Positions 1 through 64,000 of a stretch of DNA of 64,000 nucleotides are shown here, piece after piece. The notes below the pieces were generated by a model that saw nothing but the letters and a program-made list of their open reading frames with translations, searched no databases and had not been told where the DNA came from. The first letter of the stretch is position 1; the number at the start of each line of letters is the position of its first letter. The translations under genes and the position numbers were made by a program. Origin of the DNA: Verrucomicrobiota bacterium (GTDB taxonomy: Bacteria; Verrucomicrobiota; Verrucomicrobiia; Limisphaerales; Palsa-1400); NCBI GenBank assembly GCA_049510745.1, contig JBEKYR010000002.1, positions 192,001 through 256,000 of the forward strand, in the 5' to 3' direction.

Positions 1-1
1 T

Positions 2-658
2 GCGCACCGTCCCCTGGTTCGCCAGCCCTTCGGGGCCGCAGCCGTCAATGGAAACATCGGCCCGCACATCCACCAAGCCATTGGTCAAATTGTCAATCTC
101 CCCCCAATAATCGCACCGGTTGAGGTTCAAATTGCCGCTTTGCAGGAGGATCGTTCCCGAATTGGTCACGTCCTCGCCGAGGGTGTAGTCGGTGCCGTCG
201 ATGCCGGCCAGGGTCAGCACACCGTTTGTGGTGACGGTCAGGGTCACCGGGCTGTTCCCCAATTGGCCGGCGGTCCAATTGAACTGGCCGCTGACAGTCA
301 GGGGACCGGAAAACAGGCCGCCCTGCAAAAGGAAGACCCCGTTGGAATCCACCAGGCTGGGCTGGGCGGACACCAGTGTCAAACTAAAGTTGGTCGTGGC
401 CAGGGTTTGTTGTCCGCTGCTTCCCCCCAGCGTCAGGTTGGTGAGGGTGACGTTGGCGCTGAGGGTGACGGTGTAAACGCCGGCGTTGGTGATAAAAGCG
501 GCGTCATTGGTTCCCGGCGTCTGGTTGGGGTCCCAATTGTTGGTGGCGCTCCAATCGCCGCCGGCGGCATTGGTCCAGACGAGGTTGAGGGCGTGAGCCT
601 GGGTTCCGGCCGCCAAAAGGAGGGCGGCCACGGAGCGAAACAGACGGTGTGGGGGCAT
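2..658 (-). CDS. Secreted beta-strand-rich surface protein, N-terminal part (runs off the window)
   Basis: Not in the ORF track because it has no stop in the window. ATG at 658 reads MPPHRLFRSVAALLLAAGTQAHA (signal peptide) then LNLVWTNAAGGDWSATNNWDPNQTPG..., a Gly/Thr/Asn-rich passenger-like sequence. Confidence 0.8.
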   Translation of the reverse strand, partial: MPPHRLFRSVAALLLAAGTQAHALNLVWTNAAGGDWSATNNWDPNQTPGTNDAAFITNAGVYTVTLSANVTLTNLTLGGSSGQQTLATTNFSLTLVSAQPSLVDSNGVFLLQGGLFSGPLTVSGQFNWTAGQLGNSPVTLTVTTNGVLTLAGIDGTDYTLGEDVTNSGTILLQSGNLNLNRCDYWGEIDNLTNGLVDVRADVSIDGCGPEGLANQGTVR

Positions 659-886
659 AGAATGGGCGGAATTACGGTCGTTATGGATCAGCGCGGTTCT
701 TCCTCTTGTAAAATCAAGCCATCAAGTCATTTCTCCGAATAATTGTAACCGATGGCCCCTGATCGTCAACCGGTTTGATGCTGTCAAAAACCCAAGATGG
801 AAAGGGCGGGGGAAGAGGTGTTTAAGGGGGCGTTTTTTTACGCTTTCAGAGCGCGTTTTGGAGTGCTTTTTGAAGTTTTCAGACTC

Positions 887-934
887 CCACAACCCGTAGC
901 GTAAGGGGCGGGAAATGGCCCCAACCGGTTGTGT
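887..934. promoter_or_regulatory. Tandem NrdR-box-like 16-mers upstream of gyrB
   Basis: CCACAACCCGTAGCGT (887-902) and CCCCAACCGGTTGTGT (919-934), starts 32 bp apart. The outer arms fit the NrdR consensus; the centres are GC-rich and degenerate. Confidence 0.4.
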
Positions 935-981
935 TTTTTCGGCAAAAAAACATTGAATTAAAGGTTGTCTAAAACCGCTGA

Positions 982-3546
<2,565 letters not shown>

Positions 3547-3551
3547 ACCCG

Positions 3552-3674
3552 GAAAATGACGAATGACTAAAGAATGCTCAAATGACTCAATGACGAATTC
3601 CGTGACAACAACGCCATTAGACATTAGGGCATTCGTCATTCTTTCGTCATTGGTGCTTCGTCATTAGTCATTTC
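3552..3674. repeat. Inverted array of AATGAC/GTCATT heptamer-like repeats
   Basis: Left arm aaatgacgaatgac..aatgactcaatgacgaat; right arm attcgtcatt..ttcgtcatt..ttcgtcattagtcattt. Confidence 0.8.
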
Positions 3675-3685
3675 TTCTCTGACAC

Positions 3686-6346
3686 ATGCCTGACGAAAAC
3701 GACAAGAACAAACCCGGCGCGCCGGAAGGGACGTCGCCCTTCGGCAGCACGCCGCTTTTTGCCGCGAACGAAAAAATCGAGAAGGTCAACGTCTCCGACG
3801 AAATCAAGAATTCGTTCCTCGATTATTCGATGTCGGTCATTATCTCGCGCGCCCTGCCCGACGCGCGGGACGGATTGAAACCGTCGCAGAGGCGCATCCT
3901 CTTCGCCATGCATGAACTTGGGGTGATGCCGACCCGAAAGACCTTGAAATGCGCCAGAATTGTCGGGGAAACGATGGGCAAATACCATCCGCACGGCGAC
4001 ATGGCCATTTATCCGACGTTGGTTCACATGGCGCAACCGTGGGCCATGCGGGAAATGCTGATCGAGGGCCAGGGAAATTTCGGCTCGGTGGAAGGCGATC
4101 CGCCGGCCTCCATGCGTTACACCGAAGCCCGCCTCCGCCCTTTGGGCGCGGCCCTGATGTTTGACATGGACAGGGACACCGTCGATTTCGTTCCCAATTA
4201 CGACGGCGAGCACCAGGAACCGACTGTTTTTCCGGCGGCCTTTCCCAATCTTTTGGTCAATGGCGGCACAGGCATTGCGGTGGGCATGGCCACCAACATG
4301 GCCCCCCACAATCTCGGCGAAATCATCGACGGCGTCTGCGCCCAGATCGACAATCCGGAAATCACGGTCGAAGGATTGATGCAGCACATCAAAGGCCCGG
4401 ATTTTCCCACCGGCTGCGCCATCTGCGGGCTGGGCGGCATCAAGGATTATTTCACCACGGGCCGCGGCACGGTCAAAATTCGCGGCAAGGTCGGCCTGGA
4501 AGAGATCAAAGGGGGCCGCGAACAAATTGTCATCACGGCCATCCCCTACAACGTCAACCGCGCCCTGCTGGTGGAGCGGATTGCGGAGTTGGTCAACGAG
4601 AAAGTCATCACCGACATCACCGCGGTGCGCGATGAATCGGACGAAAACACGCGCGTGGTCATCGAAATCAAGCGCGACGCGCTGCCCAAGGTGGTGATCA
4701 ATAACCTTTTCCAACAAACGGCGCTGGAAAGCAGTTTCGCCGTCAACGCCCTGGCCATCGATCATGGCCGCCCCAAAACGCTCGGGCTCAAGGAGCTGAT
4801 CAATTGCTACATCGAGCACCGGCGGGAAGTGGTCATCCGCCGCGCGCGCTTCGAGTTGCGCAAGGCGGAGGAACGGGCCGAAACCCTCGAGGCCTATCTC
4901 ATAGCCCTGGCCAACCTGGACGAGTTTATTCGCATCATCCGCCAATCCAACACGCGGGAGGAAGCGAAGATCAAATTGCTGGCCTTCGATTTCACCCGCC
5001 AGCAGGTCGAGAACATCGGCATCATCATTCGCAGCGAAGCGCGGCTCACCAGCGGACGTTATTCCTTCAGCGAAGCCCAGGCCAACGCCATCCTTGAATT
5101 GCGCCTCTATCAATTGACCGGGTTGGAAGCGGACAAAATCCGGGCGGAGTACCGCCAGTTGCTCGAACGGATCAAGGATTTGCTCGACCTCCTGGCCAAG
5201 GAGGCGCGCGTCTTCGCCCTGATCAAGGCTGAGCTGCGCGAGATCAAAGAAAAGCACGCCACCCCGCGCCTGACCGAGCTGCTGCCCGAGGAAGGCGAGA
5301 TCGCCCTGGAGGATTTGATCGCCAACGAAGGGGTCATCATCACCATCACGCATGGCGGCCTGATCAAGCGCACCAACGTCAGCTCCTACCGCGCCCAGCG
5401 CCGCGGCGGCAAAGGGGTCATCGGCATGACCACCCGCGAAACCTCGGCCGCGCCCGGCGAGGCGGAGGATTTTATCGAGCACCTTTTCACCGCCAGCACG
5501 CACGATTATTTGATGTTCTTCACCAACACCGGCCGCGGCTACGTCGAGCGCGTCCATGAGGTGCCCGACATGGGGCGGGCCGCCAAGGGACGGAGCATCG
5601 CCAATTTGCTCGAATTGAAGGCGGACGAGAAGATCGCCGCCCTCATCCGCATCGTCGCCAAGACCGGCCCGAACAAGGAGGACCTCACCTGGACGGAGCC
5701 TCATTTCGTTTTCTTTGCCACGCAAAAAGGCACGGTCAAGAAAACCAGCCTGGAGGAATTCGCCAATGTGCGCAAAGGCGGCATCATCGCCATTGGAATC
5801 GAGGCGGGCGACACGCTCATCGACGTGCAGCTCACCGGCGGCCATGACGAGGTCGTGCTCATCACGCGCGAAGGCCAGAGCATCCGGTTTTCCGAAGAGG
5901 ACGCGCGGCCCATGGGCCGGCCGGCCGGTGGCGTCCGCGGCATTTCCCTGGAATCCTCCGACGCCGTGATAGCGTTGGCGGTGGTGGTGCCCGACGCGAC
6001 GCTGCTGGTGGCGGGCGAGAACGGCATCGGCAAACGCACCGATTTCGGCGAATACCGCCTCCAATCCCGCGGCGGCAAAGGCATCATCACCATGAAGACG
6101 ACGGACCGGACCGGGCACGTCGTCGGCGCGCTGACGGTGAAGGATGCCGACGAGATCATGCTCATTACGGTGGCCGGCCAGATGGTGCGCACGCGGGTGA
6201 GCGACATCCGCGAAGCCGGACGCAACACGCAGGGTGTCAAATTAATAGACCTGGAAGGGACGGACAAACTCAAGGCCATCGCGCCGGTCATCAGCGAGGA
6301 GAAGGAAGAAGGCGCCGAGGAACCGGAGCCTCCCGCGCCGAAGTAA
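3686..6346 (+). CDS. gyrA: DNA gyrase subunit A
   Basis: [27 protein letters not shown] (catalytic Tyr), GyrA-box QRRGGKG, C-terminal pinwheel repeats. Confidence 0.99.
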
Positions 6347-6367
6347 AGGCGCCGGCTTTCGCAGGCC

Positions 6368-7960
6368 ATGAGATTCATCGCGCAACTTTTGGGCGCAGGC
6401 GCGTTTGCCGCGCTGCTGGTTTCAAAAAACCTTTCCGCGGCCGGCAGCGTCGAACAATGGGGCGTCTTTGAACTCGCGCTCAACGGGCCGACAAATGGAA
6501 ACCCATTCGTGGATGTGAATTTGTCCGCGCGGTTCACCCAAGGTGACGCCGCCATTGAGGCGGGTGGATTTTACGACGGCGAGGGAGTTTACCGTGTCCG
6601 GTTCATGCCGGAGAGGCAAGGGACGTGGCACTACGTCACGACGAGCAGCGCGAAAGAGTTGGGCGGCAAGTCAGGCGAACTCTCCGTCGCGCCGCCGTCC
6701 GCCGACAACCATGGCCCGGTTCACGTCGCGCACACGTTTCACTTCGCTTACGCCGATGGCAGGCCCTACCGGGAGCTGGGCACGACCTGTTACGCGTGGA
6801 TTCATCAGAATGAAGACCTGCAGGAGCAAACGCTGAGAACGCTGGCGTCGTCGCCGTTCAACAAAGTGCGCATGTGCGTTTTTCCGAAGCGCTATGATTG
6901 GAACAAGAACGAGCCGCCGCTCTATCCCTTTGAAGGCCAGCCGGCGAGCTTGTGGGACTTCACGCGCTTGAATCCAAGATTTTTCCAGCACCTCGAGCGG
7001 CGCGTTCTCGATCTGCAAAAACTGGGCATCGAGGCGGACGTCATTCTGTTTCATCCGTATGACCAAGGGCATTGGGGCTTTGACCGGATGCCGGCGGAGG
7101 CGGACGATCGCTATCTGCGCTATGTGGTGGCGCGGCTGGCGGCGTATCGAAACGTCTGGTGGTCGCTGGCCAATGAATACGATTTCATGAAGAAGAAAAA
7201 GGAGTCGGACTTTGTGCGTTTCGGTGAAATGGTTTCGCGCGACGATCCCTATCATCACCTGCTCTCGATTCACAACGGGGGGAAAATTTTCAACCAGACT
7301 TTGCCGTGGATCACGCACGCGAGCATTCAGAACGGCTCGGCGGTCGAGGACGCGGGCCGCGCTGTGCTGTATCGCGACGCGTATGGCAAGCCGGTTGTTT
7401 TCGACGAAGTGAAATACGAAGGCAACCTGCCGAGGCGCTGGGGAGATTTGTCGGCGGAAGAATTGGTGTTCCGGTTTTGGGAAGGCACGATTGCCGGAAC
7501 ATACGTCGGCCACGGCGAAACGTATCTAAGTCCTGACGATGTGATCTGGTGGTCCAAAGGCGGGGTGCTTAAAGGCCAAAGTCCGGCGCGCCTGGCGTTT
7601 CTGAAAACGGTTCTCGACGAAGCTCCGCCAGAAGGCATTGAGCCGATTGATAAATGGCAGGATCCGACTTACGGCGGTCAGGCGTCGAAATTTTATCTCG
7701 TCTATCTCGGCAAGCAGACACCGCAGTCGTGGGAATTTCAAATCCCAAAAGCGGCGCAAGGCGGCGGCATGGCGCCCGCCGCCGGCATGAAGTTCACCGC
7801 CGAGGTTCTCGATACATGGAATATGACCCTCACGCCGGTGGAAGGCGTCTTCACGCTGAAGAAGAAGGACAATTTTTCTTTCGCGGACAAGGATGGACGC
7901 CCGATAGCGCTTCCAGGCCGGCCTTACATGGCGATTCGGATCAAGCGGGTGAGCGAGTGA
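6368..7960 (+). CDS. Secreted putative glycoside hydrolase (DUF5060-DUF4038-DUF5605-like architecture)
   Basis: Signal peptide; VEQWGVFEL..GNPF, GFYDG.G.YRVRFMP, WWSLANEYD, DEVKYEGN motifs. Confidence 0.8.
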   Translation: MRFIAQLLGAGAFAALLVSKNLSAAGSVEQWGVFELALNGPTNGNPFVDVNLSARFTQGDAAIEAGGFYDGEGVYRVRFMPERQGTWHYVTTSSAKELGGKSGELSVAPPSADNHGPVHVAHTFHFAYADGRPYRELGTTCYAWIHQNEDLQEQTLRTLASSPFNKVRMCVFPKRYDWNKNEPPLYPFEGQPASLWDFTRLNPRFFQHLERRVLDLQKLGIEADVILFHPYDQGHWGFDRMPAEADDRYLRYVVARLAAYRNVWWSLANEYDFMKKKKESDFVRFGEMVSRDDPYHHLLSIHNGGKIFNQTLPWITHASIQNGSAVEDAGRAVLYRDAYGKPVVFDEVKYEGNLPRRWGDLSAEELVFRFWEGTIAGTYVGHGETYLSPDDVIWWSKGGVLKGQSPARLAFLKTVLDEAPPEGIEPIDKWQDPTYGGQASKFYLVYLGKQTPQSWEFQIPKAAQGGGMAPAAGMKFTAEVLDTWNMTLTPVEGVFTLKKKDNFSFADKDGRPIALPGRPYMAIRIKRVSE

Positions 7961-8167
7961 AAGAATCAAACGCACAGGATTCCGGCAAGTTTTGAATTCC
8001 GCCGTCTTCCTCCTCCCTGTCTTCGGCTAAACCCTCCGGGGTGCAAGTTCGGGGCAAAATCGGTTGAGTTTTCAGCAAAAAACGGAGAGCGGCAGAAATC
8101 AGGCCGCCTTACGTTGGCTTCGTAATAAATAAGCAAAATTCAGACTGCGTTCAATAAGGCAAACACG

Positions 8168-8458
8168 ATGCCAAGATGGAAGCACATTTTTTTGACGCTC
8201 GCGCTGGTGGAGTTTGCAATGGGGTCCAGCGACCTGCGGTCGACGCCCTTGTTTTTCCTGGGTCCGCCGCTGGGGGCGATACTGTTTGGGCTGTTTCTGA
8301 TAGCCCAAATGTTAGAAAAGGAACCGGCTCTGCTGGATGAGCAGAACCGTGCAGCGGGCCTGGACCAACACGAACCGGTCTGGAATCCAGGACCGCCTAA
8401 GAACTCTCACGATGAGGTGGCTACACATCCAGTCCCCGCCATAGCTCGATCCCACTGA
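8168..8458 (+). CDS. Small hypothetical membrane protein
   Basis: 96 aa with two hydrophobic segments; A-rich leader before the ATG; followed by a terminator. Confidence 0.65.
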   Translation: MPRWKHIFLTLALVEFAMGSSDLRSTPLFFLGPPLGAILFGLFLIAQMLEKEPALLDEQNRAAGLDQHEPVWNPGPPKNSHDEVATHPVPAIARSH

Positions 8459-8482
8459 GCTTACTGGAGCAAAGACAACGAT

Positions 8483-8517
8483 GGACGGCGCGCCCCAAAC
8501 GCGCCGTCCGGCTTTTT
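8483..8517 (+). terminator. Intrinsic terminator
   Basis: Stem GGACGGCGCG / CGCGCCGTCC followed by ggcttttt. Confidence 0.7.
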
Positions 8518-8705
8518 GGGCGGAGGCGCCAACCGGGACGGCGCCCGGAAACGATGACGGGGCGCTTGTCCGGCGCGACAGGGTGCCCAAAATTCAAAAT
8601 GAAAACCTCGCCTGCTTCAACTACGCCGACCCGTTCACCCTGAAAGCAGCGCCTTGACGCGGCCCTGGCGGAAGGCTGTGGGCGCGCCTTCGTCAAAACA
8701 AGCGG

Positions 8706-8732
8706 AACGGCAGGCGGCAGACGCCTGCCGTT
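8706..8732 (-). terminator. Hairpin terminator of the 8751-9044 gene
   Basis: AACGGCAGGCG-gcaga-CGCCTGCCGTT, 11-bp stem just past the stop on the minus strand. Confidence 0.6.
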
Positions 8733-8750
8733 TCCTTTGAGAGCGGGGGG

Positions 8751-9044
8751 CTATTTCTTCTTTTTCGCCGCCGCCTTACCCTTGGATTCGCTGGCGAGGC
8801 GATAGGTCAGCGTCTGGTTGCGGCGCTTGGACCCTGAATACTTCCGCGCCCATTCCCGGTTGGCGATGGCGTGCTTCAAGCAATGCCAGGCCGTCACCTT
8901 GGGTTCCCCGCAGATGACGCATCGCCCCTCTTTCGCCCGGCGAAGCTGCCATTTCTGCTGCCGGGAAATCGGCAGGTCTGTGAACTCGTCGATGATTTTC
9001 TTGCGTGTATAGGTGTTCGGTTTTTTCTTTTGTCCTTTTTTCAT
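8751..9044 (-). CDS. Small, very basic protein with a putative zinc finger
   Basis: 97 aa, K/R-rich; CVIC...HCLKH motif; has its own terminator. Confidence 0.7.
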   Translation of the reverse strand: MKKGQKKKPNTYTRKKIIDEFTDLPISRQQKWQLRRAKEGRCVICGEPKVTAWHCLKHAIANREWARKYSGSKRRNQTLTYRLASESKGKAAAKKKK

Positions 9045-9432
9045 ATAATTCGCTCATCTCGTGCTTGAATGTTTTCCGCCCGCGGCCGCCGGAAGGCCCG
9101 CGAGTTTCCGTTTCCGCCGATCCATCAACCGGCCTCGAAAACCGTGTTTGCCGCCCGCCCTTCAGCCGCCCGCCATTCGTTATCCCGCAAAAATATGATA
9201 TACGCCCGCGAAAGAAAAGGAAAAAATGGGCTTGTCGCAAAGAATTTGTCGGCGCCCCTCCGGCCGCGCGTCCGGGCCGCCCGGCCCAAGGAGCCGGGGC
9301 GGCTCCGGCCGACGACAGTTTCGGGCTTCCTGTTGTCCGCGATCTTTGCTTAACTGAGGCGAAATCGGCATGGATAGATAGGGAAGCCCTTCCTCACTAC
9401 GCCCACGGAGCGGGGTTCTCCGCGCTTTTTTC

Positions 9433-9451
9433 TTTTACGGATTTTTTACGG
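9433..9451 (+). promoter_or_regulatory. Putative KdpE (OmpR-family) binding site
   Basis: Direct repeat TTTTACGG at 9433 and 9444 (11-bp period) in a T-rich tract about 85 bp before the kdp operon. Confidence 0.6.
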
Positions 9452-9534
9452 CTTGGGCCGGTTTTTTGATTACCGCGCCGCCGGGGGCGATGGCACTGTT
9501 TCCCACGTCAAGGGCGCCGAACGCCCCAAAATTT

Positions 9535-9618
9535 ATGAATGATTTGATTTTTATCGCGGTCATCGCCGGCTTCTTCATCGCAGCCGCGCTCTACGTCCGT
9601 TTTTGCGAGAAGCTTTAG
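9535..9618 (+). CDS. 27-aa hydrophobic kdp-associated peptide upstream of kdpF
   Basis: MNDLIFIAVIAGFFIAAALYVRFCEKL*; single TM helix; absent from the ORF track. Confidence 0.75.
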   Translation: MNDLIFIAVIAGFFIAAALYVRFCEKL

Positions 9619-9629
9619 GAGCCTGTTTT

Positions 9630-9713
9630 ATGTGGAACATCATTGTCGGCATTATTTCCCTGCTGCTGTTTATTTATCTGTTCGTGGCCATGATCCGGCC
9701 GGAAAAATTTTAA
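9630..9713 (+). CDS. kdpF: K+-transporting ATPase subunit F
   Basis: MWNIIVGIISLLLFIYLFVAMIRPEKF* has the KdpF YL..A..RPEKF signature; AGGAG upstream; absent from the ORF track. Confidence 0.92.
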   Translation: MWNIIVGIISLLLFIYLFVAMIRPEKF

Positions 9714-9722
9714 GGAGACACC

Positions 9723-11525
9723 ATGAACCACTCTCTGGACTGGCTGCAGTTGGCCTGCTTTGTCGCCGTGCTGGCGTTGGTGACCAAGCCCATGGGCTTA
9801 TACTTGTGCCAGGTGCTCGACGCCCGCGGCAAAACCTGGCTGGACGCGGTCCTCAAACCGCTGGAAAAGCTCACTTACCGGGTGATGGGAGTGGACCCGG
9901 AGCGCGAGCAGGACTGGAAGCAATACGCCTTCGCCATGCTTCTGTTCAGCCTGGTGAGTTGTTTGTTCACTTACGCCATCCTGCGCTTGCAACAACGGCT
10001 GCCGCTCAACCCGCAAGCCTTTGGCGCACTGAGTCCCGACCTGGCCTTTAACACCGCGGTCAGCTTCACCACCAACACCAACTGGCAAAGTTACTCCGGG
10101 GAATCGACCATGTCCTACCTGTCCCAAATGCTGGCGCTGGTCATTCATAATTTCGCCTCTGCCGCCACCGGCATCGCCCTGGCCGCCGCGCTGGTGCGGG
10201 CGGTGGCGCGGAATTCCGCCCGCACGCTGGGCAATTTCTGGGTCGATTTGATTCGCACCACCTACTACCTGCTGGTGCCGGTCTGCGTCGTCGTCGCGGT
10301 CTTCCTGGTGTCGCAGGGGATGATCCAGAACTTCAAGCCGTACACCAAGGCGGCGCTGCTCGAACCGCTGAAGATCAGCGTCGAGAAGAAAAACGACAAG
10401 GGCGAAACGATCAAAGGGCCGGACGGCAAAGCGGTCATGGAAGAACAAACGGTGACCGACCAATCCATTCCGCAGGGGCCGATGGCGTCGCAAGTCGCCA
10501 TCAAGATGCTCGGCACCAACGGGGGCGGTTACGCCAACGCCAACGCCGCTTATCCGTTCGAGAATCCCACCCCGCTCTCCAACTTCATCCAGATGCTCTC
10601 CATCTTCGCCATCGGCAGCGGGCTGACTTATTACCTGGGGCGCCAGACCAAAAACCAGGGTCATGGCTGGTCGGTCTGGGCGTCGATGATGGTCTTGTTT
10701 CTGGCCGGCTGCTTCCTGTGCTGGTGGGCGGAGGCGGGCGGCAACCCGATTCATCAGCATCTGGGCGTCGCCGCGGCCGGCGGCAACATGGAGGGCAAGG
10801 AAGTGCGCTTCGGCATCTTTAACTCCGCCCTCTTCGCCACCGTGACCACCGACGCTTCCTGCGGCGCGGTCAACTCCATGCACGATTCCTTCACGCCGCT
10901 GGGCGGTTTTGTCCCGCTGTTCAACATTCAACTGGGGGAAATCATCATCGGCGGCGTCGGGGCGGGGCTGTATGGGATGTTGGTTTTTGTGGTGCTGGCC
11001 GTGTTCATCGCGGGATTGATGGTCGGACGGACGCCGGAATACCTCGGGAAGAAAATCCAGGCTTACGACGTGAAAATGGCGATGCTGGCCCTGCTGGTGC
11101 TGGCGGTCTCCATCCTCGGATTCGCCGCCTGGGCCTCGGTCAGCAAATGGGGATTGGACGGGCTGAACAACAGCGGCCCGCACGGTTTGAGCGAAATCCT
11201 TTACGCGTTCAGCTCCGCCAACGGCAACAATGGCAGCGCCTTTGCCGGGCTGAACGCGAACACGCCCTGGTACAACACCACCCTGGGAATTGCGATGCTG
11301 GTGGGACGGTTTCTGATGATTGTGCCGATCATGGGCCTGGCCGGATCGCTGGTGGCGAAGAAAATCTCCCCGCCCAGCGCCGGGACCTTTCCCGTGGCCG
11401 GCGTCACGTTCGTCATCCTGCTGCTCGGCACGGTGCTGCTGGTGGGCGCGCTGAACTTTCTGCCCGCGCTGACCCTGGGGCCGATCATCGAGCATTTCCA
11501 GGCCCTCCACGGCAAACTGTATTGA
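9723..11525 (+). CDS. kdpA: K+-transporting ATPase subunit A
   Basis: [42 protein letters not shown]. Confidence 0.99.
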
Positions 11526-11529
11526 TTTT

Positions 11530-13572
<2,043 letters not shown>

Positions 13573-13576
13573 GCTT

Positions 13577-14161
13577 ATGAAAGAATTCTTCGCCGAAATA
13601 CGCGGGGCGGTCATGGCCACCGTCATGCTGGCCATCGTCTGCTGCGGGGTTTATCCGCTGGTGGTGTTTGGCTGCGGCCGGCTCCTGTTCGCCGACAAAG
13701 CCGACGGCAGCCTGATTATTGACTCCAAAGGCGCCGTCCGCGGCTCCAGGCTGCTGGGCCAGTCCTTCAGCGGCGACAAGTATTTTCATCCCCGCCCCTC
13801 CGCCGCCGGCAACGGTTATGACCCGACCAGTTCCGGCGGAAGCAATCTCGGACCCACCTCCAAAAAGCTGGCCGATTCCATCGCGCAAAACATCGCCGAT
13901 TACCGGTCGCAAAACGGCCTCGACACCAACGCGCCCGTCCCCGCCGACGCGGTCACGGCCAGCGGCAGCGGCCTGGACCCGCACATCAGCCTGGCCAACG
14001 CGGAGTTGCAGGCGGCCCGCGTGGCCAAGGCCCGCGGCCTGACGGTCCCGGCGGTGCGCGCGCTCATCGACCGGCACATCGACAAGCCGGACCTTGGATT
14101 TCTCGGCGACCCCGGCGTCAACGTCCTGCCCCTGAATCTGGACCTTGATGGGGTCAAGTAG
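13577..14161 (+). CDS. kdpC: K+-transporting ATPase subunit C
   Basis: YFHPRPSA, SGGSNLGP, VTASGSGLDPHIS, VNVLPLNL. Confidence 0.98.
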   Translation: MKEFFAEIRGAVMATVMLAIVCCGVYPLVVFGCGRLLFADKADGSLIIDSKGAVRGSRLLGQSFSGDKYFHPRPSAAGNGYDPTSSGGSNLGPTSKKLADSIAQNIADYRSQNGLDTNAPVPADAVTASGSGLDPHISLANAELQAARVAKARGLTVPAVRALIDRHIDKPDLGFLGDPGVNVLPLNLDLDGVK

Positions 14162-14209
14162 ATTTACGGATTTTCCGCCCGGCCAAAGTCATTGGGGGGA
14201 AAATCCCGA

Positions 14210-15715
14210 TCAGGTGTATCCGAACGCGCGGCAGAATGGTTCCAAAACGGGGAAAATCGGGGCCAGGTGTTTCTCGTAAGCATGCCACCGGGCCACCGAG
14301 CGGTGATAGACCGGACGGGTCACGTCCTGGTAGGTTGGGGAGTAAAGGTGCTTGGCGGCGCTCTTTTCGTAAAATCGCGCCTGATCCGGGTGCCATTCCA
14401 GGGCAAGGAACTCGGTGACCCGGCGTCCCTCCGCCGGCAGGTCGGCGACGATGTCCTCGTAACGGGTCTGAATCCAGGCAAAGCCTTCCCATTCGCGCAC
14501 CATCAGCCAAATGCCCATGAGGTCGGCGTAGTGCTTGGCCAGGCGCCCGAAATCGAGGAAGTTCACATTGGCCGAGTTGAGGGGGATGTTTTGAAAGTAA
14601 CAACTGAGCGCGACATCGCGGGGATCGCGCAAGGCGATGAGCACGCGCAGTTCCGGGAAGACGCGCAGCCAGAGCGGAAGCCGGGCGGTCGGAGAGGGAT
14701 TTTTGTCCACGAGGATTTTACCGGCCGCGTCGCCGCCCAGGTCCTGCCGGAGCGCCTGGATATAGTGCCGGCGCAGGACATTGACGCGCGCGCTGGAAAG
14801 GGAGTTGGACTTGTGAAACTCCGGCTGGAGAACTTCCAGGAACGCCGCCGGCTCATCGACCGCGGCCACGCCCGGGTGAGCGTCCAGAATTTGCTCCAGC
14901 AAGGTCGTGCCGCTGCGGGGATGGCCGCCGAGAAAGGCCAGCGGCGGGATGGCTTCCCGCTTGCGCTCCGGAAAGAGTTTTGCCCAAGTGCGGAGAACGT
15001 CCTTGGGCTGGCTGGCCGTAAACCGCCGGATGCTCTCCGCGCTTTGATCGTATCCGCGCATGAGCAAGGCCGCGTCCGCCAAGCCGCGCACGATGTCCTT
15101 TGCCTCGCCCAGCAGGCGCATCGCTTCATCGAAACGGTCCGTTCGATCCAGGACCTGGGCCAATTCGTAGCGGGCGGCGTAACGGACGTAGGGATGCCGG
15201 GGCTCGGAGGCGATCAGGTCGCGCAGCCGGCGTTCGGCCTCCTCCAATTTGCCCTCGCGCCGGTCAAGAAGGGCGGAGAAATAGCGGGCCTGGTCGTCTT
15301 GGGGATCAATGGCCAGACACTCGGCGACGGCCGCCCGGGCCTGATCCAGACAATGCGTCTTCTCCAGAAGGACGGCCAGGCTGATGCGGGAGTTGATGCC
15401 ACGCGGATCGGCGGCGGCGGCCCGGAGGAAACAAGCGCGGGCCTTTTCCGGGAAGCGCGACGCCTCGTATTGATGGCCCACCAGGCCGATGAGTTCGGCG
15501 TTGTGCGGCTCCAGTTCGATCGCTTTGCTCCAGGCGCGGTCCGCCAGCTCCAATTGGCGCAATTTGCAGGCGGCATTGCCGCATTCATACCAAACGACCG
15601 CCGCGCCAGGGCATTGCCGGGTCAATTTCTGATAAAGCGCCAAGGCCCGGCTGGCATCGCCGCCAAGCAAGAGATCCCGGGCTCGATTCAGATCGTTCTG
15701 GGCATGGGCCGCCAT
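14210..15715 (-). CDS. TPR-containing sulfotransferase-family protein
   Basis: N-terminal TPRs; GHPRSGTTLLEQIL (PAPS-binding), RDPRDVALS, RYEDIV. Start placed at ATG 15715. Confidence 0.9.
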   Translation of the reverse strand: MAAHAQNDLNRARDLLLGGDASRALALYQKLTRQCPGAAVVWYECGNAACKLRQLELADRAWSKAIELEPHNAELIGLVGHQYEASRFPEKARACFLRAAAADPRGINSRISLAVLLEKTHCLDQARAAVAECLAIDPQDDQARYFSALLDRREGKLEEAERRLRDLIASEPRHPYVRYAARYELAQVLDRTDRFDEAMRLLGEAKDIVRGLADAALLMRGYDQSAESIRRFTASQPKDVLRTWAKLFPERKREAIPPLAFLGGHPRSGTTLLEQILDAHPGVAAVDEPAAFLEVLQPEFHKSNSLSSARVNVLRRHYIQALRQDLGGDAAGKILVDKNPSPTARLPLWLRVFPELRVLIALRDPRDVALSCYFQNIPLNSANVNFLDFGRLAKHYADLMGIWLMVREWEGFAWIQTRYEDIVADLPAEGRRVTEFLALEWHPDQARFYEKSAAKHLYSPTYQDVTRPVYHRSVARWHAYEKHLAPIFPVLEPFCRAFGYT

Positions 15716-15955
15716 AATGACACAAGGCGCAAACGCGCGCCGGCCCAAGGTGCCCCGGCCAAATGAGCGTCACAAGACCCAAATCCGCGCCGTCCCCAAA
15801 CCACCAAAACCGGGCCAAGACAAAAGAGCTTGACAACTCGATTGGCCCTGCTGTTAGATGCACCCACGCTAACCCCCAAGCTGTGGGCCGATTGTGATCG
15901 CTGCGTCGGATCGACGGCTTGCGAAAAAGTGAAGGCTAATAAACAGGAAAGTCTT

Positions 15956-17998
15956 ATGAAAAAACTGCGCTGCTCCCCCAAAATCTCCCGCACCAAGAAA
16001 ATCGCCTGCACCGTCTCGGCGGCCGCCCTCATGCTGGGCGTCAGCTCGGCGGCCACAGTGGGCTTGCACTTCCAGGAAAACTACTGCGGCTCCGCCCGTT
16101 ACTCCGGTTTTCCGGTCACCTTGACCGCGTTCGGCATCGCCCCGAGCGGCTGGGAAAATCTGATCCCGATGGACACGGGCTACGATGGTTGTTCCATCGC
16201 AAGCGCCCCGTATAGTTTCACGTTGAACGAAGTCATCGACACCACCACTTCGGCCAACGGGTTGAATCCCCTGCCAAACGGTTCACTCAATGTGACCTGG
16301 AGCGCCAATGACGCCAATTTCAGCGGATTTGCCGGTTATGGCGGCAAGCCTCCCAGCTATGCCTACGATGGGGCCCCGCCCAACCCCATTCCAACAGGAG
16401 AATGGCAGGTTTACTCAACATTTCTGCGCGACGGAGTTAATTTTGGCATCACTGCGTCGGGCGACTACGATTATCTTTATTGCGGTGACAATTCCCAGCC
16501 TGGTTATACAGTCGATATCACGGGCCTGCACAGCCTCTTCACCAACGGCCCCTTTGTGATCGAATTAATTGCGGCCGCCGATTCCATGCAGACGCTCACG
16601 AATGCCTTTATCATTGACGTGGCTTCTTCCACGACGAATTCGGTCACCTATCCCAGCACTCCCACTCCTTATGACGAGGGGGGAACTTGTAGTCAATGGC
16701 TTCGGGGGCATGGCGGAGGGCTCAGCACGGTCAGCGGGACGTTGAACACCGATCATGTGCAGATTATGAGCAACCATCCGCAACACGGAGGCGTCGGCGT
16801 CCCGCCCAACGGCTTTGACAACGCCGGCACCATCTCCGGCTTCATCATCACCGACAAGCCCGTGGTCACCATGCCGCCCCAATCGCTCTTGGCGAATCTG
16901 GGAGACACAGTTCTGCTGAACCCTTATGCCATTGGCGTGCCGCCGCTGTCGTACCAGTGGCGCAGGAACGGAAGCGCGATTGCCAGCGCCACCGATTCAT
17001 CCTACACGATTGCCGCAGTCACCCTCGGGAACGCCGGAAATTACGATCTGGTGGTCACCAATCTTTACGGCGCCACCACAAGCCTCGTTGCCACCGTGGG
17101 AAGCTTCATCACGCAGGCGTCCGCCGCCGAGGTTGTTGCTGATTCCAATCCCGCCAACCCGGAACGGGACGGCACGGACCTGGGAGCAACCTGGCTGGCT
17201 TCCAGTTCGGATGGCACGACCACCCGTTCAGGCGTGATGCAATTCGTGGCGGCCCAGACCAACGGCATTTCAGTCCAGGGAACCACCAACTTCGATGTCG
17301 ACGCGGGCACGGTCATGTTCTGGATGCAGTCGGCGGGGACTGATACCAGCACGAGCGGAGCCAACGGAGCGTCGCTCTTTTGCCGGCCTTCCGGCACGGC
17401 GGGCGTTGACTTTATGGTGCTGCAGCAAGACGACGGCACCCTCGAGTTCATAGCCCCCGAATCGGCCAACATTTTTGGCTCTGTGGCAAACGTGTCGGAC
17501 AACAAGTGGCATTTTGTGGCGGTCACCTTTGACTCCTCGGGGGCCGGTGGCGCCATCCTCTATGTCGATGGCGCCTTGGATACGACCAATGCCAATTTCC
17601 TCTCATGGTCCTGGCCGGTGGGCCAGCCGCTTCAGATCGGCTTCTCCACGGACTCGACCTGGAGGGCTTACAATGGCTTGCTGGACGACGTTCGCTTCTA
17701 CAACCGCCAGTTGACCGCGGCTGAGATCGCCTCTGTCTTCCATACCGGCGCTTTGGTGGACACCAACGCGCTCCAGATGCAACTCAATTTCAGCGCCCCT
17801 CCCGGAATGGGAATCGTTCTGAGTTGGAAGGAGAGCACCGCCGTCCTCCAATCAGCTTCCAAAGTAAACGGGCCTTATTTGGATGTGCCGGCGGCGGTTT
17901 CGCCCTATATCGTCGTCCCCGAGGCGACTGAAAAGTTCTTCCGCTACCGCTACCTCCACGCGCCGCAATCGCTGATCAGCAATCCCTATCTCATGTGA
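15956..17998 (+). CDS. Secreted protein with Ig-like and LamG/ConA-like domains
   Basis: Signal peptide; PPLSYQWRRNG..GNYDLVVTNLYG (Ig); WHFVAVT..LYVDG..GLLDDVRFYNRQL (LamG). Confidence 0.85.
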   Translation: MKKLRCSPKISRTKKIACTVSAAALMLGVSSAATVGLHFQENYCGSARYSGFPVTLTAFGIAPSGWENLIPMDTGYDGCSIASAPYSFTLNEVIDTTTSANGLNPLPNGSLNVTWSANDANFSGFAGYGGKPPSYAYDGAPPNPIPTGEWQVYSTFLRDGVNFGITASGDYDYLYCGDNSQPGYTVDITGLHSLFTNGPFVIELIAAADSMQTLTNAFIIDVASSTTNSVTYPSTPTPYDEGGTCSQWLRGHGGGLSTVSGTLNTDHVQIMSNHPQHGGVGVPPNGFDNAGTISGFIITDKPVVTMPPQSLLANLGDTVLLNPYAIGVPPLSYQWRRNGSAIASATDSSYTIAAVTLGNAGNYDLVVTNLYGATTSLVATVGSFITQASAAEVVADSNPANPERDGTDLGATWLASSSDGTTTRSGVMQFVAAQTNGISVQGTTNFDVDAGTVMFWMQSAGTDTSTSGANGASLFCRPSGTAGVDFMVLQQDDGTLEFIAPESANIFGSVANVSDNKWHFVAVTFDSSGAGGAILYVDGALDTTNANFLSWSWPVGQPLQIGFSTDSTWRAYNGLLDDVRFYNRQLTAAEIASVFHTGALVDTNALQMQLNFSAPPGMGIVLSWKESTAVLQSASKVNGPYLDVPAAVSPYIVVPEATEKFFRYRYLHAPQSLISNPYLM

Positions 17999-18036
17999 TC
18001 CCTTAACCCCGGCACAGGGGCGCCGAAAAGAGGAAG

Positions 18037-19107
18037 CTATTTGGCCTCCGCTGCCGTGGCGGGGAGGGCGTTGCGTTTGGCCATGATGGCGGCGACAATC
18101 TTTTCGGCCAGGGCGGGTTTCTCCACCAGGGCCTGGCGGGCGGCCTCCTTGCCCTGGCCGATTAACTCGCCCTCGAATTGCAGCCAGGCGCCTTTCTTGT
18201 CCACCACGCCGTGGGCGATGCCCACGTCCAGGATGCTGCCTTCCTTGTTGATGCCGTGATCGTAGAGAATCTCGAATTCCGCCTCGGCGAAGGGCGGGGC
18301 GACTTTGTTTTTGACAATTTTCACCTTGACTGCGTTGCCGATGGCGGCGCCGGCCGCGTCCTTCAAGGTGTCGCGCCGGCGGATGTCGATGCGGATGCTG
18401 GCGTAGAATTTGAGCGCCTTGCCGCCGGGGGTCGTTTCCGGGTTGCCGAACATCACGCCGACTTTTTCGCGCAACTGGTTGGTGAAGATGCAGGTGGTTT
18501 TGGATTTGGCGAGGATGGCGGTGAGTTTGCGCAAGGCCTGGCTCATCAGGCGCGCCTGCATGCCCATCGTCGCCATGCCCATCTCGCCTTCCAACTCGGC
18601 CTTCGGCACGAGGGCGGCGACCGAATCGACCACAATGACGTCCAGGGCGTTGGAGCGGGCCAGTGTTTCACAGATGCTCAGGGCCTCCTCGCCGCTGTCC
18701 GGCTGGGAAACCAGCAGGTCATCGAGATTCACCCCCAGTTTCTTGGCGTAGGCCGGGTCCAGCGCGTGTTCGGCGTCGATGAACGCGGCCAGGCCGCCGG
18801 CTTTCTGCGCGCTGGCAATGACATGCAGCATCAGGGTGGTTTTGCCGGAGGATTCGGGGCCGAAAATCTCGACCACCCGCCCGCGCGGCACCCCGCCCAC
18901 CCCCAGCGCCAAGTCCACCGCCAGCGCGCCGGTGGGGATGACCGCGATGCCCACCTTGGCCCGGGCGTCGCCCAGCCGCATGATGCTGCCGTCCCCGTAT
19001 GTTTTGGTGATCGAGGAAATGGCGGCGTCGAGGTCCCGCTGGCGCGTGGCCGAGATTTTGGGATCGGCGGGTTTTGTTTCGGCCGGTTTTTCGGATTTAG
19101 GAGGCAT
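18037..19107 (-). CDS. recA: Recombinase RecA
   Basis: [40 protein letters not shown]. Confidence 0.99.
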
Positions 19108-19135
19108 GAGGCAAGTTTAAGGTTAAGGTTTAAAG

Positions 19136-19969
19136 TTAAAAGTCTTCTGAATTTGCATCCGCTTGGGCGGTTGAGTCAATGGCGGGTTCGCCGGCCCCGG
19201 CGCCGCGGTGGCAGCAGACGCCGCGCCGGCTGGCGGCGATGAAATCGAGCAGCACGGTGGCGGACGCGCCGGTGAATTGCGTCCGCGCCTCGGCCACCGC
19301 CTCGGAAAGATTCTGCCCGGAGCGAAAGAGCTTGTGGTAAAGCCGTTTCAATTCCAGGCGCTCCTCGGCGCTGAATTGGGCGCGGCGCAGGCCGATGACG
19401 TTGAGTCCACAGAGGTTGTTGACGCCGCGCGCGATGGCAAAGGGAGGCACGTCCTGGCTGACGGCCGTGCCGCCTTGCAGGATGACCAGCGTGCCGAGGC
19501 GCACGAATTGATGCACCAGACAGTTGCCGGAGATGAACACGCCATCGGCCACTTGCGCATAGCCGCCCAGCAAGGCGCCGTTGGCCACGATGACGCGGCT
19601 GCCCAGGCAGACATTGTGGCCGACGTGCGAATTGACCATGAGAAAATTGTCCGAGCCAATGACGGTGGCTTCATCGGGTTTGGCCGAGCCATGCACGGTG
19701 ACCCCTTCGCGAAAGAGGTTGCGGTCGCCGATGACCAGGCGCGCCGGCTCGCCCTTGTATTTGACATCCTGGGGCGCGTCGCCGATGACGCAGCCGGCGT
19801 GGAAATGGTTGCCGGCGCCGATGGTGGCGTGGCCGGTGAGATACACGTGCGGCCCGACCCGGCAGCCCGGGCCGAGAGAGACATGCGCGTCAATCACGGC
19901 GCAGGGGCGGACCTCGACCGTGGAATCCAGTTGGGCTTTTGGACTAATGATGGCCGTTGGATGGATCAT
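19136..19969 (-). CDS. lpxA: Acyl-ACP--UDP-N-acetylglucosamine O-acyltransferase
   Basis: MIHPTAII, hexapeptide repeats, PQDVKY, NSHVGH, VHQF, DVPPF. Lies outside the usual lpxD-fabZ context, so possibly a paralogue. Confidence 0.88.
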   Translation of the reverse strand: MIHPTAIISPKAQLDSTVEVRPCAVIDAHVSLGPGCRVGPHVYLTGHATIGAGNHFHAGCVIGDAPQDVKYKGEPARLVIGDRNLFREGVTVHGSAKPDEATVIGSDNFLMVNSHVGHNVCLGSRVIVANGALLGGYAQVADGVFISGNCLVHQFVRLGTLVILQGGTAVSQDVPPFAIARGVNNLCGLNVIGLRRAQFSAEERLELKRLYHKLFRSGQNLSEAVAEARTQFTGASATVLLDFIAASRRGVCCHRGAGAGEPAIDSTAQADANSEDF

Positions 19970-20089
19970 GCAACCGGCTTCATAAAAGGCACAACGCCGC
20001 CGAAGCGTCAAGCTCCGCCATCCTTGGGCAATGTCCTAATTTGGACGAATTGACGTTTGTAATCGGGGTTGGCACGGAAATTGATTTAT

Positions 20090-20572
20090 CTATTTTGGAA
20101 AATAAAATTTAACCTTTTCCGCGGCAAGCATTTGAAACGGATTTACGCAACCAACATCCATTGCTTTGCAGGCATTTGGAATTTTGACCTGCTTCCCGCT
20201 TGATGCAATTTCAGTCGTGACGACCATGTGCTTGTACGCATGGGCATAGCCAACTAACACAAAATCTGCATCCCCCAAGAATTTAGCCTGTGCCGCACCG
20301 GTATAATTATCAAGAACCCAACCGGTTAAGATCTTTAAACTTTCATAAGTTTGCCCTTCATTAGTTTCAACAAACATTGTCCTTCTCTGTTTGGCCCAGT
20401 TAGAGAGCCAGTCTTGCCGCCCCATCAATTCATCTCGAACTCTTTTAATGCTTAAAACTTTCCCGTTTGCATGTGCATGATCCAGCCATTCCCAAAATCC
20501 AGGACATATAGCAGGTCCATAGTAATGGTTTTTTGCTTCAATAAAAACGTTCGAGTCTAATAGATAGGCCAT
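20090..20572 (-). CDS. DUF4411-family PIN-like protein
   Basis: YLLDSNVFIEAKNHYY..CPGFWEWL, ADFVLVGYA, VVTTE, KIPNAC. Confidence 0.88.
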   Translation of the reverse strand: MAYLLDSNVFIEAKNHYYGPAICPGFWEWLDHAHANGKVLSIKRVRDELMGRQDWLSNWAKQRRTMFVETNEGQTYESLKILTGWVLDNYTGAAQAKFLGDADFVLVGYAHAYKHMVVTTEIASSGKQVKIPNACKAMDVGCVNPFQMLAAEKVKFYFPK

Positions 20573-21717
20573 TCCGTTCCCTTTTGTAGCTCCCTGATAT
20601 ATTTTAGGAAAGTTGCCTCTTTTTTTATACCAAGAAACTGCATCGCATCACGTTGCATTGTTCGTCCAGCAAGGGCCTCCTGAATGATCGTTATAGAAAA
20701 CCTTCTGCTATGTTTATATTGCTCATTTACATAATAATTCCCACCGGTGGATTTGGTTGCCACGCTGGCAATCATTTTGTAATAAGAATTGAATTTAGCC
20801 TCTGTGAGTAAGGCGGCATCGCGGGCACGCCTTGCGACCACAACACGGCTGATTTTATATTCACGGGATAATCTGTCAATCTCACCAATATCATTTATCT
20901 CCCCTCGCCATGAAACACGAAGTTCTTCAAGTGGCAAGAGAACCTCTGCGGCTACACTGTTGCAATAGCGTTCGAGTTCAGTGTGGGTGGAATATGTCCT
21001 TTCAAGATTAGAAACTCCGGTTTCGCCAAGCCACACATGAGCAATTTCGTGGGCAATCGTGAATATCTGCGCTGCCGGAGCGTCGGCCCCGTTTATGAAA
21101 ATCAGCGGAGCATATTCATCGGATAGCGCGAATCCGCGAAATTCATCAACTGATAATATACGACTTGTGTTCTCCCCGACGTATCCAGACCTCAAAACAA
21201 GAATGCCAGAATCCTCTGCCGCCTCAATCGTGTACCTGATCGTGTCTTCCCATTTTACCGTCCTTTGGGCTAATGCAGGGCCGATGTTTAACGTTCTCCT
21301 GATGTCTTCTGCGGTTTCTCGCGCCGGGATTCGTATGGAAGATTTACCAACAAAAGGTAATGGCGTTTTGCCGTTGGAAATCAGATACTCTCGATACCAA
21401 TCTTGTTTGAGTTGTGCGCTGTAAATGACATCCAAGAGATCGTTGCTTGGGTCCGACGAATCTGCACCGTCAACTCGGCGAAAATCGGCAATTGGCAGAC
21501 TAGGCTGCGGTGGCTCTTGCAGAAATAAAAATCCAAATGGGGTATCCGTTTTATCAGCCAATGGTTCCACCAAAGAAAATGGAATGGAGCCAGTTGCCTC
21601 CCATTTCTTCACAAGTCCCAATTGAACCCCAATACGCTCGGCCAATGTGGCCTCAGAAAGGCCCGCCTTGTTGCGCGCCCAGCGCAAGACGCCCGGATTA
21701 AGTATTGCATCGCTCAT
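20557..21717 (-). CDS. XRE-HTH + ImmA/IrrE-family metallopeptidase
   Basis: N-terminal HTH (LRWARNKAGLS..KWE); EFRGFAL, FTIAHEIAH (HExxH), ERYCNSVAAEVLLP. Confidence 0.92.
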   Translation of the reverse strand: MSDAILNPGVLRWARNKAGLSEATLAERIGVQLGLVKKWEATGSIPFSLVEPLADKTDTPFGFLFLQEPPQPSLPIADFRRVDGADSSDPSNDLLDVIYSAQLKQDWYREYLISNGKTPLPFVGKSSIRIPARETAEDIRRTLNIGPALAQRTVKWEDTIRYTIEAAEDSGILVLRSGYVGENTSRILSVDEFRGFALSDEYAPLIFINGADAPAAQIFTIAHEIAHVWLGETGVSNLERTYSTHTELERYCNSVAAEVLLPLEELRVSWRGEINDIGEIDRLSREYKISRVVVARRARDAALLTEAKFNSYYKMIASVATKSTGGNYYVNEQYKHSRRFSITIIQEALAGRTMQRDAMQFLGIKKEATFLKYIRELQKGTEWPIY

Positions 21718-21944
21718 AATACAGCCTCCGATTTAAGCAGGCTGCCGCCAGTTTTGATGTAATCCGAAACCAGCCAATCCACTAACCATGACGGCTTCTT
21801 TTTCCACTGATTCCGTGCAGCCTGCCAGTTTTGTTCGTTTAAGGAAACACAAATTTTTACGGTCCCGCCTGGTCTCGGTTTTCTCCCGGCATTTTTTCTC
21901 CACCCTCCCCATCCCGATTTTTTCTTCATTTTTTCGTTTGACAT
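21714..21944 (-). CDS. Small putative DNA-binding protein (RHH-like)
   Basis: GWGGWRKNAGRKP basic motif, then strand-helix-helix; stop overlaps the start of the IrrE-like gene. Confidence 0.65.
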   Translation of the reverse strand: MSNEKMKKKSGWGGWRKNAGRKPRPGGTVKICVSLNEQNWQAARNQWKKKPSWLVDWLVSDYIKTGGSLLKSEAVL

Positions 21945-22001
21945 ATCTACTTGATATAGTACGATTAAATCAAACTAGGCGAAAAGTCAAAGGAAAAATT
22001 T

Positions 22002-22668
22002 ATGGCAAATGAACTGAAAACCGAAAAAAAAGACGGTTGCGGTTTCCATGCTGGCCGAAGGCAGCAGCATCCGCTCCATTGAACGAACCATCGGCATTCA
22101 CCGCGATACGGTCATGCGGCTTGGCGTGCGCGTTGGCCAGGGTTGCCAGCGCATCATGGACGAAAAGCTCCGCAACCTGAATTGTGGGCGGATTGAGGTT
22201 GACGAGGTATGGGGATTTATCGGGATGAAGCAAAAAACGGCCATGCGGATGAATCAGCCTGGCCCTGACGTTGGCGACATTTGGACGTGGGTTGCCCTTG
22301 ACCCGGAAACCACACTTGTGCCGACGTTTGCCATTGGCGACCGGACGCAATACATGGCGAATTGTTTCATTGAGGATTTGGCGTCTCGCCTTGCTCACCG
22401 GGTTCCACTTTCCAGTGACGGCCTCGAAGCGTATCAGGACGCACTTGAACGCGCTTTCGGCTGCGAAGTGGACTACGGCTCAATTATCAAAATCTTTGGC
22501 CATACGGAACTTGCGGAACAACGGCGGTATTCCCCGCCGGAAGTCGTGAGGGTTAACAGGGTGGCCATCCAAGGGATGCCGGATGTTGACCTAATCTCCA
22601 CAAGCCACGTTGAAAAACAAATCCGCAATTTGGAAGACAAGTTGAGCAGTCTTAAAAAACCAAATTAG
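22002..22668 (+). pseudogene. IS1-family transposase, frameshifted and C-terminally truncated
   Basis: EGSSIRSIERTIGIHRDT (HTH), IEVDEVWGFIG, LSSDG, ISTSHVEKQ, then similarity ends. ATG 22002 is one base out of frame with 22048, across an A8 run at 22024-22031. Confidence 0.85.
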
Positions 22669-22849
22669 GACACTACCCATCCTTGAAAATCCAAAGCGCA
22701 AGTCCCGATTTTCAAGGATCAGGATTCGGCCCCCCGGGAACCGGGGCGGGCACAGTCCCTCTCAATCGCGCCCGGCCGCTTCTTTCGACAAACAATTCTC
22801 CCGCGTCCGCCGAAAGCGGGCGCGGGAGAAGTCGTGCAGCGGAGCAGGG

Positions 22850-24352
22850 TCAACCTGCTTTGCTCTCATCCACCACCAGGTAGTGGCTGCCATTGCCGCT
22901 CCAAACATGGAGCAGGGTTGTTTTGTCCTTCGCGTGCTCAGTGAACTTGACGGCGTCATCGGCGCTTTTCACCGGGTGATGGTTGATCTCCAGGATCACG
23001 TCGCCCGGCTTGAGGCCCGCTTCGGCCGCGGCGGAGTTGGGGGCGACCTCCGTCACCACCGCGCCTTTGACGTGTTCGGGGATGCCGAATTGCTGGTGGG
23101 CCTGCGCGTTCAGGTCGCTCACCGCCACGCCTTGGAGAGTGTCGGTGTCCTGCGAATTGTCCGCGTCGTTTTTGGCCAACTGGTCGCTGCCCGGCAATTC
23201 CTTCACCTTGACTTCCAGGGTCCTGGTGGAACCGTCGCGGAGGATTTCCACCGGCACTTTGTCGCCGGGAGCGGTGTTGGCCACGGCCAGTTTCAGATGA
23301 CGGCTGTCGCTGACCTTGTGGCCGTTGAACTCGACAATCACGTCGCCGTTTTGCAGGCCCGCCTTGGAGGCCGGGCCATCGGGCACAACCCCGCCCACCA
23401 GCGCGCCCTGGTCGTTCTTGAGGTTGAACTCCCTGGCCAGCGGCGGAGTAATATCCTGGATCATGACGCCCAGGTAGCCGCGGGTCACTTTGCCGTACTC
23501 GATGAGGCTGACCATGATCCCGCGCGCCAGATCGGTCGGGATGGCGAAACCTATGCCCTGGTTGCCGCCGTTGCGGCTGTAAATCGCGGTGTTAATGCCG
23601 ATCAAACGGCCCTCCGCATCCACCAATGCGCCGCCGGAATTGCCCGGGTTGATCGCGGCATCCGTCTGGATGAAGTCCTCATAATCCAGGCCCAACGTGG
23701 CGCGCCCGGTCGCGCTGATGATGCCCATCGTCACCGTCTGGCCGATGGCATAGGGATTGCCGATGGCCAAAACGACATCGCCGACCTCGGCTTTGTCGCT
23801 CTCGGCAAAGGAGACGGCGGGAAGGTCGTGGGCGTCGATCTTGATGACGGCGAGGTCGGATTTGGGGTCTTTGCCGATGACTTTGGCGGTAAACTCCCGG
23901 CCGTCGTTGAGCGTGACAGTGACTTCGTTGGCGCCATCGACGACGTGATTATTGGTCAGGATGTAGCCGTCCTTGGTGACGAGGACGCCGGAGCCGGCGC
24001 CGTGTTCGGGCGGCGTGTATAATTTCTGATGGAAGCCGGGAAATTGCGGCCCAAAGAATTGGCGGAAGAAAGGATCCTCGGGCAGGTTGAGATTGGCCGG
24101 GGTTTCCTTGGCCGCGATTTTCACCGCCACCTTGACGACGCTGGGGATGACTTTCTTGACGATGGGGGCGAAGCTGGCGCTGAGTTTGACGTCATGCGCC
24201 AGCGGGCGGTCATCCACGACCAGGCCGAGGGATTTGACCTTTGACGCCTGGTCGCTGGCATGAACCGTGGTCACCACGGCGTAGCTGCCGGCCAGGAAAG
24301 CGCCGCCCAAGAGGAGGGCGGCCACGCTGCGAAATGTCTGATTTGTTTTCAT
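22850..24352 (-). CDS. degP: DegP/HtrA (Do-family) serine protease with two PDZ domains
   Basis: GSGV, TNNHVV, SDLAVIK, QTDAAINPGNSGG; export signal. Confidence 0.95.
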   Translation of the reverse strand: MKTNQTFRSVAALLLGGAFLAGSYAVVTTVHASDQASKVKSLGLVVDDRPLAHDVKLSASFAPIVKKVIPSVVKVAVKIAAKETPANLNLPEDPFFRQFFGPQFPGFHQKLYTPPEHGAGSGVLVTKDGYILTNNHVVDGANEVTVTLNDGREFTAKVIGKDPKSDLAVIKIDAHDLPAVSFAESDKAEVGDVVLAIGNPYAIGQTVTMGIISATGRATLGLDYEDFIQTDAAINPGNSGGALVDAEGRLIGINTAIYSRNGGNQGIGFAIPTDLARGIMVSLIEYGKVTRGYLGVMIQDITPPLAREFNLKNDQGALVGGVVPDGPASKAGLQNGDVIVEFNGHKVSDSRHLKLAVANTAPGDKVPVEILRDGSTRTLEVKVKELPGSDQLAKNDADNSQDTDTLQGVAVSDLNAQAHQQFGIPEHVKGAVVTEVAPNSAAAEAGLKPGDVILEINHHPVKSADDAVKFTEHAKDKTTLLHVWSGNGSHYLVVDESKAG

Positions 24353-24442
24353 TGTTCGTTCTGATTCTTGTTTCCGTTGCACTTTGCATTCGTTACCGAA
24401 AACAAGATGGCAGGGCCGGATGACAGCAGGCTTTCCGGAGTA

Positions 24443-24456
24443 TTACAAATTGGTAA
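24443..24456. promoter_or_regulatory. Palindromic response-regulator-like box upstream of degP
   Basis: TTAC-AAATTG-GTAA, about 90 bp before the degP ATG. Confidence 0.4.
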
Positions 24457-24468
24457 GGAAAACGCCCT

Positions 24469-25755
24469 TCACGGGCGCGCGGCGACGGCCCCGGCTTTCG
24501 CCACCGAATTGGAAAGCACTTCAATGGCCTTGAGCAGTTGAGCGTCGCCGGAAGATTGCAATTGCTCCGGCGTTAACTCGCGTTCCGAGGCGGGCCGGAG
24601 CGGCGCCGTGTCGGGCGGGAGCGCGACCTTCACGTCCGGCTCGATGCCTCGGTGCCAGAAGGAGCGCTTGTCCGGCGTGAGCCATTCCTGCACCGCCAGC
24701 AGCAGGGCGGAGCCGTCGGCGAGCTGGAACTGGCTCAAAACGGTGCCGGTGCCAAAAGTCGTCTCGCCCACGAGCGTGGCGCGGTGGGCGTCGTGGAGGG
24801 CGCCGGCCACGATTTCCGAGTCGCTGGCCGAGCCGCCGTTAATCAGGACGGCCAGCGCCATGTCCGTCGCCAGGCCGCCGGGCCGGACGGGCACCGGCGT
24901 AATGCCGCCCCGGGCGTCCTTTTCCCACAGGACATTGCCCGATTTGAGGAACTGGCTGGCGTTGGTCACGGCTTCGTCCAGGACGCCGCCGGGATTGTTG
25001 CGCAAGTCAAGAATAATGCCTTGGAGGCCCTGCCGCTTGATTTCGAGCAAAGCTCTGCGCAAGTCGGCCGACTCTCCCTCGCTGAACATGGCAATGCGCA
25101 AATGGGCCAGGCTGGTCCCCGGCAGCCGCTGCCAGGTGACGTTGTTGAGCTTGATGGAGGCGCGCACGATTTTGACCTCGCGCCGCTGGCCGTCGCGCGG
25201 ATTGATGACGGTCAATTGGACCGCTTGCCCCGCCTCGCCGGAAATCCGGGCCGAAATCTGGTGCATCGAAAGGCCCGCCACCGGGTGGCCGTCCACCTGC
25301 AGGATGACATCGCCCGGCCGCACGCCGGCCAGTTGCGCCGGCGAGCCGTCGATCGGCGCCACGACCACCGCCTGGCGGTCGCGCGACTGGATTTCGATGC
25401 CGACGCCGGTCAGCCTGCCCTGGACGGCGGACCCCGCCTTGCGCGCCTGGGGTGGAGTCAGGTAAACACTGTGGCCGGTGTCGCCGAGGGCTTCGGCCAT
25501 GCCGTTGATGGCGCCCTGGGTCATGGCGGCGTGGCGGACGGCGGCCCGGTCCACGTAGAATCTGTCAATTGTATTCCAGGCCTGGGCCATCAGCCGGAAG
25601 TCGTCCTTGGCGTCCGCGGGCATCCCGCTCCGCAAAATCCAGCGCTCCAGCGCGGCGCCGCCGCTTAACGCCATCACCAGGGCGAGCGTCACCACGAATC
25701 CTCTCCGGATGCGGAAGGAAAAGAGCGTCAACTTTTCGCCTGGGGCGGCATTCAT
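24469..25755 (-). CDS. S41-family C-terminal processing protease (CtpA-like) with variant active site
   Basis: PDZ GVGI, LDLRNNPGG, SASDSE, GETTFGTGTV, GIEPD. Confidence 0.9.
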   Translation of the reverse strand: MNAAPGEKLTLFSFRIRRGFVVTLALVMALSGGAALERWILRSGMPADAKDDFRLMAQAWNTIDRFYVDRAAVRHAAMTQGAINGMAEALGDTGHSVYLTPPQARKAGSAVQGRLTGVGIEIQSRDRQAVVVAPIDGSPAQLAGVRPGDVILQVDGHPVAGLSMHQISARISGEAGQAVQLTVINPRDGQRREVKIVRASIKLNNVTWQRLPGTSLAHLRIAMFSEGESADLRRALLEIKRQGLQGIILDLRNNPGGVLDEAVTNASQFLKSGNVLWEKDARGGITPVPVRPGGLATDMALAVLINGGSASDSEIVAGALHDAHRATLVGETTFGTGTVLSQFQLADGSALLLAVQEWLTPDKRSFWHRGIEPDVKVALPPDTAPLRPASERELTPEQLQSSGDAQLLKAIEVLSNSVAKAGAVAARP

Positions 25756-25802
25756 GGAAGCGTAAGAGTACGAGCAGGATTAGGAATAGGAACCAAAAAC
25801 GG

Positions 25803-26306
25803 CTACATTTGTGTGATCTCCGGGCGGAGGGGTTCCAGGTCGGGGTCTTGCAGGGACATTTGCTTGAGTTGGCGGGCGTCGCCCAGTTTGAAGGCTTCGC
25901 GCAGCCAAGTGCGCGCCTGGGTCAAATTGCCCAACTGGCATTCGTAGCAGGCCAGGTTGTAGGCGATCAACGGCTCGTTCGGAAAGCGCTGGCGGGCGGC
26001 GGCCAGGATGGCTTTGGCGGGGGAAATGCCGCCGCCCGGTCTGCGGCGCGCGGCGTAGGCCTGGGCGATCCAGGCGCCGCGCTCGCCCGGGGCGGTCTTG
26101 GTCCAGGCGGAGGCGGTTTCGGCCGCCAATTCCCAGTGGCCGGCCTTGGCCAGGATTTCATACCGCACCGCCAGGACATCGGGGTGCGAGGAGAAGGCGG
26201 GGTTGACGTGTTTCAGTTCCTCGCCGGCTTCCTGCCAATTGCCCAAGCCCAGCCAGCCGGCAGCGGCGGAGACAAAATGCGAATCGGGCGGCGGCAGCGG
26301 TTTCAT
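25803..26306 (-). CDS. TPR-like protein
   Basis: Helical repeats ending YNLACYECQLG..WLREAF..DPDLEPL. Confidence 0.8.
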   Translation of the reverse strand: MKPLPPPDSHFVSAAAGWLGLGNWQEAGEELKHVNPAFSSHPDVLAVRYEILAKAGHWELAAETASAWTKTAPGERGAWIAQAYAARRRPGGGISPAKAILAAARQRFPNEPLIAYNLACYECQLGNLTQARTWLREAFKLGDARQLKQMSLQDPDLEPLRPEITQM

Positions 26307-27694
26307 CAGTCCAGATTAATCGGTTGGTAGCGCGGCACGAGCAGTTTCATCATTGCCCAGGCAGCCAGGTAACTCAACGCGCAAATGATGAACATGAAAT
26401 GGTAGGCCGTCTGCGGGGCCTTTTGGAAATGATCGTTGAGCGCGCCGGCAATTTTTTGGATGATCACCCCGCCGATGCCGCCGGCCATGGTGCCGATGCC
26501 CGTGACCGAGGCGACGGCTTTTTTCGGAAACATATCGGATACGGTCGTGAACAAATTTGACGACCACGCCTGATGCGCGGCGGCGCCGACGCAGATTGCG
26601 GCCACGGCGAGCACGGCCGCCATTTCCCCGAATTGACTGACGTTGCCGAAGTATTGCGTGGTCAAAACGGCGAGCGGAAAAAGGGCGATCAGGAACATGG
26701 CCGTCATGCGCGCCTTGTAAACCTCCATTCCTCTTTTGATGAGGGTCATCGGAATGATGCCGCCATAAACGCTGCCCACGATGGCGACGCCATACACGAT
26801 GAAGGTGGGCAGCATGACCTCGTGCTTGGTCATGCCGAATTGTTTTTTCAGATAGTCTGGCAGCCAGAAAAGGTAGAACCACCAGACGCCATCGGTCATG
26901 AATTTGCCGAAAAAGAAGGCCCACGTCTGGCGGAAGCCAAAAAGGCTGCCCCACGAAACTTTTTTTGTCCTGTCGCCGGCTTGCTGGTCGGCGGCCGCCT
27001 GGTCGTCAATATGAATATAATCGTACTCGGCTTTGGAAAGCCGTTTTTGCCGCGCGGGAATTTCGTAAAGCCAAAACCAGAAAATCAGCCAGAAAAAACC
27101 CGCCGCGCCGGTCAGAATGAAAGCCATTTTCCATCCCTGCGCGTCCCCGAAATGAATCAGGCACCAGGGAACAAACAAGGCGGAGACCATGGCGCCAAAA
27201 TTTGAGCCGCTGTTGAAGATGCCGGTGGCCAGGGCGCGTTCGCGTTTGGGAAACCATTCCGCGACGGTTTTGATGGAGGCGGGAAAATTTCCGGCTTCGC
27301 CGATGCCGAAGGCGCTTCGGATAAAGATGTGCATCAGGACGAGGCGTCCGACGAAGGCGTTGAGGATTCCAAAAATCGACCAAATGATGAGGGAAAGGGC
27401 CAGTCCCAATTTCGTCCCGATTTTGTCAATGACCCAGCCGGCAAGGATGGTCATGCCGGCGTAAAACGCGGTGAAGGCGGAGGTCAAATTGGCAAAGTCG
27501 GTGTTCGACCAACCAAAGCCGCCCTGCGCCGCCGGGGAGCAGAAAAACTCCTTCAGGTAGCTGATGACCTGCCGGTCCATGTAATTGACAGTTGTGGCGA
27601 AAAACAGCAGGCCGCAGATGACCCAGCGATAGTTGCCGGCGATCAACCCTGGCGCCCCGGCGGTTTCGGGCGCGTCTTTAACCGGGGAGGACAT
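26306..27694 (-). CDS. exuT: MFS hexuronate transporter (ExuT-like)
   Basis: YRWVICGLLFFATTVNYMDRQ, EAGNFPASIKTVAEWFP..ERALATGIFNSG, WFYLFWLP. Confidence 0.85.
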   Translation of the reverse strand: MSSPVKDAPETAGAPGLIAGNYRWVICGLLFFATTVNYMDRQVISYLKEFFCSPAAQGGFGWSNTDFANLTSAFTAFYAGMTILAGWVIDKIGTKLGLALSLIIWSIFGILNAFVGRLVLMHIFIRSAFGIGEAGNFPASIKTVAEWFPKRERALATGIFNSGSNFGAMVSALFVPWCLIHFGDAQGWKMAFILTGAAGFFWLIFWFWLYEIPARQKRLSKAEYDYIHIDDQAAADQQAGDRTKKVSWGSLFGFRQTWAFFFGKFMTDGVWWFYLFWLPDYLKKQFGMTKHEVMLPTFIVYGVAIVGSVYGGIIPMTLIKRGMEVYKARMTAMFLIALFPLAVLTTQYFGNVSQFGEMAAVLAVAAICVGAAAHQAWSSNLFTTVSDMFPKKAVASVTGIGTMAGGIGGVIIQKIAGALNDHFQKAPQTAYHFMFIICALSYLAAWAMMKLLVPRYQPINLD

Positions 27695-27708
27695 GATTCA
27701 GTGTTTGG

Positions 27709-28986
27709 TCATTGGCCGCCGGACACAAGGGAAATTTGCGGCACGCGGGCGTCGGCGGGATCGGCCCAGCGGTTGTTCGGGATGGTCGGCGCCCAACCGG
27801 GCCGCAACGGGTCCTGGTCGTAGGGATAGCCGCCCAGCCTCTTGTAAAGTTCGGCATACTCCGCCAGCTTGCCGCGGTCGAGGCGGACGCCCAGACCGGG
27901 GCCGGAGGGCACGCGGATGGCGCCGTTCTCGTAGCGCATCTGGCCGCCCTCGATGATGTCGCCGGTCAAATGATGATAATGAGCGTCGGCCGCGAAGGTG
28001 AGATTGGGCAGGACGGCGCCGAGGTGGAGCATGGTCGCCAGTTGAATGCCCAGCTCGCCGGAGGAATGCACGGCCACGCCCAGTTGGAAGGTGTCGCAAA
28101 CGGCGGCCGCCTTGACGCATTGGCGGATGCCGCCCCAAAAGGTGGTGTCAAGCAGAATTACATCGACGGCCGTGTCCAGCACGTTGGCCGCCAGTTGCTC
28201 GAAGTTCACCACCACCGTGTTGGTCGCGAGCGGCACCCGCGCCAGTTGCCGGACGCGCCGCATCCCGTTGAGGCCGAAGACCGGGTCCTCCAGGTAATCG
28301 TTGTTCAGCCCCTCGATGGCCTGGGCGAAGCGGATGGACTGCTCGGTGGACCAGACGCCGTTGGGATCGAACCGGAAGCGGTCGCCCGGGAGCGAGGCGG
28401 CCAGCGCGCGGTAGCATTCCAACTCATAGTCCGGCGGGAACACGCCGCCTTTGAGTTTGTGGGAAGTGAAGCCGAAGCGCCGCTTGTTGGCGGCCGCCTC
28501 CGCCACCAGTTGGCCCGGTTCGCGCACTTCGCCCAGTCCGGTTTTGGCGTTGGGATAGCGGAAGAACAAGTAGGAAGCAAACGGCACCGTGTCCTGCAAT
28601 TTGCCGCCGAGAATGTCATAGACCGGCACGCCCCATTTCTGGCCGAGGATGTCCAGGCAGGCGAATTCCAGCGCGGCCAGCATTTGGGTGCGATTGTTGT
28701 AAAGCGAGGCGGTGGGATTGCTGATGCGAAAGCGCATCTCCTCCAGCCGCGCCGGATCGTGTCCGGCCAGATACGGCTTGAGCGCGCGCAGGGCCGCTTC
28801 GGCCGATTCGCCGCCGCCGCCCAATTCGCCCAGGCCGGTGATGCCTTCGTCGGTTTCGACCTCGACGACGGTGCGGACAAAGCGGCCCCAATGACAGCCG
28901 TTGGCGTGGCGCAAGGGAGCTTCCAGGGGGACCGTGACGGTCGTGGCTTTGATGTCGGTGATCTTCATTTTTGACAGGTTGCTCAT
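27709..28986 (-). CDS. Enolase-superfamily sugar-acid dehydratase (glucarate dehydratase-related)
   Basis: [38 protein letters not shown]. Confidence 0.85.
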
Positions 28987-29161
28987 TCAACTGCCAGAAC
29001 TGACGCGAAAAGCCAAGGAGATTAGTGGCAGCATGAACGGGCAAGAATGAAGTCAAGCGGCGCAGCGGTCGCGCCGGATGGCGGGTAGCTTATACGAAAT
29101 ACCGCACACAAAAGTCACAACCGGCATTGACATGGCGAATGAAGTTTTCTAGGTTTCGCGC

Positions 29162-29320
29162 ATGGCGAAAAAGGCCTCCCGAGAAGAACTCGTTGCCGCG
29201 CCCCGGCGAAAATCCTCTGCGCTGGTGTACAACTGCGACTGGCACGCCGACCATTATTCCAAAGTCATCGGCGACGACATTTTTGGCGAAAATAATTTTC
29301 AAAACGAAATCGTTCGGTAA
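29162..29320 (+). pseudogene. 52-aa relic of a beta-class (N6_N4) DNA methyltransferase
   Basis: MAKKASREELVAAPRRKSSALVYNCDWHADHYSKVIGDDIFGENNFQNEIVR* contains the CDWHA.HY.KV..D.IFG..NF.NEI motif; not in the ORF track. Confidence 0.75.
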
Positions 29321-29333
29321 AAACTGTTCTGCA

Positions 29334-31718
29334 ATGAAATTGGTTAAACACCCCTTCGACGAAGCCGTAATCGCCGAAACGCATCCTTCGCATTACATGA
29401 TGCACAAGTATTGGGCGCGAAAACCGTCGAATGTGGTCGGCCGTTACATTGAGTATTACACGAAGCCGGGTGACATCGTGCTTGATCCGTTTATGGGCAG
29501 CGGAGTCACCATTATTGAATCAACTCGGCTAGGACGAAATGGGATTGGCGTGGACTTGAATCCAGTCGCTTGCTTCATAGCGCGAATGACGTTGGCGCCA
29601 GTTGACATTTTAAAACTTCAGCAGGCCTATGAGCGTGTTCAAACAGCGGTCAAAGAGGAAATTTACTCAACTTATCTTGTTGAATGCTCGAATGAAAAAT
29701 GCGGCAAAGGTGCGCTTGCCACCCATATTGTTTGGCAGCGGGACAAATTTAAGGGTGAAAAAATTTTTCTTTTGAAAGTCGCGTGTCCACATTGCGGTAG
29801 GCGCGAAAAACGAAAACCAACAGATGCTGATCTTGCAGGTTACGCAAAAGTCTCAAAACAAAAAATTCCATTCTTTTATCCCAAGAATGTCAAACTGCAT
29901 TCGACTGCCAAGCGCAGCGTCGAGTGTATTGACCAATTGTTTACCCGTCGCGCTCTGATTAACCTTTCGCATCTTCACCAGGCGATTCAAAAGGAAAACG
30001 GCATCTTGCGAGAATTGCTGATGTTCACGCTGACTTCAACGCTTGCTCAAGTCAGCCGAATGCCGCCATACGCGCCTTCGAGCGGAATCAGTTGGAAAGT
30101 TCCAAACTATTGGGTGCCGCCGCTTCATTGGGAGCAAAATGTTTGGGATGCTTTTGAAGAACGGTTCAAAAAAGTCATCAAAGGCAAAAAAGAATCTGCG
30201 GAAATTCTCAAATCAGACAGTGCAAAGGTTTTCAATGGCGATGCAACCAACTTAAAACTAATCGCATCAGATTCTGTTGACTATATTTTTACCGATCCGC
30301 CATACGGTGACGCCGTTCCCTATTTTGGTTTATCGTTAATGTGGGCGGCGTGGCTTGGCCTGGACAAGCAATTGGATTTTGAGAAGGAAATTATCGTTTC
30401 AGAACGCGGCGATTACGAGCAGGAGCTTGAAGATTATCGCAGGATGCTCAAGGATGCTTTTGGGGAGATCTTTCGCGTTTTGAGAAACAACGGTACGGTC
30501 ACGGTGACTTTTCACAACCGCGAGATTCGCGTCTGGAACGCCTTGGTCGCAGCGGCGTTTGAGGCTGGATTTGTTTATGAAAACGACAATTATGTTTTGC
30601 CGGCGGTAAAATCTTCCAAGTCGCAACTCGCCGCGAGCGGAAGCATGACGGGCGATATCTACATCAATTTCCGCAAACCCGCAAAAGTCCGGGAGCAGCG
30701 GGAACTGACTTTTGACGAGGTAAATCAAATTATGAGTGATGAGGCGAAGTTGATTATTCAATCGCGTAACGGACAGGCGACGACGGATCAGCTTGCGCGC
30801 GGAATTTATTCGCATCTCATCAAGGAAAATCTTTTCAACAAGGTGCCGAGCACGGACATTCAAAAAGTGTTGATGGGTTTGCCGATTGTCCAAGTCATGC
30901 CGAACGTCTGGTCGCTTCATAAAACCGAACCAGAAACGATGCTCGCTTATATTCCCCTCACCCGACGCGTGGAGTTCATTGTTGACAGTGTTTTGGAAAG
31001 CAACCGCAAGCAAGGCTATGAACTGGATGATTTTCTTGTCCCGATTTTCACGCAATTAAAAAATGGTCTGACGCCTGAAGGCAAAGAAATCATGGGGGTT
31101 CTTCGGCAGCGTGCCGACGTCAAACGCGACAAATGGTATCCGGCACGCGAACACCAGCCGGAATTGATTGCCGAATATGAAGTTCCAAAAAAACAAGTGC
31201 TTCCGGAAGAAGATCTGCGCGAGCATGAGCAGTTTATTTATCAACTGGCGAAGCTGGGAAGGGAATTGGGTTTTGAGATTTGGGTCGGTAGGAACGAGCA
31301 GAACAAAAGCGAACTTCTGCAAAATTTAAGTGTCAGGCGGCTTGAAATTCCGGGGCTGAACGAGGAATTTATCTCTCAAAACCGGATAGATCAGATTGAC
31401 TTAATTTGGATGAATTCTGATGACGCAAAATATGTTGCCTTTGAAATTGAGAATTCCACAGGTGTCGTTTCGGGAATCAATCGTTTGAGCAATTTGACTG
31501 GAAAATTGAAGCATCTCAAAATTCCGGCTTACGTTGTCATTCCGGATAAATTTCGCAACATGGCGCAGAAAATTTTTGCTTCACCAAGCGGGCGCATTCT
31601 CGACAGCGAGCATCGCCGCGTGATCGTGTACTCAAAACTGCTTCATCACATTGATTTGTTGCAGAAGAAATTGATTTCACCGGCGGATTTGTTGGAAAGC
31701 ATTTCAGAGGTGGCATGA
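29334..31718 (+). CDS. Zn-ribbon amino-DNA methyltransferase fused to a C-terminal putative PD-(D/E)xK-like domain
   Basis: HKYWARKP, VLDPFMGSG (motif I), CSNEKC..CPHC, FTDPPY (motif IV); C-terminal IDLIW..AFEIENST; lower GC than the flanks. Confidence 0.85.
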   Translation: MKLVKHPFDEAVIAETHPSHYMMHKYWARKPSNVVGRYIEYYTKPGDIVLDPFMGSGVTIIESTRLGRNGIGVDLNPVACFIARMTLAPVDILKLQQAYERVQTAVKEEIYSTYLVECSNEKCGKGALATHIVWQRDKFKGEKIFLLKVACPHCGRREKRKPTDADLAGYAKVSKQKIPFFYPKNVKLHSTAKRSVECIDQLFTRRALINLSHLHQAIQKENGILRELLMFTLTSTLAQVSRMPPYAPSSGISWKVPNYWVPPLHWEQNVWDAFEERFKKVIKGKKESAEILKSDSAKVFNGDATNLKLIASDSVDYIFTDPPYGDAVPYFGLSLMWAAWLGLDKQLDFEKEIIVSERGDYEQELEDYRRMLKDAFGEIFRVLRNNGTVTVTFHNREIRVWNALVAAAFEAGFVYENDNYVLPAVKSSKSQLAASGSMTGDIYINFRKPAKVREQRELTFDEVNQIMSDEAKLIIQSRNGQATTDQLARGIYSHLIKENLFNKVPSTDIQKVLMGLPIVQVMPNVWSLHKTEPETMLAYIPLTRRVEFIVDSVLESNRKQGYELDDFLVPIFTQLKNGLTPEGKEIMGVLRQRADVKRDKWYPAREHQPELIAEYEVPKKQVLPEEDLREHEQFIYQLAKLGRELGFEIWVGRNEQNKSELLQNLSVRRLEIPGLNEEFISQNRIDQIDLIWMNSDDAKYVAFEIENSTGVVSGINRLSNLTGKLKHLKIPAYVVIPDKFRNMAQKIFASPSGRILDSEHRRVIVYSKLLHHIDLLQKKLISPADLLESISEVA

Positions 31719-31969
31719 ATTCTTTAACTGACACGGCTCGCTCCGCCGCCCACGTGGATGGCTGGATCGTCGTCCGCATGGAAAGTGGCGCGGAGATTCG
31801 ATTTCCGGTGGCGGAGAATCCACGACTGGCGGCTGGCACGCACCCGCAGTTGAATCATATCGAGATTTCCCCGTTCGGTCTTCACTGGCCTGATCTGGAT
31901 GAGGACTTGTCTTTTCACGGGTTGCTCGAAGGCAATCACGGGCAGTTTCAGAACAAGGTTAAGGTCTGA
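31715..31969 (+). CDS. DUF2442-family antitoxin-like protein
   Basis: PRLAAGT..QL..IEISPFGLHWPDLDEDLS; 4-nt overlap with the MTase stop. Confidence 0.85.
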   Translation: MNSLTDTARSAAHVDGWIVVRMESGAEIRFPVAENPRLAAGTHPQLNHIEISPFGLHWPDLDEDLSFHGLLEGNHGQFQNKVKV

Positions 31970-32020
31970 CGGGCACATTTACCGCCCGTACTGCCGCACA
32001 GAGATTCTGAAACATGTGCC

Positions 32021-32064
32021 CGGCGAGACGCCAGGCACGGCGGGCGCGGACGCCCGCGCTCCCC
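32021..32064. repeat. REP-like GC-rich palindromes
   Basis: cggcgagacgcc followed by GCGGGCG-cgga-CGCCCGC-gctcccc. Confidence 0.5.
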
Positions 32065-32169
32065 AAAGATTGCCAAGGTGCATCGCAACTTCATTGTTGC
32101 GATAGTAGTCGTCCGGCAGAATAGGGCTGACAACGGCGGGCGAGGCCTCTAAGTTGCGGGCGGCGATCT

Positions 32170-33675
<1,506 letters not shown>

Positions 33676-33782
33676 GGAGCTTTTGGCCTTGTGGCTCCGC
33701 GCATAAGCGAGTAAACATGAACCATAAGGAAGGTGCGCAAAAGGCAGGTCAAGTTCCTGCCCGGAGCGCGATGTTTTGGAAA

Positions 33783-34025
33783 ATGAAGAAGTTATTCGCA
33801 GGGCTGGCGGCGGCGCTGTTGCTGGCCGGGTGCGCTCATCGCTATGATCTGACCCTCACCAACGGCATCCGGGTGACCAATATCAGCAAGCCCGTGCTGG
33901 ACCGCCAGGCGGGCGTGTACACCTACAAGGACATCACCGGGCGCCGGAGACAGATTCCCGCCTCGCGCGTGGAGGTAATCGAACCGCATTCCAACAAGAA
34001 GGTCACAAACCAGTTTGGGCAATAA
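33783..34025 (+). CDS. Small lipoprotein (YgdI/YgdR-like)
   Basis: MKKLFAGLAAALLLAGC lipobox; Y..TLTNG..SKP.LD...YTYKD..G. Confidence 0.8.
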   Translation: MKKLFAGLAAALLLAGCAHRYDLTLTNGIRVTNISKPVLDRQAGVYTYKDITGRRRQIPASRVEVIEPHSNKKVTNQFGQ

Positions 34026-34614
34026 CAAAACGCTCGACGAACTTGCCCAGCAGGTCGGTTTCCAGGTTGACGGCGTCCCCGACCCGCCGCTCGCTCAAAG
34101 CGGTCACCGAGCGGGTGTGCGGAATGATCCAAATGTCGAAGCTTTTGCGGCGCGCGGCCGCGACCGTCAGGCTGATGCCGTCCACCGCAATGGAGCCTTT
34201 GAAGACGACGTAGCGCATGATGTCCGGCGGCGCGGCCACCTCCAGCAGGTAATCCTTGCCCGCCTTTTCCCAGCGCACGATTTTTCCCAAGCCGTCGATG
34301 TGACCGTTGACGAAGTGCCCACCCATCCTGTCGCCCACCCGCAAGGCGCGTTCCAAATTGACGCCCGATCCGGGCCGGGCGAATTGCAGATTGGTGCGGC
34401 GCCAGCTTTCCTGCAACAGCGCGAATTGGAGCAGTTTGTCCTTCCCGCGGGCGCGCACTTTTTCCGCCGTCAGGCAGCAGCCGTTGACGGCGAGGCTGTC
34501 GCCCGCTTTAAGGCCGCGCCCGCAGAGGCGGGCGCGCACCCACAATTCAATCGCGGCGGCGGCGGGCCGGATGGCTTCGACGCACCCCGTTTCTTCGACA
34601 ATTCCGGTGAACAT
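34003..34614 (-). CDS. ribE: Riboflavin synthase
   Basis: MFTGIVEE, AVNGCCLT, VNLERAL..GGHFV.GHIDG, KGSIAVDGISLT. Confidence 0.97.
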   Translation of the reverse strand: MFTGIVEETGCVEAIRPAAAAIELWVRARLCGRGLKAGDSLAVNGCCLTAEKVRARGKDKLLQFALLQESWRRTNLQFARPGSGVNLERALRVGDRMGGHFVNGHIDGLGKIVRWEKAGKDYLLEVAAPPDIMRYVVFKGSIAVDGISLTVAAARRKSFDIWIIPHTRSVTALSERRVGDAVNLETDLLGKFVERFVIAQTGL

Positions 34615-34615
34615 A

Positions 34616-35734
34616 TCAGTGTCTTTGCGCCGTTTCCGCCGTCCGCGCTGTCAAAAATATATCCGCGCCGAGGCGGCGCCAGACGAGGCCGCGCAACCGG
34701 ATCCCGTCTTGCAGCCGGGCCGCGCCTTCGCCCGCAACGGCCTTGGGGGCGGCGCGCCCGCCCAGGACCAGCGGAGCATAAAAGAAGGCGACCCTCTGCG
34801 CCAGACCTTGCGCCAAAAAACAGGCATTGGTCTCGCCGCCGCCTTCCACCAGCAGGGCCGTGACGTTTTCCCGCCCCAACCGATCCAGCAGCCAGCGCAA
34901 GTCAATGCCCCCGCCCGCCGTGGGCGCGGTTAGCACGCGCACCTTTTCGCGCAGGGCATCCACGCGCCGTTGCGGGGCGGCGCGGGTCACGACCACGATG
35001 GTCGAGGCGGCGGCGGAGTCGGAAACGACCTTGGAGCAGAGCGGCGTGCGGGCGCGCGCATCCAGAATGATCCGCCGCCACGGTTTGTCCGCCGTGCCCG
35101 GCCTGCGCGCGGTCAAACTGGGATCATCGCGCAAAATAGTATTGATGCCGACCAGAATGGCGTCGGCGCCCGCCCTCAACCTCATCCCGCAGGCTTTGGC
35201 TCTCTCGCCGGTGATCCACTTGGATTCGCCCGTGACGGTGGCGATCTTGCCATCGAGCGACATGGCGGCTTTGACCGTGACGAACGGGCGCCGGCGCACG
35301 ATCCAATGGTTGAACGCTTCGTTCAAGGCGGCCGCTTCGTCCGCCAGCAGGCCCGCGCTGACCGCGATGCCGGCCCGCCGCAAAATTTTAAATCCGCGTC
35401 CGCAATGGGCCGGATTCGGGTCGCGCGCGGCGGCGACGATGCGCCGGATGCCGGCGGCGATAATTGCCTCCGTGCAGGGCGGGGTGCGGCCTTGGGTGCA
35501 GCACGGTTCGAGAGTCACGAACAGGGTGCTTCCTTCCGCGCCGCCGTTTTTGCGCGCGTCCGCCAGCGCTTCAACCTCGGCGTGAGGGCCGCCGGCGCGG
35601 CGATGCCAGCCCCGGCCAATGACGGCGCCATTGCGAACCAGGACCGCTCCGACCATCGGATTGGGCGAGGTGCATCCAAAGCCGCGCCGGGCCAGGCGCA
35701 AGGCCAGCCGCATGAAATGCAGATCGGACGGCAT
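34616..35734 (-). CDS. ribD: Riboflavin biosynthesis deaminase/reductase
   Basis: PNPMVGAV, HAEV, TLEPC..GRTPPC, SLDGKIA, VEGG. Confidence 0.97.
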   Translation of the reverse strand: MPSDLHFMRLALRLARRGFGCTSPNPMVGAVLVRNGAVIGRGWHRRAGGPHAEVEALADARKNGGAEGSTLFVTLEPCCTQGRTPPCTEAIIAAGIRRIVAAARDPNPAHCGRGFKILRRAGIAVSAGLLADEAAALNEAFNHWIVRRRPFVTVKAAMSLDGKIATVTGESKWITGERAKACGMRLRAGADAILVGINTILRDDPSLTARRPGTADKPWRRIILDARARTPLCSKVVSDSAAASTIVVVTRAAPQRRVDALREKVRVLTAPTAGGGIDLRWLLDRLGRENVTALLVEGGGETNACFLAQGLAQRVAFFYAPLVLGGRAAPKAVAGEGAARLQDGIRLRGLVWRRLGADIFLTARTAETAQRH

Positions 35735-35741
35735 AGAGAAT

Positions 35742-36656
35742 CTATTCCTCCCCAAAGAGCGCGCGGGCGAATTGTTTGGCGTCGAACGGCTGCAAGTCGT
35801 CGGGCTTTTCGCCCAGGCCGATGAATTTGACTGGCAGGCCCAGTTCGCGCTGGATGGCGATGACCATGCCGCCTTTGCTGGTGCCGTCGAGCTTGGCGAT
35901 GACCAAGCCGGTCAGGGGCACGGCCTTGTGGAATTCGCGCGCCTGGGTCAGCGCGTTCATGCCGGTGGTCGCGTCCAGCACCAGCAGCGTCTCATGGGGC
36001 GCGCCGGGCAGTTTTTTGTCCATGACCCGATGCACCTTCTGCAATTCCTTCATCAGATTGTGCTTGGTGTGGAGGCGGCCCGCCGTGTCAACAAACAGAT
36101 ACCCGGCCTGGCGGGCCAGGGCGGCGGCGATGGCGTCGTGGGCCACGGAGGCCGGGTCCGCGCCGCGCGCGCCCGAGATGACGGGGACATTGACGCGCTG
36201 GCCCCACAGTTTGAGTTGCTCGACGGCCGCGGCGCGAAAGGTGTCGCAGGCGGCCAGCAGGGCCGTCTGGCCGCGCGCCTGAACCAGGTGGGCCAGCTTG
36301 GCGGCGGTGGTGGTCTTGCCGGTGCCGTTGACGCCGACAAGCGAAACGACGGTCAAGCCCGCCGGTTGCTGGCGCAAGCCCGCGCCCGCCGCAGCCAGGC
36401 TGCGCTCGACTTCCGCGCGGGCGATGGTAAAAACATCCAGGCCGGCGCGGCCCTGCGTTTCGTAGGAATGTTTGACAGCGGCGATGATTTGGGCCGTCGT
36501 GGCCAGGCCGAGGTCGGCGGCGATCAACGCGGCTTCCAGCTCGTCGAGGCCGCCAGCGGTTAATTTCGGCGAGGCCGAGACGATGCGTTTGATTTCGTGG
36601 GCCAGTTTGCTGTGAGTTTTGAGCAGGCCCTCTTTGAACTTTTGAAACAGACCCAT
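35742..36656 (-). CDS. ftsY: SRP receptor FtsY
   Basis: GVNGTGKTTT, DTFRAAA, DTAGRL, KLDGTSKGG. Confidence 0.98.
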   Translation of the reverse strand: MGLFQKFKEGLLKTHSKLAHEIKRIVSASPKLTAGGLDELEAALIAADLGLATTAQIIAAVKHSYETQGRAGLDVFTIARAEVERSLAAAGAGLRQQPAGLTVVSLVGVNGTGKTTTAAKLAHLVQARGQTALLAACDTFRAAAVEQLKLWGQRVNVPVISGARGADPASVAHDAIAAALARQAGYLFVDTAGRLHTKHNLMKELQKVHRVMDKKLPGAPHETLLVLDATTGMNALTQAREFHKAVPLTGLVIAKLDGTSKGGMVIAIQRELGLPVKFIGLGEKPDDLQPFDAKQFARALFGEE

Positions 36657-36659
36657 GAA

Positions 36660-37598
36660 TCAGGCGGAATTGGCGGCGGCCGGCCGGGGGCGGCAAGCCC
36701 GGTTGAGGCGGGCTTGCTTGAGCTTTTCCAAATAGACGGCGGCCAGCTTGACGCCGCCGATGAGAGGCTTGCCCTTGCTGTAGCCGTGGCAGTCGGAGCC
36801 GCCGGTGACGGCCAAGTTGAGGCGCCCGGCCATCTTTAAATAATGTTCGGTCATGTCCGCAGTGTGGCGGGTGTGAAAACATTCCATCCCGTCCAGCCCT
36901 TGCCCGACCAGGTTGGGAATGATGTGGTCGCTGTGGTTGAGCGCCGGATGGGCCAGCACGGCCAGCCCGCCCGCCTGATGAATCAAATCCATGGCCTCCA
37001 GGGCGGAGATTTTGTATTTCGGCACCCAGGCGGGCCGGCCTTTTTTCAAATACTTTTCAAAGGCCTCGTCCACGCTGGAGCAAAGCCCTTCGAGCACCAG
37101 CGCCCGGCCCACGTGCGGACGGCCCGGAGAATGGCAGTTGGCCAGCTCAAAAACCGACTCGGCCCGCAGGGGCACGCCCAATTTGTTGAGGCGGGAGGCC
37201 ATTTCCCGGATGCGATTCTGGCGGACGGTTTGAAATTTTTTGATTTCGCCCAGCAACCGGGGATGTTCCACCTCCAGGAAGTAACCCAGCAAATGCACTT
37301 CGTGGCCATCGTATTCGGCCGTCAACTCCGTGCCGGGGATAAACTCGATGTCCAGGGAGGCGCAAGCCCGGCCCATGCGCCCGCAGCCTTCGACGGTGTC
37401 ATGGTCGGTCAAGGCCATCGCCACCAACCCCAGGCGCCGGCCGCGTTCGGCCAACTCCTCGGGAGTGAAAGTGCCGTCGGAAAAGAGGGTGTGCAGATGG
37501 AGGTCGGCAAAGCCAGCCAGCCCGGAGCGGGGGGCGGCCGCGACCGGTTCCCCTTGCGCTCTGGCTCTTTCGGACTCGATGGCGAGGGAGGGGTTCAT
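36660..37598 (-). CDS. PHP-domain phosphoesterase
   Basis: DLHLHT..SDG, LTDHD, HLLGY, LAHP, GGSDCHG. Confidence 0.93.
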   Translation of the reverse strand: MNPSLAIESERARAQGEPVAAAPRSGLAGFADLHLHTLFSDGTFTPEELAERGRRLGLVAMALTDHDTVEGCGRMGRACASLDIEFIPGTELTAEYDGHEVHLLGYFLEVEHPRLLGEIKKFQTVRQNRIREMASRLNKLGVPLRAESVFELANCHSPGRPHVGRALVLEGLCSSVDEAFEKYLKKGRPAWVPKYKISALEAMDLIHQAGGLAVLAHPALNHSDHIIPNLVGQGLDGMECFHTRHTADMTEHYLKMAGRLNLAVTGGSDCHGYSKGKPLIGGVKLAAVYLEKLKQARLNRACRPRPAAANSA

Positions 37599-38095
37599 TT
37601 GCCGATGCGCGTCGGCCGCGACAATTCCCCTTTAATCGTGTCCAGGATGCCGTTGACGAACTTGCCACTGTCCTGGGTGGAAAATTTCTTCGCGATATCG
37701 ACGGCTTCGTTAATGCTCACCACGGGTGGAATATCGTCCCGATAGAGCATTTCGTAAATAGCGAGACGCAAGATATTCCGGTCCACGACCGCCATGCGGT
37801 TAATATCCCAATTTTGGGCGTGGGCGGAGATTTTTTCATCCAACTGGGGGCGGTGCTCGAGCACGCCGCGGATCAATCGGTCGGCAAAGAGGCGCGTGGC
37901 CACTTCGGCGGCGGTGGGGGGCGGCAGATCGACTTTTTGGCCCCAGGTGGCGGAGGCCTTTTCCTCGGCGATGGCCGGGGCGCGCTGCGACCCCCAAAAA
38001 TGGCCGAGCGCCTCCTCCAGATTGTCCGGAGGATTAAGGTCGTGCTGAAAGAGAAATTGCACGGCCCGCTCTCGAGCTTCACGGCGTTGTCCCAT
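37595..38095 (-). CDS. nusB: Transcription antitermination factor NusB
   Basis: RREARERAVQ, DRNILRLA, INEAVDIAKKFS..FVNGILD. Confidence 0.97.
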   Translation of the reverse strand: MGQRREARERAVQFLFQHDLNPPDNLEEALGHFWGSQRAPAIAEEKASATWGQKVDLPPPTAAEVATRLFADRLIRGVLEHRPQLDEKISAHAQNWDINRMAVVDRNILRLAIYEMLYRDDIPPVVSINEAVDIAKKFSTQDSGKFVNGILDTIKGELSRPTRIGK

Positions 38096-38453
38096 AGAAG
38101 CCAGAATGGCCCCAAAAACCCGAATGCAAAAGGAAATTATCGGCTGCCGTTCCCGTTTGAATGGGCTTCGCCCGGCTCAAATCCGGATGTGGCCGCCCTA
38201 AAAAGGAAAGTGTGTTCTGCCAAAAAAATCAAAGTGATGCAAATTCCGGCCTTATTGAACCGTTACCGGACTAACCTGTTGACTATCAGGCCAATAGAGA
38301 AACGCTCTTTCCCGGCCGTTTTTCCTTGCGCCATGTTCATTCGTAAGTATTATCTTCGCGATAAGCCCGGTTAGCCGCGATTCGTTGTTCATCGTACAGT
38401 TGACTGGAGCTGTTTTGTTGAAGCCAATAACACAATAACAATCAGGACCGCCA

Positions 38454-38849
38454 ATGAAATTAAATCTCGAAGTTCGCAACAATCCTTTGGTCGTATTGTT
38501 CACCGTTTACGTCGATGGACTTGGAACACTGCAACAGGCCTCGTTCCAGCACAGCAAGCCCGGCGTGTTCACCTATTCCCAGGATATAACAGTTCCCGGC
38601 CCGACCCTCTTCATAAAATACACAATCGTCGGGGTGGGTTCAAACATTCAAAGTCCAACCGGCGTCTGCCTGGTGAGCTTTGGCGTTCCGCCCGCAGCCC
38701 CGCCGGCAGCGCCGACTCCAAATTACCTCAAACCCTACCTTATTGCCGCCATCACGGCCGGAAACTCGGCGGATTCAGAGGAATTCTCTTATCCAGTTGC
38801 GGGGGGAGCATCCGCCCTCAGCCAAATCCCCGGATTTGACCAACTGTGA
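38454..38849 (+). CDS. Hypothetical beta-rich protein
   Basis: 131-aa ORF in a lower-GC segment; no recognised family. Confidence 0.6.
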   Translation: MKLNLEVRNNPLVVLFTVYVDGLGTLQQASFQHSKPGVFTYSQDITVPGPTLFIKYTIVGVGSNIQSPTGVCLVSFGVPPAAPPAAPTPNYLKPYLIAAITAGNSADSEEFSYPVAGGASALSQIPGFDQL

Positions 38850-38887
38850 GTTTCGGCGAGCAATCACCTCAATCTACCAACATATAT

Positions 38888-39934
38888 ATGAATCGTCCAG
38901 TTGCTTTCCTCGGTCTTCTCACACTCGTCGGCGCCACCGTTACTGATTTGTATGGACAGCTTGTTGTTGATGCCGGCGGGCCGCGCGACTCATTTTACTC
39001 ATCTGCCAGTTCAACGCTCGGCTTGTCGGGATTGGCTGTTAAACTGAATACCGACCCGGAGTCCCTGGAGGCGACCTATCTTTCCGGGACGCTCTTCGGA
39101 AAACAGCCGCTGCCAGAAGGATCCGGCAACTGGCTCTATGGACTGGACGTCAAATTTTCGGCCGTCAATGGCGTGTTAAACATGAATAGCTGGCCAAAAA
39201 CAGACCTGTCACCGCTGCTAAACCATACCTGGATAACTTCAAGCACTGATAATAAACCCTGGATTTTTTCCCTTAACCTGCGTGATACCCCGTCCTTTGC
39301 GCAATATCCGATCTTTGATAAGACGCTGGCGTCAGGAAAACAATTTTACACCAAGAACGCCCTGGGAAATACGGTCGTCGGCACATTTTCAGTGGTTCCA
39401 GGCGGAGCGAGTTGGTTCGCTCTCGCCGTTTCGGCCGGTTTTAGCGCCACAAATAACTATGCTCAATTGCCGAAGGTGACAGTCGGGAAGTTACTGGCGT
39501 CGGGTTCCTCGACAACGGTCGTTGGATCCGGCCAGGCCGCCCGCTATGGAACATTCGAGCGATACAATGCGGTTCCGTTGACATTAATGACCGTCTTTCA
39601 GCCGGTAGAGGGCCAATGGACGACCAACTTTTCCAAATGCGCCGGAACTCTTTTAGGCTGGCTCAGTCCCGGTGCGAAAGACGCGTCCTATATCCCTATA
39701 GTATCTCCGTATGCTTCGCTTACTCCGGGAGACCTTGGGCGCCCTGTGGACGCGGTTGGCCTCAATTTAGTTATTCGAGGAATGGATAGCAAGGTTCCAG
39801 TGGACTCAACTGGGCCGCATCCCGAAGCACAGAAGTTGAGCTTTCCGTTATCAATCTTTGTGGAACGGGTTAATGCGTTTTCCGGAAAGCCAAGTATCAC
39901 CGTAGGCGCCGGGCTGACCTTCAAGTGGCCGTAA
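38888..39934 (+). CDS. Hypothetical exported protein, possibly outer-membrane
   Basis: Signal-like N-terminus; amphipathic strands; ends ITVGAGLTFKWP. Confidence 0.65.
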   Translation: MNRPVAFLGLLTLVGATVTDLYGQLVVDAGGPRDSFYSSASSTLGLSGLAVKLNTDPESLEATYLSGTLFGKQPLPEGSGNWLYGLDVKFSAVNGVLNMNSWPKTDLSPLLNHTWITSSTDNKPWIFSLNLRDTPSFAQYPIFDKTLASGKQFYTKNALGNTVVGTFSVVPGGASWFALAVSAGFSATNNYAQLPKVTVGKLLASGSSTTVVGSGQAARYGTFERYNAVPLTLMTVFQPVEGQWTTNFSKCAGTLLGWLSPGAKDASYIPIVSPYASLTPGDLGRPVDAVGLNLVIRGMDSKVPVDSTGPHPEAQKLSFPLSIFVERVNAFSGKPSITVGAGLTFKWP

Positions 39935-40148
39935 GCGACCGATGCAAGCCGCGCCAGGCCGTCCAACCTGTGCCTACGGCTGCGTGACTAGCGCCGTGAT
40001 CACGCTGACGGTCGCTCTGCCGCCGCCAAAGGCCGGCCTGACGGGCGCGGAGGCGGTGCCACTGCAGTTGAGCGGCGCCGCCGGGTCCAAAACACGGCGG
40101 CTTCCAGCAGCCGTCTCTACCGGCTTTCCGCTTTTTAATGTCAAAACC

Positions 40149-41876
40149 TCAGACAGGCAGGGTGATGAGAATGGCGGTGCCCCTGGCCGGGACCGAGCGG
40201 ATGCGCACCTTTCCCCGGTGCGTTTCGATGACGCGCCCGACGATGGCCAAACCGAGGCCGGTGCCCTTGTGCTTGGTCGTGTTCAACAAGGAGGAGAAAG
40301 GCTGGCGGCGCTGTTCTTCGGGCATCCCCCGCCCGGTGTCCCGAAATTCGATCAAGACGTGCGACGGCCGCCCCGCGCGGGAACCGAGCCTGACCGCCCG
40401 CGTCGAGAGGGTGAGCGTGCCGCCTTCGGGCATGGCCTCGACGGCGTTTAAGGTCAGGTTCAGGAAGGCCTGGGCCAATTGGGTGCCGTCGGCCATGATT
40501 TCCGGGAGGTCCGGCGCCAAGCGGCGGACAAACTCAATGCGCTGGTTGCGCAGTTTGTGGCGGGTGAGCAGCGCCAGGTCGTCGAGGAGTTGATTGATGT
40601 TGACCGGGCCGAGCTTGGGTTCGGTGCTGCGGGCGAAATCGAGGATTTGCTCCACGATCTTGTTCAGGTGCTCCATTTTTTCCCGCAGGATGGCGTCGTC
40701 CTTGATCCGCGGGTCCCCGGGGGAAAAATCCAGGCGCAGGGAGTGGTAGAGCATTTTCATGACGGTAAGCGGATTGCGGATTTCGTGGGCGACTTCGGCG
40801 GCGAGGAGGCCGAGGGCGGAGAGTTTTTCGTTTTGACGCAACTGCTCCTCCTGGTCCACGACGCGCTCGTAAAGGCGGGCCTTTTCCAAGGCGATGGCGG
40901 AGAGTTCGGCCAGGGCGGTGAGGGTGTTGATTTCCTCGTTGGAGAAGCTGCGGGCCTGGCCGGTATAAACATTGAGCGTGCCGATGACCTGGCCGCCGAA
41001 GACCAGCGGCGCGCTGAGCAGCGAGACCAGCCCCTCGCGCTGCGCCATGTCCTTGTTCTGGTAAAGCGACGACTCGCAGACGTTCTCCAGTTGCATCGGC
41101 TTTTTGCGGCGGACGACGATTCCCATGAAGCTTTCGTCGGCGCTCAGGCGGGGTTTGTCCAGGTAAGCCGGCCCGGCGCCGAAGCTGGCGCGCAAATCGA
41201 GCCATTGGCCGGTGGCATCGAGCATGAGGAGGGTACAGGTGCGGGCTTCCATCAAGACGCAGGCTTCGCGGGTGATGAGTTGGAGCGCCTCGTTGACATT
41301 GAGGGCGGAGTTGATGGTGCGGCTGACGCTGACGAGGGTTTGGAGCAGGCGGGCCTTGAGGCGCGACTGTTCGAAGAGCCAGGTGTTCTGGATGACCTTG
41401 GCCGCCTGCACCGCCAATTCCTCCAATAATTCCTGGTCCTGGCCGCTGAACGCGTTTTCCTTTTCGGCATCGACGTTGAGCACGCCTCTCACCTCCCCCA
41501 TGACCTCAAGCGGCACGGCCAGCTCGGAGCGGACCTCCGCGCGCAGCATGACGTAACGGGGGTCCTGGCGGACTACCCCGACGCGAGCCGGCTTGCCGGT
41601 GCGGGCGACCCAGCCGGTGATTCCCTGGCCGAGCCGGAGGCGGACATCGCCGACACTGGGGGTCTGGCCGGCCGAGGCCTGAATTTCCAGGAAGCCGTTG
41701 GTGGGGTTGATCAGAGCGAGAGAGCCGCTGGAGGCGCGCATGAGGCGGACGGCTTCCTGCAAAATCAATTGCAGGGCCTGCTGCGGATCGAGAGTCGAAT
41801 GGATGACGTTGCTGACCTGATAGAGCAGCTTGAGGCGCTCATGGTCCGCGCGCAAACTGGCGAGGTCATCGGGCAT
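40149..41876 (-). CDS. Cytoplasmic GAF-GAF sensor histidine kinase
   Basis: Two GAF domains; AHEIRNPL H-box, NLTLNAVEAM, DTGRGM, GTGLGL. Confidence 0.93.
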   Translation of the reverse strand: MPDDLASLRADHERLKLLYQVSNVIHSTLDPQQALQLILQEAVRLMRASSGSLALINPTNGFLEIQASAGQTPSVGDVRLRLGQGITGWVARTGKPARVGVVRQDPRYVMLRAEVRSELAVPLEVMGEVRGVLNVDAEKENAFSGQDQELLEELAVQAAKVIQNTWLFEQSRLKARLLQTLVSVSRTINSALNVNEALQLITREACVLMEARTCTLLMLDATGQWLDLRASFGAGPAYLDKPRLSADESFMGIVVRRKKPMQLENVCESSLYQNKDMAQREGLVSLLSAPLVFGGQVIGTLNVYTGQARSFSNEEINTLTALAELSAIALEKARLYERVVDQEEQLRQNEKLSALGLLAAEVAHEIRNPLTVMKMLYHSLRLDFSPGDPRIKDDAILREKMEHLNKIVEQILDFARSTEPKLGPVNINQLLDDLALLTRHKLRNQRIEFVRRLAPDLPEIMADGTQLAQAFLNLTLNAVEAMPEGGTLTLSTRAVRLGSRAGRPSHVLIEFRDTGRGMPEEQRRQPFSSLLNTTKHKGTGLGLAIVGRVIETHRGKVRIRSVPARGTAILITLPV

Positions 41877-41941
41877 CAAGGAAGGGTAAGGTTAAAAGTT
41901 TAAAGTTTAAAGCCTTTCGCGCGCAGCCTCTCGCGCCTTTT

Positions 41942-43069
41942 TCATCGCTGGCGCGCCAGAAGGGCCAGGCCGACGCCGCCGCAGAGGATGTTCGGCAGCC
42001 AGGCCGCCAGCGCCGGGTCCAGATACCCGCCCACGCCCAAGCCGACGGAGATGCGTTGCAGGATGAAATAGCCGAAACAAATGAAGATGCTCCCGGCCAC
42101 GCCGACAAAGACGTTGTGCCGGCCCGCCCGCGCCCCGAAAGGCAGCGCTATCAAGACGACGGCCAGGCAGGTGAAGGGCGCCGCGAACCGGGCCTGCAGT
42201 TGCGTCATTAACATGGCCCTTTTGCGCGGGTCGATTTGCGGGTGCAGGCGCAGGTAGTCGCGTATTTCACGGATCGAGAGTTGCAATCCTTTCGCGGCAT
42301 CGGTGGCGGTGAGGTTGTTGACTTTGATTTCGCTTTTGATCCAGGCGGGCGTTTCCGGGAGGGGCGCGGAGAATTCGGGGTTGGCGGCGGCGTTCGTCGG
42401 CCAGCTTTCGATATAGAAGGGTTCCCTGGCCGGCCGGTCCCAGACATGCGCTCCGAAAAAATGCCATTGGCCGTCGCGGTACTGCCCGCGCTGGGCGTCA
42501 ATCTTGCGGCTCGAGCCGTCCGCCAAGTCCCAGGTGACGGTCAGATCGAGCACTTCCCCGGTCTTCGTATTGAAATGGCCGATGATCCATTTGCGGCGGG
42601 CGGGTTCGTTGTTCAAAACGAAGCGGGGAGTCAGCTCGCGCCGGCCGGGCTGGATGAGGCGGCGCTCCATAATGTCCCGCGCGCGCTCGGCCGCCGACGG
42701 CAGCCAGAATTCGCTGATCAGGAAAACGATCAGCCCAAAGACCGCGCCAACACCCAGATAAGGCAGCGCCAGCCGCCACAGGCCGACCCCCGCCGCGCGC
42801 ATGGCCGTCAGCTCGTTGTGCCGGCTGTGATTGGTCAGGGAATAGAGCAACGCCAGCAGGAGCGAAACCGGCAACACTTGCTCGACCAATAACTCCGGCA
42901 GCGTGACCACGTAGTATTCCACAATGTCCCCAAACAACATCCGGCTGTCCTGGAAACGGTTGATCTGAAAAATCAGATCGAAGGCGACGTAAAAAACCAG
43001 GAACCCGCACAGACAATAGCCCAGCGGCACGAGCAATTCGCGCAATAAGTAGCGGTCCAACAAGCGCAC
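41942..43069 (-). CDS. LptF/LptG-family LPS export permease
   Basis: LLDRYLLRE, HNELTAMRAAG, AAWLPN. Confidence 0.9.
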   Translation of the reverse strand: MRLLDRYLLRELLVPLGYCLCGFLVFYVAFDLIFQINRFQDSRMLFGDIVEYYVVTLPELLVEQVLPVSLLLALLYSLTNHSRHNELTAMRAAGVGLWRLALPYLGVGAVFGLIVFLISEFWLPSAAERARDIMERRLIQPGRRELTPRFVLNNEPARRKWIIGHFNTKTGEVLDLTVTWDLADGSSRKIDAQRGQYRDGQWHFFGAHVWDRPAREPFYIESWPTNAAANPEFSAPLPETPAWIKSEIKVNNLTATDAAKGLQLSIREIRDYLRLHPQIDPRKRAMLMTQLQARFAAPFTCLAVVLIALPFGARAGRHNVFVGVAGSIFICFGYFILQRISVGLGVGGYLDPALAAWLPNILCGGVGLALLARQR

Positions 43070-43106
43070 CGGGCCAATTGTACCGGGCGGCGGCCGATTG
43101 ACGAGG

Positions 43107-44669
43107 CTATTTCGGCGGCGCGGCGGCGTGAATGAAACGGGCCAGGTCTCTTTTCAACGCCAGCCGGGACGGTTGATTGACATACATCATGTGGCCCGCT
43201 TCGTAGTAGCCCAGGGTGACGTTGCCGCGGAGGTTCGGCGGCAGTCCGATGTGATCGAAGGTGTAGCGCGTGGCCAGGAAGGGGGTGGCCAGGTCGTAAT
43301 AGCCGTTGGCGACGAAGACCTTCAAATACGGATTGTGCGTCATGGCCCTGCGCAGCGTTTCGGCGACGTCCAGATAGTGGTTCCGCGCTTCGCTGAAGTC
43401 CCACGGCTGCACCTTGGCGGTCAGCACTTCATACGGCAGGTCGCTCTCGAACTTCAATTCCATCCGCACGTAATCGTTGAAGCCGGCCGCGAACGGCCCC
43501 AGCGCCGAGGTGAAGCTCGGATCGTATTCCGGCGCTTCTCCCACCGCGTCGAGGTCCACGCCGGTCAGGCGGCTGTCATAGCGCCCGAGGGTCAGCCGTT
43601 CTTTGCGCAGCAGTTCCTTGAAGAAAAGGCTGACGCGAACCCGCAAATTGGCGCGATCCACGAAATCCTCCGACAACCCGGTCAGGCGGGCCAGTTCCTT
43701 GACGATCCCGGCCCGTTCCGCGTCCGAGAGGCCCGCGCCCTGCATTAACGCGCGGCTGTAATCCCCCAGCGCAAAATTTTCCGACTCCGCCATCGCCTTC
43801 TTTTCGTCCGCTTGCAGATCGGGCGGGAGTTTCTTGTGATACCAGGCAGTCGCCGTCTCGCTCGGAAGAAAAAGGATGTAGGGCAGATCGTTTCCGGCGT
43901 TGAAACTGAGCGTCTCGAAATCCAGCACCGACGACACCAGGACAATACCGTTGAGATACATCCCGTAACGGTTCTCCAAGTGGGAGGACAACCCCGCCGC
44001 GCGCGTCGTTCCGTAACTTTCGCCGATGAGAAATTTCGGCGATGTCCAGCGGTTGTAGCGCGTGGTGTAAATGCGGATGAACTCCCCCACCGACGCCAGG
44101 TCCTGGTCCACGCCGTGATACTTGCCCGCGTCCTCCACGGGGATGGAGCGGGTGAAGCCGGTGCTGACCGGGTCGATGAAAACGAGGTCGGCCTCGTCGA
44201 GCAGTGATTCGTTATTATTGACAAGACGAAAGGGGGGCGGCGGCAGCGAGCCGTCTTCCTCCAGGAACACGCGCTTCGGCCCCAGCAGACCGAGATGGAG
44301 CCAGACGGAGGACGACCCCGGGCCCCCGTTGAAGGAGAACGAAACGGGCCGTTCGGCCGCGTTGGTCGCGTCGAGACGCGTATAGGCGATGAAGAAAAAC
44401 GAGACGTGCGCCTTGCCCTCCTCGTCCTTCATGACGATGGTGCCCGCCGTCGCTTTGTATTTTATTTCGACCCCGTTGATCGTGACGGAGTTGGTCGTTT
44501 CCGAAAGCTGGTCCTTCGGCTCTTTCTTCGCTTCGTCGGCTTTCGCTTCGGCCGATTTTTTTGCGCCCTGAGCGGCGTTGGTCGAGGCCTCGGTTTTGTC
44601 CTCGGCCCGCAGACTGCCCGCCAACACCAGCAAAGCCGCCAGCGCGGCCGCGATTTTTCGATGCGTCAT
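43107..44669 (-). CDS. S10-family serine carboxypeptidase, secreted
   Basis: FNGGPGSSS, FIDPVSTG, GESYGTTR, GYYDLATP, YEAGHMMY. Start at ATG 44669 (signal peptide). Confidence 0.93.
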   Translation of the reverse strand: MTHRKIAAALAALLVLAGSLRAEDKTEASTNAAQGAKKSAEAKADEAKKEPKDQLSETTNSVTINGVEIKYKATAGTIVMKDEEGKAHVSFFFIAYTRLDATNAAERPVSFSFNGGPGSSSVWLHLGLLGPKRVFLEEDGSLPPPPFRLVNNNESLLDEADLVFIDPVSTGFTRSIPVEDAGKYHGVDQDLASVGEFIRIYTTRYNRWTSPKFLIGESYGTTRAAGLSSHLENRYGMYLNGIVLVSSVLDFETLSFNAGNDLPYILFLPSETATAWYHKKLPPDLQADEKKAMAESENFALGDYSRALMQGAGLSDAERAGIVKELARLTGLSEDFVDRANLRVRVSLFFKELLRKERLTLGRYDSRLTGVDLDAVGEAPEYDPSFTSALGPFAAGFNDYVRMELKFESDLPYEVLTAKVQPWDFSEARNHYLDVAETLRRAMTHNPYLKVFVANGYYDLATPFLATRYTFDHIGLPPNLRGNVTLGYYEAGHMMYVNQPSRLALKRDLARFIHAAAPPK

Positions 44670-45445
44670 TTCGTTTTCCTTTCCGTTTCCAATTTGCGAT
44701 TGAACGCCACCACTTCTTCGTAGCGAACCCCGTGACCGCCGAAAATATCCAGCGCCGAGCCGATGGTCAAGTCGATTTTTCGGCCGCCCAGGCGCGCGAC
44801 CTCTTCGAGGTCGCGCAACGAGTTCGCGCCCCCGGCGTAAGTCGTCGGAAGCGGCGACCAGCGGCCCAGTTTTTCGACCAACTCCAAATCCACCCCCCGG
44901 CACAGCCCCTCGACATCCGCCGCGTGGACCAAAAACTCGGCGCTCCACTCTCCCAGCCGCGCCAGCGTGTCCGGCCCGATTGCCATTTCCGTGAACTTCT
45001 GCCAGCGATCGGTCACAACCCAGTAGACCCCGTCCCGTTTTCGGCAGCTTAAATCGAGCACCAACCGCTTCTTTCCGATGGCCGCCACCAACCGCTTGAG
45101 CCGGCCCCAATCCAACTGACCTTCCCGAAAAATCCAGGAAGTGACGATGACATGCGACGCCCCGGCTTCGAGCCACGCGGCTGCGTTTTCCAAATTAATT
45201 CCACCGCCAACTTGCAGGCCGCCCGGAAACGCCGCCAGCGCCTCGCGCGCCGCCGTTTCGTTGCCGGGGCCGAGCATGATGACGTGGCCCCCGCGCAGGC
45301 CGTCGCGCCGATACAATCGGGCATACCAGGCGGCAGGCTGATCGGAGACGAAATTTGTCCGCACCTCGCCGGCCCCGGCGGTCAAGGTGCCGCCGACAAT
45401 TTGCTTGACCTTCCCTTCATGCAGATCGATGCACGGACGAAACAT
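44666..45445 (-). CDS. hisA: ProFAR isomerase, eukaryote (His6)-type
   Basis: MFRPCIDLHEGKVKQIVGG, LVLDLSCR, HAADVEG, DLTIGSALDIFGG. Confidence 0.93.
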   Translation of the reverse strand: MFRPCIDLHEGKVKQIVGGTLTAGAGEVRTNFVSDQPAAWYARLYRRDGLRGGHVIMLGPGNETAAREALAAFPGGLQVGGGINLENAAAWLEAGASHVIVTSWIFREGQLDWGRLKRLVAAIGKKRLVLDLSCRKRDGVYWVVTDRWQKFTEMAIGPDTLARLGEWSAEFLVHAADVEGLCRGVDLELVEKLGRWSPLPTTYAGGANSLRDLEEVARLGGRKIDLTIGSALDIFGGHGVRYEEVVAFNRKLETERKTK

Positions 45446-45448
45446 GGA

Positions 45449-46264
45449 TCACCCCTGGCCGAGCTTGCGGGATTTCTCGGTGGCGGCTCGCACGGCGCTC
45501 ATCAAGACGCCCCGCACCTTGCCCTTTTCCAATTCGTGCAAGCCCTCGATCGTCGTGCCGCCGGGGCTGGCGACCATGTCTTTGAGGGCGCCGGGATGCA
45601 GGCCAGTTTCCAGGACCATCTTCGCGCTGCCCAGGACCGTTTGCGCGGCCAGTTTTGTCGCCACGTCGCGCGGCAGGCCCGCCGCCACGCCGCCGTCGCT
45701 CAAGGCCTCGATCACCAGGTAAATGTAAGCCGGCCCGCTGCCGCTCAACCCGGTGACGGCGTCCAGCAACGATTCTTTCACTTGAAAGGCAATGCCGACG
45801 GCGGAGAAAAACCGCTGCGCCAAGGCCGCGTCCTCCGCCGTGGCCGCCTGGCCCAAGGCATAAGCGGTGGCCGAAGCTCCGACCAGCGCCGGGGTGTTGG
45901 GCATGACGCGAATGACGCGGCCGCCCCCGCCCAGCGCGCCCTCCAACTTCGCCAGAGGCACGCCCGCCGCGATCGAAATGAGCAGGTGCTCCGGTGTGAT
46001 GGCGGGCCGGATTTCCGCCAGCAACTCCGGGACATTCCCCGGCTTGACCGCCAGGACGAGCACGCGGGCAAAGCGCACCACATCGAGATTCGATTCCCCG
46101 GCCTTCGCGCCGGTTTCTTTGCCAAAGGCGGCGCGCGCCGCAGGCACCGGATCGCTGGCCCGGATTTGCGGGGCCTTGACCAGACCTGCCGAGATCACTC
46201 CCTTGGCCAGCGCGCCGGCCATTTTGCCGGCGCCGAGAAACCCGATGCTAAGTTGAGCAGCCAT
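45449..46264 (-). CDS. proC: Pyrroline-5-carboxylate reductase
   Basis: GAGKMA, LAVKP, RVMPNTP, SGSGPAY, SPGGTT. Confidence 0.97.
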   Translation of the reverse strand: MAAQLSIGFLGAGKMAGALAKGVISAGLVKAPQIRASDPVPAARAAFGKETGAKAGESNLDVVRFARVLVLAVKPGNVPELLAEIRPAITPEHLLISIAAGVPLAKLEGALGGGGRVIRVMPNTPALVGASATAYALGQAATAEDAALAQRFFSAVGIAFQVKESLLDAVTGLSGSGPAYIYLVIEALSDGGVAAGLPRDVATKLAAQTVLGSAKMVLETGLHPGALKDMVASPGGTTIEGLHELEKGKVRGVLMSAVRAATEKSRKLGQG

Positions 46265-46401
46265 GTAAGCTGTTTCTAACAGATTGGATTAAAACTCAGA
46301 AAAACCCAACCTTAACGATCCCCTGTGCTTTAAATCTCATTCCCCTGCCGCCTGCGGATGCGATATACAACTGATTTACCTTCCTCCTCCTTTGTCGGCC
46401 A

Positions 46402-46608
46402 TCACACGCCGACCCCTTCCAGTTCGACCCGCCGCATGGTTTCGTTGCCACCGAAACGCTTTTGCGCGTCGAGGATTTCCAACCCCGTCAGACGGCCTTC
46501 GCTGTCATAATCCGCTGCGATGCCCTCGGCCAGATGTTTGGTCGTAACGGTGGTTTCGCGGAACGTGATGCTCAACGCATCCACTTCGGCATCGTAGCTG
46601 ATTTTCAT
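46402..46608 (-). CDS. DUF2283-family antitoxin-like protein
   Basis: MKISYDAEVDALSI..DYDSEGRLTGLEILDA. Confidence 0.88.
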   Translation of the reverse strand: MKISYDAEVDALSITFRETTVTTKHLAEGIAADYDSEGRLTGLEILDAQKRFGGNETMRRVELEGVGV

Positions 46609-46611
46609 AGC

Positions 46612-46866
46612 TTAAAAATAATACGTATAGACCGTTATCACAACTATTTTCTCGGCTTCGTCCACGAACACGGGGCGAACCTGCTTCGTCTCATAAACCT
46701 TCCGGTTCCATTCCCGCCCATAAGCAAAATCTTTCCGACAATCCAGCCGCCCAAGCTCGGCTGCGCCCCAGGCACAAGTGCGGATGGCTTCTTCCACTTC
46801 CCCCACGGTAAAACCGCGCGATGCGATATAACCCATGGCGTGTTTGGAAAAGCGAATCGGTTTCAT
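46612..46866 (-). CDS. DUF4258-family (BrnT/RelE-like) toxin
   Basis: IRFSKHA..RG...EVEEAI..IVVITVY; paired with the DUF2283 gene. Confidence 0.8.
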   Translation of the reverse strand: MKPIRFSKHAMGYIASRGFTVGEVEEAIRTCAWGAAELGRLDCRKDFAYGREWNRKVYETKQVRPVFVDEAEKIVVITVYTYYF

Positions 46867-46897
46867 TTGGTTGTGCCTTCCACGATTTTGATTTCCG

Positions 46898-48898
46898 TCA
46901 AAACAGATTTTCTTTGGCTTCGATGCCTACCCCGGACCCTCCCCAGCGCGCCCAGACCGGCAGTTGGCAGCGCAGCGTCTCCGCCATGGCCCGCAACAAC
47001 AGTACTTGATTGTCCTGCAAGGCTCCCCCCGCCGCCGCCGCCTTGGCGCACGCCCAGACGATGTTTTGCTTGACGGTCAACGTCGCACGGGACAATCTCT
47101 CCAAGGCGCCGCACACGGCGGCCAAATCACAGTCCCCCTCTTCCAAAAGCGCCATCGAAACCGTTGGGTCCTCCATTTCCGCCACCCCGCGCGCGAAGGC
47201 TCCCTCCGTATCGTGGTCCGCCTTGCGGGCAATGGCCGAGAGTAGGACCGCGCAATCGTTCCCCACCGCTTCGGCGTCGGGAGGCGAGCCGACCGGTTCC
47301 TCGGCTGCCACGGTGTTCGCCGGCACAAGCCGCGACAGAATCGTCAGAAGCGTGAATTCAAACAGGTTCCCCACCACGCCGCCCTCCAGCAGCGCCTGAA
47401 CATTTTCCATCCAGGCGGAGTAATCGTCCACTTTAAGCCGGCGCAGAGCCGGCAGCGCCTCGTCGAGCAACGCCAGTTTTCTCCGGTCGTCCATCGCCGC
47501 CACGGCGGATTCAAGTTGCAGGGCCTGGCCATACCCCGCCGGGTCCTTCTCCTGCAAATCTTTATATTGACTCTCGCTCCGTCTTTCCCCGCTGCTCAAC
47601 AGCAGGGCGTAAGTGAGCGCGACGGCTCCTTGCGGGAGCCTGATAATCGCGTGCAAGTTCGTGGCCAACTGCGACGGCGATTCCTTCAAGCTCTGGATGC
47701 ACTCCACCACTTTTTCGGAGTCAACCTCCGGGTTGCCGGTGTGGAAGGGCGGCCCGGTCACAAGCGCGCCCACCACTTGATCGAAGTGCCGCTCGCGCTC
47801 CTTGGCGGAAATCGGCAGCATCGCCACTTTCGGAAACTGGCCGTCAAAAGCCGGATCGACGCCCAGAATCCGCTTCACCAACGGCGGATGCGACTCCAGA
47901 AACGACAGCCAGGATTCAAACCTGTAGCTGACAAAAAACAAATGGCTGATCGTCTCGGCCTCCGGGCTGTCCAGGCGTCCTTCTTTGGGCAGGCCGCCGA
48001 TCTTTTTCAAAGCCCCGGCCAGGCCGGCGGGATTGCGGGTGAACTGAACGGCGGCCGCGTCGGCCAGCCATTCGCGCTCGCGGCAGATCGCGCTTTTGAT
48101 CCAGCGGCAAAAGGGACGGCCCGGGCAACCGAGAACCTTGAGAATTCCGCCGAGCACGATGAGCGGCAATTGCCAGATATTCCACGCGTCTGCCTCCCAG
48201 TCTCCCCGGTTGGTCCACGAACGGCCAATCGTGTCCAGCACAAGGATGCCGTGAACCCAGCCCGTCAACCGCAGCTTCAGGATCGTGTCGCCATTGACGA
48301 TATGGCTGAATTCATGGGCCATGACCGCCTGCATTTCATCACGATCCAGCAGCCGCAGGCAGCCTCGCGTCACGATGATTACCATGTCTTCGGCCTTGAA
48401 ACCCGCCGCGAAGGCGTTGATCCCGCGTTCATCGTCCAGCACATAGACCGGCGGCGCGCCTGCTCCCGAAGCGACCGCCATTTCTTCCACCACGTCCCGC
48501 AGCTTTTGCTCGTCCGCATCGTTCTCCGGCTGCAAAGGGCGCGCTTCGAGAATTTCCGCCACCGCCGTTCCGCCTGCCGCCAGTTGCCTGACTTTCCAGA
48601 TTGTTCCCAGCCCGATTACAGCCAGAGTCGCGGCACTCACGTCGAAAAAAAGAGTTGGGTTCCAGAGTTGGCTGAAAACGGCCGAGGGTTTCATCAAGAA
48701 TTGGATCGTGTTGCCGAAGAAATTCCTGACCAAATTCCAACGTTCTCCGTGCCCGAACCAGCGGTCATTTACCGGGAGAATGAACGGCGCCACCAGAAAA
48801 TACGTCACCACCACGACCCACACGACCGCCAGAAACAAATAAACCAGCAACAACCGCGTATCGCGCCGCGCCTTCTCCTGTTGCTCGAAAAAGTCCAT
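46898..48898 (-). CDS. M48-family (HtpX-like) membrane metalloprotease
   Basis: MDFFEQQ, INAFAAG, AHEFSH, REWLADA, SHPPL..RI. Confidence 0.9.
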   Translation of the reverse strand: MDFFEQQEKARRDTRLLLVYLFLAVVWVVVVTYFLVAPFILPVNDRWFGHGERWNLVRNFFGNTIQFLMKPSAVFSQLWNPTLFFDVSAATLAVIGLGTIWKVRQLAAGGTAVAEILEARPLQPENDADEQKLRDVVEEMAVASGAGAPPVYVLDDERGINAFAAGFKAEDMVIIVTRGCLRLLDRDEMQAVMAHEFSHIVNGDTILKLRLTGWVHGILVLDTIGRSWTNRGDWEADAWNIWQLPLIVLGGILKVLGCPGRPFCRWIKSAICREREWLADAAAVQFTRNPAGLAGALKKIGGLPKEGRLDSPEAETISHLFFVSYRFESWLSFLESHPPLVKRILGVDPAFDGQFPKVAMLPISAKERERHFDQVVGALVTGPPFHTGNPEVDSEKVVECIQSLKESPSQLATNLHAIIRLPQGAVALTYALLLSSGERRSESQYKDLQEKDPAGYGQALQLESAVAAMDDRRKLALLDEALPALRRLKVDDYSAWMENVQALLEGGVVGNLFEFTLLTILSRLVPANTVAAEEPVGSPPDAEAVGNDCAVLLSAIARKADHDTEGAFARGVAEMEDPTVSMALLEEGDCDLAAVCGALERLSRATLTVKQNIVWACAKAAAAGGALQDNQVLLLRAMAETLRCQLPVWARWGGSGVGIEAKENLF

Positions 48899-48928
48899 CG
48901 CTATTGGATTTTTTCCTCCGGAAAAACC

Positions 48929-49729
48929 CTAGGTCTTGAGAAAATATCCCCGTTGTTTCTCCGAGATCGGCCTCCCCAGTTTTTCCATCACTTGCAGCAT
49001 GTCTTCCCACACTTTGCGCTTTTCAGTCAAGGCTTGATTGCGGAGAAGATAGGCGGGATGAAACGTCGGCATCAGGGGTATCCCCCGGAAGATCTGAAAT
49101 TTTCCCCGCAGTTTTCCGATTCCTTCCGTCTTGCCCAACAAGCCTTCGATGGCTGTGGCTCCGAGGGCCACCATGACCTTCGGCTGGATCAGTTCAATTT
49201 GCTCCAGCAGATACGGCAGGCATGTCTTCATTTCGTCGCCCGTCGGTTTGCGGTTCCCGGAAGACTGGCCCGGGGTGTCTGGACGGCATTTGAGGATGTT
49301 GGCAATATAAACGGTTTCCCGGCTCAGCCCCATTGCCTTGATGATGCGGTTCAACAATTGACCCGCCGCCCCGACGAAAGGTTCGCCTTCCCGGTCTTCG
49401 TCTGCTCCCGGCGCTTCGCCGATAAACATCAACTCGGCGTGAATGTCACCGACGCCGAAGACGACGTTCTTCCGGGTCTTGACCAGGTGCGGACATCTCA
49501 CGCAAGCCATCGCCCGGCGCCGCAATTCAACCATCGCTGGTTCTTTGTCCACCGCGCCGTCCGGCGGCTTTTCGAGCTTTTCCACCGATTCTTCCTCGAC
49601 CACCGGTCGCGGCGGCTGGCGCAGTTCGGCCAGCGTTTCGGATTGGACACCAAGGAAGCGAACCCCCAGTTCCTTCAGGGTAAGGAGGTATTGTTCCGTC
49701 GTTTCGAGAACACGGGCATATTCATTCAT
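48929..49729 (-). CDS. Uracil-DNA glycosylase family 4
   Basis: CVRC Fe-S ligands, FIGEAPG, NILKCRP, TFHPAYLLR. Confidence 0.95.
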   Translation of the reverse strand: MNEYARVLETTEQYLLTLKELGVRFLGVQSETLAELRQPPRPVVEEESVEKLEKPPDGAVDKEPAMVELRRRAMACVRCPHLVKTRKNVVFGVGDIHAELMFIGEAPGADEDREGEPFVGAAGQLLNRIIKAMGLSRETVYIANILKCRPDTPGQSSGNRKPTGDEMKTCLPYLLEQIELIQPKVMVALGATAIEGLLGKTEGIGKLRGKFQIFRGIPLMPTFHPAYLLRNQALTEKRKVWEDMLQVMEKLGRPISEKQRGYFLKT

Positions 49730-49812
49730 TGCGGCCCGATTTTAGCCCCCCTTCGCTGCCGGGCACGACAATCTTGTTAATTGTTGCTCACCGGCAATTC
49801 ACAAGCGCCCGC

Positions 49813-50922
49813 TCAACTGAGCCGCATCGGCATGACCACGTAGAGGAACGGGCCATTGATCTTCAAAACGCCCGGACTCAGCTCATCGATCAATTCCAGA
49901 AAAACCTCGTCTTCGGTCAACGCGTTTAACGGCTCGATGAGATAAGCGGGGTTGAAGGCGATGGCCATTTCCTTGCCCTTGTAATTGATCGCCAGGCTCT
50001 CGCGGGCTTCGCCGACATCCGGCGAGTTGGCCGTAATGGCGAGATTATTGCGGCTGACGGCAATTTTGACGGAGTTGGCCTTGTCGCTGGTCATGATCTG
50101 GGCGCGCCTGGTAGCAGCCAGGAATTCCTCCCGCGGCAGCGCGATTCGCTCCTTGGTTTCAGTCGGAATCACCTGGCGGTAGTTAGGGTAATTGCCTTCA
50201 ACGAGCTTGGAAAGAACGAGGACGGAAAAGCCTTTGTCGTCGTTGAGGGTAAATGAGGCCTGGTTTTCGCCGATGCGAATTTCCACGTCGCCCTTTTCCC
50301 CGAGCAGCCGCGCCAGTTCGTTCACCGTTTTGGTCGGAATGATGAATTCGCCCTGGCTGGTTTCCGGAATATCGACCTCCTCATCAACCAGCGCCAGCCG
50401 GCGGCCATCGGTCGCCACCATCGTAATCTTATGCTCCTTGAGGCTGATAAAAATGCCGTTGAGCACGTAACGAGACTCGTCGGTGGAAATGGCGAACGAG
50501 GTTTTGCGGAGCATTCCTTTGAACTTCTCCTGGGGAATTGTGATCTTCTTATCGTCCTTGAGCGTGTGAACGGGAGGAAATTCATCAGCGCTTAAGCCGT
50601 TGATTTTGTAAAACGACGCTCCGGCGCGGACGCTGCAGGCGTTCTTTTCATCCACTTCGAGTTCAATCTCCGGGCTGGTCAATTCCCGGATAATGCTGAA
50701 GAACCGTTTTACCGGCGTAGTGCTGGCACCCATTTTCTTGACGTTTGCCTCGACCGAGCAGGCAATCGTGACGTCGAGGTCCGTTGCGGTGAATTCCAAT
50801 CTGTTCTCTCCAGTCTTGAGAAGGACATTGGAAAGAATGGGAAGGGTGGTTCGCGTGCTGACGATGTTTTGCACCGACTGCAAGCCGTGAATCAATTGAT
50901 CTTTTGCGATGCTGAGATTCAT
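49813..50922 (-). CDS. dnaN: DNA polymerase III beta clamp
   Basis: LPILSNVL, ATDL, VATDGRRLA, YPNYRQVIP, VVMPMRL. Confidence 0.98.
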   Translation of the reverse strand: MNLSIAKDQLIHGLQSVQNIVSTRTTLPILSNVLLKTGENRLEFTATDLDVTIACSVEANVKKMGASTTPVKRFFSIIRELTSPEIELEVDEKNACSVRAGASFYKINGLSADEFPPVHTLKDDKKITIPQEKFKGMLRKTSFAISTDESRYVLNGIFISLKEHKITMVATDGRRLALVDEEVDIPETSQGEFIIPTKTVNELARLLGEKGDVEIRIGENQASFTLNDDKGFSVLVLSKLVEGNYPNYRQVIPTETKERIALPREEFLAATRRAQIMTSDKANSVKIAVSRNNLAITANSPDVGEARESLAINYKGKEMAIAFNPAYLIEPLNALTEDEVFLELIDELSPGVLKINGPFLYVVMPMRLS

Positions 50923-50924
50923 GC

Positions 50925-51118
50925 TGGCCTTTAATAGTTTGTTTCTTCCTTTAAAGGAAGCTTATTAATAATGGCTGTGAATAAGGCAAACAACCGCCGC
51001 TGTCAAGGCAGAGTCAACGACTTCCGCAGAAATCTGAATGTAAATAAGCCGGCGGCTGGAGCGAAGGAACTGAGAAAAACGGGCTTTATTTGCAATAGGC
51101 ACGATTAATTCACAAGAA
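50925..51118. other. Candidate replication origin element (DnaA boxes, trios, AT-rich tract)
   Basis: Minus strand TTATTCACA (50976-50984) followed by GCC-ATTATTAATAA and an AT-rich run into dnaN. Near-boxes at 51039-51047 and 51106-51114. Confidence 0.6.
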
Positions 51119-51120
51119 AC

Positions 51121-52266
51121 TCAAACTTTCCCAGCACGGTTAATGACATTCTTAAGGGCCTCCTGAACTTTAAGAACTTCATCCAAGGTCGAATCCCGGC
51201 CAAGGGAGAAGCGGACGAGCGAATTGGCAAGGCCGGCTTCGACCCCCATTGCCAGCATGACGTGTGACGGTTCGAGCGATCCCGCTGAGCAAGCCGAACC
51301 GCTTGAGGCGCAAATGCCTTCGAGGTCCAAGCCGGCCAAAATAGTAATGCTGTCGCAACCGGAAACGGTGAAGGCGGCCGTATTGGCAAGGCGCGAGGCA
51401 AGGGACCCCCGGAACTCAACGCCTTCGATGGCTGTTACGGAGGCTATTAAACGGTTCGTCAAGTTCATCAGAACGTTCCTCGAGAATACAGGCGGGCTGA
51501 GGAATTTCTCGACAGTCTCGGCGAGGCCGATGATGGCGGAAAGGTTTTCTGTGCCGGCGCGGCGTTCATTTTCATGGGCGCCACCGAACAAAATGGGGTC
51601 CGGGTGAAGAGGAGATTTAATAAAGAGCGCGCCAGCCCCTTTTGGGCCGTGGAGTTTATGGGCGCAAAACGAAACCAAGTCCGCATTGAATTGGTGAATA
51701 TCCTCGAAGGCCTCCTTTCCAAAGTATTGAACGGCATCGGTGTGAAAAAGGACGCCTCGAGAACGGCAGATTTCGCCTAAAACCCCGACGGGTTGAAGAG
51801 AACCGGTTTCATTATTCGCCGCCATGATCGAGACGAGAACGGTGTCTGGACGAAGGGCCTTCGCCAGATCCTCTGGGGAAACGACTCCTTCTTTGCTGAC
51901 CGGCAAGCAGGTAACGTTAAAGTTCTCGTTTTTTTCGAGATATTGGAAGCATTGGAGAACGGAGTGATGCTCGATCGTTGAAGTGATCAGGTGTCGGCCT
52001 TTGTCTCGGAGATGGCGGGCCGTTCCGAAGATGGCGAGGTTGTTGCTCTCGGTTCCGCCGCTGGTGAAAACGACTTCGCCGGAGCGGCAGCGCCAGACTT
52101 TGGCGACGCGATCGCGTGCATCGTCCAGCAAAGCGCGCGCCTTTCGACCAACGTGGTGGACGCTGGAAGGGTTGCCGTAAATTTCATCGAAAAACGGCAG
52201 CATGGCGGCTCGGATCTGAACATCAAGGGGAGTCGTCGCATTGTAATCGAAATAAATTGTTTTCAT
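51121..52266 (-). CDS. iscS: Cysteine desulfurase (IscS/NifS)
   Basis: YFDYNATTP, FTSGGTESNN, HTDAVQ, AHKLHGPKG, SSGSACS. Confidence 0.93.
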   Translation of the reverse strand: MKTIYFDYNATTPLDVQIRAAMLPFFDEIYGNPSSVHHVGRKARALLDDARDRVAKVWRCRSGEVVFTSGGTESNNLAIFGTARHLRDKGRHLITSTIEHHSVLQCFQYLEKNENFNVTCLPVSKEGVVSPEDLAKALRPDTVLVSIMAANNETGSLQPVGVLGEICRSRGVLFHTDAVQYFGKEAFEDIHQFNADLVSFCAHKLHGPKGAGALFIKSPLHPDPILFGGAHENERRAGTENLSAIIGLAETVEKFLSPPVFSRNVLMNLTNRLIASVTAIEGVEFRGSLASRLANTAAFTVSGCDSITILAGLDLEGICASSGSACSAGSLEPSHVMLAMGVEAGLANSLVRFSLGRDSTLDEVLKVQEALKNVINRAGKV

Positions 52267-52279
52267 GCCGCGAGCCGGA

Positions 52280-53419
52280 TCAAACGGAGCTTTTTAAGGT
52301 CAGGTCGCGATCAGGATCAATGCCCCATCGTTTGGCGACGGCCTCCAAATCAGCCGACATGCCCCAGCGATCGGCCTCTGGTGCGGTGGTATGCCTTCGA
52401 TTGGCGCCCTTCAGCGCCAGGCAACCGCGATTATCGCCGATCCGGGCGATGAATTCGCATTCTTCCGGCGACAAGGAGATTTCCGGGAGCAACGCCAATT
52501 CATCGACTTTGTCTTCAATGGGTTTAGCATCCGGCCCCGTTTCCTGAATCAGCGTCGGAACGACGGAATGAACCGGTGGCTGTGATAAGTTCCAGAGGCA
52601 GGCCAATTGCAGCAGAGTGAGGTTGTTCTTTTTTGCGATGGGTCGGAAGAGGTCAACTTTTTCCTTCCCAGCCTCGACCCAGCCGGCCGGACGAAAGGCG
52701 CGATGGTCCCGGGGGGCTAATTTGTGGCCGGCTTTGACGTCATCGTGAAACAAGCCGCCATAATCGCCCATGCGAGTGATTAAATGAACATGATGTTTGA
52801 CAGTGGCGGGCAGGACAAGCTGGCCGGGCCACGGTTCGAGAAAATCGAGAATAATCAGGGCCCAGTCGAGGATTTCGCCGAATCGTTCCAGGCAGAGGAT
52901 AAGGTCGAGCGTGAAACCGTTGGCTGGTCCCGGCGCGATGCCGATGCGGTCGGTCAATCTGTCATCGACCAGGCTCAACATGGCGGACCAAACGCGGTCG
53001 CTCGAATAGCCGAGCGAGTCGGGATTGTGAAGGAGCAGCAGATCGAATTTACCGGCCCGGCAGCGGTGGAGGGATTTTTCGGTGGCCATGCGGAGGTAAT
53101 CGGGGTAATCGCGGGGAGAGCGGAGAGAGGGATCGGTAAACCGGGGAAAGCCGCGCGCCCCCTGGCGCTGGCCCTTGTAAAAATCATGTCCGACCGCGCC
53201 GACGAGGCAATAATCCTGGCGGGGAAAACCGGCAAGGGCGGAGCCGAGGAGTTGATCGGCAGCCCCGCAACCATAGACATCGGCGGTGAAAAAAGTGCGG
53301 ACGCCGCATAGAAACGAGCGTTGTGCGAGCTGAATCCAACGTTCCTCGGGAAGCGGCTCGCCGAAATTAATAAAGCGGCCACCGTTCCAGGCGCCGAAAG
53401 CGAGCCGGGTGACATTCAT
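52280..53419 (-). CDS. Aldo/keto reductase-family protein
   Basis: LAFGAW, TADVYG, SLHRC..DLLLLHNPD. Confidence 0.8.
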   Translation of the reverse strand: MNVTRLAFGAWNGGRFINFGEPLPEERWIQLAQRSFLCGVRTFFTADVYGCGAADQLLGSALAGFPRQDYCLVGAVGHDFYKGQRQGARGFPRFTDPSLRSPRDYPDYLRMATEKSLHRCRAGKFDLLLLHNPDSLGYSSDRVWSAMLSLVDDRLTDRIGIAPGPANGFTLDLILCLERFGEILDWALIILDFLEPWPGQLVLPATVKHHVHLITRMGDYGGLFHDDVKAGHKLAPRDHRAFRPAGWVEAGKEKVDLFRPIAKKNNLTLLQLACLWNLSQPPVHSVVPTLIQETGPDAKPIEDKVDELALLPEISLSPEECEFIARIGDNRGCLALKGANRRHTTAPEADRWGMSADLEAVAKRWGIDPDRDLTLKSSV

Positions 53420-53503
53420 GCCGGAATTTTAGGTGGTGAGCGAGGGAGTTGGAAAGACTCATTTCTGGGCGGGGTTTCGTGCCCGAATTCGCAGCGATTC
53501 TGT

Positions 53504-53525
53504 ATGACATACTGTCATATGACAG
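53504..53525. promoter_or_regulatory. Overlapping palindromic operator candidate
   Basis: ATGACA-tac-TGTCAT (53504-53518) overlapping the perfect palindrome CTGTCATATGACAG (53512-53525), in a divergent intergenic region. Confidence 0.5.
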
Positions 53526-53665
53526 CATGGCTAGTCGGCTGGCTTCGAAACCAAGGCGGTGGTGAACGGGAAGAGAACCTCGCCAAGGTTTGAAGGAGAA
53601 ACGACATGACCGCGCGAGAGGCTTGATTCTGTGTGTTGGAGGCGACATGCTGCCTTCCTCGAAAG

Positions 53666-54076
53666 ATGAAATCCAATGAGATTAAGGTCGTAAAGGCCTT
53701 TATCGCGGCGATCAACCGGCGGAGACCTTCTGAGATCTGCGAGTTGATGACGGAGGATCACACTTTCGTTGACTCAGCCGGCGGAAGCACGTCGGGGCGC
53801 GAAAAGATGGCCGCCGGATGGGAGGGGTATTTTCGAATGTTCCCGGACTTCGAAATAAAGGTCGAAAGCATACAGGGGGACAAAGGCTTGGTGGCGGTTT
53901 TCGGGTCGACCTCCGGAACCTATCAGGGCAAGCGAGGGCTTGTCCCGGAAAACAGGATTGAAATGCCGGCAGCGTGGAGGGCGATAGTGACGAACGGCAA
54001 GATCAAGCTTTGGCAGGTTTATGCGGATTGGACCGAAGGCTGCAAAATAATGGAGGAGGACAAAAATGTGGGCTAG
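53666..54076 (+). CDS. SnoaL/NTF2-like protein
   Basis: VKAFIAAIN..LMTEDHTFVD..GRE..W..YF..FPD..GKIKLWQVYAD. Confidence 0.85.
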   Translation: MKSNEIKVVKAFIAAINRRRPSEICELMTEDHTFVDSAGGSTSGREKMAAGWEGYFRMFPDFEIKVESIQGDKGLVAVFGSTSGTYQGKRGLVPENRIEMPAAWRAIVTNGKIKLWQVYADWTEGCKIMEEDKNVG

Positions 54077-56518
<2,442 letters not shown>

Positions 56519-56652
56519 GGGTTCAATTTGACTCGTGCGCAATCGTTAACGGCAGCATAGCCTGTGATTGCTGGGTGGCGGGTAATTTTCGGGGTTTCAT
56601 TTGTAAAATCTTCTCTATCAACGTCGTTGGCTCGAGGGGAAATACATTTTAA

Positions 56653-57075
56653 TCAGGACTCGCTTGGCTCCCCGAAATTCTCGGGAGGTTCAGCCTTGTT
56701 TGTCTCCGCAAACTCCACCAATCCAAAAGTGTTCGGAGCGGGACGGGTGAATATTTTATGTTCGCGCACATATGAAGCCAGTGAACCGCTTAAAGACGTT
56801 TTAGAGTTTTTGGCGACAGGTTTCCCTAGTTTTGCCAACAATTCTTCAACATGCATCGGCTTCCCATGCTTTTTCAGAACCTCACGAACGTTGGCAAGGT
56901 CCGAGCCGGTTCGCAGGGTTATTTCAGGCTCAGATTGCGCATCTCGCGGAAGCAGCTTGCGCATATCCTCAAGAGCCTCCAAATATGAACTTGCTTCGGC
57001 AAGTTGTTTTTCGAGGGCGCGAATATCGTCCTTCTTCCGCTCAATTTTTTTCTCTAATTCTTTTTTTATATCCAT
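56653..57075 (-). CDS. Coiled-coil + winged-HTH hypothetical protein
   Basis: N-terminal coiled coil; VLKKHGKPMHVEEL..FTRPAPNTFGL; lower GC. Confidence 0.75.
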   Translation of the reverse strand: MDIKKELEKKIERKKDDIRALEKQLAEASSYLEALEDMRKLLPRDAQSEPEITLRTGSDLANVREVLKKHGKPMHVEELLAKLGKPVAKNSKTSLSGSLASYVREHKIFTRPAPNTFGLVEFAETNKAEPPENFGEPSES

Positions 57076-57194
57076 ACCGTAAACGCTATCGTGAGTTGGA
57101 TTCGGTGGCAAGGAGAAAATGAAGAAAAATGAAGAAAACATTTGATTTGCATAAAATGCAGGGCATAATCGGGGACATCAAATTAAGGATAAAT

Positions 57195-58016
57195 ATGAAT
57201 AATGAAGAAATCATATCAGGATTTGAGGCTTCCAAACAGATTTCCACAAAAGGGGTGGAGTACTGGACGGCCCGGACCATGCAAAAGCTGCTGGGCTATG
57301 ACGATTGGCGTAATTTCGAGAAGGTAATGGAACGTGCCGCCATCTCCGGGAGAAGTGCCGGGATTGATTCGGTGAATCATTTCGTTGGTTTCACCAACAT
57401 GATCGAAACCGGAAAAGGGGCAAAGCGCCAATATGACGATTTCTATTTATCGCGTTTCGCCTGTTACCTAATTGCGATGAACGGCGATCCTGCGAAAGTC
57501 GAGGTTGCCGCCGCCCAGCAATATTTCGCCATCATGACGCGAGAACGAGAATTGGCTCAAAAGTATCTTAATGCTCAAGAAAGGGTCAAATTACGCGACA
57601 GAATCAGGGTTGCGAACAAACATTTGGCGGGGGCCGCGAAAGCCGCGGGGGTCACCGAATATGGACTGTTTCAACATGCCGGGTATATGGGCTTATACGG
57701 AATGGCAGTTGGAGACGTTAAAAAACGCAAAGGGATTCCTCCAAATGACGAACTCCTTGACCGGGCTGGGAGGCTTGAATTATCCGCCAATGAATTCAGG
57801 ATTAATCTCACTGAAAATGCGCTTAAAAAAGAAGGCACGAAAAACGAATTGTCTGCTCGGCAGACTCACTTGCGTATAGGCAAGGGTGTCCGAGCAACCG
57901 TCCAGCAAGAAACCGGCAAATCGCCGGAGGACTTGCCAATAGAGCCTTCAATCAAAAAGATCATCAGCACAGCGAAGCAAAAAAGGGGTCTTCCAAAGCC
58001 GAATTCTCCATCTTGA
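57195..58016 (+). CDS. dinD: DinD-like (Bro-N) DNA-damage-inducible protein
   Basis: EYWTAR..LLGY..WRNF, LSRFACYLIAMNGDP, FQHAGYMGLYG, ELSANEFR, PEDLP; AAGGA before the ATG. Confidence 0.85.
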   Translation: MNNEEIISGFEASKQISTKGVEYWTARTMQKLLGYDDWRNFEKVMERAAISGRSAGIDSVNHFVGFTNMIETGKGAKRQYDDFYLSRFACYLIAMNGDPAKVEVAAAQQYFAIMTRERELAQKYLNAQERVKLRDRIRVANKHLAGAAKAAGVTEYGLFQHAGYMGLYGMAVGDVKKRKGIPPNDELLDRAGRLELSANEFRINLTENALKKEGTKNELSARQTHLRIGKGVRATVQQETGKSPEDLPIEPSIKKIISTAKQKRGLPKPNSPS

Positions 58017-58121
58017 CCGTCGGATTCCCTGTTGAAAAACCCCAGGACGATTCCGGGCGCAAAGCCATCTTTGAACAGATTTGCGCCCGTTTTGGATGCG
58101 GCAAGATTGCTCCCGTTTGGG

Positions 58122-59702
58122 CTACGGGCGCGCCCAGTAGCGGTAATTGACGTTGGGGAAAATGTTGTCCATTTGCTCGATTTGACTGAGCCAGGGGGCG
58201 TCGATTTTTTTCGCGCTCAACTGCTCGTAGAGGGAGAGAAAACGCGAGAGATGCTCTTTGACGCGGCGGGCGGCGTAGTCGGGACTGGTGCCGGAGCGGA
58301 GAATGAAGGGCCAGTCGCTGGATTGGGCCAGGAGCAGCTCGCGGGCGGCTTGTTTGAGAGCGCGTTCCTGCACGCCCTTGACGCCGGAAAACCGCTCCGC
58401 CAGGGCCGTCATGCGCGATTGGGCGATGCGGAGGTGGGGATAAATCCATTCGTTGGTTTCGTTGAGCCAGACGCGCCAAAAGCCTTCCTCGCCCCAGCTT
58501 GAAGCGGCGGGCATGGCCACTTGCTGGGTCGGGTAGCGGCGGAGATATTCGCCGGGCGTGATGAAAGTGAAGGCCTGCTGGTCGTAATAGGCCTTGCGGA
58601 TGAAGAAATTCAAAAACTCCGGGCCTTCATACCACCAATGGCCGAAAAGCTCGGCGTCGTAAGGCGAGAGCACCAGCGGCGGGCGGTCGAGAATGGCTCC
58701 GAGCTTGGCGATTTGTTCAACGCGCGCCCGCAGGAAGTGGCCGGCGTGTTCATCGGCGGCGCGCACGGCGGCGTCCCGGTCGTAAATTTGCTTGTCAAAG
58801 GTGTCCCCGGTGATGCGGTGGTATTTGATGCCGGTAAAACCGCGCGCGTCGGGCGCGGGTAAAAAAGGTTTGACGTAGTCAAAATCCAGGTCGAACCCGA
58901 TGTCGCGGTAAAAATCGCGGTAGCGGGGGTCGCCGGGGTAGCCTTGTTGCGTGCTCCAGACCTGGCGGGCGGAATCGAAGTCCCGTCCAAAGGCGGCCAC
59001 GCCGTTGGGGGTGAAAACCGGGGCGAAAACCCCGTAACGCGGGCGCGGCCGGGCGTGCAGCAGGCCGTGCATCTCGGTGACAAACCAGCGGATGTTGGCT
59101 TCCTGGAGAGGTTTTTCGATGCCTTCGATGAAGGCGCATTCCGGCAGCCAGATGCCGCGCGGGTCGCGTCCGAAACACTCGCGGTGGTAGTCGCGGGCGA
59201 CGAAAATCTGCGCGCGCAGGGAGGGGGGATCGTCGGCCAGCAAAGGCAGCAGGGCGTGCGTGGCGGCGCAGGTGGCGATTTCCAGCAAGCCGTTGTCCTG
59301 GAACTTGCGGAAGGCGCCGACGAGATTGCGCCCGTAGTCAAAATAAGTTTCCCGGATCCCGGAGAAGCGATGATGATACATCCAGGCCAGCGCGCGATAG
59401 GCGGGGTCCCAATGCGTGCGGTGGATTTCGTTTTCCGCCAACTGGATCAGGCCGTCCAGATGCCGGACGTAGCGCTCCTGCAACATGGGGTCCAGCAGCA
59501 TCGCGCAGAGGGGCGGGGACATGGACATGGTCAGGCGCGTCTTCATCCCGTCGTTTTGCCAGCCCTCCATAAATTGGAGCAGAGGGACGTAGGTTTCGGT
59601 GATGGCTTCGAAGAGCCAGTTTTCCTCGAGAAACTTTTCGTGCTCGGGATGCCGGACAAACGGCAGGTGAGCGTGCAACATCAAAGCGAAATGGCCTTGC
59701 AT
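58122..59702 (-). CDS. GH57 alpha-1,4-glucan branching enzyme-like protein (DUF1957)
   Basis: LHAHLPFVRHP, ETYVPL, GIWLPEC, YDAELFGHWW, ARELLLAQSSDW. Confidence 0.93.
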   Translation of the reverse strand: MQGHFALMLHAHLPFVRHPEHEKFLEENWLFEAITETYVPLLQFMEGWQNDGMKTRLTMSMSPPLCAMLLDPMLQERYVRHLDGLIQLAENEIHRTHWDPAYRALAWMYHHRFSGIRETYFDYGRNLVGAFRKFQDNGLLEIATCAATHALLPLLADDPPSLRAQIFVARDYHRECFGRDPRGIWLPECAFIEGIEKPLQEANIRWFVTEMHGLLHARPRPRYGVFAPVFTPNGVAAFGRDFDSARQVWSTQQGYPGDPRYRDFYRDIGFDLDFDYVKPFLPAPDARGFTGIKYHRITGDTFDKQIYDRDAAVRAADEHAGHFLRARVEQIAKLGAILDRPPLVLSPYDAELFGHWWYEGPEFLNFFIRKAYYDQQAFTFITPGEYLRRYPTQQVAMPAASSWGEEGFWRVWLNETNEWIYPHLRIAQSRMTALAERFSGVKGVQERALKQAARELLLAQSSDWPFILRSGTSPDYAARRVKEHLSRFLSLYEQLSAKKIDAPWLSQIEQMDNIFPNVNYRYWARP

Positions 59703-59708
59703 GGGGAA

Positions 59709-59936
59709 TTAATCCAGGTCCTTGGTAAAATGTTCCGCGATGGCCCGGCTTTTCCAAAAAAGAGCCGCGCCGGCCAGGAAGGGGAGGGCCTTGAGCGCCA
59801 GCACCAAAAACCCGTTGGCGGGACGATGCGATAAATACAAATAAACATCGTTGGCGTAGAGTCCCAAGCTTACCAACATGCAACCCAAAGCCAGCAACCG
59901 GAACGCCGCAAGGACAGCTTTGGTGTAGGGACTCAT
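59709..59936 (-). CDS. Small membrane protein
   Basis: Two TM segments; lies co-directionally between the DUF4912 and GH57 genes. Confidence 0.6.
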   Translation of the reverse strand: MSPYTKAVLAAFRLLALGCMLVSLGLYANDVYLYLSHRPANGFLVLALKALPFLAGAALFWKSRAIAEHFTKDLD

Positions 59937-59949
59937 CTCGAAAGCGGCC

Positions 59950-59976
59950 AAAAAAAGGGCAGGCCGAGGCCTGCCC
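59950..59976 (-). terminator. Intrinsic terminator after the DUF4912 gene
   Basis: Minus strand GGGCAGGCC-tc-GGCCTGCCC followed by T7. Confidence 0.8.
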
Positions 59977-59985
59977 CGATCGCAT

Positions 59986-61335
59986 TCATGTCACCGCGCT
60001 GACCAGCGGCGGCTTCAAATTCTTATCCTGCGGATGCGCGCCAACGTCCCCCTCATAGCGGGTGCTCCGGCTGAACTTCAGCCCGGCCCGGCGCGTTTCC
60101 TCGCCGTCCGCGGAATGCGCCGCGGCCGGCAGGGCATAATCGCCATCGGGCAGCGCGAAGCGGAAGCTGAAGGAGCCGTCGGGGCGGAGTTTGATTTTCC
60201 GGTCGCCGATGGTCACGGTGGCGTCCGGTTCGGTCGCGCCGTAAATGATCAATTCGGCGTTGACGTTGAACCAGAAACCGCGGCGGCGCTCACGTCCGCC
60301 GAAGGGGCTGGAGACGCTGGAGACGGCGCCCAAGGCAGACGAGGGAAGACTGAACAGGCCGACGCCGGCGGAGGAGACTTGCTGTTGCAATTGGCGGCGG
60401 ATCAATTCGGTGATTTCCAGCGAGCCGATCCAGACGCGCCGCACCTGGTCCATGGAGACGATTTCCCCCAGGGCTTTCTCCTGGGCGGGAGTCCACCGGC
60501 TCTTGACCTGTTCGGGGGTCGGGAGATTTTTAAAGCCTTGCGCCCGCATCTGTTGCAAGGCTTCGACCAACGGCACGTGTTCGCTCAAAGCGACTTTCAC
60601 CATCGCCAGCAGTTCCGCGAAGGACACCTCCGGCGGAATGGTGGCAAAGCGAACCGACGTATCGTCCGAGAGGCTGTCCGGCGGGGTGAACGTGGCGCCG
60701 GAGCGGGTGAGGCTGACCCATTGGCGGCCGGCAGCGAAGTAGCCGAGATCGGCGAGGTATTTGGCGCTGGCATGGGGCACCGGAACGAACCAATTGCGCG
60801 ATTCGGGATGGAGATGAATCTGCGCCAGAGGCTCGCCGCCCAGCGCGCCGCGATAGACGCGCAGAATCAAATGGCCATCGACGGAGAGGGAATTGTGCTT
60901 CTTGATCTGCTCCCGGGTCATGTCCCAATGCGCATAAAGCCAGTGCGGATCGCGGGCCGTCAGGAAAAGTTGCTGGGTGCCGTAGGCTTCGGGCAATTCG
61001 ACGTTCGCCTGGAGGGCGGGCGGGGTCTGGGCTTTCGGGCCGAGAGCGTAGCGTTGGCCGGGACCGCTTGGGACAGGGGCAGCCGGGGCGTCGCCTTCCA
61101 GAAGAATGGGCGGAATCTTCACGGCGGTGGAGGGCGCGGCTCGTTCGGCTTTGGGGGCGGCGGCGGGAATGGGCGCGGGCGCGGTCGCTGTGGTTTTGGC
61201 GACTGGCGCGGCGGGGTGCGGGGTGGAGGTCGAGGCCGCAGCGGTTTTGGAATGGGGCGTGGCGGTGGCGCTGGATTTGGCGGTTTTGCGCGCGGGTTTC
61301 CGCGGGCTGTCAGAATTTCTCGGTTTCATAGGCAT
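59986..61335 (-). CDS. DUF4912-domain protein
   Basis: LPEAYG..LFLTARDPHWLYAHWD; FWFNVNAELIIYGATEPDA..LRPDGSF; low-complexity N-terminus. Confidence 0.88.
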   Translation of the reverse strand: MPMKPRNSDSPRKPARKTAKSSATATPHSKTAAASTSTPHPAAPVAKTTATAPAPIPAAAPKAERAAPSTAVKIPPILLEGDAPAAPVPSGPGQRYALGPKAQTPPALQANVELPEAYGTQQLFLTARDPHWLYAHWDMTREQIKKHNSLSVDGHLILRVYRGALGGEPLAQIHLHPESRNWFVPVPHASAKYLADLGYFAAGRQWVSLTRSGATFTPPDSLSDDTSVRFATIPPEVSFAELLAMVKVALSEHVPLVEALQQMRAQGFKNLPTPEQVKSRWTPAQEKALGEIVSMDQVRRVWIGSLEITELIRRQLQQQVSSAGVGLFSLPSSALGAVSSVSSPFGGRERRRGFWFNVNAELIIYGATEPDATVTIGDRKIKLRPDGSFSFRFALPDGDYALPAAAHSADGEETRRAGLKFSRSTRYEGDVGAHPQDKNLKPPLVSAVT

Positions 61336-61492
61336 ACACGTGCGAAAGGCAGAACAATCTTTCCAACGGCAACTATGGCCGACGCATCCCCCCGGCGCAA
61401 ATAGAAAAAGGGGGTGATATTGAGAAACCGTTTAAAACTCAGCGCATTGACGGCGGGGATCCTCCCGCAGAAAACCTTTAGCTGAAAATGAA

Positions 61493-61529
61493 CCGGGGGT
61501 TTCGCCCGCGCAACGGACAAAACCCCCGG
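61493..61529 (-). terminator. Hairpin terminator after the sorting-signal gene
   Basis: Stem CCGGGGGTTT / AAACCCCCGG, then ttcatttt on the minus strand. Confidence 0.6.
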
Positions 61530-61570
61530 CTGTAATCTTACATCCTTTCAGGATGCGCCAAAATCAGGAT

Positions 61571-62230
61571 TTAGACCAACTTCCTGCGCAAGAAGCCCAG
61601 GCCCAGAGAGGCCATTCCAATCAACCAGCAGGTCGAACTGGCATCAGGCGCCGAACCGGCCGAACCGAGGGTGACATCCGTTATACCAGGGAGGGCTCCT
61701 CCCCTACCGTTGTCCACAATGATCTCGAAACCGGTGAAATACTCGCCGGGTGAAGCGGTATAGCCCTCAAACTGAAGCTGCCCTTTACCGGAGTCGGCGA
61801 TAGTCAGGCTCGGATAAACGTAAGTGCCGAGGTCCGTCGTTATATCAATGGTGATCGTGCTCGAACCCCAAAAGGAGGAATTGCCAATCAGGAAGCCGAA
61901 CGCGCTATATTGAGGACCGGTGGCGATAGAGCCAACGATGGGCGTCCAATAATTATCGCCAATGAGTGGCTCGGTCGTCGTGTATGGCGTCTCATCTCCC
62001 CAAGTCAGGTTTTGTTCGGAGTTGTAAGTTACATCGCCCCGGGTGAACGGGTTGCCAGGCCATCCAAAACCCGTCCCGAAATCGTCAAAAAACGAATCGT
62101 AGGCGATAGTTGTCGAAGCATCAAAGGCCGCTTCGTTTCCTGTGTTGCTCACGGCGGCCTGAACCGCAACGGTTGCGCTGGCCAAGCCAAAGACGACCAT
62201 CGCTGTTTTGATTCTAATCAGTTTGTTCAT
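61571..62230 (-). CDS. Exported protein with a VPDSG/PEP-CTERM-type sorting signal
   Basis: Signal peptide; C-terminal APDASST + TM helix + RRK. Confidence 0.85.
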   Translation of the reverse strand: MNKLIRIKTAMVVFGLASATVAVQAAVSNTGNEAAFDASTTIAYDSFFDDFGTGFGWPGNPFTRGDVTYNSEQNLTWGDETPYTTTEPLIGDNYWTPIVGSIATGPQYSAFGFLIGNSSFWGSSTITIDITTDLGTYVYPSLTIADSGKGQLQFEGYTASPGEYFTGFEIIVDNGRGGALPGITDVTLGSAGSAPDASSTCWLIGMASLGLGFLRRKLV

Positions 62231-62304
62231 ATACACACTCGGTTTTTTTGAATTTAGTCTAGATCATACTGCACTGCCTTTTTATAAGGCAACCTTCTTA
62301 TCGC

Positions 62305-62320
62305 AGCAGTCTGGGTGCCA
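62305..62320 (-). promoter_or_regulatory. Sigma-54 (-24/-12) promoter
   Basis: TGGCACCCAGACTGCT on the minus strand (GG-N10-GC), about 75 bp before the ATG. Confidence 0.65.
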
Positions 62321-62534
62321 TAGTTTCGTCTTTTACGAATTCAATACTTAACATATTACAAATCAACATGTTGCGATTACATAAACCCGAATAAATAGAG
62401 GGTGATAATTGCCCCAAACGCAAAGAAAGCCGACAACTCTTTGCGATAGAGGGCCGGGAGTGGGTTCCAAATAATGCCTAATTAGTTGACAATAAGCGGC
62501 TTGAAAATGGTTCGCCCTCTTTATTCGTTAAATC

Positions 62535-62556
62535 GTAAAGAAACCCGGCACTTTAC
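62535..62556. promoter_or_regulatory. Putative enhancer-binding-protein site
   Basis: GTAAAG-N10-CTTTAC, about 215 bp upstream of the sigma54 site, with an AT-rich spacer between. Confidence 0.5.
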
Positions 62557-62701
62557 AGGCAAACTGAAACTGGGAGCGGCTTTTCCGGGCAATTGTGTCG
62601 TTGCCGCCGGCCTCGGCGAAGAAAACGCAAGGCGTTTCTCAAGACGCTGACGGACCCTTCGCTTCCAGCCAAACCGGCGAAGCCCCTGGCGCATAACCGA
62701 A

Positions 62702-63469
62702 TCACATGCCCATTATCTGATAGCCGCAATCCACGTAGAGGACCTGGCCGGTGATGGCGGCGGCGCCGTCGCTGGCCAGAAACGTGCCGGCGGCGCCCAG
62801 TTCGTCGGGAAGGACGTTTCGCTTCAGCGGCGCGTGCGCCTCGTAATGCTTGAGCATGTCGGAGAAGCCGGCGATGCCGCGGGCGGCCAGGGTGTTGACC
62901 GGGCCGGCGCTGATGCAGTTGACGCGGATTTTTTTCGGCCCAAGGTCGTAAGCCAGATAGCGGGTGCCGGCTTCCAGAGCGGCTTTGGCCACGCCCATGA
63001 CGTTGTAATGCGGCACGACTTTTTCCGAGCCGTAATAGGTCATGGAGAGAATGCTGCCGCCGTCGGTCATCAGGGGCGCGGCGGCGCGGGCCAGGGCGAC
63101 CAGGGAATAGGCGCTGACGTCGAGGGCGACGCGAAACGCGTCGCGCGTAGTATTGACGAACGTGCCTTCCAGGGCTTCGCGCGGCGCGAAGGCGACGGAA
63201 TGGAGCAACAAATGGAGTTGGCCGAATTTCCCGCCAACCTCGGCGAAGACGCGCGCGATGTCCTCGTCCCGGGTCACGTCGCAGGGGAGGATGAGGGTGT
63301 CCGGGCCGAAGGCGGCGAGTTCCTCGACGTTTTCCTTGAGGCGTTCGCCCTGGTAGGTGAAGGCGAGCGTGGCGCCGGCGTTGCGCCAGGCCTGCGCGAT
63401 GGCCCAGGCGATGGAACGTTTGTTGGCGACGCCGAAAACCAAACCGATCTTTCCAGCAAGCAATGACAT
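62702..63469 (-). CDS. fabI: Enoyl-ACP reductase FabI
   Basis: GVANKRSIAW, HSVAFAP, YNVMGVAKAALE, ISAGPV.TLAA. Confidence 0.97.
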   Translation of the reverse strand: MSLLAGKIGLVFGVANKRSIAWAIAQAWRNAGATLAFTYQGERLKENVEELAAFGPDTLILPCDVTRDEDIARVFAEVGGKFGQLHLLLHSVAFAPREALEGTFVNTTRDAFRVALDVSAYSLVALARAAAPLMTDGGSILSMTYYGSEKVVPHYNVMGVAKAALEAGTRYLAYDLGPKKIRVNCISAGPVNTLAARGIAGFSDMLKHYEAHAPLKRNVLPDELGAAGTFLASDGAAAITGQVLYVDCGYQIMGM

Positions 63470-63553
63470 GATGGTTACGAGTTAAAGTTGTTAGTTATTG
63501 GCGTAAGGGCGGCGATACCCTCAGCGAATAGAATCCAGAGCCGAAGAACCGAC

Positions 63554-63754
63554 TCACTTCCCTTCCCGGAAGCGGCGCCCGCTCGCCTCATCTTCCGCGA
63601 GCCAGCCCTGGATTTCTTCGTCGGTAAATTGGCGGGGCACGGGCAACTCCGCGTCAGCCACTGGAACGACGCGGAGCAGGAAGCGCAGCAACTGCTGCTG
63701 CTCTTCGGAGGGCAATTTCACCGCCGCCTGCTCAATGTCCATCAACTTGCTCAT
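63554..63754 (-). CDS. Small antitoxin-like hypothetical protein
   Basis: MSKLMDIEQAAVKLPSEEQQQL..; resembles addiction-module components; no intact toxin follows. Confidence 0.5.
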   Translation of the reverse strand: MSKLMDIEQAAVKLPSEEQQQLLRFLLRVVPVADAELPVPRQFTDEEIQGWLAEDEASGRRFREGK

Positions 63755-64000
63755 CCGTTTTATAGTGCCTGAACCCGCAGTGATTGGCAAGCGTCGGCGG
63801 TCCACTTCCCAAATCCCTCATTGTCCCGGCGGCGCGGTTCTGCTACCTTAATGCTGTGAAATTTCGTCTGGCGTGTGTCCGGTTGCGCAATCTGCTCTTG
63901 GCGGCGTTTCTTTCCCTTTGCCAGCTCGCACACGCTCAGGAGAAACATCTCCGCCTGCGCAATGAACTCATCACCACGCGGGCGGGCGAAAAGGCGGCGG

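Follow-up and report, generated by a model that had tools for sequence, protein, structure and literature searches.

What kind of mobile element lies beside lpxA in the 64 000-nucleotide stretch of Verrucomicrobiota DNA analysed here (the window), and how an apparently intact cargo can sit next to a broken transposase, are the questions raised by this locus. The original prediction described an element of 2651 bp between its duplications, bounded by 18-bp inverted repeats identical at 16 of 18 positions and by an exact 8-bp duplication, between the lpxA upstream region and the 3′ end of degP; all of these values were obtained again on re-measurement, and both neighbours scored above the model cut-offs, lpxA with TIGR01852 and the Do-family protease of the opposite flank with TIGR02037 (Table 1). 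The element has a GC content of 47.2%, compared with 60.3% for the genome. Its three minus-strand genes, for the DUF4411 protein, the XRE-M78 protein and a 76-residue protein, overlap head to tail and form an operon divergent from the transposase. We consider it probable that the locus is a decayed, cargo-bearing IS1-type transposon whose 8-bp duplication is set 7 bp ahead of a likely sigma-70 −35 box and which holds an intact, likely VapBC52-like toxin–antitoxin (TA) pair, a reading that draws on what was observed: the anatomy, the family, the swapping of cargo, the constant offset, homology and the conservation of catalytic residues.

Table 1. Features of the element and its surroundings, with positions in the window.
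Feature	Position	Strand	Remarks
lpxA, host gene	19136..19969	−	TIGR01852, 277 bits (cut-off 231)
TTGACG, predicted −35 box for lpxA	20006..20011	−	7 bp from the duplication, 15 bp from the element tip; promoter function putative
Target-site duplication, left copy	20019..20026		CATCCTTG, 8 bp, exact
Left terminal inverted repeat	20027..20044	+	18 bp; differs at two positions both from the right repeat and from the family consensus GGTAGTGTCCTAATTTG(A/G)
DUF4411 PIN-fold protein, VapC52 homolog, predicted RNase toxin	20090..20572	−	PF14367, E 1.9e-46
XRE-HTH + IrrE/ImmA (M78) metallopeptidase, VapB52 homolog, predicted self-cleaving antitoxin	20557..21717	−	PF06114, E 7.9e-18
76-aa likely ribbon-helix-helix (RHH) regulator of the element core	21714..21944	−	Homologs upstream of the transposase in 19/61 loci
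Predicted transposase promoter TTGACA-16-TACGAT (21938–21965) and palindrome TTGA-N15-TCAA (21951–21973)	21938..21973	+	Overlapping; candidate operator
Decayed single-ORF IS1-type DDE transposase	22002..22668	+	Frame shift in A8 run 22024–22031; homology stops near 22620
Right terminal inverted repeat	22660..22677	−	Equals the family consensus
Target-site duplication, right copy	22678..22685		CATCCTTG

The IS1 family is defined by a DDE transposase related to InsB, short GG-tipped repeats and a duplication of 8–9 bp, and in classical IS1 the insA and insB frames are joined by a programmed −1 shift and the product carries an N-terminal zinc finger. The family to which the window element belongs shares with IS1 a DDE transposase best scored by IS1 models, short GG-tipped repeats and the 8-bp duplication, and shares with the transporter IS (tIS) the presence of passenger genes inside one repeat pair, but it differs from classical IS1 in having no insA/insB split and in scoring under the NCBIfam cut-off. 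A single full-length transposase frame is present in 52 of the 66 loci, residues D70, D142 and E207 are conserved in 52–53 of 53 sequences, and no conserved cysteine cluster was found in the transposase alignment. The window protein matches the IS1 model NF033558 weakly (E 2.3e-12, 47 bits, cut-off 100), and the intact relative L001 matches PF03400 with 27 bits (cut-off 24.1) and NF033558 with E 3e-19, again under the cut-off of 100; the only Pfam and NCBIfam matches of the family transposase were to IS1 and, weakly, IS6 models, and our search for a related solved structure found none. What sets the family apart from both IS1 and tIS is the combination of two variable cargo slots, RHH and roughly 100-residue companion genes, and a choice of target anchored on the −35 box. 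As far as the accessible text of the sources goes, tIS are restricted to IS1595 and IS66 in a TnCentral preprint of 2021 and present in several families in PMC7986276.

The window transposase carries two lesions. It is out of frame at the A8 run, which lies close to its start, and the C-terminal 67 or so residues of its intact relatives, with a conserved block, are missing, a short unrelated tail running on from about position 22620 into the right repeat. A programmed frame shift was rejected: its direction is +1, the reading frame is uninterrupted in most relatives, and this copy would lack its C-terminus in any case. An assembly error at the A8 run is also unlikely, because no indel was seen there in any of four runs and two metagenome contigs (L098 and L099), which are 100% identical to the window over 2556 and 5000 bp and may come from the same population, include the same run. 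Mobilisation in trans, raised in the original prediction, gained no support: in the assembly (85 contigs, 94% completeness), the window transposase as tblastn query returned only itself, and a full-length relative as query returned only two short fragments (C2:26272 and C8:135387), so that the element has neither the full-length transposase of an autonomous transposon nor a helper copy there. The genome contains nine repeat-like ends, including the element's own two, against 1.4 expected; the solo ends have no partner within 4 kb. That the target was itself a repeated element was rejected, as the hairpin to the right of the insertion occurs once in the window and the adjoining 123 bp once in the genome.

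The family comprises 66 loci, 41 of which have paired repeats, and the exact 8-bp duplication is found in 40 of these 41 under a pairing rule that itself required a near-exact duplication. Of 31 genomes from the host's family, 27 contain the terminal repeat, compared with none for a reversed-pattern control. The element is a decayed member of this widespread, single-ORF IS1-type family, whose cargo can be swapped on both sides of the transposase; the same ends with other cargo, proposed as a check in the original prediction, were met in many genomes. Upstream of the transposase, TA or defence-type genes occur in 27 of 47 elements, and the cargo seen there includes PIN with an unknown partner, IrrE-DUF4411, DUF433-HTH/PIN_10, GmrSD, AIPR, AlbA_2-RecG_C and XRE with IrrE, while the downstream cargo is a methylase with HNH, BglII or Eco29kI. 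On a quick transposase tree the cargo classes are scattered, and the IrrE-DUF4411 class, with eight rows, shows eight changes, at least four of them forced by well-supported branches. The companion protein of about 100 residues gives a confident model (pLDDT 92), for which Foldseek at E 0.001 returned nothing from PDB or BFVD; the protein has no Pfam or NCBIfam family and falls only into unnamed Atlas clusters. Transposase homologs at 41–44% are labelled ‘IS1 family transposase’ on three plasmid records. Because the ISMhu11 subgroup of ISfinder presumably includes passenger-carrying IS1 relatives, the family may already be catalogued under it; the name ISMhu11 itself was not found in the literature searched.

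The most novel feature, absent from the original prediction, is insertion at a fixed distance upstream of a −35 box. At the window locus the putative box begins 42 nt before the lpxA ATG, and in a same-genus genome (G001) the box and the downstream GTTGTGCCTTTTAT are kept, with a different spacer between them. Across 51 elements, TTG stands at offset 7 in 32, against a background of 4%, and the exact TTGAC in 17, against 0.3% at other offsets; the TTG-bearing end was the left one in 15 cases and the right one in 17, so that either orientation is used. The motif recurred at lower rates in held-out material: at 10 of 25 ends, at 6 of 29 in a second set (background 2.2%) and at 6 of 56 ends from viral contigs, of which 4 of 56 had TTGAC (background 0.2%). 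Two of the seven solo-end candidates in the window genome also have the motif at this offset. TTG is missing at offset 7 in 19 of the 51 elements, and the targeting is a preference only.

According to the accessible text of Guerillot et al. (2014; PMC3942029), ISLre2/TnGBS (p-MULT 3) and the ISKra4 group (p-MULT 4) insert 15–17 bp upstream of −35 boxes of the housekeeping sigma factor, in either orientation where their two repeats are almost the same, and for ISLre2/TnGBS contact with RNA polymerase is proposed there, not shown. The window family likewise has 15 bases between element tip and −35 box and uses both orientations, but ISLre2/TnGBS have Mutator-like transposases whereas the window family matches IS1 and weak IS6 models only, so the targeting would be convergent. 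No report of promoter-anchored targeting in the IS1 family was found in the literature searched. The family would dock via promoter-bound RNA polymerase or by read-out of the −35 box, and docking upstream of the box would leave host genes such as lpxA working. It is possible, if rather doubtful, that the fixed distance reflects direct reading of TTG(A/C)C by the transposase, or the survival of insertions near promoters, and not polymerase contact; such an origin would agree with the −35-like motif being the only sharply conserved part of the flanks and with the weak −10 signal (mean 3.06 vs 1.90, a test that overstates because the control is mostly coding DNA). Survivor bias would not, however, yield a one-base peak of 17 elements against at most one at each other offset, and the one-sidedness of the motif (both sides in 1/51), the gene starts that usually follow within 25–90 nt in the same direction as the motif, and the coincidence with the ISLre2/TnGBS distance all weigh against this origin.

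The RHH-like gene had been counted as a third cargo gene, but it is more likely a core regulator of the element, because genes of this type accompany three different cargo classes and are linked to a palindrome over the divergent promoters. The fold is weakly supported by a model with two helices (pLDDT 64), the RHH proteins ParG, omega, NikA and CopASO being among its matches at Z 2.2–2.5, and sister-group members match the NikA-like PF21983. A palindrome with a spacer of 15–17 is present in 15 of the 19 loci with this RHH type and in 1 of the 42 others, and it is likely the operator of the RHH protein, which would repress both divergent promoters through it. A promoter-like sequence within the irrE gene (20879–20852, 11/12) is absent from two relatives compared and is likely due to chance.

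The other two minus-strand genes are not uncharacterised: they are homologous to VapBC52 (Rv2515c–Rv2514c) of Mycobacterium tuberculosis, and the pair was predicted in 2017. VapBC52, as given in the accessible text of PMC13273310 (2026; PDB 9VZY/9VZZ), is a 1:2 complex formed by a tRNase toxin and a self-cleaving antitoxin that is triggered by single-stranded DNA and has C229 as its switch cysteine; protection against phage was obtained only on overexpressing the toxin, and co-expression of the antitoxin abolished it. The window XRE-IrrE protein matches the VapB52 chain 9VZY_A with E 1.8e-24 (and HTH_3 with E 5e-4, below the cut-off), and the DUF4411 protein matches the VapC52 chain 9VZY_D with E 2.7e-6, a modest similarity. 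As in VapBC52, the antitoxin gene precedes the toxin gene, an XRE and IrrE peptidase of about 390 residues is paired with a DUF4411 PIN toxin, and the FR motif (F79-R80), HEXXH (H223-E224-H227), the third Glu ligand (E249) and the PIN acidic residues are kept; D6, E48, D103 and E121 have acidic counterparts in 9VZY_D and are invariant in 11 of 11 sequences, and among 120 XRE-IrrE homologs HEXXH is found in 120, E249 in 119, F79 in 113 and R80 in 118. Unlike VapBC52, the window pair has Ser236 at the switch-cysteine position (Ser in 113 of the 120 homologs, Phe in seven, Cys in none), a preceding RHH-like gene and an IS1-type carrier. Exactly the same gene pair, DUF4411.1 with HTH-DUF955 (COG2856), was described in three-component modules and predicted to be a TA module by Matelska et al. 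(2017; PMC5499597), the accessible part of which does not mention the insertion-sequence carriage that distinguishes the window pair. The count of TA pairing covers 49 of 57 metagenome loci.

The pair likely works like VapBC52, and we have filed it as a variant without the cysteine switch: DUF4411 would be a tRNA-cutting toxin checked by the peptidase antitoxin, which is predicted to cut itself on sensing single-stranded DNA. In PADLOC the XRE-IrrE protein matches RmrA (E 3.4e-22) and CapP (E 2.5e-13), and the window protein shares the XRE-M78 antitoxin architecture of RosmerTA (RmrA-RmrT) and CapP/CapH. With the missing cysteine, the IrrE matches in PDB and an operon divergent from the transposase, this could point to a regulatory switch like ImmA/ImmR or CapP/CapH, in which the XRE-peptidase would serve chiefly as a repressor and, on DNA damage, undergo self-cleavage to induce the element genes, DUF4411 being a mild or regulatory RNase and not a toxin that arrests growth. 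We regard such a switch as improbable, since the VapB52 antitoxin is by far the best structural homolog and the partner matches VapC52, whose toxicity and rescue are reported in the accessible text of both PMC13273310 and PMC6504116; in addition, the palindrome tracks the RHH gene and not the XRE protein, other PIN pairs occupy the same slot, and distant homologs hold the XRE-IrrE/DUF4411 pair without any transposase. Unlike RosmerTA, the window partner is a PIN protein with no match to any PADLOC family at E 0.1 and no RmrT, and, unlike CapP/CapH, the pair has no CBASS near it. As the cysteine switch is absent, regulation of the likely VapBC52-like pair may nevertheless differ from that of VapB52 and CapP.

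A bolder version, to which we give limited credence, is that an IS1-type lineage, as yet uncatalogued, serves to shuttle defence genes and docks on promoter-bound sigma-70 polymerase, landing precisely 15 bp ahead of the −35 box with the companion protein as adaptor; TA and restriction cassettes would be swapped behind one RHH-controlled promoter and left fixed beside housekeeping genes upon transposase decay, and the cysteine-less VapBC52 variant would sense single-stranded DNA by another gate. Taken by itself, the window copy amounts to a broken element whose cargo is nearly known. The family, as a second DDE family that is unrelated to the Mutator type yet has the 15-bp offset in common with it, and that encodes a small protein as candidate adaptor, provides an independent test system for RNA-polymerase docking and could prove useful for safe-harbour insertion. 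It seems to serve soil and peat bacteria as a compact vehicle for TA and restriction genes, which makes its unannotated cargo a source of candidate defence genes, and the Ser-for-Cys variant tests the need for a cysteine switch in single-stranded-DNA sensing by IrrE-type antitoxins.

The history of the insertion is visible in part. In run X4, a joint skips 2659 bp, corresponding to the element and one copy of the duplication; it occurs on one contig in one of four runs, with a short side of 21 bases, and X4 is flagged as a possible source run. An empty site with a single CATCCTTG, proposed as a check in the original prediction, is the likely reading of the X4 joint; G001 lacks the element together with about 107 bp beside it and so has no single copy. 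The earlier view of a cargo-carrying IS1-type element with intact TA-like cargo and a decayed transposase held up, the cargo pair having a dN/dS of 0.10–0.22, which indicates purifying selection, and the transposase being frameshifted and shortened. That the element is a young neutral relic, its two transposase lesions having fallen outside a now inert cargo by chance, is an improbable account: the coexistence of a likely empty allele, so that the insertion may be recent, a dN/dS that reflects past selection and the frameshifted DUF4411 of the close relative L101 would fit it, but six IS-borne copies with a broken or deleted transposase (the window, L087, L088, L011, L102 and L103) have both the toxin and the antitoxin frame open, and in L100 the three genes are retained where transposase and ends were undetected, with the search biased towards intact cargo in some of these cases. 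On the preferred reading, of a decayed transposon with a TA pair still intact, one internal deletion after insertion would have taken the transposase C-terminus, the companion gene and the downstream cargo, and the frame shift would have been gained as well. The pair would likely persist by addiction, or through an abortive-infection benefit when phage or DNA damage yields single-stranded DNA, and the window copy is probably immobile until the cell acquires an intact relative. The transposase of L088 is likewise out of frame at the A run.

The element is an insertion, and the anatomy originally described for it (duplication, repeats, gene order and neighbours) is all present in the sequence. 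Its 18-bp inverted repeats, identical at 16 of 18 positions, enclose 2651 bp with a GC content of 47%, against 60% for the genome, and the assembly contains a single copy. In G001, a genome of the same genus, lpxA adjoins the protease gene and the element is absent, as are about 107 bp beside it, so that no single CATCCTTG is found there. The empty site that had been sought is supported by the other comparison: in one of four sequencing runs (X4), a contig joins 20017 to 22677, omitting 2659 bases, exactly those of the element and one duplication copy. This is good but single evidence, the joint having a short side of 21 bases (likeness threshold 90) and X4 being possibly a source of the window.

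Features of the element, its relatives and its surroundings (window positions unless preceded by G, genome, with C, contig, or by L, locus; G000 is the host assembly)
Feature	Position	Remarks
Target duplication, CATCCTTG	20019-20026; 22678-22685	exact 8-bp copies
Element	20027-22677	
76-aa ORF, 386-aa XRE-M78 peptidase, 160-aa DUF4411 protein		element, minus strand; head-to-tail overlaps
IS1-like transposase remnant		plus strand of element
lpxA and Do-family protease		flank element
Perfect 13-bp inverted repeat	22679-22719	starts inside right duplication copy; not repeated in genome; within the stretch missing from G001
722-aa ORF	15830-17998	Ig-like and LamG-like looking segments (read by eye); probably a secreted protein
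Second lpxA-like gene	G000 C23:1885-2643	40% identity
MITE-like, 137-429 bp	G003:C23:7734-7870; G003:C383:34929-35088; G002:C227:8829-9257	family repeats at ends
Element with nested IS1595-type transposase	L003:1350-8364	
About 100-aa gene	L001:6786-7079 and 22 other loci	overlaps transposase stop; absent from window copy
PIN gene after 240-280-aa protein	L004:4513-5694 and 8 other loci	commonest upstream cargo
2.1-kb cassette	L102:4613-6697	both repeats and RHH-IrrE-DUF4411, almost no transposase
Solo repeat-like ends	G000 C44:2614, C8:134812, C46:291, C56:25521, C4:40939, C23:528	most at a sharp GC drop, small low-GC genes behind

A transposase search of the genome collection returned 66 loci, mostly from Verrucomicrobiota, with others from Pseudomonadota, Acidobacteriota and elsewhere; the transposase is one full-length frame of about 277 residues in 52. 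Repeats could be paired in 41 of the 66 (consensus GGTAGTGTCCTAATTTG(A/G)), giving elements of 1.1 to 7.0 kb; the 8-bp duplication is exact in 40 of these, the pairing rule itself having asked for a near-exact copy. The same ends do enclose differing cargo, as the original prediction had proposed to check. The ISMhu11 subgroup of ISfinder includes passenger-carrying relatives of IS1, so the family may be catalogued there. The family repeat was found in 27 of 31 host-family genomes (reversed control, 0 hits) and, in exact form, in 56 viral-contig stretches (L159-L214), which places members of the family on phage or prophage DNA too.

Target choice was examined in 51 elements, read outward from the duplication. 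Exact TTGAC, resembling a −35 box, begins seven bases past the duplication in 17 and at any other of 59 offsets in at most one; TTG is there in 32 of the 51 (background 4%), at 15 left and 17 right ends and on both sides in one element. Gene starts usually come after the motif; in the window the distance from TTGACG to the lpxA start is 42 nt, and G001 has this box as well. Counted per end, with the motif expected at only one end of each element, TTG was at the offset in 10 of 25 held-out ends, 6 of 29 held-out host-family ends (p 4e-5) and 6 of 56 viral-contig ends (TTGAC in 4 of 56, p 7e-6); 2 of 7 solo-end candidates in the host genome have the motif. The held-out rates are lower but agree, and the family shows a strong preference, not a rule. 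Further repeat-like ends directly adjoin several elements (left flanks of L046 and L043), which suggests repeated insertion at one promoter.

PMC3942029 describes insertion 15-17 bp upstream of the −35 box by TnGBS/ISLre2 and ISKra4 elements, in both orientations where the repeats are near-identical, and proposes contact with RNA polymerase. The present family shares this distance, although those elements are Mutator-type and this one IS1-type; no report of promoter-distance targeting by IS1 was found in the literature searched, which took in few subscription papers and not ISfinder. The data show the anatomy, the family, the exchange of cargo, the offset, the homology and the kept residues. 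Beyond these, and as a whole, we consider it probable that the family would dock on promoter-bound polymerase or on the −35 box, that the cargo pair would act as a toxin–antitoxin with single-stranded DNA as trigger, and that the cargo would be kept through addiction or defence; that the docking position comes instead from direct read-out of the DNA seems rather unlikely. Promoter docking is the new part of this scheme, the cargo being close to a recently characterised system.

The best solved homologs of the peptidase and the DUF4411 protein are chains A (E 1.8e-24) and D (E 2.7e-6) of 9VZY, the VapB52–VapC52 complex of M. tuberculosis. As reported in PMC13273310, VapC52 is a tRNA-cleaving PIN toxin that forms a 1:2 complex with VapB52 and protects against phage when overexpressed, and VapB52 cleaves itself on single-stranded DNA, probably at an FR motif, under a cysteine switch. 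All four acidic residues of the PIN domain are conserved in the window's DUF4411 protein, as are HEXXH, the third Glu and FR in its peptidase, but the peptidase has Ser236 at the switch position, where Ser is found in 113 of its 120 best homologs and Cys in none. By homology, the window cargo is a variant of VapBC52; the gene pair had been predicted in 2017 (PMC5499597), and toxicity and rescue were shown in 2019 (PMC6504116). A metagenome search with the peptidase gave 57 loci: DUF4411 is the next gene in 52, and the sequence of the other five stops within or shortly beyond the end of the peptidase gene. Only the close clade (at least 67% identity) has matches to the transposase or the repeats, no transposase being seen at 48% identity or below, so that the element has captured a general toxin–antitoxin module.

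Cargo was surveyed in 47 elements (41 paired, six from relatives), with ORFs called by a simple script, 216 proteins clustered and 86 scanned against Pfam. Toxin–antitoxin or defence-type genes lie upstream of the transposase in 27: PIN with a partner of no known family (11), IrrE-DUF4411 (5), DUF433-HTH (4, PIN_10 seen in 3), AlbA_2-RecG_C (3), other XRE/IrrE (2), GmrSD (1) and AIPR (1). The classes are scattered on a quick transposase tree, on which eight IrrE-DUF4411 rows need eight changes, at least four forced by well-supported branches, so that cargo is exchanged between elements. The 240-280-aa protein preceding the PIN gene had no Pfam or NCBIfam match, and the two are a candidate uncharacterised toxin–antitoxin or defence pair. 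Downstream of the transposase, at least 23 of the 47 (an overlap filter hid more) have a conserved gene of about 100 aa, often followed by methylase–nuclease pairs or small genes without known function. Its product, for which no family or fold match was found, is confidently modelled as a helix, long beta hairpin, two strands and a helix, and is a candidate targeting adaptor.

The RHH-like gene had been grouped with the cargo. It is present, but homologs of this 76-aa gene stand ahead of the transposase in elements of three cargo classes. Of the 19 loci that have this type of gene, 15 carry a palindrome, TTGA-N15-17-TCAA, over the divergent promoters, versus 1 of 42 others; the gene product is likely to be the element's own regulator, its RHH fold being weakly supported.

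The window copy is real but broken. Its transposase is frame-shifted at an A8 run close to the start, and homology ends near 22620, so that the copy lacks the conserved block at the C-terminus (residues N210 to W269 in the intact relative) as well as the 100-aa gene and any downstream slot, whereas both cargo genes are open, with dN/dS of 0.10-0.22 against three relatives, much as the earlier reading of a decayed transposase beside intact cargo had it. Among judgeable IS-borne IrrE-DUF4411 elements, a set biased by how loci were found, six have open cargo with a broken or deleted transposase (window copy, L087, L088, L011, L102, L103) and seven an intact one (L001, L013, L022, L024, L026, L061, L108); L100 retains the three minus-strand genes (88% identity), and neither a transposase nor element ends were detected there, and in L101 DUF4411 is frame-shifted. 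Mobilisation in trans is unsupported for now because the 94%-complete assembly holds no intact helper, only two transposase fragments, one of which has the 100-aa gene and a right end behind it; both ends of the window copy are nevertheless near consensus. Repeat-like ends gave nine hits in the genome, two of them the element's own, versus 1.4 expected, and the solo ends are likely relics of older insertions. The C8 end is still accompanied by the tail of a transposase and by the 100-aa gene, and at both it and the C44 end TTGAC stands at the offset typical of the family.
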